IMG/VR virus record: IMGVR_UViG_3300029850_000274
Coordinates: 76,794-140,793 of that record
Source: a virus
Lineage: Duplodnaviria; Heunggongvirae; Uroviricota; Caudoviricetes
Length of the DNA: 64,000 nt
Reading direction: 5' to 3' (one strand)
Part shown: in pieces, positions 1 through 64,000 of the stretch
Layout: the number at the start of each line of letters is the position of its first letter
Position numbering within the stretch: position 1 is the first letter of the stretch
Notes under the pieces: model-generated
The model's database searches: none
The model's input: only the letters and a program-made list of their open reading frames with translations
What the model was told of the DNA's origin: nothing
Translations under genes and position numbers: made by a program

Positions 1-143
1 CTGTGATTATTATTATTTAGTGTTCTTGCAATGTTTGGTTGAGATACTCCAACACGTCTTGCAAGTTCACTGTTACTTATATTATTATTTTTCATTTGCA
101 TTTTTAACAATGTGATAATATCACTTTGATTTTTAACAATCAT
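1..143 (-). CDS. XRE-family HTH repressor (cI-like), N-terminal part; CDS continues beyond window start
   Basis: Minus-strand ORF starts at ATG 143..141 with an AAAGGAA RBS. Translation MIVKNQSDIITLLKMQMKNNNISNSELARRVGVSQPNIARTLNNNNH carries a classic HTH (SELARRVGVSQPNIAR). It lies divergent to the twin rightward promoters. Confidence 0.6.
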   Translation of the reverse strand, partial: MIVKNQSDIITLLKMQMKNNNISNSELARRVGVSQPNIARTLNNNNH

Positions 144-226
144 ATTTATATAATTCCTTTTCTTTCTATATAATAAGGTAATTTTTCTTTTTTGTAATAT
201 ATTTGTATTATAACACAAAAAACGTA

Positions 227-255
227 TTGACAACATATATCAAATATGATATAGT
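227..255 (+). promoter_or_regulatory. Sigma-A type promoter P1 with embedded operator-like inverted repeat
   Basis: TTGACA (227-232), 17-nt spacer, TATAGT (250-255) preceded by TG at 247-248 (extended -10). The inverted repeat TATCA-N4-TGATA (238-251) sits inside the spacer. Confidence 0.6.
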
Positions 256-326
256 ATAAGTGTCTTAAAGATAAGGCATTAAAACAAAAGCCTTTGATTT
301 AAAAACAAAAAAGAGTTTAAAAACTC

Positions 327-355
327 TTGACAAGGTATATCAAATATGATATACT
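327..355 (+). promoter_or_regulatory. Sigma-A type promoter P2 (tandem copy of P1, exactly 100 bp downstream) with the same operator-like inverted repeat
   Basis: TTGACA (327-332), 17-nt spacer, TATACT (350-355) with TG at 347-348. TATCA-N4-TGATA at 338-351. Shares the 16-mer TATATCAAATATGATA with P1. Confidence 0.6.
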
Positions 356-477
356 TAAAACAAGTTAAGAGATAAGCCACTAAGGGCAAGGATAACAACC
401 GATACTTGAAACCTTGACTTAACCGCTAATCAATTAACAAGTAACTTATAATCAGACTTTTAAAGGAGCTGATAAAA

Positions 478-501
478 ATGAAAAAAATCTATACAATTTA
501 A
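478..501 (+). other. 7-codon upstream ORF (MKKIYTI) with strong SD; possible leader peptide
   Basis: AAAGGAG at 463-469 with 8-nt spacing to ATG 478; stop at 499-501. No long ORF follows for ~670 nt. Confidence 0.25.
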
Positions 502-1170
502 TACATCACTCATTAAGATATGAGTTACTTAAGTAAAGAAAAAAGAAGATTGCTACAGTCGTGATGATTGCAACAACCTTCATAAGATATTGATATACCT
601 TTACTTCGCAACTAAAGTATATCAAAAATCATTCTTTGGTGTCAAGTTTCTTTTGGCACATTTCCCAAACGGCTATACACAATTCCAAAGGTTGGTTACA
701 CAAGAAGTGACCAGGGTTGGTTGCAATACCCTAAAGGGTGAAGCGAAATACGTGTGAACCCTATGATTAATTAGTTGGATCTAAGCCAAAGTATTAACGG
801 CATTCATAGTTCGTTTGAGAAAATCACGCCACGTTGAAAAAGTAGACACTTATCAGAAGCAACATAGACTTAACATTGTACGGAATGACTAAGCACATAA
901 TAACAAGACTTTATACACCTTGTATGTGCTGATTAAATCTTTTTTGAATAAAACATCAAAACCAAAAGATTAACAATGAATCAACCAGTCATAAAGCTGG
1001 TTAAGATATCATAATTCTTTTATAGGTCGATGATGGGGTACAAATTAACGCCTTGCATGGTATGCACTCGAAAGACAAGCCACTGTCCATGACACTGTTA
1101 TTTGTATCCATTCATGAACTTATAAAAAATCCAGCCTTGAAAAGCTGGTCGTAGTGATAGGAGGTAAACA
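502..1170 (+). ncRNA. ORF-free, structured 5' leader / candidate non-coding RNA downstream of the twin promoters
   Basis: No ORF of 60 aa or more on either strand in a genome that is otherwise tightly packed. The region is locally GC-richer and has many complementary segments (GGTTGGTT x2, CCAGGG/CCCTAAAGGG/GGGT..ACCC). A hairpin plus T-run lies near 895-956. Confidence 0.25.
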
Positions 1171-1173
1171 ACT

Positions 1174-1356
1174 ATGAAAAGAATGAAATACTATATTGAT
1201 TATGTCGATAAAAAAACAAATGTGGAACATTCGACTAGTTTTGAAACAAAAATTGAATGTTGGGCTTTTATTCGAAAGAATGAAAAGGATATTCATTTAA
1301 CTAAAAAACCATATACAAGTGAGTTTCTTGATTGGTTTTTTAGTGAAGGAATATAG
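1174..1356 (+). CDS. hypothetical protein (60 aa)
   Basis: ORF with AGGAGG RBS 8 nt upstream of the ATG. Confidence 0.5.
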   Translation: MKRMKYYIDYVDKKTNVEHSTSFETKIECWAFIRKNEKDIHLTKKPYTSEFLDWFFSEGI

Positions 1357-1370
1357 CGTAAACCACAAAG

Positions 1371-1403
1371 GCACGATCTAAAAAAGATTGTGTCTTTTTT
1401 ATT
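1371..1403 (+). terminator. Rho-independent terminator
   Basis: Stem ACGATCT/AGATTGT (one G-U pair), loop AAAAA, followed by a TTTTTT run. Confidence 0.45.
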
Positions 1404-1461
1404 GTAACTATTTAAAATCCCGCTTTTATGTAGGGTAACTTAAGAAAGAAGGTATATTATT

Positions 1462-1824
1462 ATGAAAAAACTAACAATCGCAGAAAGAAGAGAAAAAGAA
1501 CTAGATATATTAATTAGTTATAAAACTAGCAACCCAACACCAGCGGATTATAAAGAAGCACGTAAAATAATGAATTCTTATTATCGTTTGTGTGGATTAG
1601 CTAATAGGAATTTAATGCTTACAAACAATGAAAATACTTATAATCGAGTAAGCACTCATAAGAGTGAAGAACGAGAAAGTAAATGGTTTAAACGATTACA
1701 AAAAACTTTCAAAGAAATCTATGGACTAGATCTTTTTTATGTGTCATGGTATCCATTAATTGGTGCAAAAGATACAACAAATGGAGGCATACAAGAATTA
1801 GTTCATGCTATTTTCTATAATTAG
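1462..1824 (+). CDS. hypothetical protein (120 aa)
   Basis: ORF. Its RBS context GAAAGAAGGTATATTATTATG repeats at 1845. Confidence 0.55.
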   Translation: MKKLTIAERREKELDILISYKTSNPTPADYKEARKIMNSYYRLCGLANRNLMLTNNENTYNRVSTHKSEERESKWFKRLQKTFKEIYGLDLFYVSWYPLIGAKDTTNGGIQELVHAIFYN

Positions 1825-1844
1825 ATTTAGAAAGAAGGTATATT

Positions 1845-2243
1845 ATGAGTATTACATATAACAAAGAAATCAACAAAAAAATCAGAATCTATTTAACGGA
1901 ATCAATCAAAGATTGGTTAGAAGCACACGAGTATGATAAAAAGGACTGTGAAAACAGTCCTTTTCTTACTTACTGGAATATCATAACAGATGAAATCAAC
2001 GGCGGTATTTATGATAAATACACCAACTTTGAAAAGTGGAAACATTTCCACATGGGGTTGCGTGGTTTTGGTGCTGATATTTATTGTCTATACAAAGATG
2101 ATGAAAGAGTATCAAGTATTATCATGAAAGACTGGACTGGAAGAGAAGTTGTTGACGTGGAAGAAACGGCAAACTTAATGGATTATCTTTGCTTTAGGGA
2201 GTTTAGAAAGCTACTTAAAAAAGAAAGTAATATTATTATTTAG
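1845..2243 (+). CDS. hypothetical protein (132 aa)
   Basis: ORF with the same GAAAGAAGGTATATTATG translation-initiation cassette as the preceding gene. Confidence 0.55.
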   Translation: MSITYNKEINKKIRIYLTESIKDWLEAHEYDKKDCENSPFLTYWNIITDEINGGIYDKYTNFEKWKHFHMGLRGFGADIYCLYKDDERVSSIIMKDWTGREVVDVEETANLMDYLCFREFRKLLKKESNIII

Positions 2244-2256
2244 GAGGTTATTAATC

Positions 2257-2472
2257 ATGAAAATAATACATACAAACAACGATAGTTTATTTACAATCAA
2301 AGAAACGCCAAACGGGATTTTTGTTAAAGGGTTTGGTAATGACGATAATGAAATGTGTATACCCGATCATGAAATAGTAATGTTGTTAAATTATTACCAT
2401 AATTGTAAAGAAGGGTTAGAATCACAAGATTATATTAACGATAAACCATATACACTAAACGATATTAAATAA
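2257..2472 (+). CDS. hypothetical protein (71 aa)
   Basis: ORF with TAGGAGG RBS. Confidence 0.5.
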   Translation: MKIIHTNNDSLFTIKETPNGIFVKGFGNDDNEMCIPDHEIVMLLNYYHNCKEGLESQDYINDKPYTLNDIK

Positions 2473-2487
2473 AAGGAGTGTTTTAAA

Positions 2488-2850
2488 ATGGAACAATATT
2501 TATATGCTGATGAATATGATGATAATGAGATTAAAATTCTAACGGTTGGGCAACTGTTAGAATTTTTTAATAAATCGGATGATAAAAAGAACGGTTCAAG
2601 TTTAGATGATTATATTAAAGACAATATAAGAATGGATCTTATTGAACCGTTTTGCCCACATAAAGAAGCAGAAACGGTTGTTTGTGATTTACAACCATTA
2701 GCAAAACAGTATATCTTGCAAGAAGCTGAGAAGGTTTTTAATGGTATGCCGTGGGTAGATACTCAAGAAGAACTTGACAATGTATATCATGAGAAAATCA
2801 AGAACTTATATGATACGGTTGATTTTTCAGAGTTTGTGGCGTATTTATAG
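2488..2850 (+). CDS. hypothetical acidic protein (120 aa)
   Basis: ORF with AAAGGAG RBS. Confidence 0.55.
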   Translation: MEQYLYADEYDDNEIKILTVGQLLEFFNKSDDKKNGSSLDDYIKDNIRMDLIEPFCPHKEAETVVCDLQPLAKQYILQEAEKVFNGMPWVDTQEELDNVYHEKIKNLYDTVDFSEFVAYL

Positions 2851-2862
2851 ATTGAATATTAT

Positions 2863-2896
2863 AGACAAGTCAAAACACGACTTGTCTATTTTATTG
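2863..2896 (+). terminator. Rho-independent terminator
   Basis: AGACAAGTC ... GACTTGTCT stem (9 bp), then ATTTTATT. Confidence 0.55.
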
Positions 2897-2943
2897 AACT
2901 TATAAAGAAATAAAGTCCCGTAAAGGGCAGAAGGAAGGATATT

Positions 2944-3195
2944 ATGACAAAATATAAAGTGATTTTTGGTTATTTCAGCGAACTTGTAACAGTTGACGAA
3001 CCTACAACGGATTATGGTGCAATCTTAGATCTTGCGATCGATCAACTAGAATCTAATGGAAATATGGGCGTATTTGTTTCAGATGAAGATATAGAACGTG
3101 ATGGGATCACTGATGATATGTATATCACTGGTGGAAATCACGGACTGAACTTATATCACGGTGGTAATTTTATGATAGAAAGAGTTGACGAGTAG
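2944..3195 (+). CDS. hypothetical protein (83 aa)
   Basis: ORF with GAAGGAAGGA RBS. Confidence 0.5.
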   Translation: MTKYKVIFGYFSELVTVDEPTTDYGAILDLAIDQLESNGNMGVFVSDEDIERDGITDDMYITGGNHGLNLYHGGNFMIERVDE

Positions 3196-3210
3196 GAGGA
3201 GGAAAGAACA

Positions 3211-3402
3211 ATGGAAAAAACACAATTACATAAACCACAAACGATAGATATAGCCGTTGCGATTGTAGGAATTGCAATGGCTATTATTGCGTTTATAAAG
3301 ATCCCGCAAGCCTTTATATTAGAAGCGTTGTTGGTAATGATTACCGCTGTCTATATGCTTGCTTGCGTTGGATTTTTTGATGATGATACAGATACAGAAT
3401 AA
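3211..3402 (+). CDS. small membrane protein (63 aa)
   Basis: ORF with GGAGGAGG RBS. Hydrophobic core IAVAIVGIAMAIIAFI. Confidence 0.5.
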   Translation: MEKTQLHKPQTIDIAVAIVGIAMAIIAFIKIPQAFILEALLVMITAVYMLACVGFFDDDTDTE

Positions 3403-3421
3403 GAAAGAATGTAAACACACA

Positions 3422-4030
3422 ATGAGAACAAAACAGAACAAAACAATCAAGATCCTATTAGCCGTAGTACTCATATTTACGGCTTTTTTAATCTTTGGAA
3501 ATACTGTACACGCAAAGACAAAAAGAAGCACGTACAGAACGATAAACGGTATTTATAACAGTGACGGCACAATAGATACGGCAGATGGTTATTGTTGGAA
3601 AGTTCGCAAGGAATCGTATGCCTATCCAGGGACTACACTCGCAACTATAAAATTTAACACACACGGCACTAGAAACAAGCTCGATGATTCTATTGTAAAG
3701 ATCACGGCAAAGAACAGAAATATTCAGCTTGTAAACGATTATATACGACATGAATACGATCTAAATGCCTATAGAGTAAAGTATATCAGCACTGGCAAAT
3801 TAACCGATAAAATGATCCGTGAACGTGCTGTAAAGCATACGATTTATGTGGAAATTATTAAAAGTGTTTCTGCCGGAGGTAAACATGGAACGTATGGAAA
3901 AGGTTACTACCTTGCGTATAACAAACGTGTAAGAAAAGGAAAGCACGTGACAAGTTATTGTGTATGGAATCCTTGTAACGCCTATTGTGATGATGTAGAA
4001 GCCGTGGCAGATAATGGAAAAATCAGATAG
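3422..4030 (+). CDS. secreted protein with N-terminal signal peptide (about 203 aa), function unknown
   Basis: Internal Met at 3422 gives MRTKQNKTIKILLAVVLIFTAFLIFGNTVHA-KTK, which is signal-peptide-like. The 3359 start in the ORF track would overlap the previous gene. Confidence 0.5.
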   Translation: MRTKQNKTIKILLAVVLIFTAFLIFGNTVHAKTKRSTYRTINGIYNSDGTIDTADGYCWKVRKESYAYPGTTLATIKFNTHGTRNKLDDSIVKITAKNRNIQLVNDYIRHEYDLNAYRVKYISTGKLTDKMIRERAVKHTIYVEIIKSVSAGGKHGTYGKGYYLAYNKRVRKGKHVTSYCVWNPCNAYCDDVEAVADNGKIR

Positions 4031-4047
4031 AAAGAAGGTTGGAAGAA

Positions 4048-4284
4048 ATGAAACTTATAGCACAAACAATCAAAGGATATGAATATATGCACTCTAAAGA
4101 ACTTGCATTTTTTGTACCGAATGCAAGTGCAGATAAGATCTGTAAAATCATGAATGACGTTAGGTTCAGACTGAAAAACGAAAATGAAATCTATCATGTA
4201 TATGAATACGACAGTATGCAAGATTATTATGTTATGAACCGATTAAGTATGTATAAAGGTGTTGTAAAATTAAAAGCATTATAA
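4048..4284 (+). CDS. hypothetical protein
   Basis: ORF. ATG at 4048 follows GAAGGTTGGAAGAA. The 4039 start in the track is TTG. Confidence 0.45.
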   Translation: MKLIAQTIKGYEYMHSKELAFFVPNASADKICKIMNDVRFRLKNENEIYHVYEYDSMQDYYVMNRLSMYKGVVKLKAL

Positions 4285-4302
4285 ACCAGGAGGAACAATA
4301 GA

Positions 4303-4575
4303 ATGGAAATTTTAAAGATGACAAGAACAAACATGGTAGTGATTCAGACAGTGGAAAAGGAAGAACGTAACACTTTTGACATTGGAAAAATCAGAGTCTC
4401 AGCCTTGCCACCGATCGCAAAGAAAGATCTTATCGCAGAACTTAAAAGCAAAGGCTTCTGCGAAGGAATGATTTATACGGTATTACAATGCAAGCTGGAA
4501 GATCTAAACGGATATGTGAACGTATGGAAGTATGTAGCATATATCCTTGCTGTAGAACTGATGGAAAGATTATAA
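4303..4575 (+). CDS. hypothetical protein (90 aa)
   Basis: ORF with CAGGAGG RBS. Confidence 0.5.
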   Translation: MEILKMTRTNMVVIQTVEKEERNTFDIGKIRVSALPPIAKKDLIAELKSKGFCEGMIYTVLQCKLEDLNGYVNVWKYVAYILAVELMERL

Positions 4576-4592
4576 GAAAGTAGGTGGAAATT

Positions 4593-4769
4593 ATGATAGT
4601 AAGAAATGAATATCCTGACGGTAGAACGGAAATTTTCTGTAACACGCCTGATGAGTATAACGACTTATGCTGTGAGTACGATCTTGAAGGTTGCGGTAAC
4701 AGTGGAAAATATGTTGGATCTAGTTGGTCACACGATGATAAGAACAATGTAGATGTTTATTATAGATAG
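4593..4769 (+). CDS. hypothetical protein (58 aa)
   Basis: ORF with RBS AGGTGG and spacer AAATT to the ATG. This is the recurring AGGTGGAAATTATG cassette. Confidence 0.45.
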   Translation: MIVRNEYPDGRTEIFCNTPDEYNDLCCEYDLEGCGNSGKYVGSSWSHDDKNNVDVYYR

Positions 4770-4785
4770 AAAGGAATAGAGAATC

Positions 4786-5457
4786 ATGGAAAACGCAGAA
4801 AAGATTATCAATAAAATTAAGAAGGTACTGGAACTATCAAAGAACAATCCATCGGAAAAAGAAGCCCAGGCGGCAGCCTTAAAGGCACAGAAATTGATGG
4901 CAGAGTACCATATTTCTATGGAAGAAGTCAGCGGTATTGAAGATTCTGAAAATATTTCAGAAGAATGTACTAATGTAGGAACTGGGAACAAATGGAAATA
5001 TAGATTATCTACGATCATTGCAAGAAACTTTAGATGCCAACATTTTTATTATGGAAAATCCACTGTTGTATTTTATGGATACAAAACAGATGCAGAAATT
5101 GCAACAGAAACTTTCAAGTATCTTTTTAATATGGGTAATAAATTAGCAACTAAATTTTACAATAAGAAGAAAAAGGAATGTAAAGAAATTGGAATCAGTT
5201 TTTACGGGAAAGGCATTAAGAACTGTTTTCTTATTGGATTTTTAGATGGTATTGCAGAAATTTTGGAAAAACAATGTACAGCATTGATGATCGTGACACC
5301 AAAAGAAGTAGAAGAAGCCTTTAAGGAAAGAACAAAAGATTGTAAAACTACAAAAAACAGACTAAACACAAGAAGTTACTACGCAAAAGAATCATGGGAA
5401 GAAGGTAAACGTAGTGGAAAAAATGCTATCGGAAGTAGACAGCTTGCAATGGCATAG
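4786..5457 (+). CDS. hypothetical protein (223 aa); N-terminus resembles the DUF2786-type KI..KI.KLL.L...N.EaEAaaAl.kAq.Lm motif
   Basis: ORF with RBS. N-terminus KIINKIKKVLELSKNNPSEKEAQAAALKAQKLMAEYHI. Confidence 0.5.
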   Translation: MENAEKIINKIKKVLELSKNNPSEKEAQAAALKAQKLMAEYHISMEEVSGIEDSENISEECTNVGTGNKWKYRLSTIIARNFRCQHFYYGKSTVVFYGYKTDAEIATETFKYLFNMGNKLATKFYNKKKKECKEIGISFYGKGIKNCFLIGFLDGIAEILEKQCTALMIVTPKEVEEAFKERTKDCKTTKNRLNTRSYYAKESWEEGKRSGKNAIGSRQLAMA

Positions 5458-5473
5458 AAAGTAGGTGGAAAGA

Positions 5474-5722
5474 ATGAGTCGCAGAACGACTATGGAAGCA
5501 TTAGCGTGTCACATTGAACGAAAGTACAACACACTGTACTACACGGAAAATCCTCCGAACGCTGGAATTGATGATAGCTTACATGGTTACAAATACTTCT
5601 TATTATTCAAGAACACGTTCGGAATTTTTCGGAAGTATAGAACACAAGAAGAAGCAATTAACAGCATGACGGAAATTTTAAAAGAAGATCCGTCAGAATT
5701 ATTTAGTTACATAGCCAATTAA
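5474..5722 (+). CDS. hypothetical protein
   Basis: ORF. ATG sits after GTAGGTGGAAAGA, a variant of the repeated cassette. Confidence 0.45.
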   Translation: MSRRTTMEALACHIERKYNTLYYTENPPNAGIDDSLHGYKYFLLFKNTFGIFRKYRTQEEAINSMTEILKEDPSELFSYIAN

Positions 5723-5892
5723 AGGCTTTTACTACTCATGATGATATGAGTATACACCCTAACGGAAAGACTCGACTATTGAAGCTAATAGTTACTTTAA
5801 ATGAACGGAATGACTGTACTACTGGTTGATGGTAGTGACGTATTGGAACGGAAAAACGGTGGCGTATGGTAGATAAAAGAGTGCTTTTATCA

Positions 5893-5917
5893 GGCGGTTC
5901 AATTCCGCCCCTCGCCA
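5893..5917 (+). other. tRNA 3'-half-like element (T-arm plus 3' acceptor strand) without a matching 5' half
   Basis: GGCGG-TTCAATT-CCGCC forms a canonical T-stem and T-loop (TTCRANY). It is followed by CCTCGCC-A. No complementary GGCGAGG, D-arm or anticodon arm lies upstream within plausible distance. Confidence 0.3.
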
Positions 5918-6000
5918 CTTTTCACGATGGAAATTATCGTGTATAATATAAGAGAACTGTTAATATTTTAAAGTCCTGAATAGGCAGAAAGAAGGAAATT

Positions 6001-6480
6001 GTGTACGAGTTTAAAGAATTGATCTTGCCTGAACATTTTAGACACGCCTCATACGGAGGATTTTGTGTAAAACCTGGAATGTTTTATGGTGTAGAGAAAG
6101 AAACTGGAAAATTAGTTGCTACAACGGGCTGGAATGTAAATGGATTAACAAACATTTATATCCAACACGAGCCAAAGTCACAATGGAACAACGACTTATG
6201 GGAAGATCTTTACGATGATTATGGAAAACCTTTAATCACGATTGAAGAGAATGACTTGAAACGGATTAGTGATAAGGTTAAAGATTTTCAGAAGTCGGCA
6301 ATGGATTTTGAAACGTGGGCAGACGAAAACGGATATGATGAAGAATATTGTGAAGATCTTACTAGAGAAGAACTAGATCAGATAGAAGAATCTTATGAAT
6401 ATTATTACTTTATGGAATATCCTGAGTTTGTAATTCAGCTTTTAAAAGAACGTTGGGATTTAGAAAATTATGAAGAATAG
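6001..6480 (+). CDS. hypothetical acidic protein (159 aa), GTG start
   Basis: ORF. AGAAGGAAATT precedes the GTG. Confidence 0.45.
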   Translation: MYEFKELILPEHFRHASYGGFCVKPGMFYGVEKETGKLVATTGWNVNGLTNIYIQHEPKSQWNNDLWEDLYDDYGKPLITIEENDLKRISDKVKDFQKSAMDFETWADENGYDEEYCEDLTREELDQIEESYEYYYFMEYPEFVIQLLKERWDLENYEE

Positions 6481-6493
6481 GAAGGTGGAAATT

Positions 6494-6823
6494 ATGAAAT
6501 CATATAAAGAATACGATAGAGAATTTATCGGAGATAGTGATATTGCAGCTTTAATTTTTGTAGGCACAACAAAAGATGGATTGAAGGCAAACATCTTAAA
6601 TTTTGGCTCTGATGGAAGATATAATGCTTATGTTGTGGATGAGAACGCAAAGATCGGAGATCACTATACCTTAGAGATGGAGTTTGAAACGTCATCAGGT
6701 TTTAAGGCATGGCTTAAAATTTATGATGATGAAGGATTGACAGCAGATTATAGTGCAGACAAAATTAGAGTATATCGTGCTGGAGATTTTGGTTGTATTA
6801 TTCAGCTTATCGGAAAGAAATAA
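6494..6823 (+). CDS. hypothetical protein
   Basis: ORF with GGAAGGTGGAAATTATG cassette. Confidence 0.5.
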   Translation: MKSYKEYDREFIGDSDIAALIFVGTTKDGLKANILNFGSDGRYNAYVVDENAKIGDHYTLEMEFETSSGFKAWLKIYDDEGLTADYSADKIRVYRAGDFGCIIQLIGKK

Positions 6824-6913
6824 TAACGGAAAATTTAATACAAGAACAAAGTAATCTAGGAAGATGCAGAAATGTATCTTCCTTTTTTAATGGAAAGATA
6901 TGAGGTGGAAATT

Positions 6914-7351
6914 ATGAACAAATATAGAGATTATTATAGTGCAATTGTAGAAACAGAAAACGGATTAGATATTGATGTTTTGGAATTAGTTGATTGTGAG
7001 TTAGAACGACAGAAATATGGAGAACAACCAATCGTCGGAATGATTGCAAGTGATATTATCAATGAATTCAAAGAACATCAATTTACATGGCGTGACATTG
7101 TAGAGGTTCATGGAAAATATTATGCAGAGGAGTTCCCGATTAGCGGTATCATGGATGGTTCTGACGCATATCAGATTGATGATTTTTTAGATGCTGTAGC
7201 TGAAAAATACAATGTTGATCTTAGAAAAGAACAAATTAAAACTTATGTGATGGATAATATTGACTTCAATCCTGAGGAAGTAGAATTTGAGGCAGAGGAT
7301 TGTGGTTGCTATATTGATGGAAAACCTGAATGGTTTGATATAGAAGAATAG
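6914..7351 (+). CDS. hypothetical acidic protein
   Basis: ORF with GAGGTGGAAATTATG cassette. Confidence 0.5.
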   Translation: MNKYRDYYSAIVETENGLDIDVLELVDCELERQKYGEQPIVGMIASDIINEFKEHQFTWRDIVEVHGKYYAEEFPISGIMDGSDAYQIDDFLDAVAEKYNVDLRKEQIKTYVMDNIDFNPEEVEFEAEDCGCYIDGKPEWFDIEE

Positions 7352-7362
7352 AGGTGGAAATT

Positions 7363-7533
7363 ATGGTATGGAATCATATTAAATTTGAAGATGGATCTAA
7401 TCCATATATTTGTAAAACTGATAAAGAGCTGGAAAGAATGAAACGGAAATATGACCTTGTGCAGCTTGACGGAAATTTTTGGTTAGCAAAAGATCATAAG
7501 GCAAAAGCAGACTTAGGTGGATTAATGTTTTAA
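7363..7533 (+). CDS. hypothetical protein (56 aa; below the 60-aa cut-off of the ORF track)
   Basis: AGAGGTGGAAATTATG cassette followed by an intact 56-codon ORF (MVWNHIKFEDGSNPYICKTDKELERMKRKYDLVQLDGNFWLAKDHKAKADLGGLMF). Confidence 0.4.
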   Translation: MVWNHIKFEDGSNPYICKTDKELERMKRKYDLVQLDGNFWLAKDHKAKADLGGLMF

Positions 7534-7551
7534 AGATTAGGAGGAATGAAT

Positions 7552-7836
7552 ATGCAGACAGTAAAATTTGCAACAAAGGAAAATGATAAAGCAATATGTT
7601 GGTGTACGACAAATGATCTTGTCACATTCAGAGATTTTATGCAATACATTCTTGATAATACGAATAATCCACATGATTTTATGATTATTGATACCAAAAA
7701 AGATCTTGTCTATGACTTTTATAGAGTTGCAACGGAACAGTATGGCATGAGAAAAAGAACTTTTGAAGAAAGAATGAATGGTGTTCAGACTGGAAAATGG
7801 AGTAAGTATACAAAAGAAGAATTGAAAGCCTTATAG
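7552..7836 (+). CDS. hypothetical protein
   Basis: ORF. AGGAGG lies 7 nt before ATG 7552. The 7546 ATG is too close to the RBS. Confidence 0.5.
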   Translation: MQTVKFATKENDKAICWCTTNDLVTFRDFMQYILDNTNNPHDFMIIDTKKDLVYDFYRVATEQYGMRKRTFEERMNGVQTGKWSKYTKEELKAL

Positions 7837-7866
7837 AAAGTTTTATTACAGATAGGAGTGGAAATT

Positions 7867-8142
7867 ATGAAAGAAAATTATATTGTAGTTACATCAGGCG
7901 GAACAGTACGTGCAACATTAACAAGTAGAGTAGAAGAAATCTTAACTGAATTCAAGCCAAAAGGATGTCCGTTTGGAAATTATTCACTGTTAAATTTATT
8001 ACAAGATTGGGTTGGTATGTATGCATGGCAGTTGCCAAAGAATAAACCTATGTCAGTAGTTGAATGTATTGAACGATTGGATATGGATGGAACATCTATT
8101 TATAAAGAATCAATGATTCGATTGATTGAAGCAGTAGCATAA
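7867..8142 (+). CDS. hypothetical protein
   Basis: ORF with ATAGGAGTGGAAATTATG cassette. Confidence 0.5.
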   Translation: MKENYIVVTSGGTVRATLTSRVEEILTEFKPKGCPFGNYSLLNLLQDWVGMYAWQLPKNKPMSVVECIERLDMDGTSIYKESMIRLIEAVA

Positions 8143-8179
8143 AAGAAAAGTTTTATTACATGAATAGGAGTGACGAACA

Positions 8180-8524
8180 ATGGAAAATAAAACAAGATTA
8201 ATTACTTTATCTGATAGTCCTGGAATGGATGGAGAGTTAGTTATTTTTAGAACAAACGCACCTGCGGAAAGATTGAAAGCGTTAGAAGTAGAAAGCTGTA
8301 AAGCATATACAAACAATACTGATATTCCAGTTTGGGCAGGTGTATTGGAAAAAGAAGGTTATATATGCGATATTGTAGATTCGCACAGTCATGTAACACC
8401 ATATGAAACATCTTTTGTATGGAAAACAAAGTGTTATCCTTATATTACAGAATGTTATGACATTGATAATGTTATAAGTCTTATTAACGGATCAGAAGAA
8501 GAGAGAATTGCAAATTTTATTTAA
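8180..8524 (+). CDS. hypothetical protein (114 aa)
   Basis: ORF with ATAGGAGTGACGAACAATG. Its upstream intergenic stretch AAAGTTTTATTACA...ATAGGAGTG is duplicated at 7836-7866. Confidence 0.5.
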   Translation: MENKTRLITLSDSPGMDGELVIFRTNAPAERLKALEVESCKAYTNNTDIPVWAGVLEKEGYICDIVDSHSHVTPYETSFVWKTKCYPYITECYDIDNVISLINGSEEERIANFI

Positions 8525-8525
8525 T

Positions 8526-8711
8526 ATGTCTTTAGATATGGATTATGATAGCTCTGTTGATGACTACAGAGAGGATATGGAAATGCTGACTAAAAGCATT
8601 GGAAATTTATCTATAATAGATGATCCTCTGTTCCATGTATTACAGAATATTGCAGACAACAACGCAGAAATGGAAAACAAACTTGTCAATGCAGATGGAT
8701 CTATTAACTAA
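8526..8711 (+). CDS. hypothetical acidic protein
   Basis: ORF without a clear RBS. The alternative TTG start at 8508 overlaps the upstream gene. Confidence 0.3.
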   Translation: MSLDMDYDSSVDDYREDMEMLTKSIGNLSIIDDPLFHVLQNIADNNAEMENKLVNADGSIN

Positions 8712-8764
8712 TTAAATGTCAATTTTATTAAAATAATATTGTGTAAAAAGTGTGTAAAACATTA

Positions 8765-8792
8765 TTGACATTGTGTAGATATTGTGTATAAT
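8765..8792 (+). promoter_or_regulatory. Promoter of the hicAB operon with four GTGTA-containing repeats
   Basis: TTGACA (8765-8770), 16-nt spacer, TATAAT (8787-8792). ATTGTGTA or GTGTGTA repeats occur at 8738, 8750, 8770 and 8781. The ATG follows at 8818 after AAAGGAGA. Confidence 0.55.
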
Positions 8793-8817
8793 ATAAGTAA
8801 GCAAAGGAGACAATACA

Positions 8818-8991
8818 ATGAAGCAGAAAGATTTAATCAAGAAGCTTAAAGCAGGCGGATTTATCTTCGATAGGCATGGTAGTAACCATGATATCTACAC
8901 CAAAGGAGATATATCAGAATCAGTTCCACGGCACAAGGAAGTTGATGAAAGACTTGCTAGAGGTATTCTAAGAAGGAATGGGCTGTTATAA
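8818..8991 (+). CDS. hicA: HicA-family mRNA interferase toxin (57 aa; below the 60-aa cut-off of the ORF track)
   Basis: MKQKDLIKKLKAGGFIFDRHGSNHDIYTKGDISESVPRHKEVDERLARGILRRNGLL fits the HicA/YcfA pattern (K.L.k.GW...r.kGSHh.f.......v.vP.h.kel..g.l..il). Strong SD. Sits immediately upstream of hicB. Confidence 0.7.
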   Translation: MKQKDLIKKLKAGGFIFDRHGSNHDIYTKGDISESVPRHKEVDERLARGILRRNGLL

Positions 8992-9049
8992 AACAGCCTA
9001 TCCTTGGAAAATCTTATTTGCAATCATATATAAGAATAGAGGTGAAAAT

Positions 9050-9484
9050 ATGAAAGCAGTATATCCTGTATTATTTACAAAAACCGACGACGGAAAATAT
9101 TTAATTGAGGCACCAGATTTAAATGTATTAACGGAAGGAAAAGATATGTCAGATGCTATTAAAATGGCACGAGACGCAATGGAATTAACTTGTGTTTCTA
9201 TGGAAGATAGAGAGGTGGAAATTCCTAAACCAACAAATATTACAGATATCGATATTGCGAAAAGCACATTTTTTGATGAAGGAGAAACTATTATTTCATT
9301 GGTTGATATTGATTCAACAGAATATCGAAGAAAAATTGATACAAAATCTGTAAGAAGAAATGTTGCATTACCTAGTTGGTTAAATTATGAAGCAGAACAT
9401 TCTGGAATTAATGTTTCTAAAGTGTTACAAGATGCACTTATTCAAGTATTGAATGTTACTGATAGACCAAATTATAATAAATAA
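9050..9484 (+). CDS. hicB: HicB-family antitoxin (RNase-H-like N-domain plus C-terminal ribbon-helix-helix)
   Basis: MKAVYPVLFTKTDDGKYLIEAPDLNVLTEGKDMSDAIKMARDAMEL matches the HicB/UPF0150 pattern. C-terminal RRNVALPSWLNYEAEHSGINVSKVLQDALIQVL is RHH-like. RBS AGAGGTGAAAATATG. Four-base overlap with hicA. Confidence 0.65.
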   Translation: MKAVYPVLFTKTDDGKYLIEAPDLNVLTEGKDMSDAIKMARDAMELTCVSMEDREVEIPKPTNITDIDIAKSTFFDEGETIISLVDIDSTEYRRKIDTKSVRRNVALPSWLNYEAEHSGINVSKVLQDALIQVLNVTDRPNYNK

Positions 9485-9515
9485 TATATATAAAAACGAT
9501 TAATTTATTGTCAAT

Positions 9516-9543
9516 AGGCACTTTTAATAGTGCCTATTTTTTA
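9516..9543 (+). terminator. Rho-independent terminator after hicB
   Basis: TAGGCACT-TTTAAT-AGTGCCTA followed by TTTTTT. Confidence 0.6.
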
Positions 9544-9561
9544 GCAAAGGAGAGTAAAATT

Positions 9562-9732
9562 ATGCCATTGGTTTTATTATTAATAATTATATTTATTGTT
9601 CCAGAGGATAGTTTAGAATATATGTTAGGAGCTATCTTAGGTGGTGGCTATGGAATTTTAATGGTTATAGCATTTGTTGCTATTCTGTATGGAATTTATA
9701 AGTTCTTTTCCGATCTTTGGAACGGAAGATAG
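9562..9732 (+). CDS. small membrane protein (56 aa)
   Basis: ATG after AAAGGAGAG. Two hydrophobic helices. The 9508 start in the track lies inside the terminator. Confidence 0.4.
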   Translation: MPLVLLLIIIFIVPEDSLEYMLGAILGGGYGILMVIAFVAILYGIYKFFSDLWNGR

Positions 9733-9823
9733 AATGGAAAATATCATTTGATATGAATCATTCTGACACACCAGAAATTGATGAACTAGAATTAGAGTGA
9801 ATACAAATTAATATAGGTAACTA

Positions 9824-9858
9824 GGACACTTATGGAAAATTCCAGAGTGTCTTTTTTA
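9824..9858 (+). terminator. Rho-independent terminator
   Basis: GGACACT ... AGTGTC stem (inner GGAAAATTCC palindrome) followed by TTTTTT. Confidence 0.55.
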
Positions 9859-9893
9859 ATACAAATTTTTACATAAGAAAGGTGGAATTGATT

Positions 9894-11246
9894 ATGAATC
9901 TAAACGAAATGGAAATCCCTTGCGATCCAATTTTGGACAAAGAAAAGAGGGATGAGTTGGTGCAGAACACAGAACTTTTAAAACAGGTTACAATCAAGCC
10001 GATCCCGTGGCTTCCTGGACGAGATTATATTACTACGGAACAGGTGGCACGATTCTTTGATGGAGATGTTGATGAAGTCAAGAGGTTGTGTACGAAGTAT
10101 CGTAAAGAGTTTTTAGCAGATGGAATGGAAGTTAAGACAGTGCAGGAGATCATTGATGGTCAGGACGCAACAGCAGAAAAACAGAAGGGAAGAATCATGG
10201 TAACGTATCCGAACGGATTAAATATCTCATTCGGTTACAAGGGTGCTAAGGTGTTTACTCTTAAATGTTTGATCAGATTGTCTTTACTGATGGAAACTTC
10301 AAGCCTTGCTGAGAACGTAAGACATTATGTTTTTATTAACGATTATATCACGATAGAAGAGCAGAGAGAACAAGAACAGGTAGAGGCAGGCGTTAAACTT
10401 GTTGATACAACGGAAATTTTAGGCAGACGAATTGACTTATACAGAAGCATTGAAGATCCGTTATTCTTAGCAAGAGATGTTGCAGAATGGATTGATTACA
10501 GCAAACGTCCTGATGGCAGTTATAAAACAGATATGATGTTACAGGCGATTGATTCAGAGGAAAAATATAAGACCAAAATCTTAACCGCCAATAATGTTGG
10601 CGGGTCAAATTTAGGTCAGATTGATTCTACGGGAAAGACTATTAATCCATTTTGGTTTCTGACAGAAGATGGACTCTATGAAGTATGTATGCAATCACGT
10701 AAGCCGATTGCAAAGCAGATGAAGAAACAGATTAAAGAATATCTTAAAAACATCCGTAAGACAGGCGGTGCAGTTGACTTTGGGAAAGAGTCACAGTTCA
10801 TTGAACACTACTTCCCGTCATTTTCTGAGGATGTCAAGCTTGCTATGGTAACCGATCTGCGAACACAAAATAAAGAACTTAAAGAAGAGAATCAGAAGTT
10901 GCAGAATGATAACAAGTTATTAGCAGCGGAAATTTTAACATGGGATGATCGCAATAAGATGAACGCTGGGATTAGGAAGTTGGCTGCGGTAACAGGAACG
11001 CAATTCTCTGTTATGTGGAATGAGCTTTATAAGAACTTACAGTATAAATATCAGATTGATGTTAAGAAACGTGGAAAGAAACCATTTCTTCAGTGGATTC
11101 AAGAACATGAATGGGATAAGGTATTGAAAGTCTTTTGTGCAATGTGCGAGGCTAGAAACCTATCTCCAACAGATATGTTCCAACAGACGGCACCTGTGGA
11201 AAATTTATATGATAATGAAGATGAGGATGATGAAGTATGGAATTAG
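9894..11246 (+). CDS. phage anti-repressor-like protein with Bro-N-like domain (about 450 aa)
   Basis: Central region ARDVAEWIDYS...FLTEDGLYEVCMQSRKPIAKQMKKQIKEYLKNIRKTG follows the Bro-N pattern (fvakDVa..L.y...E.GLY.L...S..p.A..F..W....L..IRKtG). ATG at 9894 after AAAGGTGGAATTGATT. Confidence 0.5.
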   Translation: MNLNEMEIPCDPILDKEKRDELVQNTELLKQVTIKPIPWLPGRDYITTEQVARFFDGDVDEVKRLCTKYRKEFLADGMEVKTVQEIIDGQDATAEKQKGRIMVTYPNGLNISFGYKGAKVFTLKCLIRLSLLMETSSLAENVRHYVFINDYITIEEQREQEQVEAGVKLVDTTEILGRRIDLYRSIEDPLFLARDVAEWIDYSKRPDGSYKTDMMLQAIDSEEKYKTKILTANNVGGSNLGQIDSTGKTINPFWFLTEDGLYEVCMQSRKPIAKQMKKQIKEYLKNIRKTGGAVDFGKESQFIEHYFPSFSEDVKLAMVTDLRTQNKELKEENQKLQNDNKLLAAEILTWDDRNKMNAGIRKLAAVTGTQFSVMWNELYKNLQYKYQIDVKKRGKKPFLQWIQEHEWDKVLKVFCAMCEARNLSPTDMFQQTAPVENLYDNEDEDDEVWN

Positions 11247-11473
11247 AACAGATTATTCGGTATTCAGATGTATTTGTAGGAGTAATGATTACATTAGAGA
11301 CTATTGTTTTTATTGTTAATGCAGCTCTGAAATTAATTGATGAATATTACAATACAAACTTAAAGAAATATACTGACTTACTAGATGATACAATAGGAGT
11401 TATTGATAAACCAACTACTATTATTTTATGGACTTGGTTTATTATAAAAATAGGAACGGCATTTATTAAATAA
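11237..11473 (+). CDS. small membrane protein (78 aa)
   Basis: ORF with two predicted TM helices. Overlaps the upstream stop. Confidence 0.4.
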   Translation: MELEQIIRYSDVFVGVMITLETIVFIVNAALKLIDEYYNTNLKKYTDLLDDTIGVIDKPTTIILWTWFIIKIGTAFIK

Positions 11474-11494
11474 TTCCATATAATAATTTTGGCA

Positions 11495-11526
11495 AAGAAC
11501 CGAACGGAAGGTTCTTTTTATTTTAC
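11495..11526 (+). terminator. Rho-independent terminator
   Basis: AGAACC-GAACGGA-GGTTCT followed by TTTTTATTTT. Confidence 0.6.
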
Positions 11527-11540
11527 GGAAATATTTGGCA

Positions 11541-11570
11541 GGAACCGATTTGGCAGGTCGGTTCTTTGTC
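11541..11570 (+). terminator. Second hairpin, possible tandem terminator
   Basis: GAACCGA ... TCGGTTC stem followed by TTTGTC. The T-run is weak. Confidence 0.3.
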
Positions 11571-11599
11571 AAATTTATTATACACAAATTAATGATTAA

Positions 11600-11760
11600 C
11601 TAAGCATAGAATTGTTAATAGGTAAGGTGTTGATTATATAGAGAACTAATAGGAATAGAATAGGTTTCTATTAGGATTGGCACACTAATAGTTGGAATTA
11701 AATGTTGATTTTATTCCTATTGGTTTACGGAATACAGTTATACAAAAATAATGAGTGTAG
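11600..11760. repeat. Iteron-like cluster of AATAGG / CCTATT repeats
   Basis: CTAATAGGAATAGAATAGGTTTCTATTAGGATTGG ... CTAATAGTTGG ... TTATTCCTATTGG. Direct and inverted copies of (C)TAATAGG(A) lie in a 200-nt non-coding gap. Confidence 0.4.
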
Positions 11761-11795
11761 AGAAAAATAAGACAGTTTAGAAAGGAAGATGAAGA

Positions 11796-12890
11796 ATGAA
11801 CCTACAGTTAGTAAAAACGGAAAATTTTAACGATATAGCGTGTGATTTTTATAGTGCTGAGGATCAGTTGTGGATGAGCAGACAACAGATTGGGCTTGCA
11901 TTAGAATATAAAGATCCTAGAGTCGCCATTGCAAAAATTCACGATGCTAATAAAGAAAGACTAGATAGAGATTCAGTTGTTACCAAATTGGAAACAACTG
12001 ATGGAAAATCTTATTCTAGTTATATCTATAATGAACGTGGCATTTATGAAATTTGTAGAAGAAGTAGACAACCCAAGGCTGATGCCTTTATGGATTGGGT
12101 ATGGGATGTGATTGGAGCTTATCGTCATGGAAATTTAAGAACAGGAACTCCCGTAACAACAGTGGAGCAATTTCTTACAGAACAGACAGAACTTATGAGG
12201 CAGATGGAAAGAAACAATGAACGCCTATACAATGTTACTATCAAAGGTTTCAATCAGTTGGCGGACATTGTAAAAGAGATGAAAACCGAACGAAAAGAAC
12301 TATATAAGCAGATCGGTAAACCTACGAAAGATATTCCAGTAGTAGATACTGAAAGTGTTATTGCAGAATACAAACTTAACGAATGGAAATCCAACGTATA
12401 TTCTATCATTAATGATATTCTAAAAGAATCTGATGAATTAGGAACTACTACGAGAGATATTCTAAAAGAAGTATACAGGTATCTCACTAACACATATGGA
12501 ATTGTGTGGGAACAGGATCGAAAAGAATACAAAGAGAAGTATAATATTGGAGAAAGAGGTAATGTTCCAACAATTGACCTTTGCTATGATAAATACCCTG
12601 ATCTGCTAGTTAATTCATTGGAAAAACTTCTGCGACAGTTCAGAAAAGAAAATGCACAGCCTGATTGGGAAGAAATGAAGATCAAGATTACCAATTATGC
12701 TAATCATATTGGAAATAAGTCTAAAGGTGGAACGTCTGTTTATCGGAAAATCTACACTAAGATGACAGAGAATGGAGTTAACTGGGATGAATATGCTCAT
12801 GGGTTGTCTAAATCTCAGCTTATTCAAACTAATGCAACTTTGTACAACAGATTTTACGAAGCAGCGGTGGAAATTATTTCAGAAGAATAG
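11796..12890 (+). CDS. BRO-N domain anti-repressor-like protein (364 aa)
   Basis: N-terminus FNDIACDFYSAEDQLWMSRQQIGLALEYKDPRVAIAKIHDANKERL ... ERGIYEICRRSRQPKADAFMDWVWDVI matches Bro-N (PF02498-like). RBS AAAGGAAGATGAAGA. Confidence 0.65.
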   Translation: MNLQLVKTENFNDIACDFYSAEDQLWMSRQQIGLALEYKDPRVAIAKIHDANKERLDRDSVVTKLETTDGKSYSSYIYNERGIYEICRRSRQPKADAFMDWVWDVIGAYRHGNLRTGTPVTTVEQFLTEQTELMRQMERNNERLYNVTIKGFNQLADIVKEMKTERKELYKQIGKPTKDIPVVDTESVIAEYKLNEWKSNVYSIINDILKESDELGTTTRDILKEVYRYLTNTYGIVWEQDRKEYKEKYNIGERGNVPTIDLCYDKYPDLLVNSLEKLLRQFRKENAQPDWEEMKIKITNYANHIGNKSKGGTSVYRKIYTKMTENGVNWDEYAHGLSKSQLIQTNATLYNRFYEAAVEIISEE

Positions 12891-12939
12891 AGAGGTGTGA
12901 TATAATTATGACACAAAACGAAAAAGGAGTTGTCTCAAA

Positions 12940-13209
12940 ATGAATAAATTGGAAAACCGAAAAGAAGAAGCTAAAGAATATAGGAAATTAGTTGATAAAT
13001 GTTTAGCTTTAATGGATAAATACGTTGGAGTAACATTTGGAATTCCTGTATGGGTAGATCGTGGCTCTCATACACTAGAGTTTAAAAAGAATGGAACTGA
13101 TGAATGGAGACTCCTAACAAAAGAAGAAGTGTCTAATATTATTGAAAAATATGAGATGTTAGATTCTGTAGCAGCAAAGATTACAAAAGAAACTAATATG
13201 GGGTATTGA
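12940..13209 (+). CDS. hypothetical protein (89 aa)
   Basis: ORF with AAAAGGAG RBS. Confidence 0.5.
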   Translation: MNKLENRKEEAKEYRKLVDKCLALMDKYVGVTFGIPVWVDRGSHTLEFKKNGTDEWRLLTKEEVSNIIEKYEMLDSVAAKITKETNMGY

Positions 13210-13247
13210 AATGAAACAAATATTCGATCAGAAGGAGTGATAGAAAA

Positions 13248-13604
13248 ATGAATATATTAACATTAAAAGGGAACGGAAAATCTAAATTTCTCAGTGATTT
13301 TATTGATAGTTCTCGATCAGAAAAATGTTTTGTAATCATATTTGAAGATGAAAACATTTCTCGCAGTCTGTTTTCAAGATGTGATAATTTTATTTTAGAT
13401 GATTCGCAGAGCATTAAAGAGGAAATGGAAAAATATTTAGGAATTGTTGAGAATTGGAGTGACAAACTGGAATATTTAATAATATATAGTATAGATAAAT
13501 CCGAAAAAGATATGATCAATTTGGATGTATATTATTTATTAAATCAGATTAAAGATCAACCGTTCTTTAAAGAGCTAACTTGCATTGTAGCTTGTAAGGA
13601 ATAA
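13248..13604 (+). CDS. hypothetical protein (118 aa)
   Basis: ORF with CAGAAGGAG RBS. Confidence 0.5.
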   Translation: MNILTLKGNGKSKFLSDFIDSSRSEKCFVIIFEDENISRSLFSRCDNFILDDSQSIKEEMEKYLGIVENWSDKLEYLIIYSIDKSEKDMINLDVYYLLNQIKDQPFFKELTCIVACKE

Positions 13605-13628
13605 AGTAATTAAAAAGGAGTGATTAAA

Positions 13629-14123
13629 ATGGAAAAATCTAAAGCATATACATCAGAAAAACCATATATGTGTGTTTACGAAACAAAAGAAGATGGTATT
13701 GGCTATGCGACATTTGATAATGAACAGAGTTTATTAGAATTGTTAAATGAGTGTAGAGAAAACGGAGATAAGATTTTAGATGCCTGCAAGGTTGAGGATC
13801 GTTATGAATTCAAAGATGGAAAATTTGAGTCTAAATATCAAAGAATGTATGGATATACAATTATCAAAGCGCTTAAAGATAAGAATAAGGAATTAGGTAA
13901 TAAACTAAGAAAAGTAATTGATGAAAGGATCGCCATAGAAGAAAAACTAGCAGATACAAACATGCCGTATCAAAAATATATGTATTTATTGCGTGATAAA
14001 GAGGATATTGAAAAAACAGAAGCAAAGTTAAGTCAAAGGAAACAAATCGTAAGAGATATGTTAGATGTCTGCTATGAAGCGGTATGGGAATGTGACGATC
14101 ATATAGATAAAATGAAACTTTGA
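13629..14123 (+). CDS. hypothetical protein
   Basis: ORF with AAAAGGAGTGATTAAA before the ATG. Confidence 0.5.
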   Translation: MEKSKAYTSEKPYMCVYETKEDGIGYATFDNEQSLLELLNECRENGDKILDACKVEDRYEFKDGKFESKYQRMYGYTIIKALKDKNKELGNKLRKVIDERIAIEEKLADTNMPYQKYMYLLRDKEDIEKTEAKLSQRKQIVRDMLDVCYEAVWECDDHIDKMKL

Positions 14124-14143
14124 TAGAAAGGAAAGGGGTAAGT

Positions 14144-15133
14144 ATGGCTAAATATGAAGGTACTTACGCTTGTGGGCATGATGGCGTAGTAAATGTGATT
14201 GGAAAAATGAGTGAAAGACAGAGAAAAGCTGACTATGCTTTTTCTCATTTATGTCCGAAATGTGCAAAAGAAGAAAAAGAAAGAAAAATTGCAGAAGAAA
14301 ACAAAAAGTCTAAAGAATTATCAGAAGAATACGGATTTCCAAACCTAACAGGAACGGAAAAACAAGTAGCATGGGGTAATACAATTCGATTGGGTTTTTA
14401 CAATGAGTTTGAAAACGACAGAACGGCACAATCTATTATTGAGAATGAAACGGCAGCTTCTTTTTGGTTAGACTTAGACCGATTTATTAGTAAACAAGAT
14501 TTTCTGCGAAAATATAAACGAACTAAGAGGGAGAAAGAGCGTCGAGAAAGAATCATTAGTATTGATGCTGTGGCACCAGAAAGATTGGAACATGAAGGTG
14601 TTGTGGAAATTGTTAAAAAACTTGATAAAATATGCCTGTTTTACCTGAAAGATCAGGACTTCATCAATTTGGTTAAATCAAAAGATTATAGATGGAATGA
14701 AGATGATTGTTGTTGGTGTCGTTGTCTGACCGAGAAAAGTGGAAATTATGCTGATAGAGTAGCAGAAATTGGACATGGCTTATTGCAGAATGGATTTGCA
14801 ATTTGTATTCACGATAGTGAAATTACAGAAATGGCAATCAGTGGAAACTATAAAAAAGAAAACACTCGTTGGATTAATTACGATTCAGAAGATAAAGTTC
14901 TAACATTGCGTTGGAGCGCAAGGAGTAATGAAATTTACAATGCTGCAAGGAAAATTATGAATAATCGGTATAGTCGGGATAAAGGGTGCGTGGAAGTACC
15001 TATAGCCAATTACAGGTCTGTAAATAACTTTGCGAAAAAGTATGATTTTTGTTATACTGAAAATGCACTTGATGCTATCGAACAGTATAAAAAAGAAGTC
15101 AGAGAAATGAGAAGGGTTAAGGTGGACAAGTAA
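14144..15133 (+). CDS. hypothetical protein with N-terminal Cys/His cluster (zinc-ribbon-like)
   Basis: ORF. GAAAGGAAAGGGG precedes ATG 14144. CGHDG...HLCPKCAK. Confidence 0.5.
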   Translation: MAKYEGTYACGHDGVVNVIGKMSERQRKADYAFSHLCPKCAKEEKERKIAEENKKSKELSEEYGFPNLTGTEKQVAWGNTIRLGFYNEFENDRTAQSIIENETAASFWLDLDRFISKQDFLRKYKRTKREKERRERIISIDAVAPERLEHEGVVEIVKKLDKICLFYLKDQDFINLVKSKDYRWNEDDCCWCRCLTEKSGNYADRVAEIGHGLLQNGFAICIHDSEITEMAISGNYKKENTRWINYDSEDKVLTLRWSARSNEIYNAARKIMNNRYSRDKGCVEVPIANYRSVNNFAKKYDFCYTENALDAIEQYKKEVREMRRVKVDK

Positions 15134-15918
15134 TGGAATATATTAATCATTATACTCTGTTGACAGGGCATATGAGAAAATCTTATTCAGAGGAAATCAG
15201 TAGTGAAATAAGAACTAGAATGAGAGAACTTATTGAATTTGATAGGAATGTATCATCTAATTACACAGTACCGTTTATGGATGGAACTAAATTGCATATT
15301 ACTGCGGATGGAGACTTCTATTGTGCCGAAGTTATATTAGAAGCTGAAGGCGAAAATATTGTATTGCTGACAACAGTAGGATGTAAAGATAAAAGTGAGT
15401 TATCCCTTGCTATGAAATCAATAGAGTGTGCTTACAAAGATTTGTTTGGAAAATCCTTAGGCGAATATCATCCTGAATTGCCATTTATTGTAGATATTCC
15501 AACGCCATTTTGTGTGATAATTTCAGACTGGTCAGGAGATTTTTGTAGAACATTGGCATGGTCGATCTTCGATGATAAAGATGATCAACCGACAGAGGAA
15601 AAGGTAGAAATAAATACAATTCGTAGAAGTGTAGAAGGTCTTCATGGAGTAAAGAAAGATAATTACGAAGGACTTCCAGAGGAATTAAAAGAATTCAATT
15701 ATTACTTTGCGGATTGTGGACATTCTATTCTTGCAATTCCAGAATGTAAGTTAGACGAAGCAATTAAAGATGGAGATTTGGATATGTTTGAATGTCCGTT
15801 CCCTGTAAAATATGTTCTTGAAAAAGGATATAGAATATATAAAGATCATGTAGTTTGCGAGGCAGAATATCATCCTGCATTTGGGTTAATAATTGATGAA
15901 GAATGGGATGAATTTTAG
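15133..15918 (+). CDS. hypothetical protein (261 aa)
   Basis: ORF with AAGGTGGA RBS. The ATG overlaps the upstream stop. Confidence 0.5.
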   Translation: MEYINHYTLLTGHMRKSYSEEISSEIRTRMRELIEFDRNVSSNYTVPFMDGTKLHITADGDFYCAEVILEAEGENIVLLTTVGCKDKSELSLAMKSIECAYKDLFGKSLGEYHPELPFIVDIPTPFCVIISDWSGDFCRTLAWSIFDDKDDQPTEEKVEINTIRRSVEGLHGVKKDNYEGLPEELKEFNYYFADCGHSILAIPECKLDEAIKDGDLDMFECPFPVKYVLEKGYRIYKDHVVCEAEYHPAFGLIIDEEWDEF

Positions 15919-16005
15919 AATAACTTAATAAGATAGAACAGATTAAAGCATATCATTTTTTGGTATGCTTTAAATAAAACGAAAATTTGATAGGTGGTGG
16001 TACGA

Positions 16006-16380
16006 ATGGTGGATTTAAATGACCATAAGTGTATGTTTGAATATACGGACGAAGAACTGTTGGAGCAGGGAAAGTTAGACATTCAAGCAAGATCACATGG
16101 AATAAGAGATGATAGAACTTTTTTTGAACAATATATAGTTTTGAAAGAAATCGGCAAACGATGGATTCGAGAACATGAAAATATGAAGAAAGAAAATTTC
16201 GCAAAGAATCAATACAAAGACTGGAGCGATGATAAGTTGTTAAAGTTTTACAAAGAACGTAAAGAGGTTTATAATGGAAATTTTCCTGTTTTGTATATTA
16301 ATATGTTGACTGAAATTTCTGATCGTTGGATTAAACAGAATGAAATTGAAGAGATAAAATTAGAAGGAGGTGCTAAATGA
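16006..16380 (+). CDS. hypothetical protein
   Basis: ORF. ATG 16006 lies 5 nt after TAGGTGGTGG. Confidence 0.45.
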   Translation: MVDLNDHKCMFEYTDEELLEQGKLDIQARSHGIRDDRTFFEQYIVLKEIGKRWIREHENMKKENFAKNQYKDWSDDKLLKFYKERKEVYNGNFPVLYINMLTEISDRWIKQNEIEEIKLEGGAK

Positions 16381-16622
16381 GAAAATCAATAACAAAATGT
16401 CCGCACTGCGGAAGTGATCGTGGAATGGCTGTTAGGTTTAAAGCTACTGGAACCGATATATATAGTTTTGATGGACATTTTCAAGATGAAGAAATTATTG
16501 AATACTGTACATATAATAAATGTATGACATGCTGTGACTGTGGAAAACGTATAATGAGTTATGATGAATTTATGACACATTATGCAATCGATGAATTAAC
16601 AGGTAAGCATTTAAAACAGTGA
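16377..16622 (+). CDS. small zinc-ribbon protein (81 aa)
   Basis: CPHCGS...C..C..CCDCGKR. AGGAGG RBS. Confidence 0.5.
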   Translation: MRKSITKCPHCGSDRGMAVRFKATGTDIYSFDGHFQDEEIIEYCTYNKCMTCCDCGKRIMSYDEFMTHYAIDELTGKHLKQ

Positions 16623-16662
16623 AAGGAGAATTTTATTTCCACATATAGAGGGGAGTGATGCC

Positions 16663-17388
16663 ATGAGTAACACAGGATGGATTAAACTCCATCGGAAAAT
16701 TACAGATCACTGGTTATGGGAAGATAAACCATTTGCAAGAGGACAAGCAATGATTGACTTATTGATTCTCGCAGGATATAATGATCAATCGAAATACATT
16801 GATGGAAATTTAGAAACAGTTAAGCGAGGATCGGTGGTTACTTCGATCAGAAAGTTATGTGATCGATGGGGTTGGAGCAATTCGAAGGTTGTCAAATTTT
16901 TAAAGATACTGGAAAACGACAGTATTATACATGTAAAAAGCGACGCTAAAAAGACAGTCATAACCATAGTAAATTACGGTGTTTATCAAGGATTTGTGGA
17001 TGAAAAAACTACACAGAAACGACACCAAAACGACGCAGAAGCGACACATAAAAAGAAAGTAAAGAATAATAATAAATATAATTATAATAATAATATAAAG
17101 CGGTTCAGACCGCCTAATTGCGAGCAAGTCTCCAGATATTGCCAACAGAGACACAATGGAATTGATCCAGAAGAGTTTGTAGATTACTACACAGCCAAAG
17201 ATTGGATGGTTGGCAGAAGCAAGATGACAGACTGGAAGGCAGCAGTACGAAACTGGGAACGTAATCAAGCTAAGAAGATCGCTAAACAAAAGTCCAAGGT
17301 AACAAACCTTGCACACTTGGAGTGTGATCGTAACTATGATTTCGATGCGTTGGAAAGACAGCTTTTTGAGAAGCAGATGGCAGGATGA
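16663..17388 (+). CDS. putative replication initiation / replisome-organizer protein (DnaD-like winged-helix N-domain)
   Basis: N-terminus MSNTGWIKLHRKITDHWLWEDKPF is typical of the GWIKLHRK...W class of Firmicutes phage/plasmid replication proteins. C-terminus has DnaD-like WxxxxW spacing (DWKAAVRNWERNQ). Confidence 0.4.
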   Translation: MSNTGWIKLHRKITDHWLWEDKPFARGQAMIDLLILAGYNDQSKYIDGNLETVKRGSVVTSIRKLCDRWGWSNSKVVKFLKILENDSIIHVKSDAKKTVITIVNYGVYQGFVDEKTTQKRHQNDAEATHKKKVKNNNKYNYNNNIKRFRPPNCEQVSRYCQQRHNGIDPEEFVDYYTAKDWMVGRSKMTDWKAAVRNWERNQAKKIAKQKSKVTNLAHLECDRNYDFDALERQLFEKQMAG

Positions 17389-17434
17389 ACCTGTATGACA
17401 GATGATGATTTGCAAACTGAATAATGGCAATTTT

Positions 17435-17464
17435 GAGAAGCTTATAGGCTTCTTTTTGTTTTGC
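17435..17464 (+). terminator. Rho-independent terminator
   Basis: GAGAAGC-TTATAG-GCTTCT followed by TTTTTGTTTT. Confidence 0.55.
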
Positions 17465-17565
17465 CTAAATTTAGAGAATAGGAGTGAGAATTATGGAATT
17501 AATCGAGGTAGAAATTAGACCAGAAGTACGAGAACAGTGCAACAACTAAGAGAGGTGAGATTATC

Positions 17566-18516
17566 ATGGCAGCAACACAGTTTGAAGTTATTGAAGCAGT
17601 AAATAATAACAACGCAGAAGAATCTGAAACAAAGATTAAAAGACGCAAGGACGGAAATCCTAAATGGACTCGATCTAACAAGCAGAAAGGCGTATCATCT
17701 TTAGTGTATCCGATCAAGGACAGAAAACAATTTGCAGCCTTTAATGCATATTTTAGAGACCAGATTGATAAATCGTACACAGAGTACAAACGATATGTAG
17801 CTGCCAGAAACAATCTTTTGGTTACAGTTGGAAACAATACAGCGTATCGTATTTCTGACATTGTTAGACTCAAATGGGGCGATTTATTAGACGATAAGAC
17901 TCGTAAACAGGAAAAGAAAACAAAGAAATTTAGAACTGTATACTTTAACGACTTAGTAACCGAAGCAGTGGATATTTTCTTTGAAGCTGTCGCAGGAACT
18001 AAATATGATGTCAAGATTGATGGTGAAGTGCCAATGGATGATTATGTTTTCGGAACATGTAAATCTGGATCAGGACACATGACAGAAGCAAATGCTTTAG
18101 ACTTTGTTAAAAAAGGTGCTAAAGCAGTTGGAATCGAGGATAACATTGGTACACATACACTACGAAAGAACTTTGTGTATTGGACACTTGTTGATCATAA
18201 AGATGATCAGAACGTATTGTATACACTTATGAGATTATTGAATCATAGCAGTCCTGCAATGACGTTTTTATATGCTACAATTACAGAAGAGGAAACTCAT
18301 GTATTGTTTGATGATATTGCTCAGACATATAAGGATATTATCAGCGGAGCATTTAACGGATTAAAGGAAAATGTTATTAATGTGAGTTATGATAGAGTTA
18401 TGGAGATTATCAAGTGTGCTTATGAGACTGGCAAGGATGATGCAGATCAAAATGATAGGGTACATGAGGATAATATGCAGGCACTAAAAGAGTTGTTGGA
18501 AGGAGTTATTTTATGA
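17566..18516 (+). CDS. tyrosine recombinase (phage integrase family catalytic domain)
   Basis: Catalytic residues are arranged R (ISDIVRLKWGD) ... HxxR (THTLRKNF) ... H (LNHSSPAM) ... Y (TFLYA). Confidence 0.6.
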   Translation: MAATQFEVIEAVNNNNAEESETKIKRRKDGNPKWTRSNKQKGVSSLVYPIKDRKQFAAFNAYFRDQIDKSYTEYKRYVAARNNLLVTVGNNTAYRISDIVRLKWGDLLDDKTRKQEKKTKKFRTVYFNDLVTEAVDIFFEAVAGTKYDVKIDGEVPMDDYVFGTCKSGSGHMTEANALDFVKKGAKAVGIEDNIGTHTLRKNFVYWTLVDHKDDQNVLYTLMRLLNHSSPAMTFLYATITEEETHVLFDDIAQTYKDIISGAFNGLKENVINVSYDRVMEIIKCAYETGKDDADQNDRVHEDNMQALKELLEGVIL

Positions 18517-19259
18517 TTTATGTAACAGGAGATACACATGGAGACTGGATGACTCGATTAAACAGTCGTTCTTTCCCTGAAGGAGTAGAGTTAACTAAAG
18601 ATGATTACGTGATCATTTGCGGAGATTTTGGATTGTGGCATGACACAAAAGAAGAACGACATAATCTGGAATGGTTGGATAACAAACCATTTACTACTTT
18701 GTTTGTATGTGGGAACCATGAAAATTATGATCGGCTGTACGAATATCCTGTAGAAGAATGGAATGGCGGAAAGATTCATAAGATTCGTGATTCTATTTTT
18801 CATCTCATGCGAGGGCAGATATTTGATATCCAGGGAAAGAGATTCTTCACATTTGGCGGAGCAAGTTCCCATGATGTTCAGGATGGAATTTTAGAACAAG
18901 ACGATCCAAGAATTAACGAATGGTACAGAGATTACGACAAAATGTTTAGGATCAATCATACGTCATGGTGGAAAGAAGAGCTTCCTTCAGAGGAGGAAAT
19001 GACAGAAGGTATGATGAATCTGAAGCAGAATGGATTGCAAGTGGATTATATAATTACACATAGTCCATACGCATCTGTATTATGTCAAATTGATCAAGGA
19101 TCAGGAGTGTATAAAACAGATATATTGACGGATTATTTGCAAGAGATTAAAGAATCTGTTGAATATAAAAAGTGGTTCTTTGGACATATGCATGTGAACC
19201 AGAACTTTCCAGGAGATAATGCGATTGCAATTTACGAACAAATTATTAGGATTTTATAG
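18513..19259 (+). CDS. metallophosphoesterase (calcineurin-like Ser/Thr phosphatase or diadenosine tetraphosphatase fold)
   Basis: Motifs GDTHGD, GDFGLW and GNHENYD match GDxHG / GDxxDRG-like / GNHE. Confidence 0.65.
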   Translation: MIYVTGDTHGDWMTRLNSRSFPEGVELTKDDYVIICGDFGLWHDTKEERHNLEWLDNKPFTTLFVCGNHENYDRLYEYPVEEWNGGKIHKIRDSIFHLMRGQIFDIQGKRFFTFGGASSHDVQDGILEQDDPRINEWYRDYDKMFRINHTSWWKEELPSEEEMTEGMMNLKQNGLQVDYIITHSPYASVLCQIDQGSGVYKTDILTDYLQEIKESVEYKKWFFGHMHVNQNFPGDNAIAIYEQIIRIL

Positions 19260-19270
19260 GAGAATTTTGT

Positions 19271-19591
19271 ATGAAGATAAATACGATTAGACAAAATAAG
19301 GAAGAAAAGAAAGCAAACCAGAATCTTATGTGGATTTCAGCAGAGATTCCACCACTAAAACCAGATAACGCATCACGTTATATGAGATATAAAACATATC
19401 CTGTAATCGTGGATTACAAATATAATGATGGATGTGTGGACGAAGTGCTTGATTTCTGTGACTATGATTTTGAAGAAAAGAAATGGAAATTAGACAAGCC
19501 GCATAAAATCAGACAGTATTTTCCACTTCCAAGCAAGCACAAGGTAAAGCGTTCGAACAAAAAGAGAACACTTGTTCGAAAAATATCTTGA
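19271..19591 (+). CDS. hypothetical basic protein (106 aa)
   Basis: ORF with TAGGAGAA RBS. Confidence 0.45.
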   Translation: MKINTIRQNKEEKKANQNLMWISAEIPPLKPDNASRYMRYKTYPVIVDYKYNDGCVDEVLDFCDYDFEEKKWKLDKPHKIRQYFPLPSKHKVKRSNKKRTLVRKIS

Positions 19592-19663
19592 TTTTGTTCT
19601 GTAGTAGCATTATAATAAGAAGTGTAGAGATTCTTTGTTCACAACAAAAATTAACTTTCTTTC

Positions 19664-19701
19664 TTGCACCTATTGACAGGGTGCAAAAAGTATGGTATAT
19701 T
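19664..19701 (+). promoter_or_regulatory. Promoter with a palindromic operator flanking the -35 box (copy A)
   Basis: TTGCACC-ta-TTGACA-g-GGTGCAA. TTGACA at 19673-78, 17-nt spacer, TGgTATATT extended -10 (19693-19701). A near-identical 55-nt element recurs at 60229-60284. Confidence 0.55.
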
Positions 19702-19750
19702 TAATTCATGAAAATAAAAAATGCAACTGGGGAAAGTTGAGGGACGTAAA

Positions 19751-20200
19751 ATGAACGGATATACTAACAAAGAAAGAAAAGGAAACGATAACAGAAAAAG
19801 AAAAGAATATGTATATGGCAAATATCAAAATCCTCAAGTTTGGGGAATATATTTTGCAGATTTGCCGAAAATTGAAGGTAGTCACATCTTGCATGGGAAA
19901 AGACCAGTCATCGTATATTCTAATAATATTTGTAACAATACGAGCACAGAGATTAACGTGTATCCAATTACAAAAAAATTAAGGAACTGGATACCAACAC
20001 ATGTAACCATTTATCCAAATACCAGTAATGGATTAAAAATGGTATCGCAGGTGTATTTAGAGCAAGGAAGAACAATTCCAAAGAATAATCTTTTAGAGTA
20101 TTGGGGAAGAATATCTGATCTATCTTTAATGTTAAAAATAGGACATGGCATTTTAATACAAAACGGCATGTTATCGTACATGAATGCAATGGCATCCTAG
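19751..20200 (+). CDS. MazF/PemK/EndoA-family endoribonuclease toxin homolog, no adjacent canonical antitoxin
   Basis: GIYFADLPKIEGSHILHGKRPVIVYSNNICNNTSTEINVYPITKKLRNWIPTHVTIYP...YLEQGRTIPKNNL aligns with B. subtilis EndoA ([28 protein letters not shown]...AAIT...LPTHVEI...LLEQIRTIDKQRL). ATG 19751 follows GAGGGA. Confidence 0.6.
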   Translation: MNGYTNKERKGNDNRKRKEYVYGKYQNPQVWGIYFADLPKIEGSHILHGKRPVIVYSNNICNNTSTEINVYPITKKLRNWIPTHVTIYPNTSNGLKMVSQVYLEQGRTIPKNNLLEYWGRISDLSLMLKIGHGILIQNGMLSYMNAMAS

Positions 20201-20214
20201 AAATGGAGAATATT

Positions 20215-21231
20215 ATGAATAATAAAGAATTGATACAAAATTATATAGATTCTCATGTATCAGAATCACGTCGCCCAACATGGAATTGGTTATTAGATTC
20301 TGATATTGCGGACGACAATGAATCTGGGTTAACGTATGCACCAGGTACAATCCAAGAGGCTATATTATCAGATACTAGAGGTAAAAAAACCAAAAGTATG
20401 AATTCTATTAAAAAAAGATATGACCAGCTCGTTAAACTATATACTTATGCATATGAACAAAATTACATTAAATATAATCCATTTGTTAATGATAAATTTA
20501 TAAACTTGCAATTAGCAGTTGATATATATTTCTCAAATAGAGTTGGTGTTAATTATGTTACACCAGATAAAATAAATGCGTTTATTTCTAATTTGATGTC
20601 GTGTAATGCATCAACTGATACCAAATTGAATACTAGATTTCACATTGTGAGTTTATATAATGGGATAAATGGAAAGGAGCTAAGAAATCTAAAATTCTCA
20701 GATATTAATCAAAATGATTTAACAATTTTTGGGAAACCAGTCTCCAAAGATTTTATTGAGACATTGAATGAATATAAATTGAACATGGGAGATACGAATA
20801 TATATGATGATTTTGTATTAATACCACGGGAAAAATGTAATAATATAGAAGAATATCAAGCGGAACAAAAGAGGATATATAGTAACGTGCAGTCTCAATT
20901 AGAATTAACTGGCAACACTTTATCCTATAAGAAATTGACAACCATTGATGTTATTAATTCTGGTTTTATACAATATTTAAAATCTAAAATGGATATCAAA
21001 GCAATTGCAGATTTATATTATGTTAAATCAAAAGAAGGAATTGCACGATCTGTAATCGCACGTCAATTTAGTGATATTGCAATTGATTTTTATTATAATT
21101 ATTATATATCATATCGATTAAAAAAGAAGCAATTTAGTGATCGTCAAACTGTAATTGGTAAAACTATCGGTTATTTATATAACGATGAAGACTATAAGCA
21201 GTATCGTGTACGTCAAACTATGACAGAATAA
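20215..21231 (+). CDS. hypothetical protein (338 aa), N/Y/K-rich, downstream of the MazF-like gene
   Basis: ORF starts 3-15 nt after the MazF-like stop. ATG 20215 follows GGAG. Local AT content is higher than the surrounding DNA. Confidence 0.5.
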   Translation: MNNKELIQNYIDSHVSESRRPTWNWLLDSDIADDNESGLTYAPGTIQEAILSDTRGKKTKSMNSIKKRYDQLVKLYTYAYEQNYIKYNPFVNDKFINLQLAVDIYFSNRVGVNYVTPDKINAFISNLMSCNASTDTKLNTRFHIVSLYNGINGKELRNLKFSDINQNDLTIFGKPVSKDFIETLNEYKLNMGDTNIYDDFVLIPREKCNNIEEYQAEQKRIYSNVQSQLELTGNTLSYKKLTTIDVINSGFIQYLKSKMDIKAIADLYYVKSKEGIARSVIARQFSDIAIDFYYNYYISYRLKKKQFSDRQTVIGKTIGYLYNDEDYKQYRVRQTMTE

Positions 21232-21249
21232 AGGAAGGGAATTTTATAT

Positions 21250-21615
21250 ATGGACAATCAAATATTAAAAACATTGGTAGCGAATCAATCAAATCAAATG
21301 CGTGTTGATGTACTTGATTTGCACTCGTCAGAAATGTCATCTTGGTTTCTGAGTGAATATAAGATTCGAGCAGATGACGGAAAGATGAAGATCTATGGCA
21401 AAGATAAAGATCTTTCATATCATTGGATCGAGTTTATTCAAGATGACAATTTGTTCTCTCATATTAAGCAGGACGACATATTTGACATAATCAAATGCCT
21501 GCAATTTACATACAAAGAGAGATACAATGTTGGAATTAAAATACAGACAATAAAAAAGAAAGTAGAAGTCTTTGGTAAAACTTCTACTTTCACACAAACT
21601 AATAATTCTAACTAA
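21250..21615 (+). CDS. hypothetical protein (121 aa)
   Basis: ORF with AAAGGAAGGGAA RBS. Confidence 0.5.
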   Translation: MDNQILKTLVANQSNQMRVDVLDLHSSEMSSWFLSEYKIRADDGKMKIYGKDKDLSYHWIEFIQDDNLFSHIKQDDIFDIIKCLQFTYKERYNVGIKIQTIKKKVEVFGKTSTFTQTNNSN

Positions 21616-21690
21616 ACAAATAATAAATAACAAAAAAAGATTTTTTGAATCTACCGTGTTGGCAGCACGATAGAAAATCGAATTAAGTAT

Positions 21691-21751
21691 TTAGAATTGT
21701 TTAATAGATAAGGATATTATTATCCTTAAAACCATTATAACAATTCTAAAC
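21691..21751. repeat. Nested inverted repeats (cruciform-capable) at the end of the MazF-like cassette
   Basis: Outer arms TTTAGAATTGTT and AACAATTCTAAA (12 bp) flank an inner hairpin AAGGATA-TTAT-TATCCTT. A further CATGTT-N5-AACATG inverted repeat follows. Confidence 0.5.
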
Positions 21752-21808
21752 ATGTTCGTCAACATGAAAATTTTTCCAAAAAACTACAATTAAATATAGG
21801 AGTGATGT

Positions 21809-22459
21809 ATGAAATACATAATTACGAATGAAGAGTTCTATGTAAAAAGAGATCATGCAAGAAATAAATACGTTCGTGATAATCGTAAGTCTGAAGCTAC
21901 TCAGTTTACATCCAAGCAAGCAAAGCACATTTTAGGCTTGAAGCATAAATATACGTGGATGAAAGACGGATTTCATGCCAGAGAAATTGAGCTAGGTAAA
22001 GTTGGAAAACCTATGGAATCTAGTGAAATAATGCGTAAAGGTAATGGAAATTGCTTTATGGATTGGGAATGTGATAATACATTGATCGACAATATAGAGA
22101 CTGAGGAAAGAGCTATAGTAGGGCTTTTAGCATATGACTCAGATCAATTAGGAGAAAAGAAATTTGAGTTAGAACAGGCATTATCATATGCCGATTCTGC
22201 CAGAAGTGATATTCTTCATGCAATTGAGTTTAAAAAGATTGATGCTGCGAAACGTGCCGTGATTGTTGGGTATCTTAAAACCTTACAAGAATTGCATAGA
22301 AAGATCAAGAATTGTATTCGATACATAGAAGTGATGCAGAATTGCATGGATAATCAGAAAGATATATGTACTTTGAAGAAAGAATTAAAAGATGCAGAAC
22401 ATAAGTCGTATGTCGGCAGGACAAAGTATTATGAGCTTATCCAGAATATAATTGGGTAG
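21809..22459 (+). CDS. hypothetical protein (216 aa)
   Basis: ORF with ATAGGAGTGATGT before the ATG. Confidence 0.55.
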   Translation: MKYIITNEEFYVKRDHARNKYVRDNRKSEATQFTSKQAKHILGLKHKYTWMKDGFHAREIELGKVGKPMESSEIMRKGNGNCFMDWECDNTLIDNIETEERAIVGLLAYDSDQLGEKKFELEQALSYADSARSDILHAIEFKKIDAAKRAVIVGYLKTLQELHRKIKNCIRYIEVMQNCMDNQKDICTLKKELKDAEHKSYVGRTKYYELIQNIIG

Positions 22460-22655
22460 AGTTTCTTCCTTATTATATGTAATGACTCGCACAGGCATTT
22501 GTGCAAAATTAAAATGTAAATATTATGTTAGAAAGGAGATAAATTCCAGTACCGTCTTGGTACCTGAGATGGGTACGCAGGTATTGAGTGTCGATGAATA
22601 TCGATACAATGAAAAATGTAAAGTAACAAATTGATATATTAGAGAGGAAAATTAT

Positions 22656-23993
22656 ATGGATGAAAATAAAACGGGCGTTTGGGTACGCTGTATGAATGGC
22701 AAAGAAGTTAAATATAATCCACGAGATGGTATGGCGCCATTTAATGTAGGAGATGTTGTTGAGGTAGAGAATAATGATGTATATGCGATGTTTAAAATTG
22801 AAACAGTAGAATTCAAAGGAGATCTTCCAATAACCGAAACTTATATGATAAAGCCACATGCCAAAGTTGCTAAAACAACGCAACCTTGGCACGATATTAC
22901 ATTTGATGATGCTGAGTCGATTGAAATGGATGTGTATAGAGATGGTAAAGTAAATATTATTGTTCCATATTGGTATGAAAAACTGCGATATAGACTACAA
23001 AGTATAAAGTCGACAGAGGCAACTATTATAATCATAAGAAAAGGAGAAACAATGAATGAAAAATGCGAGATTAAGACAGGTACGATTCTAGCTGACAAAA
23101 TACAGGTTGATACATCAACTCTACCGCCACTTTCAGAAAGAAGAGTATCTGCTCTGTCACACTATCAACAAAAACCAATTACTGCAACGTCAGAACCAAT
23201 AAAGAATGAGGTTGGTGAGCTTTCAGCCACAGGGAAATCATGGATGATACATGACGACCGTGGGTTGAGTCCTTATGCACCAACACATATTGATTGGAAT
23301 GGTGAAATGAGTGCAACTTTAACATTTGCGCCAGAAAAATTGGATGAAATCATGAGTGAACTTACAGGAAACGAAGAGGAGAAAGAAATGTATACAAAGA
23401 ATTTAAAAGAAATGATTAAGAAACCGATTTATGTTGACAAAGAAATTACTGTGAAGGAACCAATGTTAGATAACAACGGTAAACAGATCGAAAAAGATGG
23501 TAAGCCAGTGTTTAAAGTAAAACATTATCATGGAATGGTTAAAATCTTATGGGTTAGTGGAGCAGAAACTGTTGCGTATGTAGAAGGAAATGATGTGTAT
23601 GACAGAGAAAACGGTTTCAAAACCTGTGTATTAAAATACCTTTGCGGCAACGCAGGTGCTCATGATGCAGTTGATTTTTGGACAAACAAATATGTGAAAT
23701 ATCCAAGTAGTTGCATTGAAGTGACAGAGAACCTGTGTAAATTAGAAGAGATCATGGAGAAGGATAAGTATAGAAAAGATGATCAGAAAGGTTTGCCTCA
23801 TGCAAAATTCTTAAGAAGAATAGGTTTGCTTTCAGGTGGTTCTGTTGCGGGTAAACTGATTTACAAAAAATGTGATATGAAATATGTCAATGAATTCAAA
23901 AAACTTGCCAAGAAATATTTTCCAGAACTTAAGTGTAAAGAAATTTATGTGAATGGTAACAAGAACGATGAAATTTTTGTAGCAATTAAATAA
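22656..23993 (+). CDS. hypothetical protein (445 aa)
   Basis: ORF with AGAGAGGAAAATTAT before the ATG. Confidence 0.55.
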   Translation: MDENKTGVWVRCMNGKEVKYNPRDGMAPFNVGDVVEVENNDVYAMFKIETVEFKGDLPITETYMIKPHAKVAKTTQPWHDITFDDAESIEMDVYRDGKVNIIVPYWYEKLRYRLQSIKSTEATIIIIRKGETMNEKCEIKTGTILADKIQVDTSTLPPLSERRVSALSHYQQKPITATSEPIKNEVGELSATGKSWMIHDDRGLSPYAPTHIDWNGEMSATLTFAPEKLDEIMSELTGNEEEKEMYTKNLKEMIKKPIYVDKEITVKEPMLDNNGKQIEKDGKPVFKVKHYHGMVKILWVSGAETVAYVEGNDVYDRENGFKTCVLKYLCGNAGAHDAVDFWTNKYVKYPSSCIEVTENLCKLEEIMEKDKYRKDDQKGLPHAKFLRRIGLLSGGSVAGKLIYKKCDMKYVNEFKKLAKKYFPELKCKEIYVNGNKNDEIFVAIK

Positions 23994-24014
23994 TACATAA
24001 AAAGGAGATAAATT

Positions 24015-26084
24015 ATGTGTACGCCAATGAATGAAAACTGGAGCAATTTTTTAAACAAATTGTCAGAGCGTTTAAATAAAATGCTCGATTATGTAGAGAA
24101 AAACAATTCTACATTGTATGAAACCGATATTGATAAAGATGAACTTTGGGAAGTATATCTGAGTAGTTTCCCCGAAGGAACTAACAAGATGTATCGCAAG
24201 CGAAGAGAATACGATTGTGGTCATTGCCGAAACTTTATTAAAACAATCGGTGGAGCTGTGGCAATTGTTGACGGCAAGATTCATACAATCTGGGAGATCG
24301 ACACAGATGATGTAGTATTTCAGCCAGTAGTTGATGCCTTAAGAACATATGTCGAATCAAAGCCGATCAAAGATATTTGGAGACATTTTACAAATACAGT
24401 TGGTACAAAAACCACAAATGAGTATACAGAAGATAAGCAGATTATCAAATGGACTCATATGTATACACCGATTCCAGAGAGGTTATTGGAAAGGAAATCT
24501 GATATTCCTACAATTAAAGCAAAAGTGAGAGATCGAAAGAATGTGTTTAAAAGATCACTTGATGAAATTACAGAAGAAGCTGTTGATACAGTATTAGAAC
24601 TGATTGCTTCAAATACTCTTTATAGAGGACAGGAATGGGAAAGAGTATTAAAAGATTTTAGAAAATATCAGCGAGAATACAACGGTTTGTCAGATGAAGA
24701 AAAAGATACATACACATGGACAAAAGCCATGACGATCGGAGATGTAATTGGTCGTATTAGAAACCATAGTATCGGTACATTACTTGTGAATATCAGCGAA
24801 GGTATGGATTTAGATAATGCAGTAAAAGCTTATGAAAATGTTGTAGCTCCTGCGAATTACAAACGACCAAAGGCAATTTTTACTAAGAAAATGCTTGAGG
24901 ATGCAAAGAAAACTGTAACGGATTTAGGATATATGGATTCATTGCAGCGTAGATTTGCAAGACTTGATGATATTACAGTAAACAATATTCTGTTTTGTAA
25001 TCGTGATGCAGCACCACGTATTCAGGGTGGCTTAGATATTTTTGATGAGATGAGTAAGGAAGTCGCTGTAAATCCTAAGAAATTCTCTAAAGTAGAAGAG
25101 ATCAGTGCAGAGAAATTTGTATCAGATGTTCTTCCAACCGCAAAAGAATTAGAAGTCTTGTTTGAAAATCGACATAAGAAGAACATGGTTTCACTGATCG
25201 CACCTGTAAACAAAGATGCCAAGAACATGATGAAGTGGAGCAATCCTTTCAGTTGGGCATATTCAGGAAATATGACAGATAGCGAGATGAAAGAACGAGT
25301 TAAGAACGCAGGCGGAGCAGTTGATGGTGTCTTAAGATTTTCAATCCAGTGGAACGCAGGAAAAGATTGGAACAGAGATGACTTTGACGCACATTGTAAA
25401 ACACCTTGTCAGCATATTTTCTTTAGTCATATGTTTGATTCTGGAACACGAGGCAGACTTGATGTTGATGTGATTAATCCAGTAAAGGGGAAACCTGCTG
25501 TAGAAAATATTACATGGGCGGATAAATCCAAGATGGTTGATGGAGATTATGAATTTTTCGTACACAATTATTGCCATAGCAACGGTACATCAGGATTTAC
25601 AGCAGAGATTGAATTTGATGGTCAGATTTATGAATTTGAATACGATCAGCCTTTGCGACAGGGACAAAACGTGCCAGTGGCTACAGTTACATTAAAAGAT
25701 GGAGTATTCACAATCAAAGAGAAACTTCCATCTACAACATCTTCAAGAGAAATCTGGGGTGTCAATACAAATCAGTTTGTGCCAGTAACAGTAATGTGTT
25801 ATTCGCCTAACTATTGGGATGAACAGACAGGTATTGGACACAAACATTATCTGTTCATGTTAAACGGATGTGTAAATGAAGATACTCCAAATGGATTCTT
25901 CAATGAGTTCTTGAAACAGGAATTAGTACAGCACAAGAGAGTATTCGAGGCTTTAGGAAGTAAGATGCATGTCGCAGATGATCAAAACCAGTTATCAGGA
26001 ATTGGTTTCAGTTCTACAAAACGAGATGATGTGATCGTTAAAGTCAAGGGTGCAACAGAAAGAGTTCTTAAAATTAAATTTTAA
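24015..26084 (+). CDS. hypothetical large protein (689 aa)
   Basis: ORF with AAAAGGAGATAAATT before the ATG. No recognisable motif. Confidence 0.55.
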   Translation: MCTPMNENWSNFLNKLSERLNKMLDYVEKNNSTLYETDIDKDELWEVYLSSFPEGTNKMYRKRREYDCGHCRNFIKTIGGAVAIVDGKIHTIWEIDTDDVVFQPVVDALRTYVESKPIKDIWRHFTNTVGTKTTNEYTEDKQIIKWTHMYTPIPERLLERKSDIPTIKAKVRDRKNVFKRSLDEITEEAVDTVLELIASNTLYRGQEWERVLKDFRKYQREYNGLSDEEKDTYTWTKAMTIGDVIGRIRNHSIGTLLVNISEGMDLDNAVKAYENVVAPANYKRPKAIFTKKMLEDAKKTVTDLGYMDSLQRRFARLDDITVNNILFCNRDAAPRIQGGLDIFDEMSKEVAVNPKKFSKVEEISAEKFVSDVLPTAKELEVLFENRHKKNMVSLIAPVNKDAKNMMKWSNPFSWAYSGNMTDSEMKERVKNAGGAVDGVLRFSIQWNAGKDWNRDDFDAHCKTPCQHIFFSHMFDSGTRGRLDVDVINPVKGKPAVENITWADKSKMVDGDYEFFVHNYCHSNGTSGFTAEIEFDGQIYEFEYDQPLRQGQNVPVATVTLKDGVFTIKEKLPSTTSSREIWGVNTNQFVPVTVMCYSPNYWDEQTGIGHKHYLFMLNGCVNEDTPNGFFNEFLKQELVQHKRVFEALGSKMHVADDQNQLSGIGFSSTKRDDVIVKVKGATERVLKIKF

Positions 26085-26104
26085 CATAAAAAGGAGATTA
26101 AATT

Positions 26105-26494
26105 ATGACAACAGAAAAGTTATTCGAAATGGCAACAAGAAGCAAATTGAGATTCCCATCAACAAAGGGAGAATTATCCGTAGAAGATTTATGGGATTTA
26201 TCTGATAAAGATTTAGACGTGGTTTATAAAAATCTGAAAGATCAGGAAGTTAAATCTTCAGAAGAAAGTCTGTTGGATGATGCAAATGTTGATCCAAAAT
26301 TAACGGCTGCGATTGGTATTGTGAAGTATATCTTTACAACAAAACGTAATGAGAGACTTGCCGAGAAGGAACGTATTAATAAGAAACTTACACAGAGAAA
26401 ATATATTGATGCTCTTTCCAAGAAACAGGATGAGGCTATTGAGAATATGTCAGAAGCAGAATTACGTGCAATGATTGATTCGTTAGAAGATTAA
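26105..26494 (+). CDS. hypothetical protein (129 aa)
   Basis: ORF with AAAAGGAGATTAAATT before the ATG (near-copy of the preceding gene's initiation region). Confidence 0.5.
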   Translation: MTTEKLFEMATRSKLRFPSTKGELSVEDLWDLSDKDLDVVYKNLKDQEVKSSEESLLDDANVDPKLTAAIGIVKYIFTTKRNERLAEKERINKKLTQRKYIDALSKKQDEAIENMSEAELRAMIDSLED

Positions 26495-26507
26495 GATGAT
26501 ACACCTT

Positions 26508-26525
26508 CCCGTCAAATTTGACGGG
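26508..26525. promoter_or_regulatory. Perfect 18-bp palindrome CCCGTCAAATTTGACGGG
   Basis: Perfect palindrome with no loop and no T-run, 26 nt upstream of the next start codon. Candidate protein-binding site or RNA hairpin. Confidence 0.35.
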
Positions 26526-26551
26526 TTGGTGCTTAAAGAAAGGAGACTGGA

Positions 26552-27019
26552 ATGATTTATAAATTAGAATTAGGCGATTGGTCGGAAGATGGGCATAAAA
26601 TATCAGAAAGTTTTTTATTTGATTGTAACTATGATATTCATAAAATTCGACAAGCGTATAAAGACAGTTGTAAAAAGCTAGGAGTAGCTTTTAATTACAA
26701 TGAAGATTATACGGGTCTAGGTCTTGGTTATAGAAGTGAGAGACTGATTTGGACAGAGTATCAAGAATCAGAAATGAGCGAAACAGCATTTGAAATTTTA
26801 AATAATTCTGGGTGTTTTAAAGAGGTTGATTTCTATAAAGAAGATGGCGTGTATTATATCGAAGAAAGGAAAGACTGTGCAAAACTTATTATGAATTTTA
26901 TCGCACTGTCTATGCCTAAAGATTTTCGATATAAGCTTGTCCAAGAGCCAAAAGTTGAATCGATTAATAGTTGGAATCATGAACTGAGACAGCACTTTGG
27001 GTATGGATTATTTGATTAA
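26552..27019 (+). CDS. hypothetical protein (155 aa)
   Basis: ORF with AAAGAAAGGAGA RBS. Confidence 0.5.
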   Translation: MIYKLELGDWSEDGHKISESFLFDCNYDIHKIRQAYKDSCKKLGVAFNYNEDYTGLGLGYRSERLIWTEYQESEMSETAFEILNNSGCFKEVDFYKEDGVYYIEERKDCAKLIMNFIALSMPKDFRYKLVQEPKVESINSWNHELRQHFGYGLFD

Positions 27020-27050
27020 TAAAACAGTAATTTAATGGAAGGAGAAAACA

Positions 27051-27647
27051 ATGGACGTTAATAAATTATTGGTTGTCGTCGATATGCAGAATGATTTCAT
27101 CGACGGAAGCCTTGGGACCAAAGAAGCACAGGAAATTGTTCCCAAAGTAATTGAGAAAATTAAAAATTTTGATGGCATTATTGTTGCAACAATGGACACA
27201 CACGATGAAAATTATTTATCTATACAGGAAGGAAAGAATCTTCCAGTAAAGCATTGCATCTGCGGAGAAGATGGATGGCATTTAAATGAAGAAGTTAGAA
27301 AGGCATTATTATCGTCAGAGATGTTTTGTCGCAATGACAAGCAAGAAAATGCTATTTGGCTTCTTGAGAACTATTGTAAAGAAACATTTGGGTCATTAGA
27401 ACTTATGGACGATTGTTCTGATGAATTCGGTGAAGATGGTCGGTCTCATCCAGAAGATGTTGAAATTACCTTAATTGGTCTTTGTACAGATATTTGTGTA
27501 ATCTCAAATGCAATGTTGTTAAAAGCAGCGTTACCAGAAGCAAAGATTGTCGTAGATGCATCTTGTTGTGCGGGTGTAACACCAGAGAGTCACAAGAACG
27601 CACTCGAAGCAATGAAGATGTGTCAAATTGAAATAATTAATGAATAA
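27051..27647 (+). CDS. isochorismatase-family cysteine hydrolase, nicotinamidase (PncA)-like
   Basis: LLVVVDMQNDFIDG (nicotinamidase-type VDxQNDF), metal/His region ATMDTHDENY, catalytic Cys context LIGLCTDICV. Confidence 0.6.
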   Translation: MDVNKLLVVVDMQNDFIDGSLGTKEAQEIVPKVIEKIKNFDGIIVATMDTHDENYLSIQEGKNLPVKHCICGEDGWHLNEEVRKALLSSEMFCRNDKQENAIWLLENYCKETFGSLELMDDCSDEFGEDGRSHPEDVEITLIGLCTDICVISNAMLLKAALPEAKIVVDASCCAGVTPESHKNALEAMKMCQIEIINE

Positions 27648-27662
27648 AGGGGGTGATAAAGC

Positions 27663-28499
27663 ATGATTAGTATTAATGGAGTCCCAGTTGTTCCAGAATC
27701 TTTTCCAGATGGAACGCAAAAAATTGATTTTTCGTTAGGTGTGATATCTCAAGAAATCATAGAAAACAAGACAGTGTATATCACATGGTTATATGAGTCA
27801 GATAAAGAGTTGTTTTCCTTGTTGTGTATTTCTAAAAATATTAAAGAACATTTTCCGTGGTTACAACAAGCATTAGTGATGCCGTATATACCAAATGCAA
27901 GATTTGACAGAGTAAAAGAGCCAAGCGAATGCTTTACATTAAAATATTTTGCAGAAATTATTAATAGTCTTGGATTTATAAGAGTTATTGTAACTGATCC
28001 ACATTCCGATGTATCTACTGCATTGATTGATCATGTAGAAGTAATCCGTGGAGCATCATATATTACACAAACTTGTAGCAAAGTCGTTAAAGCAGAACCA
28101 TCAAGAAATCTTGTAATTTATTTCCCAGATAGCGGATCACTAAAAAGATATTCTGAATTTGTATCAGATGATTATCCGATTGTCTATGGAATTAAAAATC
28201 GTGATTGGAAGACAGGAGAAATTCTTGGTATTGAGATTCATGGAGATACAGATAAATTAGACGAAAATACGGCAATCCTTATGATTGATGATATTTGTAG
28301 TAAGGGTGGCACATTCTATTATGGATCAAAAGAATTAAACAAATACGGTTGTAAAGATATGTATTTATATGTTAGTCACTGTGAAAATACAATTCTTGAT
28401 GGAGAATTATTAAAGAAAGATAGTTTGTTTAAAAAAGTGTATACGACACGTAGTATTTTTACAAAAGAACATGAGAAAGTTGAGGTGTTAGATTTATGA
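27663..28499 (+). CDS. ribose-phosphate pyrophosphokinase (Prs)-like type-I PRTase; candidate ADPR-pyrophosphate synthetase (Adps-like)
   Basis: PRPP-binding loop LMIDDICSKGGTF (DD..D.GGT). Two-PRT-domain length (278 aa). Four-base overlap with the NAMPT-like gene. Confidence 0.6.
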   Translation: MISINGVPVVPESFPDGTQKIDFSLGVISQEIIENKTVYITWLYESDKELFSLLCISKNIKEHFPWLQQALVMPYIPNARFDRVKEPSECFTLKYFAEIINSLGFIRVIVTDPHSDVSTALIDHVEVIRGASYITQTCSKVVKAEPSRNLVIYFPDSGSLKRYSEFVSDDYPIVYGIKNRDWKTGEILGIEIHGDTDKLDENTAILMIDDICSKGGTFYYGSKELNKYGCKDMYLYVSHCENTILDGELLKKDSLFKKVYTTRSIFTKEHEKVEVLDL

Positions 28500-29965
28500 A
28501 ACAAACAAATCCAATGTTATTAATTGATTTTTATAAAGCAGTTCATGCTGAAATGTTACCAAAAGGTATTACAAAATCTGTTTCTTATTTTACTCCACGT
28601 ATGAGCAGAGTAAAACGATGGAATGAAGTAGCCATGTTTGGATTACAAGGATTCATTAAAGAGTATTTGGTCGATTATTTTAATGAGTATTTTTTCTTTG
28701 AATATAGAAACAAAGCAATTGGTACTTATAAGACAGTAATGGATGCAACTCTTGGAGAAGGTACATATGGATTACAGAAAATCGAAGATTTATATGATCT
28801 TGGCTATCTTCCAATTGAGATTAAGGCTCTTCCTGAAGGAACTTTAGTACCAATGCATGTGCCGATGTTTAGTATTGAGAATACACATAAAGATTTTGCA
28901 TGGTTGCCACAGGCATTAGAAAGCTTAATTTCCGCAGAAATGTGGCATCCGATGATCGCTGCAACTGTCGGGCATACATATAGACAGATCGTTAATAAGT
29001 TTTATGAAATGACTTGCGATGACAATGCCGTAAAAGCTAGAGCATTAGGAGCTTTTGATTTTCGTGGAGAAGAGTGTTTACAGTCTGCGGTTAAAGCAGG
29101 GGCAGGATGGTGTTTATCATTCTTAAATACAGCTACGGTTCCAACAATTCCATATTTAGAGAGAAATTATAATTGTGATTGTACGAAAGAACCAGTTGCT
29201 TTTGGTAGCCCGTCTACTGAGCATTCGGTTGCGTGTAGTAATTATGCGATTGACGGAGATGAAGAGACTCTGATTAAAAGATTACTTACAGAGATTTATC
29301 CAAACACAAGCTTCTCCGCAGTATTGGATTCATATGATTATTGGAACGTTGTAGAGAATATTCTTCCAAAACTCAAGAATGAGATCATGAATCACAATGG
29401 ATGTTTTCTTGTAAGAGGAGATTCAGGAGATTGTGTAGATGTAGTAACCAGAACGGTATTCAAGTTATGGGAAGAATTTGGCGGAACTACGAATAGTAAA
29501 GGATACAAAGTATTAGATCCTCATATAAAAGCAATTTACGGAGATTCAATTACAGTGCAGAGATGTGAGCAGATTTATGACATCTTAGAGAAAAATGGAT
29601 TCGCAGCAAGCAATGTTGCACTTGGCGTTGGATCATTCTCATTCCAGTGCATCGAAGAAGATGGAATTTTAAAACCATTTACAAGAGATACATTTAGCAG
29701 TTGTATTAAAGCAACGTATTGTGAGATTGATGGTAAACCATATCCAATTTTTAAGAATCCAAAAGATGGCGGATTTAAGAAATCTCAGAGAGGTTTATGT
29801 CATGTCTATAAAGGATCAGACGGTAAATTGACATTTAAAGATGGATATACTTCAGAAAATCTTCCAATGAATAATCTGCTTGAGACAGTATTTAGAGATG
29901 GCAAATTGGTAAAGGAACAGTCATTACAGGAAATTAGGAGAGTTTTAAACGAAGGAGAATTTTAA
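28496..29965 (+). CDS. nicotinamide phosphoribosyltransferase (NAMPT/NadV)-like; candidate Namat-like NAD+ reconstitution enzyme
   Basis: N-terminus NPMLLIDFYKAVHAEMLPKGITKSVSYFTPR parallels NAMPT NPILL.DSYK.tHy.qyP....v.SYfe.R. VRGDSGD motif. 489 aa, which is NAMPT-sized rather than PncB-sized. Confidence 0.65.
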   Translation: MKQTNPMLLIDFYKAVHAEMLPKGITKSVSYFTPRMSRVKRWNEVAMFGLQGFIKEYLVDYFNEYFFFEYRNKAIGTYKTVMDATLGEGTYGLQKIEDLYDLGYLPIEIKALPEGTLVPMHVPMFSIENTHKDFAWLPQALESLISAEMWHPMIAATVGHTYRQIVNKFYEMTCDDNAVKARALGAFDFRGEECLQSAVKAGAGWCLSFLNTATVPTIPYLERNYNCDCTKEPVAFGSPSTEHSVACSNYAIDGDEETLIKRLLTEIYPNTSFSAVLDSYDYWNVVENILPKLKNEIMNHNGCFLVRGDSGDCVDVVTRTVFKLWEEFGGTTNSKGYKVLDPHIKAIYGDSITVQRCEQIYDILEKNGFAASNVALGVGSFSFQCIEEDGILKPFTRDTFSSCIKATYCEIDGKPYPIFKNPKDGGFKKSQRGLCHVYKGSDGKLTFKDGYTSENLPMNNLLETVFRDGKLVKEQSLQEIRRVLNEGEF

Positions 29966-30375
29966 TGGATTTTTACTTAGATAAAGACCATTGCTATCAG
30001 CGACTTGAAGATGAATTTAAGAAATATGGAAAATTAATTTTCTGTGTAGATTTTGATGATACATTATATGATTTTCACAAAGTTGGTAGAACTTATGACG
30101 ATGTGATGAATTTGCTTCGAGAATGGGAAGATTATTCTGAAGTGATTATTCTGACAGGTAATGGATCAGACAAATATGATATGATCGCAAATTATTTACA
30201 GAATCATAAGATTAAATACAAAGGTATCAACTGTGACAGTTCAATTCCCGTAGGCGGTCGCAAGGCATATGCAAATGTATATATTGATGACAGAGGTGGC
30301 TTGCCTTTAGTCTATAAACACTTAAAAATACTTATTTCAAGAATTAAGAGAGGAGATATAAAACATGAGTTTTAA
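29965..30375 (+). CDS. small HAD-superfamily phosphatase-like protein (136 aa)
   Basis: HAD motif I VDFDDTLYD (DxDxT). Overlaps both neighbours, consistent with translational coupling inside the NAD island. Confidence 0.45.
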   Translation: MDFYLDKDHCYQRLEDEFKKYGKLIFCVDFDDTLYDFHKVGRTYDDVMNLLREWEDYSEVIILTGNGSDKYDMIANYLQNHKIKYKGINCDSSIPVGGRKAYANVYIDDRGGLPLVYKHLKILISRIKRGDIKHEF

Positions 30376-31135
30376 TGCAGTAGAAACCAAAGACAGATTA
30401 GTGCAGTGGATCAAAGATTGGTTTGAAATTAATGGTAAAGGATGCAATTCCATTGTAGGAATTTCAGGAGGTAAAGATTCATCAGTTGTCGCTGCCTTAT
30501 GTGTCGAAGCACTAGGTAAAGATCAAGTTATTGGTGTTATGATGCCACAGGGAGATCAGTCAGACATTGAATATTCAAGAATGTTATGTGATCACTTAAG
30601 AATTGATAACTATACGGTTAATATCTACGAGCCATGTTTAAGTATCAAGCATGAAGTATCAAGCGTATTAAATGGTAAATGGAGTAAACAGAGTGCCACA
30701 AATTTACCTGCTCGTATCCGAATGGCTACATTGTATGCTTTTGCACAGAGTATGAATGGAAGAGTAGCAAATACATGTAATTTATCTGAAGATTGGGTCG
30801 GATATGCAACAAGATATGGAGATTCAGCCGGAGATTTTAGTCCATTAAGTGATCTAACTGTGACAGAAGTTAAAGCAATTGGTAGAGTTCTGGGACTTCC
30901 AACAGAGTTAATCGAAAAAACTCCTACTGATGGGTTATGTGGCAAGACAGATGAAGATAATCTTGGATTTACATACGAAGTGTTGGATGAATATATCAGA
31001 ACAGGTGAATGCAAGGATAAAGCAGTGAGACAGATCATTGATGAAATGCATGAGAAGAATGTATTTAAACTTGCTCCAATGCCTAAATTTATATCTGGCA
31101 TGTGGATCGAGGCAGGAATGGAGTTGGATGATTAA
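30365..31135 (+). CDS. nadE: NH3-dependent NAD+ synthetase
   Basis: PP-loop ATP pyrophosphatase motif IVGISGGKDSSVVAAL (SGGxDS). 256 aa. Confidence 0.7.
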   Translation: MSFNAVETKDRLVQWIKDWFEINGKGCNSIVGISGGKDSSVVAALCVEALGKDQVIGVMMPQGDQSDIEYSRMLCDHLRIDNYTVNIYEPCLSIKHEVSSVLNGKWSKQSATNLPARIRMATLYAFAQSMNGRVANTCNLSEDWVGYATRYGDSAGDFSPLSDLTVTEVKAIGRVLGLPTELIEKTPTDGLCGKTDEDNLGFTYEVLDEYIRTGECKDKAVRQIIDEMHEKNVFKLAPMPKFISGMWIEAGMELDD

Positions 31136-31137
31136 AC

Positions 31138-31470
31138 ATGAAAGTTAAAGCAAAATGGGCAGGTCGTGGTTTTGCACTCTGTATTGGGGAATGGAAGCTT
31201 TATGTTGATGGCAAAGATGCTACAGATAAGATTCCAGAAGACTTACGCACAGAATCTATGAATACATATAAAAAATATGAACGATGGTATTTTAAGGGTT
31301 GGGACGTAGAATGGGAATCATATTATGACGGACTAAAGCAAGATGAATGGATTGAGTCTAATAAATATTGGTTAGATGAAATCACAACAGATATTGAAAT
31401 TCAACGTCAAATTTTCAAAGCAATTAATGAACAAGATTTTCGCCATAACTCATGTGGTGGGTGTATTTAG
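31138..31470 (+). CDS. hypothetical protein (110 aa) ending in ...NSCGGCI
   Basis: ORF starts 3 nt after the nadE stop. Confidence 0.45.
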   Translation: MKVKAKWAGRGFALCIGEWKLYVDGKDATDKIPEDLRTESMNTYKKYERWYFKGWDVEWESYYDGLKQDEWIESNKYWLDEITTDIEIQRQIFKAINEQDFRHNSCGGCI

Positions 31471-31564
31471 TAACTAGGTTATAACATCTATATATGATGT
31501 TGTGATAAATAAATACAATCTATCTGTTAAACTCAAAAACAAAGAAAGTAGAGGAATTTTATAG

Positions 31565-32440
31565 ATGTTGATGTTTTTATTTAGAGGATTATTATTGATT
31601 GGTACTGCCGTACTGATTGGAGTTGGATGCTATGATTTTCAGGAAGAAAATTTTAAGCCATTCAAAAAAATGTTATATGCTTTAATCCCATTCGTATTAT
31701 GGGTACTTACATTATGTATTGTATATGTACCGTCTAATAACGTAGGAATTCGTTGGTCAGCATTCAGTGGAACTAGCAGCAAGACATTAAATGAAGGAAT
31801 TACATTCAAGAGTCCAATTGATAAGGTATTTCTTATTCCAACTACTGTAGAAGAGAGATCAATTAAGAATGTAAATGTTCAGACCAAAGATGCACAGTTT
31901 GTAAAAGCTGAGGTAAATGTCAAGTTTCGTGTTAACCAGAAAGATGCATTTAAGGTATACAAGAGATACACAACACTTGACAACTTAAAGCAGAATATTA
32001 TTAGCAACTATGCCCAGAAGAGTATTGAAACAGTAGTTACTCAGTACAATGTGATTGATACTCTTGGGGCTAAGAAAAATGAGATTTATTCTTTAGCTAC
32101 AAAAGATTTACAGAACATGCTTAAAGATGAAGGTGTCGAGCTTGTGCAGCTGACTATTAAAGATATGAACGCAGGAGACGAAATTGAGAAAGCGATCGCT
32201 GATGAAGCAGTCGCTAAGAAACGTGTAGAAACAGCAGAGCAGAATCGTCTTAAAGCAAAGAAAGATGCTGAGACTAAGGTAGTTAATGCTAAAGCAGAGG
32301 CTGATGCAAATAAAATCTTAGAGAAACAGCTAACAAACAAAATCTTAATTCAGCAGTGGATTGAAAAATGGAACGGAGAGGTTCCTAAAGTATCTGGTGA
32401 TAGCAAGTCTATGATCAATATTCAGGATTTGATGAAATAA
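31565..32440 (+). CDS. SPFH/band-7 (prohibitin/flotillin-like) membrane protein
   Basis: N-terminal TM helix, then SPFH-like core (GIRWSAFSG...KDAQFVKAEVNVKFRV) and an Ala/Lys-rich coiled-coil tail. Confidence 0.55.
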   Translation: MLMFLFRGLLLIGTAVLIGVGCYDFQEENFKPFKKMLYALIPFVLWVLTLCIVYVPSNNVGIRWSAFSGTSSKTLNEGITFKSPIDKVFLIPTTVEERSIKNVNVQTKDAQFVKAEVNVKFRVNQKDAFKVYKRYTTLDNLKQNIISNYAQKSIETVVTQYNVIDTLGAKKNEIYSLATKDLQNMLKDEGVELVQLTIKDMNAGDEIEKAIADEAVAKKRVETAEQNRLKAKKDAETKVVNAKAEADANKILEKQLTNKILIQQWIEKWNGEVPKVSGDSKSMINIQDLMK

Positions 32441-32494
32441 TTTAAAAAATTACATATTAGCAGATAGTATTTGTATTAAAACTGGCATTTTATG

Positions 32495-32558
32495 ACACTA
32501 TAAACAACAACATATAGTGTTTATTCAATTATTAAACCACTATATATAGTTGTATAAA
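32495..32558 (+). promoter_or_regulatory. Paired palindromes plus -10 element upstream of the tRNA gene
   Basis: ACACTATA-N10-TATAGTGT (32495-32520) and ACTATATATAGT (32539-32550), then TATAAA (32553-32558) 11 nt before tRNA position 1. Confidence 0.4.
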
Positions 32559-32569
32559 GTGCCAGTCAT

Positions 32570-32712
32570 GGAAACATAGCTCAGTTGGTAGAGCAGGCAA
32601 TACATAACATTCATTTTTCTGCCTCCATATAAGTATTTTTATATTATTTACATTTTAATTTTTCATCACATATAAATTGCCGACACAGGTTCGATTCCTG
32701 TTGTTTCCACTA
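32570..32712 (+). tRNA. tRNA gene interrupted by a ~68-nt AT-rich insertion in the anticodon loop (anticodon possibly CAU)
   Basis: Acceptor GGAAACA/TGTTTCC (7 of 7 pairs), D-arm GCTC-AGTTGGTA-GAGC, anticodon stem GGCAA (32596-600) pairing TTGCC (32677-81), T-arm ACAGG-TTCGATT-CCTGT, discriminator A. 76 nt lie between the anticodon-stem halves where 7 are expected. Confidence 0.5.
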
Positions 32713-32749
32713 AAAAAGACCTCAACCTAAATGGTCAAAGTCTTTTTGA

Positions 32750-32953
32750 TTAATCGTTTGGTATGACCTCAATAACATCTTCAACTTTGCAATCAAGATA
32801 TAAGCAAATTTTATCGATGTTTTCGAGACTGATATACTGATTCTTTGCCATCTTGGCAATTGTACCAGACCCCATATTTAAAGCGGTTCGTAAATCAGAT
32901 TTTGTCATACCATTTTTCGCTAAAGTTACGAAAAGCGGTTTATAACTTATCAT
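32750..32953 (-). CDS. XRE-family HTH transcriptional regulator (68 aa), minus strand
   Basis: MISYKPLFVTLAKNGMTKSDLRTALNMGSGTIAKMAKNQYISLENIDKICLYLDCKVEDVIEVIPND. GGAGG RBS 7 nt upstream on the minus strand. One of only two minus-strand genes. Confidence 0.6.
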   Translation of the reverse strand: MISYKPLFVTLAKNGMTKSDLRTALNMGSGTIAKMAKNQYISLENIDKICLYLDCKVEDVIEVIPND

Positions 32954-33034
32954 ATGATATACCTCCACATCTATATTGTAGCATATTACATACAGGATGT
33001 AAAATAAAATATTCAAGAAGTTGAAGATTTTGTA

Positions 33035-33063
33035 TTGACACTATCTGCAAGAAGTGGTATATT
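33035..33063 (+). promoter_or_regulatory. Sigma-A promoter for the rightward block, divergent from the XRE regulator
   Basis: TTGACA (33035-40), 17-nt spacer, TGgTATATT extended -10 (33055-33063). Confidence 0.55.
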
Positions 33064-33118
33064 ATATTCAACAAATGAGAGATAAACTTTAAGAAATGAA
33101 ATATGAAGGAGCGATAAA

Positions 33119-33526
33119 ATGTCAAATAAAATTTACAGATATTATCAACCAAACGATAAAGATACAAAAGACAATCATTCAGATTGCGTGATCAGAGCAT
33201 TAACAAAAGTGCTTGATAAAGAATGGTTAGCAACATTTGATGATTTATTACCATACGCAAGAGACATGCAGTGTATGCCATCAGAACGAAGATGTTATGA
33301 GGAATATTTATTCGATAATGGATTTGCTTATCAAGGTATTAGCAACCGAAAAGGATCTAAACGACCAACAGTTGAAAGTTTTGCAAAAGATCATAAGCAA
33401 GGCAATTACTTGGTAAATGTTGCGAATCATGTAGTTGCAATTTCAGACGGTTGTTATTACGACACATGGGATTCTGGAGATTGTTGCTTGTATGGATATT
33501 ACTATAAGGAAGAAGGAGAGAAATAA
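33119..33526 (+). CDS. papain-like (C39-like) cysteine peptidase-fold protein
   Basis: Cys context NHSDCVIRALTKVL, His context ANHVVAISDGCYY, then DTWDSGD. This Cys-His-Asp order and spacing is typical of Peptidase_C39-like domains. Confidence 0.4.
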   Translation: MSNKIYRYYQPNDKDTKDNHSDCVIRALTKVLDKEWLATFDDLLPYARDMQCMPSERRCYEEYLFDNGFAYQGISNRKGSKRPTVESFAKDHKQGNYLVNVANHVVAISDGCYYDTWDSGDCCLYGYYYKEEGEK

Positions 33527-33811
33527 ATGAGAAAGAAAATTTTAGCAACAGTATTAGGAGTAACGATTTGCTTAGGATCAATGACAGGATGTGCAGGATT
33601 CAAAAGAGAAATCGTTGATATGAAAAGCGATTGGAATGGCGGTATGAAAAGAGTCATTACAGTATATACAGCAGATGGTAAAAAGATTGCTGAATATAAA
33701 GGGAAAATTGACATTGATACAAATGACGGTGGGTATGTCAAGTTTGACTACAAAGGAAAGAGATACATTTACTACAACTGCTTCGTAGAAAGTATCGCAG
33801 AAATTGATTAG
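33527..33811 (+). CDS. small lipoprotein (94 aa)
   Basis: Signal peptide with lipobox LGSMTGC. Confidence 0.5.
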   Translation: MRKKILATVLGVTICLGSMTGCAGFKREIVDMKSDWNGGMKRVITVYTADGKKIAEYKGKIDIDTNDGGYVKFDYKGKRYIYYNCFVESIAEID

Positions 33812-33825
33812 AGAGGAGAAGACAA

Positions 33826-34221
33826 ATGAATTTAGAAGAAACTATCAAATGCGCAAATGATATGGCAACAAAGAAATACACAGAAGCCATGTTGTGTCAT
33901 GCGAATCCAGACGATGAAGAACTTGACAGGCTTATTGGCTGCGCCTTAAATCATGAGCAGCTTGCAAAGTGGCTGGGAGAACTCAAAGAGCTAAAAGAAT
34001 ATAAAGAAAAGTATAGATGGCATGACTTAAGAAAGAGTCCTGATGATCTGCCAGAAGATAGCAAAGATGTTTTAGTAACCGTAAAGGGTGGTTGTGTAAA
34101 CAGAACATGGCATGATTCTTGTGGATGGAGAAATGCGACAGCTAAAAGAGCAAGCTACTATAGCGACAAAAGTGTTCTGGCATGGAAAGAAATTGAAGAG
34201 TTTGAAAGCGAGGGAGAATAG
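33826..34221 (+). CDS. hypothetical protein (131 aa)
   Basis: ORF with AGAGAGGAGAAGA RBS. Confidence 0.5.
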   Translation: MNLEETIKCANDMATKKYTEAMLCHANPDDEELDRLIGCALNHEQLAKWLGELKELKEYKEKYRWHDLRKSPDDLPEDSKDVLVTVKGGCVNRTWHDSCGWRNATAKRASYYSDKSVLAWKEIEEFESEGE

Positions 34222-34223
34222 AA

Positions 34224-34736
34224 ATGAGTACAGAAAAAACAATTGACATTTCAGTATTGCCAGAGGCAGAACAGGATCTGATAAAAGCATTATTTGATAA
34301 ATGCTGCGAAAGAGCGAAACCAAAAGAAAAAACTAATTCAGGGTCTAAAGTTTGGAAACCAAAATACGGTGAAAGATATCATTACATTGATGGTAGCGGA
34401 TCTATTTATAGTGCAATATGGTTTAATAGTATTGTCGATAACGGTAGATGGGTATTAGGCAACGTATTTAAAACACAAGAAGAAGCAGTATTTGCAAGAA
34501 AGAAAAGAAAAGTAGAAGTTGAACTTGAGCGGTATGCAAAGGAACACAACGGCACAGAATTTGCCAATCGTTGTTATTGTATTCGATGTGAAGAAGACGG
34601 AAAAAGACTTCTTTGCGATACATGGGCTACAACAAAAATACAGGGTACAGTTATGTTTACATCAAAAGATGTTTTAGTTGATGCAATTGAAGCAATCGGA
34701 AGAGACAGAATCATTAAATACATCTTTGATGCGTAA
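34224..34736 (+). CDS. hypothetical protein (170 aa)
   Basis: ORF tightly packed after the upstream gene. Confidence 0.5.
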   Translation: MSTEKTIDISVLPEAEQDLIKALFDKCCERAKPKEKTNSGSKVWKPKYGERYHYIDGSGSIYSAIWFNSIVDNGRWVLGNVFKTQEEAVFARKKRKVEVELERYAKEHNGTEFANRCYCIRCEEDGKRLLCDTWATTKIQGTVMFTSKDVLVDAIEAIGRDRIIKYIFDA

Positions 34737-34753
34737 AGTGAGGGAAATGAGTA

Positions 34754-35077
34754 ATGAGTACATATAAAATCGGAGAAATATTAGTATCAAAAAGAGAAAC
34801 AGAAGTTGAAACAATTTTTGGACGAAAAGAGGTAATCCCTAAAGGAAACAAAATTATTATTACAGCTCATAGGCTTGGGCATCATATCAGGAATGGCATG
34901 AAACAACCTTTACAGAAAGAAGATGTTGTAGAAGGCTATGACACAGAAGGACTTGCAGAGTATTTGTTTACATGTATGAAAAGAGATCTTCCGATGGATG
35001 ATATGATGTATGATTATGACTTAACACAAGCAGATGTTCAGGAAGTTATTGAAGAAGCATTGGATGAGATTTTCTAG
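34754..35077 (+). CDS. hypothetical protein (107 aa)
   Basis: ORF with AGTGAGGGAAATGAGTA before the ATG. Confidence 0.5.
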   Translation: MSTYKIGEILVSKRETEVETIFGRKEVIPKGNKIIITAHRLGHHIRNGMKQPLQKEDVVEGYDTEGLAEYLFTCMKRDLPMDDMMYDYDLTQADVQEVIEEALDEIF

Positions 35078-35093
35078 GAGAGGAGGATGGATA

Positions 35094-35558
35094 GTGCTGA
35101 TAACAATACTTGTAATTACTATAATTGCTTCAATAACCTATTATCATCATGCTAAAAACAAGGGTTACTCCTCTGGTGATCTTGATGTTCTTAGTGTTGT
35201 ATTAATTCTGATTAACTTTGTTATTATCGTACTTTTATGTTGGCTACTGAGTAATCTATATGAAAATCAAGGTGCCAATCAGAAAATCAAAATGTATGAA
35301 ACACAAAATCGGCAACTTGAAAGAAAAATTGATGTGGCTGTTCAGAGTTACATGGATCATGAAAAGGATACATACAAAGAATTTAAAGCTGGTGATGGAA
35401 TGGCATTGATTACAACATATCCTGAATTAAGAAGCAATGAACTTGTTAAAGAACAGCTGAATACATACCAAAGCAATAATCGTAAGATTGCAAAACTAAA
35501 AGAAAAAGAAATTGATTGCAATGTTACTAAGTGGTGGATTTATTTTGGAGGGGAATGA
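35094..35558 (+). CDS. membrane protein (about 155 aa), GTG start
   Basis: AGGAGG (35081-86) lies 7 nt before GTG 35094. Two TM helices, then a coiled-coil. Confidence 0.4.
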   Translation: MLITILVITIIASITYYHHAKNKGYSSGDLDVLSVVLILINFVIIVLLCWLLSNLYENQGANQKIKMYETQNRQLERKIDVAVQSYMDHEKDTYKEFKAGDGMALITTYPELRSNELVKEQLNTYQSNNRKIAKLKEKEIDCNVTKWWIYFGGE

Positions 35559-35560
35559 TT

Positions 35561-35761
35561 ATGAAAGTTTTATATCATGCAAAACCATATAAAGTGTATG
35601 GAGTTTGCACAGACAAATGTGATTCTAGCAGTTGTGGAGACACTTATACAGCCTTTTTGATTTATCTTGATGAAGCGTTTAGATGGTCATGGGTTAATGT
35701 TTGTGATTGTACGCCATATAAGAAGAAAAAACATAAGAAGAAAGGGTGTAAACAATATTAG
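35561..35761 (+). CDS. small Cys-rich basic protein
   Basis: ORF with GGAGGGGAATGATT before the ATG. CTDKCDSSSCGD...CDC. Confidence 0.4.
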   Translation: MKVLYHAKPYKVYGVCTDKCDSSSCGDTYTAFLIYLDEAFRWSWVNVCDCTPYKKKKHKKKGCKQY

Positions 35762-35855
35762 ATACGCACTTAGAGATGTTTCGCTATTTGCACTTAGTGA
35801 CGATACAACTGATGAAGAAAAAATAATATTTACAATTCAAGGGAGCAAGGCTGAT

Positions 35856-36176
35856 ATGAATTACAATCTAACATTCCCTGTCGTAGTTCTGAAAGATGAA
35901 AATGACTCAGTTCCATATATGGCATATATCCCATATTTTGATGTAATGACGCAGGGATATGATGAAGAAGAATTGCAGATGATGATCAAAGATTTGTTGA
36001 ATCTCTGCTTAGAAGATAAGGAATCTTACACAATTCCAGGTTGGGCATATCATTATTTCAATGAAGACGATGTCAAAGAACGAGGCAGAAAATATTTTAA
36101 AGAACTTGATGACGGAGACGATACATATTTTCAAAAGAATTTTTACACAGTATGGTGGTTTGATTTTAAAGGATAG
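35856..36176 (+). CDS. hypothetical protein, possibly HicB/UPF0150-like fold
   Basis: ATG 35856 follows AAGGGAGCAAGG. N-terminus LTFPVVVLKDENDSVPYMAYIPYFDVMTQGYDEEELQMMIKDLL loosely follows the HicB N-domain pattern. Confidence 0.35.
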   Translation: MNYNLTFPVVVLKDENDSVPYMAYIPYFDVMTQGYDEEELQMMIKDLLNLCLEDKESYTIPGWAYHYFNEDDVKERGRKYFKELDDGDDTYFQKNFYTVWWFDFKG

Positions 36177-36199
36177 TAGAAGAAAAGGAGAAAGATAAA

Positions 36200-36382
36200 A
36201 TGGACGTTTTATTTTACATAATTTGGGTATTGGCGTTTATGGTGATCGTAGCGATCGGCATTGGAGTACCGTACATGACTTATTACAATTACAAAAGAAT
36301 TAAGGCAATGGATAAGAAACTTACAGGAATGTGTACAGGTCTTGGGATTATGCTAAGACCAGAAGAGGGTGATGAAGAATGA
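36200..36382 (+). CDS. small membrane protein (60 aa)
   Basis: ORF with AAAAGGAGAAAG RBS. Confidence 0.45.
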   Translation: MDVLFYIIWVLAFMVIVAIGIGVPYMTYYNYKRIKAMDKKLTGMCTGLGIMLRPEEGDEE

Positions 36383-36687
36383 TAGATATGAGAAACACTC
36401 CAATTAAAAATGGGAATTTGTGTTTTAGATCAAGAATGGTAAATGGAGAAACCTTGATGGGATATGCATTAGTTATCTCAAACAAGCTGTTTTGGAAAGA
36501 CAGATGGAATGACTATATTTCTAGTCATGACAAACTTAATTCTAAACAATTAATTGTCATCGAACATCTAAATGATGATGAAAATAAAATGAGAAAAGAG
36601 TGGTTAGAGTTTATGGCAACAACAAAATCAAAAAAGGTTAAAGACGAAGATAGAGAAATTGTAAAAGGATTACTTAGTGAAATATGA
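36379..36687 (+). CDS. hypothetical protein (102 aa)
   Basis: ORF overlapping the upstream stop. Confidence 0.45.
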   Translation: MIDMRNTPIKNGNLCFRSRMVNGETLMGYALVISNKLFWKDRWNDYISSHDKLNSKQLIVIEHLNDDENKMRKEWLEFMATTKSKKVKDEDREIVKGLLSEI

Positions 36688-36702
36688 GGTACAAGGTATT
36701 AG

Positions 36703-36870
36703 ATGAGAAGATTAATTTGGTATATCAGGTCTTGTTTCTGTAAACATGATTGGGAGCAGATATTTGATTCTGAAATATATTATAACAACAGATCGACAAG
36801 ACCTTATAGGTGTGAGAAGGTTTATCGTTGCAAGAAATGTGGTTGTGAGAAAAGATATGTAATAGAGTAA
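36703..36870 (+). CDS. small Cys-rich protein (55 aa; below the 60-aa cut-off of the ORF track)
   Basis: MRRLIWYIRSCFCKHDWEQIFDSEIYYNNRSTRPYRCEKVYRCKKCGC... has zinc-ribbon-like Cys pairs. Confidence 0.3.
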   Translation: MRRLIWYIRSCFCKHDWEQIFDSEIYYNNRSTRPYRCEKVYRCKKCGCEKRYVIE

Positions 36871-36903
36871 AATCTGAGTTTTATGTAAAGGGAGGTGATT
36901 AAT

Positions 36904-37203
36904 ATGGGAGCTAATATTGAGTTTGCCATTGGGTTTTGTATCGTTGGAGTGATTGTATTTCTAAGATATGAAAGAAAGTTAGATCGGATGAGACAGACAA
37001 ATGTAAATCTGATCTTAGATAAAATGTCATTCATGGCTGATGCGAACGACAAAGAAAATGGTACATATAATAAGGAAGAAACTCGTTCAGATGTTAAGGA
37101 TGCAGTGAAGTATGCAATGAAGAAAAGTCATCCAGACAATGGTGGTAGTGCGGATGATTTTAGAAAATTTAGAGAGCTTTATGAAGAAATGGAAGGTAAG
37201 TAA
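36904..37203 (+). CDS. membrane-anchored J-domain (DnaJ-like) protein
   Basis: N-terminal TM helix (FAIGFCIVGVIVFL). C-terminal VKDAVKYAMKKSHPDNGGSADDFRKFRELYEEM carries the HPD tripeptide and flanking J-domain helices. RBS AAGGGAGGTGA. Confidence 0.55.
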   Translation: MGANIEFAIGFCIVGVIVFLRYERKLDRMRQTNVNLILDKMSFMADANDKENGTYNKEETRSDVKDAVKYAMKKSHPDNGGSADDFRKFRELYEEMEGK

Positions 37204-37485
37204 ATGCTAAAGGTCGGAGATAGAGTTTATATTTATAGAATGAAGCCAGCGGCTAAAGGAGGTTTGGTTAGAAATAACGACAAAGGTACAATTACTCGCA
37301 TCGGAACAGATGAGATTGGTCGTAGATATGGGTATAGATATATGACCGTTAAATTTGACAAACCAGTAAACATCTCTAATCGTGATATTTACTCTTTAGA
37401 ATTTTTTGAAAACAAGGATGATCGTAAGATAGGTAGAATACGAGATCTTGGATTCTTACTATATGGTAGAAAATGTGAGGAATAA
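37204..37485 (+). CDS. hypothetical protein (93 aa)
   Basis: ORF starts 1 nt after the upstream stop. Confidence 0.45.
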   Translation: MLKVGDRVYIYRMKPAAKGGLVRNNDKGTITRIGTDEIGRRYGYRYMTVKFDKPVNISNRDIYSLEFFENKDDRKIGRIRDLGFLLYGRKCEE

Positions 37486-37490
37486 GACTC

Positions 37491-37676
37491 ATGAGTAAAC
37501 AAGAATCATTGAAGTTTTTGCAAGGTTTGATTGACGAAGTAGAAAATTGGACAAAAGAAGATATTGAACGAGCGCAGAAGTTGATGGAGAAAATAGATAA
37601 AGAAGAGCCAAAAGAAGTTGAAAATAGTGATGGGTATTGGGAATTTATAATGCCAGATGGTAAGGTAGTGAAGTAG
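37491..37676 (+). CDS. hypothetical protein (61 aa)
   Basis: ORF. Confidence 0.4.
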   Translation: MSKQESLKFLQGLIDEVENWTKEDIERAQKLMEKIDKEEPKEVENSDGYWEFIMPDGKVVK

Positions 37677-37678
37677 AT

Positions 37679-37894
37679 ATGGCTAAGAAACAAAATAAAA
37701 ATTTTAAAATACTTGGTGTGTTTTGGGAATATATAAAATATTCTGCTCAAATAATATTGAGTACGCCAAAAGTGAGGCTTACTATAGCACTCACTAAAAT
37801 CTATGTTATATTGTCGGATTTATGTTATTTGGGGTTTGACAACTATAAAAATAACATAGGTACAAAACTAGATTGCTGGATCAGATGCTTATGA
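37679..37894 (+). CDS. questionable ORF (71 aa) overlapping a direct-repeat regulatory region
   Basis: ORF in track. Its 3' part contains the GGTTTGACAACTATAAAAA repeat. Confidence 0.25.
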   Translation: MAKKQNKNFKILGVFWEYIKYSAQIILSTPKVRLTIALTKIYVILSDLCYLGFDNYKNNIGTKLDCWIRCL

Positions 37895-37918
37895 ATTGGT
37901 TTGACAACTATAAAAAAT
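37832..37918 (+). repeat. Two direct copies of GGTTTGACAACTATAAAAA(A)TAA, 63 bp apart
   Basis: Copy 1 near 37832-37855 and copy 2 near 37895-37918. Each contains TTGACA. Confidence 0.45.
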
Positions 37919-37928
37919 AAAGGAAAAT

Positions 37929-38072
37929 TATGAAAACAAGACAAGAACGTAAACAGGAAATAAAACGATTCTTTGATCGGTTGAGTCCGCAGGAATTGGA
38001 CGAACTGTTAGAAAGAAATGGAATCAATGACAAAGAGCCCAATGAGGCTCTTGCATATAAAATTATTAAATA
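37929..38072 (+). CDS. small hypothetical protein (47 aa; below the 60-aa cut-off of the ORF track)
   Basis: AAAGGAAAATT precedes the ATG. MKTRQERKQEIKRFFDRLSPQELDELLERNGINDKEPNEALAYKIIK. Confidence 0.35.
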
Positions 38073-38097
38073 AGAAATTGAGAAAGGAGAAATGCAA

Positions 38098-38436
38098 ATG
38101 GGGAAAACATTAGTCATTGTATTAACTGATAAAGGCATTAAATTAGATGATAAATCACCGCTTATTTCTATTAATGTCAATGATATGAAACCGTTGGAAG
38201 TAGAAGAGTGTAAACATATTCTGACAATGGTCGATGACGAATATCCAACTGAAAAAAGTGTAACAAGGGCGATTAACATTTTAATAAATTATTTTTATGC
38301 TACCGATGAAGTTTGTAGAACTATTGACGTTACTGACCTTAATCGCCAATTAGCTCCACCGACAGAAATGACGGTTGCAGAAATTGAAAAGGAACTTGGT
38401 TATAAAGTTAAGATTGTAAAGGAGAAAGAAGAATGA
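38098..38436 (+). CDS. hypothetical protein
   Basis: ORF. GAAAGGAGAA lies 8 nt before ATG 38098. Confidence 0.45.
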   Translation: MGKTLVIVLTDKGIKLDDKSPLISINVNDMKPLEVEECKHILTMVDDEYPTEKSVTRAINILINYFYATDEVCRTIDVTDLNRQLAPPTEMTVAEIEKELGYKVKIVKEKEE

Positions 38437-39386
38437 AATGTTTTTATCACGTAGATCAAGATGGGATTGTGTCTGGTTTCTATGTTAGAAAAGCTTGCGA
38501 ACAGCGAGGCTTGGCATTTAAACCAGAAGACTTTCGAAAAATTAATTACGGCATGAAATTCCCGTTTCATGACATTGAGCAGGATGAATTTGTGTTTATT
38601 GTAGACTACAGTATTGAGCCAGAAGAGATGTGGCAGTTGCTCAGTATTACAAAGAATGTATTTTGGATCGACCATCATCAGTCTACGATTGAAGCGTATA
38701 AAGATTTCAAGTGTGATGTAAAAGGAATCAGAATTACTGGAGCGGGTATTTCAGGAGCGAATTTGACATGGTTATATTTTAAATATATGTGCGATGAAAA
38801 TTGGGAGCAAATTGAGAGGACGGATGAGAAAAATGTAAAAAGATTACTCAATATATATAAATATAAAGCAGATTATCCAAAACTGGCAGAATATACAGCC
38901 ATGTGGGATACATTTTATTTTGGTGAAACGTCAAAACAATTCGTAAAAGCATTTCACTATGCATTTGAATCGTATGATTTTGATGCGTTAAGTCCATTGC
39001 TAAACACGTTAAATAAAGATCAAGGAATTTATGAAGCAACAAAAAATATTGGTGATATGGTAGCAGATGGCTTATCAATTATTGAGTATTTAGCAGCAAA
39101 TGCAGAACAATATCTTAGAGCATATGGTTTTGAAACCATATTTGAGGGACATAAAGTCTATGCAATCAACCGAGCATTAATCAATTCTGATTTCTTTGAA
39201 TCTATTGATGCTTCTAAATATGATATGTTCATTGGTTTTTCGTTCAATGGAAGTATGTGGGAATATCAGTTGCGATCCGCAGAACAGGATAAAGTAAATG
39301 TGTATGAGCTTGCTGTGAAATATGGTGGCGGTGGTCATCCAAATGCAGCTGGGTTCAGGAGTAAGAAATATGTATTAGGAGTGTGA
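38433..39386 (+). CDS. DHH-DHHA1 phosphoesterase, NrnA-like (nanoRNase / pAp phosphatase family)
   Basis: DHH motifs: I YHVDQDGIVSG (H.D.DG), III WIDHHQS (DHH), IV GGGGHPNAAG (DHHA1 GGGH). 317 aa is NrnA-sized. Confidence 0.65.
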   Translation: MKCFYHVDQDGIVSGFYVRKACEQRGLAFKPEDFRKINYGMKFPFHDIEQDEFVFIVDYSIEPEEMWQLLSITKNVFWIDHHQSTIEAYKDFKCDVKGIRITGAGISGANLTWLYFKYMCDENWEQIERTDEKNVKRLLNIYKYKADYPKLAEYTAMWDTFYFGETSKQFVKAFHYAFESYDFDALSPLLNTLNKDQGIYEATKNIGDMVADGLSIIEYLAANAEQYLRAYGFETIFEGHKVYAINRALINSDFFESIDASKYDMFIGFSFNGSMWEYQLRSAEQDKVNVYELAVKYGGGGHPNAAGFRSKKYVLGV

Positions 39387-39393
39387 GATAACG

Positions 39394-40146
39394 GTGAATG
39401 GCATTAACGTAGAACTATATAAAAATCGAGAGTTTGACATTGCTACAGGTGCTTGTATCGGAGATGAATCAACAAAAATTACTTCTATTATAAGCAATAA
39501 AGAGATAGATCGTATGTTGTTCGACTTTGATTATAAGGAGTACGTTGTAAGCACTCAATTTTCTTCTTGCAAAAATAAAGATTATGTAAAAATTGAAGAG
39601 TTGAGAGAAGTGTCTCCAATGATATTATCTTGCAAAGAAATAAAATTAAAGGATGGCACAAAGTTTCATATCGATAATACACAAATAGATATTTCTAATG
39701 ATTGTGAAGTATATAAACTGTATTCGAACAGCACATATTTAGATAAAACATATTACAATCAAACAAAAGAAATGGTTTCTGAGTGGGTGCGTGTAGATTT
39801 GCAAAGAATTCACAAGATAATGACTAATATTGCAAATGAAATTTATGATCAATCAGTCCTTGAGTATAAAAACAGTAGTAGGCTCTATCGTTTTTTTAAT
39901 ACTCCAGATCTCCCTGATTTACAATTAGTTTATTCTACATTAGATTTATACAGAATGACATCATTAGGAACATTAACATATGATATTCGTAATCGTATAG
40001 AAAAAAATGTTTCAAATTTGAAATATGTAAAAAATTGGTGGGAGCCAATGAGACAACGCAAGTATTATTTAGCATTAGACTATAGAGAAAAAATCAACAA
40101 CTTTATTAAAGAACAGGAGGCTAAGAAATGTGAAGAAACTAAATGA
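39394..40146 (+). CDS. hypothetical protein (250 aa), GTG start
   Basis: ORF with TAGGAGTG 9 nt before the GTG. Confidence 0.45.
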   Translation: MNGINVELYKNREFDIATGACIGDESTKITSIISNKEIDRMLFDFDYKEYVVSTQFSSCKNKDYVKIEELREVSPMILSCKEIKLKDGTKFHIDNTQIDISNDCEVYKLYSNSTYLDKTYYNQTKEMVSEWVRVDLQRIHKIMTNIANEIYDQSVLEYKNSSRLYRFFNTPDLPDLQLVYSTLDLYRMTSLGTLTYDIRNRIEKNVSNLKYVKNWWEPMRQRKYYLALDYREKINNFIKEQEAKKCEETK

Positions 40147-40663
40147 TGAACAGCGAAAGCTGATTGAAGATAATTATTCTTTAATTTGGCATTTGCACGA
40201 AGAGTATTTTACAAAGTTTACAGATTTTGATACATATATGGATCTTGGTCGTATGGCGATTTGCAAAGCGGCATTAAAATGGGACGAGTCTAAAGGAGCT
40301 TTTGGTACATATCTCTTCTGGGTATTACGTTCAGAAGTGAATCAATATTATACAAAATGGCACAGACCAACAGAAAAAATGAATAGGAATGCTGAATCGT
40401 TAGATACGCCATTGGCAGGATATGAACCAGAAGATGATATTACAATCGGAACAACACTGATGAGTGGGGATAACGTAGAAGATGAGGTACTTACAAAGGT
40501 ACATTTTCAAAATGAGTTTGATAAATTGGCACCGAGAAATAAAAAGATTATTGTTTTAAAACAGAAAGGTTTAACACAAAGACAAATTGCAAATCAACTT
40601 GGAATCACTCATCAGTGGGTTAGTCAAAATATTGTACAGTTTAAGAAAGCATTATGTGGTTAA
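40130..40663 (+). CDS. sigma-70 family RNA polymerase sigma factor (small, group 4/5-like), copy 1
   Basis: Region-2-like MDLGRMAICKAALKWDESKGAFGTYLFWVLRSEV and region-4 HTH LTQRQIANQLGITHQWVSQNI. Paralogous to 46422..46964. Confidence 0.6.
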   Translation: MKKLNDEQRKLIEDNYSLIWHLHEEYFTKFTDFDTYMDLGRMAICKAALKWDESKGAFGTYLFWVLRSEVNQYYTKWHRPTEKMNRNAESLDTPLAGYEPEDDITIGTTLMSGDNVEDEVLTKVHFQNEFDKLAPRNKKIIVLKQKGLTQRQIANQLGITHQWVSQNIVQFKKALCG

Positions 40664-40676
40664 GAGAGGTGAGACC

Positions 40677-41510
40677 ATGACAATTGAAGAAGTAAAGGAT
40701 TACATAAATTCGTCTACAGAGTATGACTTTTTGCGAGATTATCCGCACAAAATCGCTTTTCTCACGTTAGGTGGAAGTTATGCCTACGGAACAAACACAG
40801 AGGATTCTGACATTGATTTACGTGGTGTTTTTCTTAGTGATAAAAGAGAGATTTTGTTGAATAATAATCCAAATAATCTTGAAAAGACAGACGATCATAA
40901 AGATGTTGATACTGTGTTACATTCGCATATTAAGATGATCAATATGCTTGCAAAGGGTAATCCTACGTTTTTAGAGCTGTTATATTTTGCACCAGACCGC
41001 TATTTATATATATCTGATATTGGTATGGAACTGATCAAAAATAGAGATATGTTTTTATCTAAGAGAGTTTATCATGCATATAAAGGATATATATGTGATT
41101 GCCTGACTCGAACGAGTTTTAAGTATTATAAAAATAAAGATTCAGAGAAAGAAAAGCAAAAGGCGGAACGATACGCTAATAAATCAATGATGCACGCAGT
41201 TCGATTATTGTTACAGGGTATTGAATTATTACATAACGGAACAATGTTTGGATCTATGGATGACATAGGAAAAGATCTTGTAAAGATCAAAGAAGGGTAC
41301 AATAGTACGCATAAAACATATAGATTTGGCAAACACAATGAGCATACAGAATATTTCCCAAATCAGTCATACGATGTTTTTATTGAAGGATTACTTTATC
41401 AATTTGATTATGATTATATGAATACTGATTTGCCAGACGAACCAGACTGGGATCGTATCAATAACTTCTTGATGACAACAAATGAACGAATTGTGAGAGG
41501 AATGGTGTAA
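40677..41510 (+). CDS. Pol-beta-superfamily nucleotidyltransferase (KNTase / RlaP-like minimal NTase fold plus helical C-domain)
   Basis: LTLGGSYAYGTNTEDSDIDLRGVF matches the GS...DxD nucleotidyltransferase signature. ATG 40677 follows AAGAGAGGTGAGACC. Confidence 0.55.
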   Translation: MTIEEVKDYINSSTEYDFLRDYPHKIAFLTLGGSYAYGTNTEDSDIDLRGVFLSDKREILLNNNPNNLEKTDDHKDVDTVLHSHIKMINMLAKGNPTFLELLYFAPDRYLYISDIGMELIKNRDMFLSKRVYHAYKGYICDCLTRTSFKYYKNKDSEKEKQKAERYANKSMMHAVRLLLQGIELLHNGTMFGSMDDIGKDLVKIKEGYNSTHKTYRFGKHNEHTEYFPNQSYDVFIEGLLYQFDYDYMNTDLPDEPDWDRINNFLMTTNERIVRGMV

Positions 41511-41512
41511 AA

Positions 41513-41782
41513 ATGTATGTAAAGATTGGAGACGAAATTGCTTTTCATCCTGGCGAATGCTTAGAAGAATTTGTTGAATCTTGCAGGATGACTCCTTATC
41601 AGCTTGCGAGTAAAATTGGCATGGATGTTGATTATGTTCAAGGGTTGATTGACGGATCACAAAGTGTTACAAAAGAATTTGCGAAAACAATGGCAGACCA
41701 TTATGGGTTTGCTGATGATGGGCAGTTCTGGTTAAATTTGCAAGAAACATTTGATAAGAAAGTAGGTGATAGGGATGTTTAA
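41513..41782 (+). CDS. HigA-family (XRE-HTH) antitoxin-like protein
   Basis: IAFHPGECLEEFVESCRMTPYQLASKIGMDVDYVQGLIDGSQSVTKEFAKTMADHYGFADDGQFWLNLQ parallels HigA HPGEiLreEFLeP.gls...LA..lGV....I.eIv.GkR.it.d.AlrLarYFGts.eFWLNLQ. Starts 3 nt after the NTase stop. Confidence 0.65.
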   Translation: MYVKIGDEIAFHPGECLEEFVESCRMTPYQLASKIGMDVDYVQGLIDGSQSVTKEFAKTMADHYGFADDGQFWLNLQETFDKKVGDRDV

Positions 41783-42308
41783 ATTAATAAAACGTCCACG
41801 TTCTGATAACGATAAATATACTAAATATGATGTTGTGCTTGATAAAGAATATACTGTAGAAGAATTTATTGATGCGATTGCAGATGGAAGAAATGGAACG
41901 CATGGTCAAATTACAATAAAAAATGATAAAGAAGCCATTGAATCACTTGTCTATAATATCGAGAGTATTGATTATAGACATTGTGTACTTCAAAATGCTG
42001 AAGAAAAAATTAAACAAGTATGGGCAAATGGTAGCTGGTTAAAAATCAATTATACTATTTTACTTGAAAATAAAAAGGAAACACAAAAAAGTGCGCTCAG
42101 ATTTATTGTTAAGAAACCAGATGGAGAAGAATCAGTGGTTGTTATTTTTAGGAACAAGTCAGATAGCACATATTCATTTGTTAATTTGACCAAAGAGCAT
42201 ATTTGTTCATGTAAATTTAAAACAATCGATGAAGCCATTCAGGATATGAATGACCGACTAAAGAAAGGATTGATTGAGTCCTATGTTATGAAAGGAGAAA
42301 GAAAATAA
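41775..42308 (+). CDS. hypothetical protein
   Basis: ORF. ATG 41775 follows GGTGATAGGG. Confidence 0.45.
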   Translation: MFKLIKRPRSDNDKYTKYDVVLDKEYTVEEFIDAIADGRNGTHGQITIKNDKEAIESLVYNIESIDYRHCVLQNAEEKIKQVWANGSWLKINYTILLENKKETQKSALRFIVKKPDGEESVVVIFRNKSDSTYSFVNLTKEHICSCKFKTIDEAIQDMNDRLKKGLIESYVMKGERK

Positions 42309-42646
42309 TGGATGTACATATTGGAGATTTTTGGCAGAGTAAATGTAATCCAAAAGTAATTCAACATGTAGTTAATTTTTCATTTAGCATGGGTGGATTT
42401 CCAAGTAGTAAAGATATGCTACTGATCTGTGAAGAATTTCATTATACAAAGATAGGTGAGAATCCTGCCTCTGTCGAAGAAGATTCCAGATTCTTCTCAC
42501 ATATTACAGTGGATAATTTTAAAAAGATGAATCAATGTATTCTAAGTGCTGAGAGGATTATGAAAGATACTCAGGCATTTAAAACAGATAAAGATATTTT
42601 GGATTATTTAACAAAGAAAGTGGAGGAGAAATTAAATGCAAAATAA
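42308..42646 (+). CDS. hypothetical protein (112 aa)
   Basis: ORF overlapping the upstream stop. Confidence 0.45.
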   Translation: MDVHIGDFWQSKCNPKVIQHVVNFSFSMGGFPSSKDMLLICEEFHYTKIGENPASVEEDSRFFSHITVDNFKKMNQCILSAERIMKDTQAFKTDKDILDYLTKKVEEKLNAK

Positions 42647-43109
42647 TGTATTTCAGATTTATCTTGCAGGCGGTATGCAGGATTTATCATTTGAAGAGCA
42701 GAATACTTGGAGAGAAAGAATTTGCAATCAAATTATTGCTATGCGTAGAATACTTAATGTTAATATGAAAGAAGTCAACATTATTAACCCCGTTGATTAT
42801 TACAATTTTCAAACAGAGTTACATGATACAGAAAAAGAAGTAATGAGATTTGATACAAATTTTGTTAGACATAGTGATCTTGTTGTGGTAAATGCGAATG
42901 ATCCGAAGAGTATTGGTACATCTATGGAGATTGCAATTGCATATGAACGTCATATTCCTGTACTGATTTTGAATACAGAAAAGAAAAGATTGCATGCTTG
43001 GTGGGTGCAAATGTCTGACAAGATATTTGACGATGAGAAAAAATTATGTACATATATATATGACTTTTATCTCAGGATGAATCATAGTAGTATTCGAGCA
43101 TGGGTGTAA
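42636..43109 (+). CDS. nucleoside 2-deoxyribosyltransferase-like (NDT/Rcl/DNPH1 fold) protein
   Basis: IYLAGGM (NDT YLAGPFF-type N-terminal motif). Catalytic-Glu block SIGTSMEIAIAYERHIPVLIL matches d.GT.fElG.A...gkPv. Confidence 0.55.
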   Translation: MQNNVFQIYLAGGMQDLSFEEQNTWRERICNQIIAMRRILNVNMKEVNIINPVDYYNFQTELHDTEKEVMRFDTNFVRHSDLVVVNANDPKSIGTSMEIAIAYERHIPVLILNTEKKRLHAWWVQMSDKIFDDEKKLCTYIYDFYLRMNHSSIRAWV

Positions 43110-43139
43110 ATGCAATGATATGAAATAGGAATTTGATGT

Positions 43140-43173
43140 TAAAAATAACCACAATATATAGTATGCCTATAAA
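43140..43173. repeat. 11-bp perfect inverted repeat ATATATAGTAT / ATACTATATAT flanking a 12-bp spacer
   Basis: Seen in the 215-nt AT-rich gap before 43325. Confidence 0.4.
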
Positions 43174-43324
43174 TATTATATACTATATATTGCTGTAGAA
43201 AAGGAGTTGAAACACTATTACAGCAGAAAAACAAGGCAAGTTTATTATTTTCCATCTGGATGATGGTAAAACTTGCAAATATGATTTATCAAATGGTGAT
43301 TGTTATGGCAAAAGTGGTAAGAAA

Positions 43325-44356
43325 GTGAAAGCTTTAAATAATATTCTGTCTGGACATTCAGCTGATGAATTGGATAAATTGTTTGTGTCCGATCCACATT
43401 ATGCAGAGTTTCTAAAATATGTAAATTGGCGAAGAAATTGTGAAATGGGAAGAACTACATGTGGCTTCATTGATTATAATTTGGGAACTTTGTTTGAATA
43501 TGCAAGTCAATATTCAGTATGTGAGCAGTTCTTCGCTATAGGGTTTACGCACAAACAAATTGCAGAAGATTTCAGATATTCAATTAATGAAGTACCAAAA
43601 TGGTTAAGAAATTATTGTATTGGTGTGAAGATGAACCGCTTATTAAATAACAAGTTTGTTGATTTTTACAAAAAATATCCAGATTATGTTCAAACAATTC
43701 TTCAAACACAATATATGACAGTGACTCAATCCGACTTAATGTTCTTTTTTGCTAATCGTAGCACAGATTATTATATGGAAATATTAACGTCTTTAAATAA
43801 GGATTATGGATATAATCTCGCAGATGTATTTGTTTATATGGATAAGATAATGACGTTTGAAGCAATTGTTGCTATAAATTGGTTGCTCAGAGAATTGCGT
43901 GATTATGCCCGTATGATGGACGCAATCAGTCATAAATTTGATAGATATCCAAGACATTTCAAAACAACAATGGATATTGTCACAAGAAATTACAAAAGAT
44001 TACAAAAAGAATTTTCGGAAGAAGTCTTTAAGAGCCGTATTAATAAAGAATACGAATTTACATATAAAGGACTGAGATTCTTTTATCCAGACTCCACTCA
44101 AGACATTAAAGACGAAGCGGTACAGCAGAATAATTGTGTGGCAAGTTACATAGATCGAGTCATTGATGGCGAATGCCATATTATGTTCTTGAGAAGAGTA
44201 AAAGAACCAGAAAAATCGTTAGTGACGATTGAAATACAAAATGGACGAATCGTACAAGCACTGCAAAGATTCAATGATCCTCTAACCGCTGATCAGCAAG
44301 AAGCGGTCGATGCATGGAATGAACATTTTAGCAAGAAAGGTAAGGTGGCAGTATGA
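43325..44356 (+). CDS. hypothetical protein (343 aa), GTG start; C-terminal region loosely PcfJ-like
   Basis: ORF. In-frame upstream extension has no ATG. C-terminal NNCVASYIDRVIDGECHIMFLR...NGRIVQALQRFNDP. Confidence 0.4.
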   Translation: MKALNNILSGHSADELDKLFVSDPHYAEFLKYVNWRRNCEMGRTTCGFIDYNLGTLFEYASQYSVCEQFFAIGFTHKQIAEDFRYSINEVPKWLRNYCIGVKMNRLLNNKFVDFYKKYPDYVQTILQTQYMTVTQSDLMFFFANRSTDYYMEILTSLNKDYGYNLADVFVYMDKIMTFEAIVAINWLLRELRDYARMMDAISHKFDRYPRHFKTTMDIVTRNYKRLQKEFSEEVFKSRINKEYEFTYKGLRFFYPDSTQDIKDEAVQQNNCVASYIDRVIDGECHIMFLRRVKEPEKSLVTIEIQNGRIVQALQRFNDPLTADQQEAVDAWNEHFSKKGKVAV

Positions 44357-44895
44357 TTAATATTAATGAATTGACAACAGACCATAAGATTAAATTAAAG
44401 AAACCAATGGGATGCTTCGATAATCTTGGCGAGGTATGTGAGATTGTTAAGATTGATACAGATGAAAATGTTATTAATTTTAGATTTGGTGTAGATGGTG
44501 TACATCTTGGCGTGATGTCAGGAGATGAATTGGAAAAATATTTTGATGTCATTGAACCAGCTGTTGTACCAGATGATTATGATTGGCATCCATATGGTTT
44601 TATTGAAGATAATCAGGTTATGTATCATGCTCTTAAGAATGGTAGTATTTCGATGGAGACTACATATGATGGAGATGGAACAATTTCTGTTGTGTATGAG
44701 CACCCTGAAAATCCTTATCGGCAAATTAAAAATGGGCAAAGAGGTAAGTTTTATGAAGATGATTTAAAAATGGCATTTTTCAAATTAAAGAAAATGTATT
44801 ATGGCACATTATACGAAGGTATGCAAAAAGAAGTCATGTTAGATTTTGTTAAAAATAAAGACAAATTAGAGCCAGTTGAAGCAGATGAATGGTAG
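44353..44895 (+). CDS. hypothetical protein (180 aa)
   Basis: ORF overlapping the upstream stop. Confidence 0.5.
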   Translation: MININELTTDHKIKLKKPMGCFDNLGEVCEIVKIDTDENVINFRFGVDGVHLGVMSGDELEKYFDVIEPAVVPDDYDWHPYGFIEDNQVMYHALKNGSISMETTYDGDGTISVVYEHPENPYRQIKNGQRGKFYEDDLKMAFFKLKKMYYGTLYEGMQKEVMLDFVKNKDKLEPVEADEW

Positions 44896-44901
44896 GATGC
44901 G

Positions 44902-45105
44902 ATGATAGATAATGTCAAACTAGCAATTAGAATATTTTCAATTACTATGTGCGTATTGGTATATGTAATTGTTTGGGTTTGGTTCATAGTTACTGGTTGT
45001 GATGATTCATATAATTGGGATTTAACTGAATGTAGGATATTTTTCTTATGGGTTATGCTCCATGTATCATGCTTAATTGGAGTAATTTTGTGGGCTTGGT
45101 GTTAG
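44902..45105 (+). CDS. small membrane protein (67 aa)
   Basis: Two TM helices. Trp- and Cys-rich. Confidence 0.4.
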   Translation: MIDNVKLAIRIFSITMCVLVYVIVWVWFIVTGCDDSYNWDLTECRIFFLWVMLHVSCLIGVILWAWC

Positions 45106-45120
45106 AAAGAGGTGATAAAG

Positions 45121-45519
45121 ATGGGCAATGTCAAAGTTGGAGACGAAGTGTATTTTGCTTGGTACGATGAACCATATACTGTTAAGTCTGGAATTATTAC
45201 CGAGATTAAATGTCTTGGCGATCTAACATATATAATGATACAAGATAGTACAACGCATGGTTTATATATGGTTCTTTTAGAAGAGATATATCGCACTGAA
45301 TCAGAAATAAAAGCGGTTCTAAAACGAGAGTTTTATGGCAAGGTAAATGAGGTTAAAAAAGACATTCATACCTTAGAAGATTTGCTGAAATTTATGTATG
45401 ACAATGATCTCACAAATTGGTCATCACCACATATAAATGGTTGGCAGACAGATTGGGTAAGTCGTGTTGCAGCACGAGAACTGGCAAAAGAAATTTGCGG
45501 TATTGAGTTAGGAGAGTAA
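45121..45519 (+). CDS. hypothetical protein
   Basis: ORF with GAAAGAGGTGATAAAG before the ATG. Confidence 0.5.
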   Translation: MGNVKVGDEVYFAWYDEPYTVKSGIITEIKCLGDLTYIMIQDSTTHGLYMVLLEEIYRTESEIKAVLKREFYGKVNEVKKDIHTLEDLLKFMYDNDLTNWSSPHINGWQTDWVSRVAARELAKEICGIELGE

Positions 45520-45525
45520 ATTCTT

Positions 45526-45930
45526 ATGAATAAACTTTATCAAGACAATGGAATGTATTGTCGAGCACAAAACCAATGTGATAATAAATGGTTTGTCGGA
45601 ACATATATCGGCAATGAGTGGTTGTTATTCCCAAGAACAGATAATACTGCTGTGTACGGATGTCAAATTAATCCAGAGTCTATCTGTAGATCAACAGGCA
45701 GAGAAAATGAGTTTGAATATGATGTAGTACAGTTGGTCGACGATGACGAAGACGTATATTTGATTATTTATAATGATGAAGATTTGGCGTGGCAGATGTT
45801 ATCTGTTTATGGTTCTGATATGATTGACTTAGGAGAAATCAAGCCCAGTCAATATGTTAAACTTGGCAATATCAAAGAAGATGATTATTGGAGAAAGGAA
45901 TGGGAAAGACAGAGTGAAGAAAGAAAATAA
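45526..45930 (+). CDS. hypothetical protein (134 aa)
   Basis: ORF. Confidence 0.5.
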   Translation: MNKLYQDNGMYCRAQNQCDNKWFVGTYIGNEWLLFPRTDNTAVYGCQINPESICRSTGRENEFEYDVVQLVDDDEDVYLIIYNDEDLAWQMLSVYGSDMIDLGEIKPSQYVKLGNIKEDDYWRKEWERQSEERK

Positions 45931-46141
45931 GCAATATACACCTGAAGAAATTTTAAATGCATTGCATGTAATTCAGGATACATGTGAGTATTATCTTCAT
46001 GGCAATGATGAAGATTGCAAAAAATGCCCATTATGTACAATGACAGGGAGAGCGCCAAGTTGCACAATTAGAGATTCTGATCCTTATGTTTGGGAGATTG
46101 ATGACAATCCAGATACTACGTGGCGAGCATTTAAGAAGTAG
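45881..46141 (+). CDS. small Cys-rich protein; paralog of 46155..46391 (start uncertain)
   Basis: YTPEEILNALHVIQDTCEYY...CKKCPLC parallels YTKEEVAVALKTIQDICDFNGDSCGCNITCPF in the next gene. Confidence 0.4.
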   Translation: MIIGERNGKDRVKKENKQYTPEEILNALHVIQDTCEYYLHGNDEDCKKCPLCTMTGRAPSCTIRDSDPYVWEIDDNPDTTWRAFKK

Positions 46142-46154
46142 GAGATGAAGATTT

Positions 46155-46391
46155 ATGGATGAGAAAAATTATGGAGAGTATACAAAGGAAGAAGTGGCTG
46201 TTGCACTAAAAACAATTCAAGATATTTGTGATTTTAATGGAGATAGTTGTGGTTGTAATATCACATGTCCATTTTTAGAATTACTGGATGGAGGAACTAG
46301 GCAAATATGTCATATCTCCTATAATTATCCTGATAACTGGAAATTAAACAAATTTCCATCTGAGCAATGGGAGCCTTTCTACAAGGGATAA
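46155..46391 (+). CDS. small Cys-rich protein, tandem paralog of the preceding gene
   Basis: See the preceding gene. GTAGGAGATGAAGATTT precedes the ATG. Confidence 0.45.
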   Translation: MDEKNYGEYTKEEVAVALKTIQDICDFNGDSCGCNITCPFLELLDGGTRQICHISYNYPDNWKLNKFPSEQWEPFYKG

Positions 46392-46421
46392 TTACATAAA
46401 CACAAGTAAATAAAGGAGTAA

Positions 46422-46964
46422 ATGTCGTTGAAATTAAATGACGAACAGAGAAAATTAGTAGAACAAAATCATAATTTGATTTACTCTGCTATGCGGAAAT
46501 TTGGTATCCGCAGACAAGATTTTGATGACTATTATGGATTCGCTGCTATTGGGTTGTGTAAGGCAGCAATTGATTATGATAAAACACGATCTAAATCATT
46601 TTCGACATATGCATATTTATGTATACAAAATGAGATAATGGTATATAACAAATATAGATTTCGGCAGAGAAGAAAAGGTGATATGAATACTATTTCATAT
46701 AATCATATGTTAGATGATTGGGATGAAGACAAAAATGAAAATTCATTTCTTTTAAAGGATGAAGAAAATTTTGAAAAAAATATTATTTTCAAGTTGAATT
46801 TTCAAGATAAATGTTACACACTAAATAATAAGGACAGAATGATTGTTGATTTAAAATCAAAAGGTTATACATATCAAGAAATCGCAAAAATGTTTGGTAC
46901 ATCATTTCAAGCGATACAACAAAAGATTAAAAGAATGCGATCAACAACATTTTCCAGATTATAA
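46422..46964 (+). CDS. sigma-70 family RNA polymerase sigma factor, copy 2
   Basis: MSLKLNDEQRKLVEQNHNLIY... parallels the copy-1 N-terminus MKKLNDEQRKLIEDNYSLIW. Region-4 HTH YTYQEIAKMFGTSFQAIQQKIKRMR. AAGGAG RBS. Confidence 0.6.
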   Translation: MSLKLNDEQRKLVEQNHNLIYSAMRKFGIRRQDFDDYYGFAAIGLCKAAIDYDKTRSKSFSTYAYLCIQNEIMVYNKYRFRQRRKGDMNTISYNHMLDDWDEDKNENSFLLKDEENFEKNIIFKLNFQDKCYTLNNKDRMIVDLKSKGYTYQEIAKMFGTSFQAIQQKIKRMRSTTFSRL

Positions 46965-47000
46965 AAGTTGAATAACGCAAACAACTTTTATTATTTTTTT
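46965..47000 (+). terminator. Rho-independent terminator after the second sigma gene
   Basis: AAGTTG-N11-CAACTT followed by TTATTATTTTTTT. Confidence 0.6.
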
Positions 47001-47173
47001 GACGCATTTGTTATAAACGTAATAGAACGATTATAACAATATAAGCCGATCAGATAAAATTATTTTTTGTTCCTGTTGGCTTTGGCAGAGTTGACAGTGG
47101 ATATAAATTGATGACTTATTTACAAACTAAAAACTAACTAAACAAATTTAATAACAGAAAGAGGTAAATTTAT

Positions 47174-48274
47174 TTGGCAGAAAACACAAAATCTAAAAGA
47201 CTTTTCAACTTACCAGAAACTAAAGGTACATTTCAGTTAGAAGGATTAATCACTGATTGTGCGAAAGATGACTTTTATAAGGAAGGTAAAACGCAGAAAG
47301 GCAAAGATAAACGAACATTATCTTTCGGAGTTAAAGTAGAACCTGACGTAAAAGTTGGATGTAAAATTCAGGCATTTGAAAAACCTACAGTATGTTTTAT
47401 CAAACGAGAGAAAGATGGTACATACAAAACTAAAAAAATTCCTTGGGCGGATCGTTTTAAATCGACTGAAGAATTAGGACTTGGCGAAGGTTGGGCAATT
47501 ATTGGTTCAAGAGCAGGTCTTGAAAAAGAGACCAATGATAAAGGACAGGTTGTTAATAAGAAAGTTGTCTTAGATCCATTTGATTTAACAAAATATACTT
47601 CAGAACATATGGCAGACAACCAGAGTGTATTTATCAAAGGAGATATTGAATATGGAAGTTTTACTGGGGAAGACGGTACTAAACGTCAGTGGTCAAGGAT
47701 GTCTCCAACACAGATTAGTTTAACAAGTAAAGAAATTGATCTTGATGATGAAGAACGTAAAGTAAGATCTGATTTCAAACAGACAATGGTATTCACAAAT
47801 ATCGAACAGGAAAAAGAAAATGATGTGCCAACAGGACGTTTTATCGTTTATGGAAAGATTATTGGTTATTCATCTGTTGATGACGCTGAATTCTATATGA
47901 CAAATAAGAAATTAGCAAAAACTTTTAAGAAAAATGTGAAGCCATATTCATCTATTGAAGTTTGGGGACATATCAAGACAGAAATTCAGACAGAAGAAGT
48001 TGATGGATGGGGAGAAGCAGATCCTACAAAGAGAGTCGTAAATTCTGCAAGAAAAGAACTTATTATCACTGGCGCAAGCAAAGACAGTATTGATTCAGAA
48101 ACATACACCAGAGAAGCAATTGATGCAGCGATTGAAGCTATTAAAAAGGCAGAAGCAGCAAGAAGTGATTTCGGTGAGTCTGATGATAAACAGACAAGTA
48201 GTTCTTCTACAGATGATGAATGGGGATCTGGTTTTGATGATTCTTCAGATGATACTGAAGGCGATGTTTGGTAA
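47174..48274 (+). CDS. putative ssDNA-binding/annealing partner protein with acidic C-terminal tail, TTG start
   Basis: Lies immediately upstream of the Sak4-like ATPase. C-terminus ...SSSTDDEWGSGFDDSSDDTEGDVW resembles the acidic tails of phage SSBs. Function is inferred from position. Confidence 0.35.
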   Translation: MAENTKSKRLFNLPETKGTFQLEGLITDCAKDDFYKEGKTQKGKDKRTLSFGVKVEPDVKVGCKIQAFEKPTVCFIKREKDGTYKTKKIPWADRFKSTEELGLGEGWAIIGSRAGLEKETNDKGQVVNKKVVLDPFDLTKYTSEHMADNQSVFIKGDIEYGSFTGEDGTKRQWSRMSPTQISLTSKEIDLDDEERKVRSDFKQTMVFTNIEQEKENDVPTGRFIVYGKIIGYSSVDDAEFYMTNKKLAKTFKKNVKPYSSIEVWGHIKTEIQTEEVDGWGEADPTKRVVNSARKELIITGASKDSIDSETYTREAIDAAIEAIKKAEAARSDFGESDDKQTSSSSTDDEWGSGFDDSSDDTEGDVW

Positions 48275-48339
48275 GAGCAATTCTAAATCATTTCACAAAT
48301 AAATAACAAAAACAATATATACATAAAGGAGTTTTACAT

Positions 48340-49554
48340 TTGGCAAAAGCAAGAAAAGCAGCAAAAACACAGAGTAAATTGATGACTATTATTTATGGAG
48401 AACCTTTTACTGGTAAAAGTACACTGGCAATGCAGTTAGCGTATTTTAAACGCCCAGATGGGAAACCTTTCAGAGTCTTATATTTAGACTCTGAATCAGG
48501 AAGTATTGATGATTATTTACCAGAATTAGAGGAAAATGGTGTAAATCTCGAAAACATTTACATTGTTTACACTCAGAGCTTAGGAGAAGTAAGACATTAT
48601 ATTGATACAGTTAAAACAAACGGTGACTTCTACGAGCTTGATGACGATGGAGAAGAAACTGATGATATAGTTTTAGATGCAGATGGTCTTCCATTTAGAG
48701 CTGATGCAATCGTTGTAGATGGATCAACAATCTTAAATCTGACTACAAAACAGGGATTGATTGAGTTCTCTAAGAAAAGAAATCGTGTAAAAGCGGATGC
48801 TGCAAATATGACAGGTGAAGCCAGACTTGTCAAGATTGAAGGTGCAGGTATGGAATTAAAAGATTACCAGACTGTAAACTTCAAAGGTCAGGATTTAATT
48901 CTTGATTTATTAGCTTCTGGAGCACATTGTGTTGTAACAGCAAGAGAAAAAGATGAAACAGAATCTAAGATGATTGATGGTAAAAGAGAAACTGTTACAA
49001 CAGGTCGTAAAATTATTGACGGATTTAAAGGTATGGATTATAACGCCAAAACAGTAATTCGTACATTCGTTGATAGTGAAACTGATATGGTTTGTGCTCA
49101 GATATTGAAAGATAGAACACATACATATAAAAAGAACGAGATTGTAGAAGATCCACAGATGTTAGATTGGCAGAAAGTTATTGATAATTCTGTTGGGAAC
49201 AAAGAGTTTACACTTGGTAATGCTCTTACAAAAGCAGTAGATGTTGAACAGAAAATCTATAAGAGAGAAATTCTTGGAGAAGCAGGTAAGCCAGTTTCCG
49301 AAGAGGAAGCAGAAAAAGAAGAATCTGGTGTGTTATCCAGTGGCTCATCTAGCAAAAAAGATTCTGTTCAGGATGTAAAAAAACGAATTTCTGACAGAAT
49401 TAAAAAATTAGCCCCTCCAAAAAGACAGGAAATGAAAGATAAGCTCGCAAAAGAAGGATTACCTACCGCCTTTAGTCGTCTTAATGATCTTGATCAGCTA
49501 AAGAAGATAGAAGAAATCTTAGTGAAAAAAATCAAAGAAGATCAGGAAGGATAA
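48340..49554 (+). CDS. Sak4-like RecA-fold ATPase (AAA_24 family) with C-terminal extension, TTG start
   Basis: LMTIIYGEPFTGKSTLAMQL matches the AAA_24 / Sak4 Walker A context (ilIYG.sGsGKTtla). Walker-B-like IVVDGST. Confidence 0.55.
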   Translation: MAKARKAAKTQSKLMTIIYGEPFTGKSTLAMQLAYFKRPDGKPFRVLYLDSESGSIDDYLPELEENGVNLENIYIVYTQSLGEVRHYIDTVKTNGDFYELDDDGEETDDIVLDADGLPFRADAIVVDGSTILNLTTKQGLIEFSKKRNRVKADAANMTGEARLVKIEGAGMELKDYQTVNFKGQDLILDLLASGAHCVVTAREKDETESKMIDGKRETVTTGRKIIDGFKGMDYNAKTVIRTFVDSETDMVCAQILKDRTHTYKKNEIVEDPQMLDWQKVIDNSVGNKEFTLGNALTKAVDVEQKIYKREILGEAGKPVSEEEAEKEESGVLSSGSSSKKDSVQDVKKRISDRIKKLAPPKRQEMKDKLAKEGLPTAFSRLNDLDQLKKIEEILVKKIKEDQEG

Positions 49555-49633
49555 GGTGAAATTACAAAAGGGTTTATATGGTAGCCATTTTGGCTACCTA
49601 ATCCTTTGATATTTGACGAGGAGTAACTGTAAT

Positions 49634-50329
49634 ATGGCAGATGTTTTAACAGTAAAATGCGCTTATTGCAAAGAAGTAATTGAACTTGATTTAGATAAAG
49701 TGCAAGAGATTGTTAAATATGACAATAGTTATTATCACAAAGAATGTTTCCGCAAAATGTGTGAAGCAAAATTATTATCCAAAAATACTAAACATGACAA
49801 ATGGTTATCTGCATTGTCTAAGATTGATGAATATAATCAGAAAGCACGAGTGTTACTTGAACCAAGATTGTTAGAAGACAAAGTATATCGGTTTATTCTT
49901 GATAATTATAACTACATTGGTTCTGTACCAGCATATGTTTTTACAAAATTGAAAAGTATTTATAAAGGTACATATCGTGGTCTGGCGAAACCAATTCCAC
50001 CAAGTGATCTTTTAGATATGTGGAAGCGTCAAATGAAATATCTTAAGAAAAATCGAACATTTTTGATACAAAAAGGAACGATGGATGAAGATAATCCAAC
50101 ACATCAGGTTAATTATGATTTGGCAGTTTTAGTAGGAAAGTATGATAGTTATTTACGATGGAAAGAGAAACAGAAATTAAATGAAGTAGACAAAAAGAAT
50201 AATGAAAAATTTGCAAAATCTTTTGTTGAAACAAATAATATCACAACTCAAAAAACTGTAGTAACAGCCACACAAGACGATAACATGGATGACATTTTAA
50301 GTGATATTTTTGGTGAGGGACTTGATTGA
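49634..50329 (+). CDS. hypothetical protein with N-terminal zinc-finger-like CxxC...HxxC
   Basis: ORF with GAGGAGTAACTGTAAT before the ATG. CAYCKEVIE...YHKECF. Confidence 0.45.
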   Translation: MADVLTVKCAYCKEVIELDLDKVQEIVKYDNSYYHKECFRKMCEAKLLSKNTKHDKWLSALSKIDEYNQKARVLLEPRLLEDKVYRFILDNYNYIGSVPAYVFTKLKSIYKGTYRGLAKPIPPSDLLDMWKRQMKYLKKNRTFLIQKGTMDEDNPTHQVNYDLAVLVGKYDSYLRWKEKQKLNEVDKKNNEKFAKSFVETNNITTQKTVVTATQDDNMDDILSDIFGEGLD

Positions 50330-51879
50330 CAGAAGAAACAGTAGAACGTAAAAGTGTAACTAACATTCAGAGTGAAATGATGTTTATCGGTGCTTTGTAT
50401 AAACAACCAGATTTATATGTTTCTTATGGTGGATATATGAGAAGCCAGTATGATTTCAGTGATGAGGCATGTAAATTTTTCTATGATATGTTTGAGATTA
50501 TGTACAAAACATTTACTCAAACGATTGAGGAAGACAAGGTAAATATGTTCATGAGTCAATCAGATGAAAGACTTAGGACGTATAAAAGATACAAAGGGTG
50601 GAAAACAATTTCATCATGGATGCAGGTTGCAGATTGTGATGATTTTAAAAAATATTATAATCTCGTTAAGAAATATTCTCTTGTAAGGGAGTATGACAGA
50701 AATGGATATCCTGTTCAACGAATTTTAAACCATAGGTTATTTGAAAAATGGGAAGCAAAAGATATTTATAGAGTGATTCGATCTCAGGCAGACAAAATTA
50801 ACACTGTTATTAGTGCAGGCGAAGATTCTGTCTTATTGAATAGTGGTGTTGAATCACAGGTTGAATCATTTTTATCAAAACCAGATTTAGGGATTCCGTT
50901 ACCTTGGGCGATTCTCAATAAGATGTTTAGAGGATGTCGTCTTGGAAAGGTAATTTTTAATGGATTCTTAAGTAATGAAGGAAAATCAAGAAATATGATG
51001 TTGTTGATTGCATATATCGTATTGGCAATGGACGAGAAATTTTTATTACTCAGTAACGAGATGGATGAAGACGATTTACGAAATTGCTTAGTCGTTACAG
51101 TGATCAATAACAAATGTTTCAAAGAGCTTCATGGGATTGATATTGAAAAGCCAGAAGAAGAAATAGTTCTTGGTATTTACAGAGATAACAATGGCAATGT
51201 GATTGAAAGAAAAACAAATGAAAATGGAGACTTTATCGAAACAGAAGAGGAATACAAACATAGAGTAGCTACTACGTCAGATGAGTTTCAGAAAGTTATG
51301 CAAGTTGCAAAATGGGTTGATCAGAAACGGCAAGGGAAATTATATTTCAAAGATGTTGGCTCTGATTACTCAGATTCGGCATTAGAGTTTGAATTTAGAA
51401 AACATCGTATGTTATATGATGTGAAATATTGTGGTTATGACACGTTAAAAGGTTATCGTATTGATGATTGGCAAACAGTGAAACAGACAGCCACAAAAAT
51501 TAAAGAACTTATGAAAGAGATCCATATGTTTTGCTTCTCTGTATTCCAGTTAACTGATGATACGGTGTATACAGATATATTCCAGCTAAGTAGTAATAAT
51601 ATTGCCAATGCAAAACAGATTAAGCACGTTGCTGACATCTTAATGCTTGGTAAAAGATTACATCCTGACGAATATTACAAATATCAGTATATATCAATTA
51701 GCGATTGGGGAGAACCACAGGCGCACGATCTAAAAAAAGACAAGACATATTTCTGTATTAAGGTTGATAAAAACCGAGGTGGTAACAAGAATGTTATTCC
51801 AATTTTTGAAATCAATTTGGATTTAAATACTTGGGACGAAATAGGATATGTCATTAAACGAGAGAAAAACGGAGCGTAG
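50326..51879 (+). CDS. DnaB-like replicative helicase
   Basis: DnaB N-domain pattern SEMMFIGALYKQPDLY...FYDMFEIMY. RecA-like domain GKVIFNGFLSNEGKSRNMMLLIAYIVL parallels GdLiiiAARPsmGKTafalniA. TTG start after GAGGGA. Confidence 0.55.
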   Translation: MTEETVERKSVTNIQSEMMFIGALYKQPDLYVSYGGYMRSQYDFSDEACKFFYDMFEIMYKTFTQTIEEDKVNMFMSQSDERLRTYKRYKGWKTISSWMQVADCDDFKKYYNLVKKYSLVREYDRNGYPVQRILNHRLFEKWEAKDIYRVIRSQADKINTVISAGEDSVLLNSGVESQVESFLSKPDLGIPLPWAILNKMFRGCRLGKVIFNGFLSNEGKSRNMMLLIAYIVLAMDEKFLLLSNEMDEDDLRNCLVVTVINNKCFKELHGIDIEKPEEEIVLGIYRDNNGNVIERKTNENGDFIETEEEYKHRVATTSDEFQKVMQVAKWVDQKRQGKLYFKDVGSDYSDSALEFEFRKHRMLYDVKYCGYDTLKGYRIDDWQTVKQTATKIKELMKEIHMFCFSVFQLTDDTVYTDIFQLSSNNIANAKQIKHVADILMLGKRLHPDEYYKYQYISISDWGEPQAHDLKKDKTYFCIKVDKNRGGNKNVIPIFEINLDLNTWDEIGYVIKREKNGA

Positions 51880-51882
51880 GTT

Positions 51883-52911
51883 ATGGATGTAGCACAGCTA
51901 AAAGAATATATATACGACAATAATTATGTAGAAAATATTCTGAAAGATATAGGCTGTCATCATATTAAATATCATTCGTCTGGATATTGGAGCTGTGCAA
52001 ATAAAGATGGGGATAATGAATCCGCAGTTATTACATATAACAACGAAAACCTAAATTGCACAAATTATACAAGAAAAATGACAGCAAAAGAAAGACAGAC
52101 AGATTTAATTGACTTGGTATGCTTTACAAAAAGTCTGTCTTTCCCAGACGGTTTAAAATATCTAGCCAATTTGATCGGCATAGATTATTATCATGATTTT
52201 AATGAGCAACTGCCAGAAAGTTTGCAGATCACTCAATTGATTCATGATATGAAAGAAAATATAGAAACCGAAGAAGATAAACCCGTCAAACCAATTTCAA
52301 AACGAATTCTTTCTTATTATAAGGATTATGTAAACGATTTATTTTACGATGATCATATTAGTTATTTAACGCAGAAGGAATTTAATATTGGCTATGACGA
52401 AGATACAAACAGAATTACAATACCTATTTTTTCTGAAATTGGTGATTTGGTAGGTGTTAAAGGACGATTGTTCAAGAAAAAGTTAGATAAACATGATTTG
52501 AAATATTTATATATTGAGCCATGCGCTAGACAAAGAATCTTATACGGATTGAATAAAACTCTACCTTATATACAAAGGGCTGGGAGAGTATATGTTGCAG
52601 AAGCAGAAAAAGCTGTCATGCAGCTATGGTCATATGGATATCAAAATGTTGTGGCGACTGGCGGCAAGCAAGTTTCAAGACAGCAAATTGACATGTTAAC
52701 AAGACTCGGAGTTGAAGTAGTATTTATTTTTGACAAAGATGTTGAATTAGAAGAGATTCAAAAGCTTGGCGATCGTTTTATTGATGGAGTTCCGATTTCA
52801 TACATTATGGATAACTCAGAAGAAGGAATCCTTGATGAAAAAGAATCACCTACTGATGACCCTAAAAAATGGGAACTATTGTTAAATAACTATTTGTATA
52901 CACTTAAATAA
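51883..52911 (+). CDS. DnaG-like DNA primase (zinc-binding N-domain plus TOPRIM)
   Basis: CHHIKYHSSGYWSC...C zinc motif. TOPRIM acidic residues: E in YVAEAEKAVM, DxD in VVFIFDKDVE. Confidence 0.55.
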   Translation: MDVAQLKEYIYDNNYVENILKDIGCHHIKYHSSGYWSCANKDGDNESAVITYNNENLNCTNYTRKMTAKERQTDLIDLVCFTKSLSFPDGLKYLANLIGIDYYHDFNEQLPESLQITQLIHDMKENIETEEDKPVKPISKRILSYYKDYVNDLFYDDHISYLTQKEFNIGYDEDTNRITIPIFSEIGDLVGVKGRLFKKKLDKHDLKYLYIEPCARQRILYGLNKTLPYIQRAGRVYVAEAEKAVMQLWSYGYQNVVATGGKQVSRQQIDMLTRLGVEVVFIFDKDVELEEIQKLGDRFIDGVPISYIMDNSEEGILDEKESPTDDPKKWELLLNNYLYTLK

Positions 52912-52978
52912 GAACAGGCAGGTTATACATATAAAATACAAATTATATGAAGGTGGCACAAATGATACCTCTAATGTT

Positions 52979-54727
52979 GTGCCAGAAATTTTAAGAAATA
53001 GAGGGATTGATGATTATGAAACGTATTTGAACCTCGATGATAGCGTAATTCAAGATTATGCCGATTTAGAGGGTATCAAAAACGCAGTAAATACAACGAT
53101 TTTTGCACTTGAAAATGGACATAAAATCGGTATTTTAATTGACGAGGACGTAGACGGATTTTGCTCGGCTTCGATGGCATATATGTACTTAAATCGCATT
53201 AATAATGAACTTTATGATGGTAAGAGTAACATTTGTTACTTATTACATAAAAAAGCAAAAGCTCATGGATTAAGTGAAGATATTACTATACCTGAAGACG
53301 TAAAACTTCTAATAATTCCAGATGCAGGCACCAATGATGTAGCACAATGTACAGAACTTGTCGACCGTGGCGTACAGATTGTAATTCTTGATCACCATGA
53401 AAAAGAAGAATCTGAAGAAATAATGCCAGAGGAAGTTGTAATTGTAAATAATCAGTGTAGTCCACGATATAGAAATAAAGACTTATGTGGGGCTGGGATT
53501 GTTTATAGATTTTTACAGGCAATGGATGATGAATTATGGATTAATTATGCAGATGATTATTTAGATTTATGTGCATTAGCGAATATCGGTGATGTCATGG
53601 ATATGAGATCATTTGAGACACGTCGATTAGTGGATAAAGGGCTTCAGAATATTCAGAATAAATGCTTTAAAGCACTAATTCAGGCACAAGATTATTCAAT
53701 GCATAGTATTGTAAATATCCATAATATTCAATGGTATATTGTTCCAATTATCAATGGTATGGTACGATTTGGTTCTTTGAAAGATAAAGAATTAGTTTTT
53801 AGAGCATTTATTGAAGACTATGAGGTATTTGACTATAAGAAAAGAGCAACAAAAAACAACCCTGCGGAAGTAATCAAAGAGAATATTTACGATCGTGCTG
53901 CTCGATTATGCAAAAATGCTAAAGGCAAACAGGATCGTCAAAAGAAAAAGATGGTTCCGATTATTATGAAAGAGGCAGAAAAAGATAAAGATAGTAAGAT
54001 TACTATTCTTGATGTTACAGAAACATTAGATAGCAGTTTGACAGGATTGGTTGCTATTAAGATTGCTGAAGATATGAACAGACCATGTTTGTTATTACGA
54101 AAACATATTAATCCAGAAACAGGATTAGTAGAAATGAGTGGTAGCGCAAGGAATGTAGACCATAGCCCGATTGATAGTTTGAAAGATGTGATATCCGAAA
54201 CAAATTCATTTTTATGGGCAAAAGGTCACGCCAATGCATTTGGATGTTCGACAGATAATATCTCTGGAGCAATCACAGAATTAAACGACAAGCTGAAAGA
54301 TATTAAATATGATGCAACTTATAGAGTTGATTTCATTGTAGATGCTTGTAGATTAGATTTTGAACTACTACAGGAAATATCTAAATTGGATGATATTCGT
54401 GGGCAGGGCATTGATGATCCGATGATTGCTGTCGAGAATATCACATTAAATAAGGAAGAAATTAATGTTGTTGGTAAGAAAATGGATACAATACAATTCA
54501 AGATTAATGATATTCCATGCGTGATGTTTAGATGTAATGAAAAAAATAAGATTTATGATTGGATTATGAACGATTTTTCTGACGAAGGCACAGTTACATT
54601 TGAATTAGTAGGAACTGCACAGACTAATATCTTTAACGGAATTAGACAATATCAAATTGCAGTTGATGATCTTAATGTTCTGAGCATTACAGCAGATGAA
54701 GAATTAGACGAAGATATTTGGGATTGA
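52979..54727 (+). CDS. RecJ-like DHH-DHHA1 single-strand DNA exonuclease, GTG start
   Basis: DHH motifs ILIDEDVDGFCS, IIPDAG, IVILDHHEKEE (DHH), RecJ-like DLCGAGIVYRFL, DHHA1 KGHANAFG. Confidence 0.55.
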   Translation: MPEILRNRGIDDYETYLNLDDSVIQDYADLEGIKNAVNTTIFALENGHKIGILIDEDVDGFCSASMAYMYLNRINNELYDGKSNICYLLHKKAKAHGLSEDITIPEDVKLLIIPDAGTNDVAQCTELVDRGVQIVILDHHEKEESEEIMPEEVVIVNNQCSPRYRNKDLCGAGIVYRFLQAMDDELWINYADDYLDLCALANIGDVMDMRSFETRRLVDKGLQNIQNKCFKALIQAQDYSMHSIVNIHNIQWYIVPIINGMVRFGSLKDKELVFRAFIEDYEVFDYKKRATKNNPAEVIKENIYDRAARLCKNAKGKQDRQKKKMVPIIMKEAEKDKDSKITILDVTETLDSSLTGLVAIKIAEDMNRPCLLLRKHINPETGLVEMSGSARNVDHSPIDSLKDVISETNSFLWAKGHANAFGCSTDNISGAITELNDKLKDIKYDATYRVDFIVDACRLDFELLQEISKLDDIRGQGIDDPMIAVENITLNKEEINVVGKKMDTIQFKINDIPCVMFRCNEKNKIYDWIMNDFSDEGTVTFELVGTAQTNIFNGIRQYQIAVDDLNVLSITADEELDEDIWD

Positions 54728-54738
54728 GGTGAAAGTTA

Positions 54739-57700
54739 GTGAGCAGTTCATTACATACACATTCGCATTATTCATTATTAGATGGATATGCATTACCTGA
54801 AGAAAACTTACAAAGAGCAGAAGAGATAGGACTAAAAGCACTGGCTATCACAGAACATGGCAATGAGTATAGTTGGTGCTATTATGATAAGCTTCATGAG
54901 AAATATCCAAGTGTTAAATTGATTTTTGGAGTTGAATTTTATGAATGCTTTGATATGACCGAACAGAATAAGGATAGCAAATATTTCCATTTAATTGTAT
55001 TGGCAAAGAATGAGAATGGTAGAAAAGCAATTAATCAATTGGTAACTGATTCAAATTTTCATGGATTTTACTACAAGCCACGAATTGATCTGAATGCGTT
55101 GAAACCATATGCTAAGGATCTGATTGTGAGTAGTGCTTGTTTAGCATCTAAACTTGCCAGAGAGCCAGATTATCAGAAATGTGTTAAATATGTTCGTGAA
55201 TACAAAGAGATTTTTCCACATTTTTATTTAGAAATGCAGTCACATTCACATCAGGATCAAATGGTATATAATCAGAAAATCTTACAGCTTTCAGTAGACA
55301 CTAATACACCATACATTATCACAACTGATAGTCACGCTGCTAGAAAAGAAGATCTGTATTACCAGAACTGGCATGTAAAGCTTGCTCACGATACTGAAAC
55401 CGCAGCAGAAATTTACGAAGGATGTTATTTGCAATCTGATGATGAAATTCATGCAATTATGGATAGCCAAATTGGAGAAGACGCAGTGACTAAAGGGCTT
55501 GAAGAAACTGATAGGATTGCAGATTTAATTGATGAAATTCACATGCCATTTCAAGCACCTCAGTTACCATCTTTCCCATTACCAGAAGGATTTGAAGATA
55601 ATTATTCTTATTTAAAGTATCTGATTGATACAGGGTGGGTAAAACGAGGATTCGATAAATTACCAGAAGATGAGCAGAAACTCAGAAAAGAAAGAATTGA
55701 TTATGAGTTAGATATTATTCATTCAATGGGATTCGATGGATACTTCTTGATTGTTTGGGATTTTATCAATTTTGCAAGAGAAAATGGTATTCCAATTGGT
55801 GCTGGTCGAGGTAGTTGTGCAGGTAGTTTGGTGTGTTACACGATTACAATTACAGACTTAGATCCTATCAAATATGGACTGATTTTTGAAAGATTTTTAA
55901 ATCCAGAGCGAATTTCAATGCCAGATACAGATACAGATGTTGGTACACGAGATGAGATTATCCAATATTTGATCGATAAGTATGGCGAAAACAGAGTATG
56001 CCAGATTATCAATTTCAGTTTTATTACTCCAATTGTGGCAATCAAAGATGTTGGTAAGGTCTTAGGGTTCAATTATCACGAGATGGACAAATTAAGTAAA
56101 AAATTCGTATATGACACAATTGAAGAATCTTTGTGGAATAACAGAGATTTAGCAGAAAACCCAAGATATGAAGAACTTTTTGATGTTGCATCACATCTTG
56201 CAGGCAGAGTCAAAACAGTATCTTCTCATGCAGGTGGTGTAGGAATTGTTGATACAGATATTAGCGATTATATGGCAATGAAACTTGGAACTGATGGCGA
56301 ACACGTCATTCAAGTAGATAAACGTATCGTTGAAGAGATTGGGATTATCAAATTTGATATTTTGGGTGTTGCTACATTAAACACTGTAAAAGAAGCCGAA
56401 ATTGACGCAGGGTTAACTGAGTTTGATGTAAATATTAATAATCCAAAGTTTGAAATGGATAAAGGATCATATGAATTATTGCGTAGTGCAATGACGAATG
56501 GTGTTTTTCAGGTCGAAAGTGCTGGTATGAAGGACTTGCTGGTTAGGTTACAGGTATCAAATATGGAAGAATTAGCTGCCGTATTGGCATTGTATAGACC
56601 AGATGCAATGGACGTCTTGGAAGAATTCATTGAATATAAACATCACCCAGAGAAAATTACATATATCCATCCAGATATGGAGCCGATCTTAAAGGAAACG
56701 TATGGATGTATGATTTATCAAGAGCAATTACTTGATATTGTGCGTAAATTTGGTGGTCGAAGTTATGGAGGAGCCGACTTATTCCGTAAGGCGATTGGTA
56801 AAAAGAATATTGAACTTGTGAAGTCTGAATCTAAAAAGCTTTATTACGAGATTATTGAAAATGGATACCCCGAAGAAATTGCAAAACAGATTAGCGAGAC
56901 GTTATCCCAAAAAGGGGGATACTTATTCAATAAAAGTCATGCGTACTCCTACGCTGTATTATGCTTGCAAACAGCGTTTTTAAAGAAACATTATGCGTTG
57001 TGTTTTTTTAAGGCATTATTGAATCGCAATAAAGATAAGGCAGGAATGGTAAATAAATATATTCTTGATGCCAAGGCGTTTAAGATTCAAGTGTTACCAC
57101 CAAACTTAAATAAATCAATGATGAATTTCAGTATTGACGATGTGTATATATTGTTTGGATTATCGGCTATCAGTGGTATTGGAGAAAAAATTGCAAAGGT
57201 AATTCTTGAAGACCGTGATAAAAATGGTAAATTCATAGGATTTGAAAACTTTTGCGAACGTATTAATCCAAGTAAATCACAGGTTATTCAGTTGATCAAA
57301 GCAGGTGCAATTCCAACAAAGAATAAACGTAAAACTTTAATTCAGTATTTGAAATCTATGTATCAGCCAACAACATTCAAGCCAGTTGCAAAAGCACCGA
57401 GTTACAAACAATTACTTATTAAATGGGATATTGACGCTGAAGATTACCGTATAGGTGATAAGAAATATGATTACGACAAAGATGCAATATTGAAAGCTTA
57501 TAACGATAAAAAGTATGAATTGTACAAAGATAAGGAAAAAGAACGATTTCAGAAATTTATCGCACAGAATCAAAAATATCTCGAGAATGAAGATTTTTGG
57601 GAATTTGAAGCATTGCAAATCTTTATCAACGATAACCCATTTGATCAGGCATACAAGTATATGTCAAAACAATTTCAAGATGTTGAAAATGGAGATGATT

Positions 57701-57972
57701 GCACTGTGGTTGCAGTGATCGCTAAAGTTGATAAAAAGAAAGACAAAAATAAAAAGACATTTGCGTATGTGAATTTATATTCTAGTTTTGGATTGACTGA
57801 GGCAATCGTCTGGCATTCGCAATTAAAAGAATATGAAGATATGATTACCAAAGGAAATCAGATTGCGATGTTATGCAGAAAAGATTCAGAAGAGAAGGTT
57901 ATCGCAAAGAAAATTAAACCATATAAACAATGGCTAGAAGATATTAAGAAAGTGAAGGGGGTTGTCGCCTAA
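54739..57972 (+). CDS. dnaE: DNA polymerase III alpha subunit (DnaE-type)
   Basis: PHP domain LHTHSHYSLLDGYALPEE. Polymerase core FDGYFLIVWDF, DLDPIKYGLIFERFLNPERISMPDTDTD. 1077 aa. GTG start after GAGGTGAAAG. Confidence 0.8.
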   Translation: MSSSLHTHSHYSLLDGYALPEENLQRAEEIGLKALAITEHGNEYSWCYYDKLHEKYPSVKLIFGVEFYECFDMTEQNKDSKYFHLIVLAKNENGRKAINQLVTDSNFHGFYYKPRIDLNALKPYAKDLIVSSACLASKLAREPDYQKCVKYVREYKEIFPHFYLEMQSHSHQDQMVYNQKILQLSVDTNTPYIITTDSHAARKEDLYYQNWHVKLAHDTETAAEIYEGCYLQSDDEIHAIMDSQIGEDAVTKGLEETDRIADLIDEIHMPFQAPQLPSFPLPEGFEDNYSYLKYLIDTGWVKRGFDKLPEDEQKLRKERIDYELDIIHSMGFDGYFLIVWDFINFARENGIPIGAGRGSCAGSLVCYTITITDLDPIKYGLIFERFLNPERISMPDTDTDVGTRDEIIQYLIDKYGENRVCQIINFSFITPIVAIKDVGKVLGFNYHEMDKLSKKFVYDTIEESLWNNRDLAENPRYEELFDVASHLAGRVKTVSSHAGGVGIVDTDISDYMAMKLGTDGEHVIQVDKRIVEEIGIIKFDILGVATLNTVKEAEIDAGLTEFDVNINNPKFEMDKGSYELLRSAMTNGVFQVESAGMKDLLVRLQVSNMEELAAVLALYRPDAMDVLEEFIEYKHHPEKITYIHPDMEPILKETYGCMIYQEQLLDIVRKFGGRSYGGADLFRKAIGKKNIELVKSESKKLYYEIIENGYPEEIAKQISETLSQKGGYLFNKSHAYSYAVLCLQTAFLKKHYALCFFKALLNRNKDKAGMVNKYILDAKAFKIQVLPPNLNKSMMNFSIDDVYILFGLSAISGIGEKIAKVILEDRDKNGKFIGFENFCERINPSKSQVIQLIKAGAIPTKNKRKTLIQYLKSMYQPTTFKPVAKAPSYKQLLIKWDIDAEDYRIGDKKYDYDKDAILKAYNDKKYELYKDKEKERFQKFIAQNQKYLENEDFWEFEALQIFINDNPFDQAYKYMSKQFQDVENGDDCTVVAVIAKVDKKKDKNKKTFAYVNLYSSFGLTEAIVWHSQLKEYEDMITKGNQIAMLCRKDSEEKVIAKKIKPYKQWLEDIKKVKGVVA

Positions 57973-60235
57973 AGTGGTGGATAGTACAAAAGAATATGAG
58001 TTTGAGATTGTCCCATTATATCAGATTTATTATAATGAAGAATCTTTATTTGGGATTTACACATTCTGTACAGCAGATGATTTACCAGAATGTAAACCAT
58101 ATAATAATAATGATTTTGATGACTTATCCGATAAAAAAATGAATAAATGTGGCAAATTGGTTGGTAATATGCAGGAGTTGTATTTAGGAACGAAATATAA
58201 GGTTAAAGCCAATATGACATATTCTAAGAAATACAATGAATACCAATATAAACCACTTTCTATAGTTGCTGAAGTTCCCAAAACTTTTGAAGCACAAAAG
58301 ATATTTTTAAAAACACAGACGAACGCAGTGATCGCAGATCAGTTAATTGCGAAATATCCTAATGTTGTTGAAGATGTAATGAATGGTCAGTTAGAGATGA
58401 TTGACCATTCAGAAATCAAAGGACTAGGAGATAAAACTTGGAAGAAGCTTAGAGATAAAATTATTAAAAACTATGTGATTTCTGATATTGTTGTAATGTT
58501 ACAACCATATGGGGTTACGTTACCAACGATTGAAAGATTATTGAAATCCGAACCTAATCCAAGTGTTTTAAAAAAACAGATTGAACAAAATCCATATATA
58601 CTAACTAGGGTAAAGGGCATGGGTTTTAAACGAGTTGATGATATTGCACTCAAATTGAAACCAGAATTGCGATGTTCAAATCAACGGTTAAATGCATTTA
58701 TTTACTATGACTTGCATCAAGTTGGTGATAATGATGGACATACATATGTGTATATCAAAAATTTAAGAAGCAATATTAGTAATGCAGCGTCTGAATGCTT
58801 ACCTATATTTGACGAATGGTTTGATGAAGAATCAGATAAAAAATTACCAAATTATTTATATACATCTGGAGATAAAATTGGTCTGAAATCGTATTATAAA
58901 ATTGAAATGGATATTTACGAATTGATTAAAGATATGGAGAAATATTCATTTGGGAATACAACAGATTACGAACCAATAACAGATAGTGAGATTAGTCAGA
59001 CGATTTCTGAAGTTGAAGATGAAGAAGGGTTTATGTTTTCAGAAGAGCAAATTACAGGAGTTAACAAAGCATTAAATTGCCAAGTTGTGTTTATTTCTGG
59101 AGAAGCTGGAACTGGTAAAACAACAATTCTGAAACCAATTATTAAATGCTACCAAAAAAGAAATAATAGCATTGTTGCGTGTGCCTTATCTGCAAAAGCA
59201 GCCCAAAGAATTAAAGAAGCAACAGGTTTGGACTCACGGACTATTCATAGGTTACTTGTAGCAGAAGGTATTGATAGTTTTTGTTATAACCAAGATAACC
59301 CATTACCTGCTGATGTAGTAATCATGGATGAAAGTAGCATGACAAATGCGAGCCTTTTCTATAATTTTTTATTGGCAATTCGACCAGGAACACGATTAAT
59401 TTTTTGTGGTGACTATATGCAGTTGCCACCGATTGGATTTGGTAATATTTTCTCGGATCTGTTAAAAAAGAAAGGTTTAAATAGTGTACAGCTTACCAAA
59501 CCGATGAGACAAGCAGAAAAATCTGGTATTTTAACGGATGCAAGAAAGATTCGCAGAGGGATTAATCCATTGGATAGCCCACAATTAAAAATTGTTCATG
59601 GTGAACTAAATGATATGTTTTATTTGTTCAGGAAGAATAGAGAATCATTGTTCAATATGGCAGTAAAGCAGTATATCAAATCTGTCAAAGAGGAAGGGCT
59701 TGACAATGTTGTGATTATTTCTCCACGAAGAAGTAATTGTATGAACAGCACAGATGAATTGAACAAAGCAGTACAGAAAGAATTATTTGCTAGTAGTAAC
59801 AAACCATTTGTTGAATTCAAAGATCGTAAATACTATTTAGGAGATAAGGTATTACAGACTTCAAATGATTACGAGCGAGATGTATTCAATGGTGATATTG
59901 GATACATTACAGAGATTGACAAAGAAAAAGAAATATGTTTGGTGTCTATGAATGCAAATATTGAAGAAAAGCTGATTGAATATTCTTTCGCTCAGTTAGG
60001 ACAACTGCAATTAGCATATGCATTAACCACGCATAAACTTCAAGGATCAGCTGCGCAAACTGTGATCGGTATTATTGACAATACACATTACAAATTGCTT
60101 GATAACTGTATGTTATATACAATGTTGACACGAGCTAAGAAAAGATTTGCACTCCTTGCAGAGCCAGAAGCGTTTAAGAGATGTATTATGACCAATCATA
60201 ACAAGAGACGCACATGGTTAAGCTTAAAAAATTAA
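57962..60235 (+). CDS. recD2: RecD2-like SF1 DNA helicase (N-terminal HhH plus AAA_30/UvrD_C_2)
   Basis: HhH RVKGMGFKRVDDIAL. Walker A VVFISGEAGTGKTTIL. Walker-B-like VVIMDESSM. Motif VI YALTTHKLQGSAAQTVI. Confidence 0.7.
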   Translation: MSPKVVDSTKEYEFEIVPLYQIYYNEESLFGIYTFCTADDLPECKPYNNNDFDDLSDKKMNKCGKLVGNMQELYLGTKYKVKANMTYSKKYNEYQYKPLSIVAEVPKTFEAQKIFLKTQTNAVIADQLIAKYPNVVEDVMNGQLEMIDHSEIKGLGDKTWKKLRDKIIKNYVISDIVVMLQPYGVTLPTIERLLKSEPNPSVLKKQIEQNPYILTRVKGMGFKRVDDIALKLKPELRCSNQRLNAFIYYDLHQVGDNDGHTYVYIKNLRSNISNAASECLPIFDEWFDEESDKKLPNYLYTSGDKIGLKSYYKIEMDIYELIKDMEKYSFGNTTDYEPITDSEISQTISEVEDEEGFMFSEEQITGVNKALNCQVVFISGEAGTGKTTILKPIIKCYQKRNNSIVACALSAKAAQRIKEATGLDSRTIHRLLVAEGIDSFCYNQDNPLPADVVIMDESSMTNASLFYNFLLAIRPGTRLIFCGDYMQLPPIGFGNIFSDLLKKKGLNSVQLTKPMRQAEKSGILTDARKIRRGINPLDSPQLKIVHGELNDMFYLFRKNRESLFNMAVKQYIKSVKEEGLDNVVIISPRRSNCMNSTDELNKAVQKELFASSNKPFVEFKDRKYYLGDKVLQTSNDYERDVFNGDIGYITEIDKEKEICLVSMNANIEEKLIEYSFAQLGQLQLAYALTTHKLQGSAAQTVIGIIDNTHYKLLDNCMLYTMLTRAKKRFALLAEPEAFKRCIMTNHNKRRTWLSLKN

Positions 60236-60244
60236 CTTTCTTTC

Positions 60245-60282
60245 TTGCACCCGTTGACAAGGTGCAAAAAGTATGATAAGAT
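60245..60282 (+). promoter_or_regulatory. Promoter with palindromic operator flanking -35 (copy B of the 19664 element)
   Basis: TTGCACC-cg-TTGACA-a-GGTGCAA, 17-nt spacer, TGaTAAGAT (60274-60282). Preceded by the same AATTAACTTTCTTTC leader as copy A. Confidence 0.55.
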
Positions 60283-60312
60283 ACTAATATGTTAAGGAAA
60301 GGAGATGTGAAA

Positions 60313-60951
60313 ATGAGAAAAAGATTTTTAATGAAAGTTGTCTCGTTTAGTTTTTTAGCTATGTGTTCAGGGTTTATAACTCATACAGTTAAAGCAGAGG
60401 AGCGACCCTCGGTAGAGGTTTCAACCTTATCAACAGAGACAACTGTTACAGAAAATAAACAAGACAATGTGATTTCAAACAACCCAATTAACCAAAGCGT
60501 TGCATTAAAAGATGTTCATGAGCATTATCAGAAATGTAAGAAAGCTGATGAGGAGAAAGCAAGGCAGATTCGATTAGAAAAACTTCGAAAGAAACGATTG
60601 CGAATTAAACGACAACGGTTGAAGCGAAAGCAAGAACTTGAAAAGAGTTCACTTGGAACATTTTTGATCACGGCATATTGTCCATGTTATGAATGTTCTG
60701 AAGGATATGGATCTAAGATTGCTTGGAATCATGCAGGGCATAGATTTGCTCGACCGTATCATACGATTGCGGTTGATAAAAACATTATCCCTTATGGAAC
60801 AAGAGTCAAGATTGAGGGATACGGTGATACAATCTTTGTGGCAGAAGATTGTGGAGGCAAAGTAAAAGGAATGCATGTAGACGTGTTCAAATCAACACAT
60901 TCCGAAACAATAAATGTGCAACAGCACAGAAAAATATATGTAGTGAAGTAA
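60313..60951 (+). CDS. secreted 3D-domain protein (MltA / YuiC-like cell-wall-binding lytic-transglycosylase fold)
   Basis: Signal peptide MRKRFLMKVVSFSFLAMCSGFITHTVKA. Lys/Arg-rich linker. C-terminal 3D domain TAYCPCYECSEGYGSKIAWNHAGHR...TIAVDKNIIPYGTRVKIEGYGDTIFVAEDCGGKVKGMHVDVF. Confidence 0.6.
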   Translation: MRKRFLMKVVSFSFLAMCSGFITHTVKAEERPSVEVSTLSTETTVTENKQDNVISNNPINQSVALKDVHEHYQKCKKADEEKARQIRLEKLRKKRLRIKRQRLKRKQELEKSSLGTFLITAYCPCYECSEGYGSKIAWNHAGHRFARPYHTIAVDKNIIPYGTRVKIEGYGDTIFVAEDCGGKVKGMHVDVFKSTHSETINVQQHRKIYVVK

Positions 60952-61034
60952 TTGGCAGTTACTGAAAGACATAGAAACACAAATTAAAATAATTAACTAA
61001 ACAATATAAACAAGAAAAGGAAAATCCAAAAATT

Positions 61035-63020
61035 ATGAAAACTGAATATGTGAAAGAAATGAATGTCTTGATCGACAGAATCAATGATGCTTCATATGCG
61101 TATTACGCAGAGGATAATCCGATCATTTCAGATAAAGAATTTGACGATTTATGCGCTGCTTTAGAACGACTTGAGAGAGATTCTGGCGTTGTTTTGAATA
61201 ATTCGCCCATCCACCACGTTCAAGGATTTATAATTGATTCTCTTGCTAAAGTAAAGCATACACGCCCAATGTTATCAGCTCAGAAGACGAAGGATGTCAA
61301 TGAGGTCAAAAAATTTCTTGCGGATAAAATTGGTGTTTTATCGTGGAAAGAAGATGGTCTCAGTATTGTTCTCAGATACGAAAATGGACGCTTAAAACAA
61401 GCAATTACAAGGGGAAATGGCGAAATCGGTGAGGATGTCACTCACACGATGAAAATGGTACGAAATGTTCCACAGTCAATCCCTGAAAAGCGTTATCTTG
61501 AAATTCGTGGTGAAGCAGTTATTGGATATGATGATTTTGCTAAGATTAATGAAAAATTACATGGCAAATACAAAAATGCAAGAAATTTAGCAGCAGGTAC
61601 TGTTAGACAGTTAGACTCTAATGTGGCAAAAGACAGGAAGTTGGCTTACAAAGTATTTGAATTAGTCAAACTTGGAGACACACCTGAATCAGAAATGCCA
61701 AGCATTGCAGATAGCTTTAAATATCTTGCAGAACAAGGGTTTGATGTAGTAGAGCATCAGGTCGTTAACCGAGATAATGTTGAAGAGTATATGGCAACAT
61801 TTCAGCCAGAAGAATACAAATATCCTGTTGATGGTTTAATTATTTCCTACAACGATTATCAATATGGTAAATCGTTAGGAATGACGGGGCATCATCCATT
61901 ATCGTTGATCGCCTACAAATATAAAGATGACCTCTACGAAACAACAATCAGAGATATTGAATGGAATACATCTCGTACAGGGTTGATTAATCCAGTTGCA
62001 GTATTCGATCCAGTTGATCTTGATGGCGCAGAAACCACAAGAGCTACATTACATAATGTAAGTTACATTGAAGGGTTGGAACTTGGTGCAGGTGATACGA
62101 TTCAGGTTTATCGTAGTAATATGGTGATTCCAAAAGTACACGATAATCTGACAAGAAGCAATACATTCAAGATTCCAGATACTTGTCCAACCTGCGGTGG
62201 CGAAGCAAAAATCATCAATGAAAATGGTAGTAAAGTTTTAAAATGCATGAATCCTGACTGCAAGGCAAAACTATTAAGCAAGTTTGTGAACTTTGTTTCC
62301 AGAGATGCTATGAATATTCAAGGTTTATCTGAGGCAACACTGAAAAGATTTATTGATCTTGGATGGCTGAAAGATTATACAGATATTTATAATTTAGCAG
62401 AGCATAAATCTGAAATGAAGAACATTGATGGATTTGGTGCAAAAAGTGTTTCTTCCTTATTAAATAGCATCGAGGAAAGTCGCAGATGCAAACTGGTTAA
62501 TTTCGTAACAGCACTTGGTATTGAACTTGTCGGGAAGTCAACGGCAAAGGATATTTGCAAGCTTATTGATAAGATTTCTCTATCGAATAATGAAAATCCA
62601 TACGATGTATTTATTAAAAGAATCAAACAGAGAAAATATTTTGGACATATTGATGGTATTGGTATCAATACTTCATTGTCAATGGATGATTATTTCAAAG
62701 AAAATCTTGAAATGGTTGAGAAATTAGCCGAAGAACTTGAATTTGAAATGCCAGAAAGCAAGAAAGAATCTGCTGTTAACCTCACAGGAATGACTTTTGT
62801 TGTAACTGGTAAGGTAAATAAGTTTACCAATCGTAATGCCATTAAGGATGAGATTGAATCCAGAGGTGGGAAGGTTGCAGGATCAGTGTCAAAGAACACG
62901 AATTATCTTGTGAACAATGATGTGAATTCTACAAGTAGCAAGAATAAAAAGGCACAGCAATTAGGTATTCCAATTATTGACGAAGATGGACTGATCAAGA
63001 TTCTAAAAGGAGAAAATTGA
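61035..63020 (+). CDS. ligA: NAD+-dependent DNA ligase
   Basis: Adenylation motif SWKEDGLSIV (KxDG). Cys4 zinc finger CPTCGG...C..C. HhH region. C-terminal BRCT GMTFVVTGKVNKFTNRNAIKDEIESRGGKVAGSVSKNTNYLVNND. Confidence 0.8.
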   Translation: MKTEYVKEMNVLIDRINDASYAYYAEDNPIISDKEFDDLCAALERLERDSGVVLNNSPIHHVQGFIIDSLAKVKHTRPMLSAQKTKDVNEVKKFLADKIGVLSWKEDGLSIVLRYENGRLKQAITRGNGEIGEDVTHTMKMVRNVPQSIPEKRYLEIRGEAVIGYDDFAKINEKLHGKYKNARNLAAGTVRQLDSNVAKDRKLAYKVFELVKLGDTPESEMPSIADSFKYLAEQGFDVVEHQVVNRDNVEEYMATFQPEEYKYPVDGLIISYNDYQYGKSLGMTGHHPLSLIAYKYKDDLYETTIRDIEWNTSRTGLINPVAVFDPVDLDGAETTRATLHNVSYIEGLELGAGDTIQVYRSNMVIPKVHDNLTRSNTFKIPDTCPTCGGEAKIINENGSKVLKCMNPDCKAKLLSKFVNFVSRDAMNIQGLSEATLKRFIDLGWLKDYTDIYNLAEHKSEMKNIDGFGAKSVSSLLNSIEESRRCKLVNFVTALGIELVGKSTAKDICKLIDKISLSNNENPYDVFIKRIKQRKYFGHIDGIGINTSLSMDDYFKENLEMVEKLAEELEFEMPESKKESAVNLTGMTFVVTGKVNKFTNRNAIKDEIESRGGKVAGSVSKNTNYLVNNDVNSTSSKNKKAQQLGIPIIDEDGLIKILKGEN

Positions 63021-63583
63021 ATATGAGTAAAGAGAAAAGTACAGTATGGAAGATTCCAGTAATTATTCTAGTAGGAGTTGTGGCGGTATTTCTAGCCTGT
63101 ACATTTGGAGTTCAGAGTTCGCAGAACCATGCAATTTCATTAGAAGAACAGGTTGATAAAGCAAAATCTGACATTAATGTACAAGAGAAACGCAGGATTG
63201 ATCTGATTTATAACTTGGCAGATTGTGTGAAATCTTATGATAAACATGAGGCAAATACACTTAAAGAAATCGTTAAAGGACGTAGTTCTAAAGGAACTGT
63301 TGAAAATGCAAGTACAGCAATTGCAGCAGTTACAGAATCTTATCCAGAACTCAAGGCAGATAAGAACTATAAAAGGTTAATGAATGAATTATCTGTCACA
63401 GAGAATTTAATTGCCGAATATCGCAGTAACTATAATCAGCAGATCAAAGAATATAACAGATATGTAAAGAAATTTCCAACACGAATTTTCTTAAATAATC
63501 TTGGATATGAAACAAAAAATTATACTTATTTAGAATATAAGGATGCTCCCGAAACTGCCCCTCAGCATTTATTTGGAGAGTAA
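63017..63583 (+). CDS. lemA: LemA-family membrane protein
   Basis: N-terminal TM helix, then the LemA pattern ...QEKRRIDLIYNLADCVKSYDKHEANTLKEIVKGR...ITENLIAEYRSNYNQQIKEYNRYVKKFPTRIF. Confidence 0.6.
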   Translation: MNMSKEKSTVWKIPVIILVGVVAVFLACTFGVQSSQNHAISLEEQVDKAKSDINVQEKRRIDLIYNLADCVKSYDKHEANTLKEIVKGRSSKGTVENASTAIAAVTESYPELKADKNYKRLMNELSVTENLIAEYRSNYNQQIKEYNRYVKKFPTRIFLNNLGYETKNYTYLEYKDAPETAPQHLFGE

Positions 63584-63586
63584 TAT

Positions 63587-64000
63587 ATGAAGCAACACAA
63601 AGGATTGAATTTTGGTAATTATGAGATAACTCCAAGGGAAATCTTAGCGAGTGTAACATTGATCGCAGTCATGCTTGTGTTTGGAATCGTTATCAGTAGT
63701 AATATTGATAATTCCATCCTTGATAAAAATGAAGAATACAATCACGCCCTTAAGATAAAAAATGATGATGTTTTTCAATATGGTATGGAAACCAATGTAG
63801 GTAACGCTTTTGTTTATGGGAAGTTAGAACCTGTAGACACAGTTACATACAAAGAAATTGGTGGTAAGTATTATTATGTTAGAAAAGTCAGACAAGAGTA
63901 TCGCAGACATGAAAAAATTGAAAGAGTAAAAGGCAGTAAAGGAAAAGTCCATTACAGAAAGAGAGTTTGGTATTCGTGGGATGACATGTGGAGAGAAAGT
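63587..64000 (+). CDS. membrane protein, partial (continues beyond window end)
   Basis: ATG follows GGAGAG. TM helix ILASVTLIAVMLVFGIVI. Its position after lemA suggests the usual LemA plus TPM-like partner. Confidence 0.4.
   Translation, partial: MKQHKGLNFGNYEITPREILASVTLIAVMLVFGIVISSNIDNSILDKNEEYNHALKIKNDDVFQYGMETNVGNAFVYGKLEPVDTVTYKEIGGKYYYVRKVRQEYRRHEKIERVKGSKGKVHYRKRVWYSWDDMWRES

Follow-up and report, generated by a model that had tools for sequence, protein, structure and literature searches.

To our knowledge, master repressors with an integrase fold have been described only recently and only for the SPbeta-like phages of Bacillus. One example is SPbeta MrpR (YopR, SroF), which binds SPBRE boxes in about ten promoter regions; its ChAP-seq peaks include those of its own operon (yopM), of yonP next to yonO, and of yorM (PMC10516654). 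A strict regular expression found no SPBRE-like motif next to SPbeta yorM, and the yorM peak is therefore cited from that study only. The SroF protein of phi3T acts as a monomer on an asymmetric 26-bp box (bioRxiv 10.1101/2025.11.27.690993). The locus described here, in an uncultured phage, resembles this arrangement in its promoters, gene neighborhoods and candidate regulator, and departs from it in the symmetry of its operator.

A repeat search of the window (the whole 64-kb stretch of phage DNA analyzed here) returned a direct repeat of 52 nt with 92% identity, whose two copies, A and B, lie where the original prediction had noticed them, at 19648 and 60229 (Table 1). That prediction had described a duplicated element of 55 nt; the duplication holds, but similarity ends within the -10 region, which shortens the repeat to about 52 nt. 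The core TTGCACC-NN-TTGACA-N-GGTGCAA is exact in both copies, including the 7-bp inverted arms already seen around the -35 hexamer. Allowing up to three mismatches, this core occurs at two sites in 64 kb, namely the two copies (0.01 expected), and the pattern of the arms only, with two mismatches, also occurs at two sites in the window (0.12 expected). Among the 126 TTGAC sites in the window, complementarity of the flanking arms reaches 9/10 at copies A and B only, against a background of mostly 1-4/10. As originally proposed, each copy reads as an extended -10 promoter: TTGACA, a 17-nt spacer, TGn and a near-consensus -10, which agrees with the sigma-A (sigma-70-type) pattern of a TTGACA -35, a spacer of 17 +/- 1 nt, TGn and a TAnnnT -10 ahead of a gene that has a ribosome-binding site. 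On the plus strand, TTGACA-N14-TGnTAnnnT occurs at five sites in 64 kb (227, 327, 19673, 33035 and 60254), all of them in intergenic gaps, and the -35/-10 register is unchanged in every lineage compared. Judged from sequence, the best explanation of the element is an early promoter of host type (sigma-A, extended -10), with its -35 hexamer placed inside the 9-bp spacer of a dyad operator.

Table 1. Features of the window and operator types in relatives (arms given as left / right)
Feature	Position or site	Strand	Sequence or remark
Copy A operator-promoter block	19646..19697	+	repeat, core and promoter pattern
Copy A core	19664-19686		exact
Copy A left arm	19664-19670		TTGCACC
Copy A right arm	19680-19686		GGTGCAA
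Copy A -35	19673-19678		TTGACA
Copy A TG	19693-19694		TG
Copy A -10	19696-19701		TATATT
Copy B operator-promoter block	60227..60278	+	repeat, core and promoter pattern
Copy B core	60245-60267		exact
Copy B left arm	60245-60251		TTGCACC
Copy B right arm	60261-60267		GGTGCAA
Copy B -35	60254-60259		TTGACA
Copy B -10	60277-60282		TAAGAT
Stop codon of RecD2-like helicase	60233-60235		within copy B
MazF/PemK-like endoribonuclease	19751..20200	+	first gene behind copy A; alternative start 19721
p342	20203..21231	+	342 aa, predicted tyrosine-recombinase fold; candidate operator-binding repressor
Secreted 3D-domain protein	60313..60951	+	first gene behind copy B; alternative start 60289
NAD-dependent DNA ligase	61035-63020	+	behind copy B
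LemA-family gene	63017-63583	+	after ligase, behind copy B
Catalytically intact integrase	17566-18516		PF00589, HTLR...Y motifs
XRE#1	1-143	-	
XRE#2	32750-32953		
445-aa protein	22656-23993		
Type I operator	sites A, B, C		TTGCACC / GGTGCAA
Type II operator	sites A, B		CTTTAAAYGC / GCAYATAAAG
Type III operator	sites A, C		TTGACAC or TTGGCAC / GTGGCAA
P0004 variant	site A		TTGAAAC / GTATCAA
Type IV operator	site A		TTTATCTGC / GAAGATAAG
Type V operator	sites B, C		TTAAAAAATC / GAGTTTTTAG
Type VI operator	site B		ACTTAATTTAAC / GATAAAATAAGT
Type VII operator	site B		ACTTAATATTTC / GCAATATTAAGA

The genes behind both copies are those originally named. Copy A precedes a MazF-like gene (Pfam PemK_toxin PF02452, E=1.7e-15; PHROG MazF-like, E=2.8e-15), followed by p342, which starts 3 nt past the MazF-like stop codon. 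Copy B, which sits between the genes for a RecD2-like helicase and an NAD-dependent ligase, precedes the gene for a 3D-domain protein (Pfam 3D, E=4.9e-12) with 27% identity to SPbeta YorM across the 3D domain. The helicase-3D-ligase synteny is kept even in relatives whose helicase is only 63% identical, and by its position, closing the replication module, the 3D gene corresponds to SPbeta yorM. The ligase and LemA genes (61035..63583) come next in the same orientation; no notable promoter or terminator was seen in between, and they probably form one transcription unit with the 3D gene. The late-lysis timing once suggested for these functions gives way to the opposite expectation: the promoters are host-type and therefore look early. 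Separately, a 29-nt repeat (19965-19993 and 36286-36314) was considered as a trace of a second MazF gene and rejected, there being no PemK match at that place. A LexA-like box is present at 19565-19578.

The duplication turned out to be part of a larger set. When related phages were searched for further TTGCACC-N9-GGTGCAA sites, the check suggested with the original prediction, at least 118 IMG/VR stretches proved to contain the exact core. They belong to phage contigs 80-170 kb in length, and their flanks fall into three classes: A (MazF-like), B (3D-domain gene) and a third site, C. Near-complete contigs carry exactly three sites each. By the contig coordinates of relatives, the distance from A is 18-26 kb to site C, which is upstream and on the opposite strand, and 33-48 kb to site B, which is downstream and on the strand of A itself; relatives aligned to the window place site C outside it, about 3 kb to the left of position 1. 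Thus, the two copies of the original account become three, the third being the one strong promoter before an operon whose last gene encodes a homologue of the YonO-type phage RNA polymerase (41% identity over 920 aa to the SPbeta polymerase). Read-through from site C to yonO is something we only infer, because a weak hairpin lies behind the first gene of this operon. Additionally, the relatives show Pfam matches to YorF and YorH and a gene order of DnaB-like, RecJ-like and DNA polymerase III alpha-like genes followed by the 3D gene. Together with the position of the 3D gene, these matches and this gene order mark the phage, as far as homology can tell, as distantly related to SPbeta. Neither locus gave a megablast match among 50,697 phage records, the closest cultured phages have about 32% helicase identity, and a search for the core motif in GTDB (one genome per species) returned only one unrelated match, in Microvirga. 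Study labels suggest gut metagenomes as the source of these phages.

Three dispersed promoters with sites flanking the -35 mirror the layout of the lambda CII regulon, and the dyad could accordingly be read as an activator site comparable to the CII sites that flank the -35 of pRE, pI and paQ. CII sites, however, are direct tetranucleotide repeats around a poor -35, whereas the repeats here are inverted and centered on a consensus TTGACA. Because this consensus -35 is combined with a 17-nt spacer and an extended -10, activation should not be needed, and an activator is very unlikely to be what binds here.

The dyad operator diverges among relatives, which carry seven operator types and several sub-variants, each with a 9-nt spacer (Table 1). 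Thirteen arm variants from different lineages and sites were compared in the geometry arm-NN-TTGACR-N-arm', the P0004 variant being grouped with type III and represented in its left arm by the inner 7 nt, as its contig begins within the operator. Over these 13 variants, 105 of 127 arm cells are complementary, a value reached by none of 2000 permutations of the right arms (0/2000), and shifting the arm register by one or two bases leaves a complementarity of 33-41%. Pairs 2-5 each occur as three to four different Watson-Crick pair types, and the innermost pair is always C...G. In line with this, at 35 type I copy-B sites collected by their flanks alone, 14/14 arm positions and 6/6 positions of the -35 are invariant, while all three interstitial positions and many flanking bases vary. 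A scan of IMG/VR for the exact type III, IV, V and VII operators gave no matches. The arm comparisons show a dyad symmetry under selection, kept by compensatory changes.

The same data bear on the simpler view that a good promoter was copied and kept alike by gene conversion, with no dedicated regulator and with a palindrome that is incidental or forms a hairpin. Gene conversion between copies is indeed visible, as in L102, where class A flanks enclose a class C core, and the single-strand hairpins of the element are moderately stable (-2.2 to -7.7 kcal/mol). Gene conversion alone could keep the copies alike within a genome, but it cannot account for the preserved dyad symmetry, which compensatory changes maintain in at least seven different arm sequences, nor does this view fit arms that stay invariant next to variable interstitial bases. 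A hairpin would moreover lie upstream of the element's own transcription start and without a U-tract. We therefore hold this explanation to be very improbable.

Distant sites also switch operator type together. In 24 contigs sites A and B both belong to type I, and 13 of these have a type I site C too; both belong to type II in 5/5 contigs, where the comparison covered A and B; contigs with mixed A and B types number 0. One contig has type III at site A and, on the other strand, at site C. The type V block appears at site B in one sample (L124) and at site C in two others (L158 and L159), and a type II-like site C comes from a further sample (L160). Replacement is confined at every site to the block of about 45 nt, and the flanks remain alike. 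Such concerted switching supports the part of the original prediction that placed the two genes in one regulon; the regulators that it proposed, the XRE proteins of the window, are another matter. XRE proteins commonly bind dyad operators, and both XRE genes adjoin strong promoters. Neither allele, however, tracks the operator type: XRE#1 occurs as at least three alleles beyond that of the window, at 35-53% identity, under an identical type I operator, whereas the XRE#2 of a type IV phage (L123), which has entirely different operator arms, is 98.5% identical. XRE#1 is itself accompanied by perfect dyads, TATATCA-N4-TGATATA, which cover the -10 of the adjacent promoters, and no TTGCACC-type site was found near either XRE gene. 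Binding of the element by one of these two proteins thus appears most improbable.

What does follow the operator is the pair of genes behind site A. Between the window and a type II phage, identity is 94% for the integrase and 93% for p106, falls to 70% for the MazF-like protein and 56% for p342, and stands at 93% (p121) and 99% (p216) downstream of p342; the replaced operator block lies between p106 and the MazF-like gene. No exception to this covariation of cassette and operator was seen among 39 type I and 14 type II loci. Within type I the MazF-like allele is at least 94.6% identical, against about 70% in the remaining types. For p342, every allele examined goes with a distinct arm sequence, and closer alleles have more similar arms. 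Proteins encoded next to sites B and C behave differently, the helicase being 65% or 98% identical and a 287-aa protein 56% identical among phages that share the type I operator, and the intact integrase is 94-98% identical in both operator types. A 445-aa protein considered as the specificity factor was excluded because its identity varies (56-77%) within type I phages. The operator and the MazF-like/p342 cassette are thus best explained, from these sequence comparisons, as an exchangeable immunity module with several specificity types. Because p342 and the MazF-like protein share the cassette, the covariation does not distinguish between them, and at site A it could simply reflect physical linkage. 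Since the cassette covaries with the operator, the copy A operon is probably the regulator's own, so that the original picture of two unrelated accessory genes is replaced by one in which A heads the covarying cassette and B heads the conserved yorM equivalent.

Exchange of this kind recalls lambdoid immunity (CI/Cro with OR/OL; imm434 and imm21), in which repressor and operators likewise swap as a unit between near-identical phages, operators at distant promoters change together and dyads overlap promoter elements. It differs in that the regulator proposed here is not an HTH protein, the half-site centers are spaced by about 16 bp, against about 10 bp in lambdoid operators, and each promoter has one site instead of a tripartite operator array.

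The candidate regulator, p342, matches a PHROG integrase profile (E=2.2e-9). An AF2 model built from 8 sequences was too poor (pLDDT 54), and the addition of two distant members made it usable, the ten-sequence model being of medium quality (pLDDT 75.9). It shows the two-domain tyrosine-recombinase fold, with a core-binding and a catalytic-like domain, and in Foldseek its top 16 matches, except that at rank 6, are recombinases or MrpR/YopR, with marginal E-values. The alignment of the ten family sequences has no invariant or near-invariant His, which suggests that an HxxR motif is missing, and the position of the TGLR Arg reads N/S/D/E when judged by eye. Recombinase activity of p342 is unlikely because no His is invariant in the family. 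At the sequence level, hhalign detected no similarity to SPbeta YopR or YopP (probability <1%) and no match to the window's own integrase. Comparison of p342 with PDB sequences and with NCBIfam, and tblastn against 50,697 phage records, also gave no match. The family is tiny, with 5 representatives among 1.84 billion proteins.

The arms and their 9-bp spacer could be taken for a lox/dif-like core site of a tyrosine recombinase and the copies for recombination sites. The layout of inverted arms around a short spacer does resemble such core sites (loxP, dif, lambda COC'; arms of 7-12 bp) and suits two recombinase-fold monomers; two integrase-like genes lie nearby and sequence patches have moved between copies. 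In core sites, however, the crossover spacer is 6-8 bp, whereas the spacer here is 9 bp and always holds the -35 in exact register with the -10. The intact integrase does not track the operator type, p342 has no invariant His, and there is no sign of strand exchange: the exchanged patches revert to the local flank on both sides, which points to gene conversion rather than crossover. A crossover between the direct copies A and B would also delete 40 kb. Recombination sites are therefore a highly improbable reading of the element.

A protein that binds the dyad as a repressor leaves room for a sub-case, in which a toxin-antitoxin complex occupies the operator, p342 being antitoxin and repressor and the toxin a co-repressor. 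Type II modules typically carry a palindromic operator over their own promoter, and toxin-first modules are represented by MqsRA and HigBA. Analogously to these and to MazEF, a PemK/MazF toxin is here coupled to a second gene, the two covarying as a pair, and the MazF-like protein keeps GKRP and PIT motifs that presumably occupy the catalytic Arg/Thr positions of B. subtilis MazF (by eye). Unlike in those modules, searches of the 106-aa, 342-aa and 121-aa neighbors with Pfam, PHROGs and NCBIfam found no MazE/AbrB-type antitoxin domain, and the partner is a 342-aa integrase-fold protein; we know of no antitoxin with that fold. The identical operator also stands at two unrelated operons, which is unusual for toxin-antitoxin autoregulation. 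Collectively, this makes the toxin-antitoxin complex a possible but doubtful form of the repressor. The related idea that p342 is both toxin neutralizer and master repressor, so that one exchangeable cassette would combine addiction and immunity, and that it would read the dyad as a dimer, unlike monomeric SroF/MrpR, is put forward as equally tentative.

For the element as a whole, an autoregulated immunity-type repressor regulon, analogous to MrpR/SPBRE of SPbeta and built on a dimer-style operator over the -35, is the reading that we consider reasonably probable. Each genome of this uncultured SPbeta-like family would carry three copies: A before the MazF-like gene and p342, B before the yorM-like 3D gene, ligase and LemA, and C, divergent, before the operon containing the YonO-type RNA polymerase. 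With a protein dimer on both arms, sigma region 4 would be kept off the -35 and all of the three promoters would be silenced. The most likely candidate for this protein is p342, from the cassette directly behind copy A; it would act as repressor of its own operon and of the other two units, much as MrpR/SroF acts via SPBRE. We infer the binding of p342 to the operator, its action there as a repressing dimer and the timing of the promoters from the comparative evidence given above.

Several features are shared with SPbeta MrpR. Both systems belong to SPbeta-like phages with YorF/YorH-type replication genes, a YonO polymerase and a yorM-like 3D gene; in both, the actual or putative repressor has an integrase-like fold (p342 may lack a recombinase active site), multiple specificity types exist, and a repeated element stands in several host-type promoters, including those of the repressor's own operon, the yonO side and yorM. 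Correspondingly, the yopM, yonP and yorM peaks of SPbeta match sites A, C and B. The systems also differ: p342 has no detectable sequence similarity to MrpR, there are three sites per genome instead of about ten, and the repressor gene is coupled to a MazF-like toxin gene. The SPBRE box, ATACAAAWAATATGTAT, is variably placed, whereas the operator here is a dyad fixed over the -35 with covarying arms, unlike the asymmetric box of a monomer. Because SroF binds such an asymmetric box as a monomer, a dimer on a dyad would be a departure from the known mechanism. By analogy, then, the locus appears to work like MrpR/SPBRE, with a p342 that shares the fold and is not a sequence member of the MrpR family.

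Toxin links are also found in SPbeta (YopM, AimX and YosL acting on host MazEF), and in the present family, too, the MazF-type RNase ties immunity to toxin biology. One of the three sites per genome heads the operon containing the phage's own RNA polymerase. The comparative data identify a compact immunity cassette, and types I-IV and the P0004 variant, assigned to p342 alleles, provide testable pairs of repressor allele and operator. If p342 is, as tentatively suggested, both toxin neutralizer and master repressor, a dimer would bind the dyad operator in the way that true recombinases bind their core sites, and at least six natural allele-operator pairs would give a specificity code for DNA recognition by the integrase fold. 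The findings thus suggest that the principle of an integrase-fold master repressor may extend to a large, abundant and uncultured phage family.

A possible damage-responsive input lies upstream of operator A, the dyad operator-promoter block that precedes the MazF-like/p342 cassette. The box AGAACACTTGTTCG, with a single mismatch to the LexA (Cheo)-like box, is the only such box in the window, where 0.46 would be expected by chance; diverged relatives retain its GAAC-N4-GTTC. A promoter-like TTGATT-17-TATAAT starts 10 nt downstream of the box, and operator A lies ~85 nt downstream of the box. The box may provide an SOS input to the MazF-like/p342 cassette, but it falls within the 3'-terminal part of the p106 ORF (which encodes a 106-aa protein). 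Also upstream, 1.1 kb from operator A, is the gene of a tyrosine recombinase that may serve in integration or dimer resolution and keeps 94-98% identity in both operator types (type I in the window, type II in other phages). One relative is present in an isolate genome as a separate 158.6-kb contig.

Features considered here, with coordinates in the window or in sequences of relatives (L096, L124, L125)
Feature	Coordinates	Strand	Remarks
XRE#1 (repressor gene) region with facing promoters	143-700		XRE#1 on minus strand, start codon 143
Long ORF-poor stretch	360-1170		After promoters 227 and 327
Additional ORF-poor stretch in relatives, ~2.8 kb	L096 8500-11280		Between XRE#1 and promoter of site C (third operator copy)
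TTGACT-17-TATAAT promoter-like site	16754-16782	+	Inside ORF 16663-17388
Tyrosine recombinase, PF00589	17566-18516	+	YRISD, HTLR, NHSS, LYAT motifs
LexA (Cheo)-like box AGAACACTTGTTCG and promoter-like site	19565-19616
NAPRTase and NAD synthase, counter-defence-type	28496-31135
Interrupted tRNA gene	32570-32709	+	Rfam tRNA match
Tad2-like, Sequestin, ADP-ribosyl glycohydrolase, counter-defence-type	L124 16692-18783; L125 9080-10295		Downstream of site B (copy before 3D-domain gene), relatives

XRE#1 is accompanied by dyads of its own. Tandem promoters at 227 and 327 run opposite to the gene, and a perfect TATATCA-N4-TGATATA dyad covers the -10 of both (236-253 and 336-353); further half-sites occur at 591 and 617, with a promoter on the minus strand at 645. 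Together, these elements look like a separate, classical repressor-operator set. The ORF-poor stretch beyond the tandem promoters matched no Rfam family in a search of the window; this stretch and the one in relatives could harbour an origin or a packaging site, or encode non-coding RNAs. Another promoter-like site reproduces the geometry of operator A, with an 8/10 dyad bracketing its -35 (CAAGCAAT-GA-TTGACT-T-ATTGATTC), which could be a chance occurrence.

The second XRE repressor gene, XRE#2, lies on the minus strand immediately downstream of a tRNA gene that is split after the anticodon stem by an insertion of ~70 nt. The Rfam tRNA model is covered in full (46.2 bits), but ARAGORN called zero tRNAs in the window.

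Some of the relatives (L126, L127 and L128) carry LAGLIDADG homing-endonuclease genes interposed beside their polymerase and ligase genes. Between phages that are alike elsewhere, the helicase alleles share anywhere from 63% to 98% identity, which indicates that the replication module is strongly mosaic.
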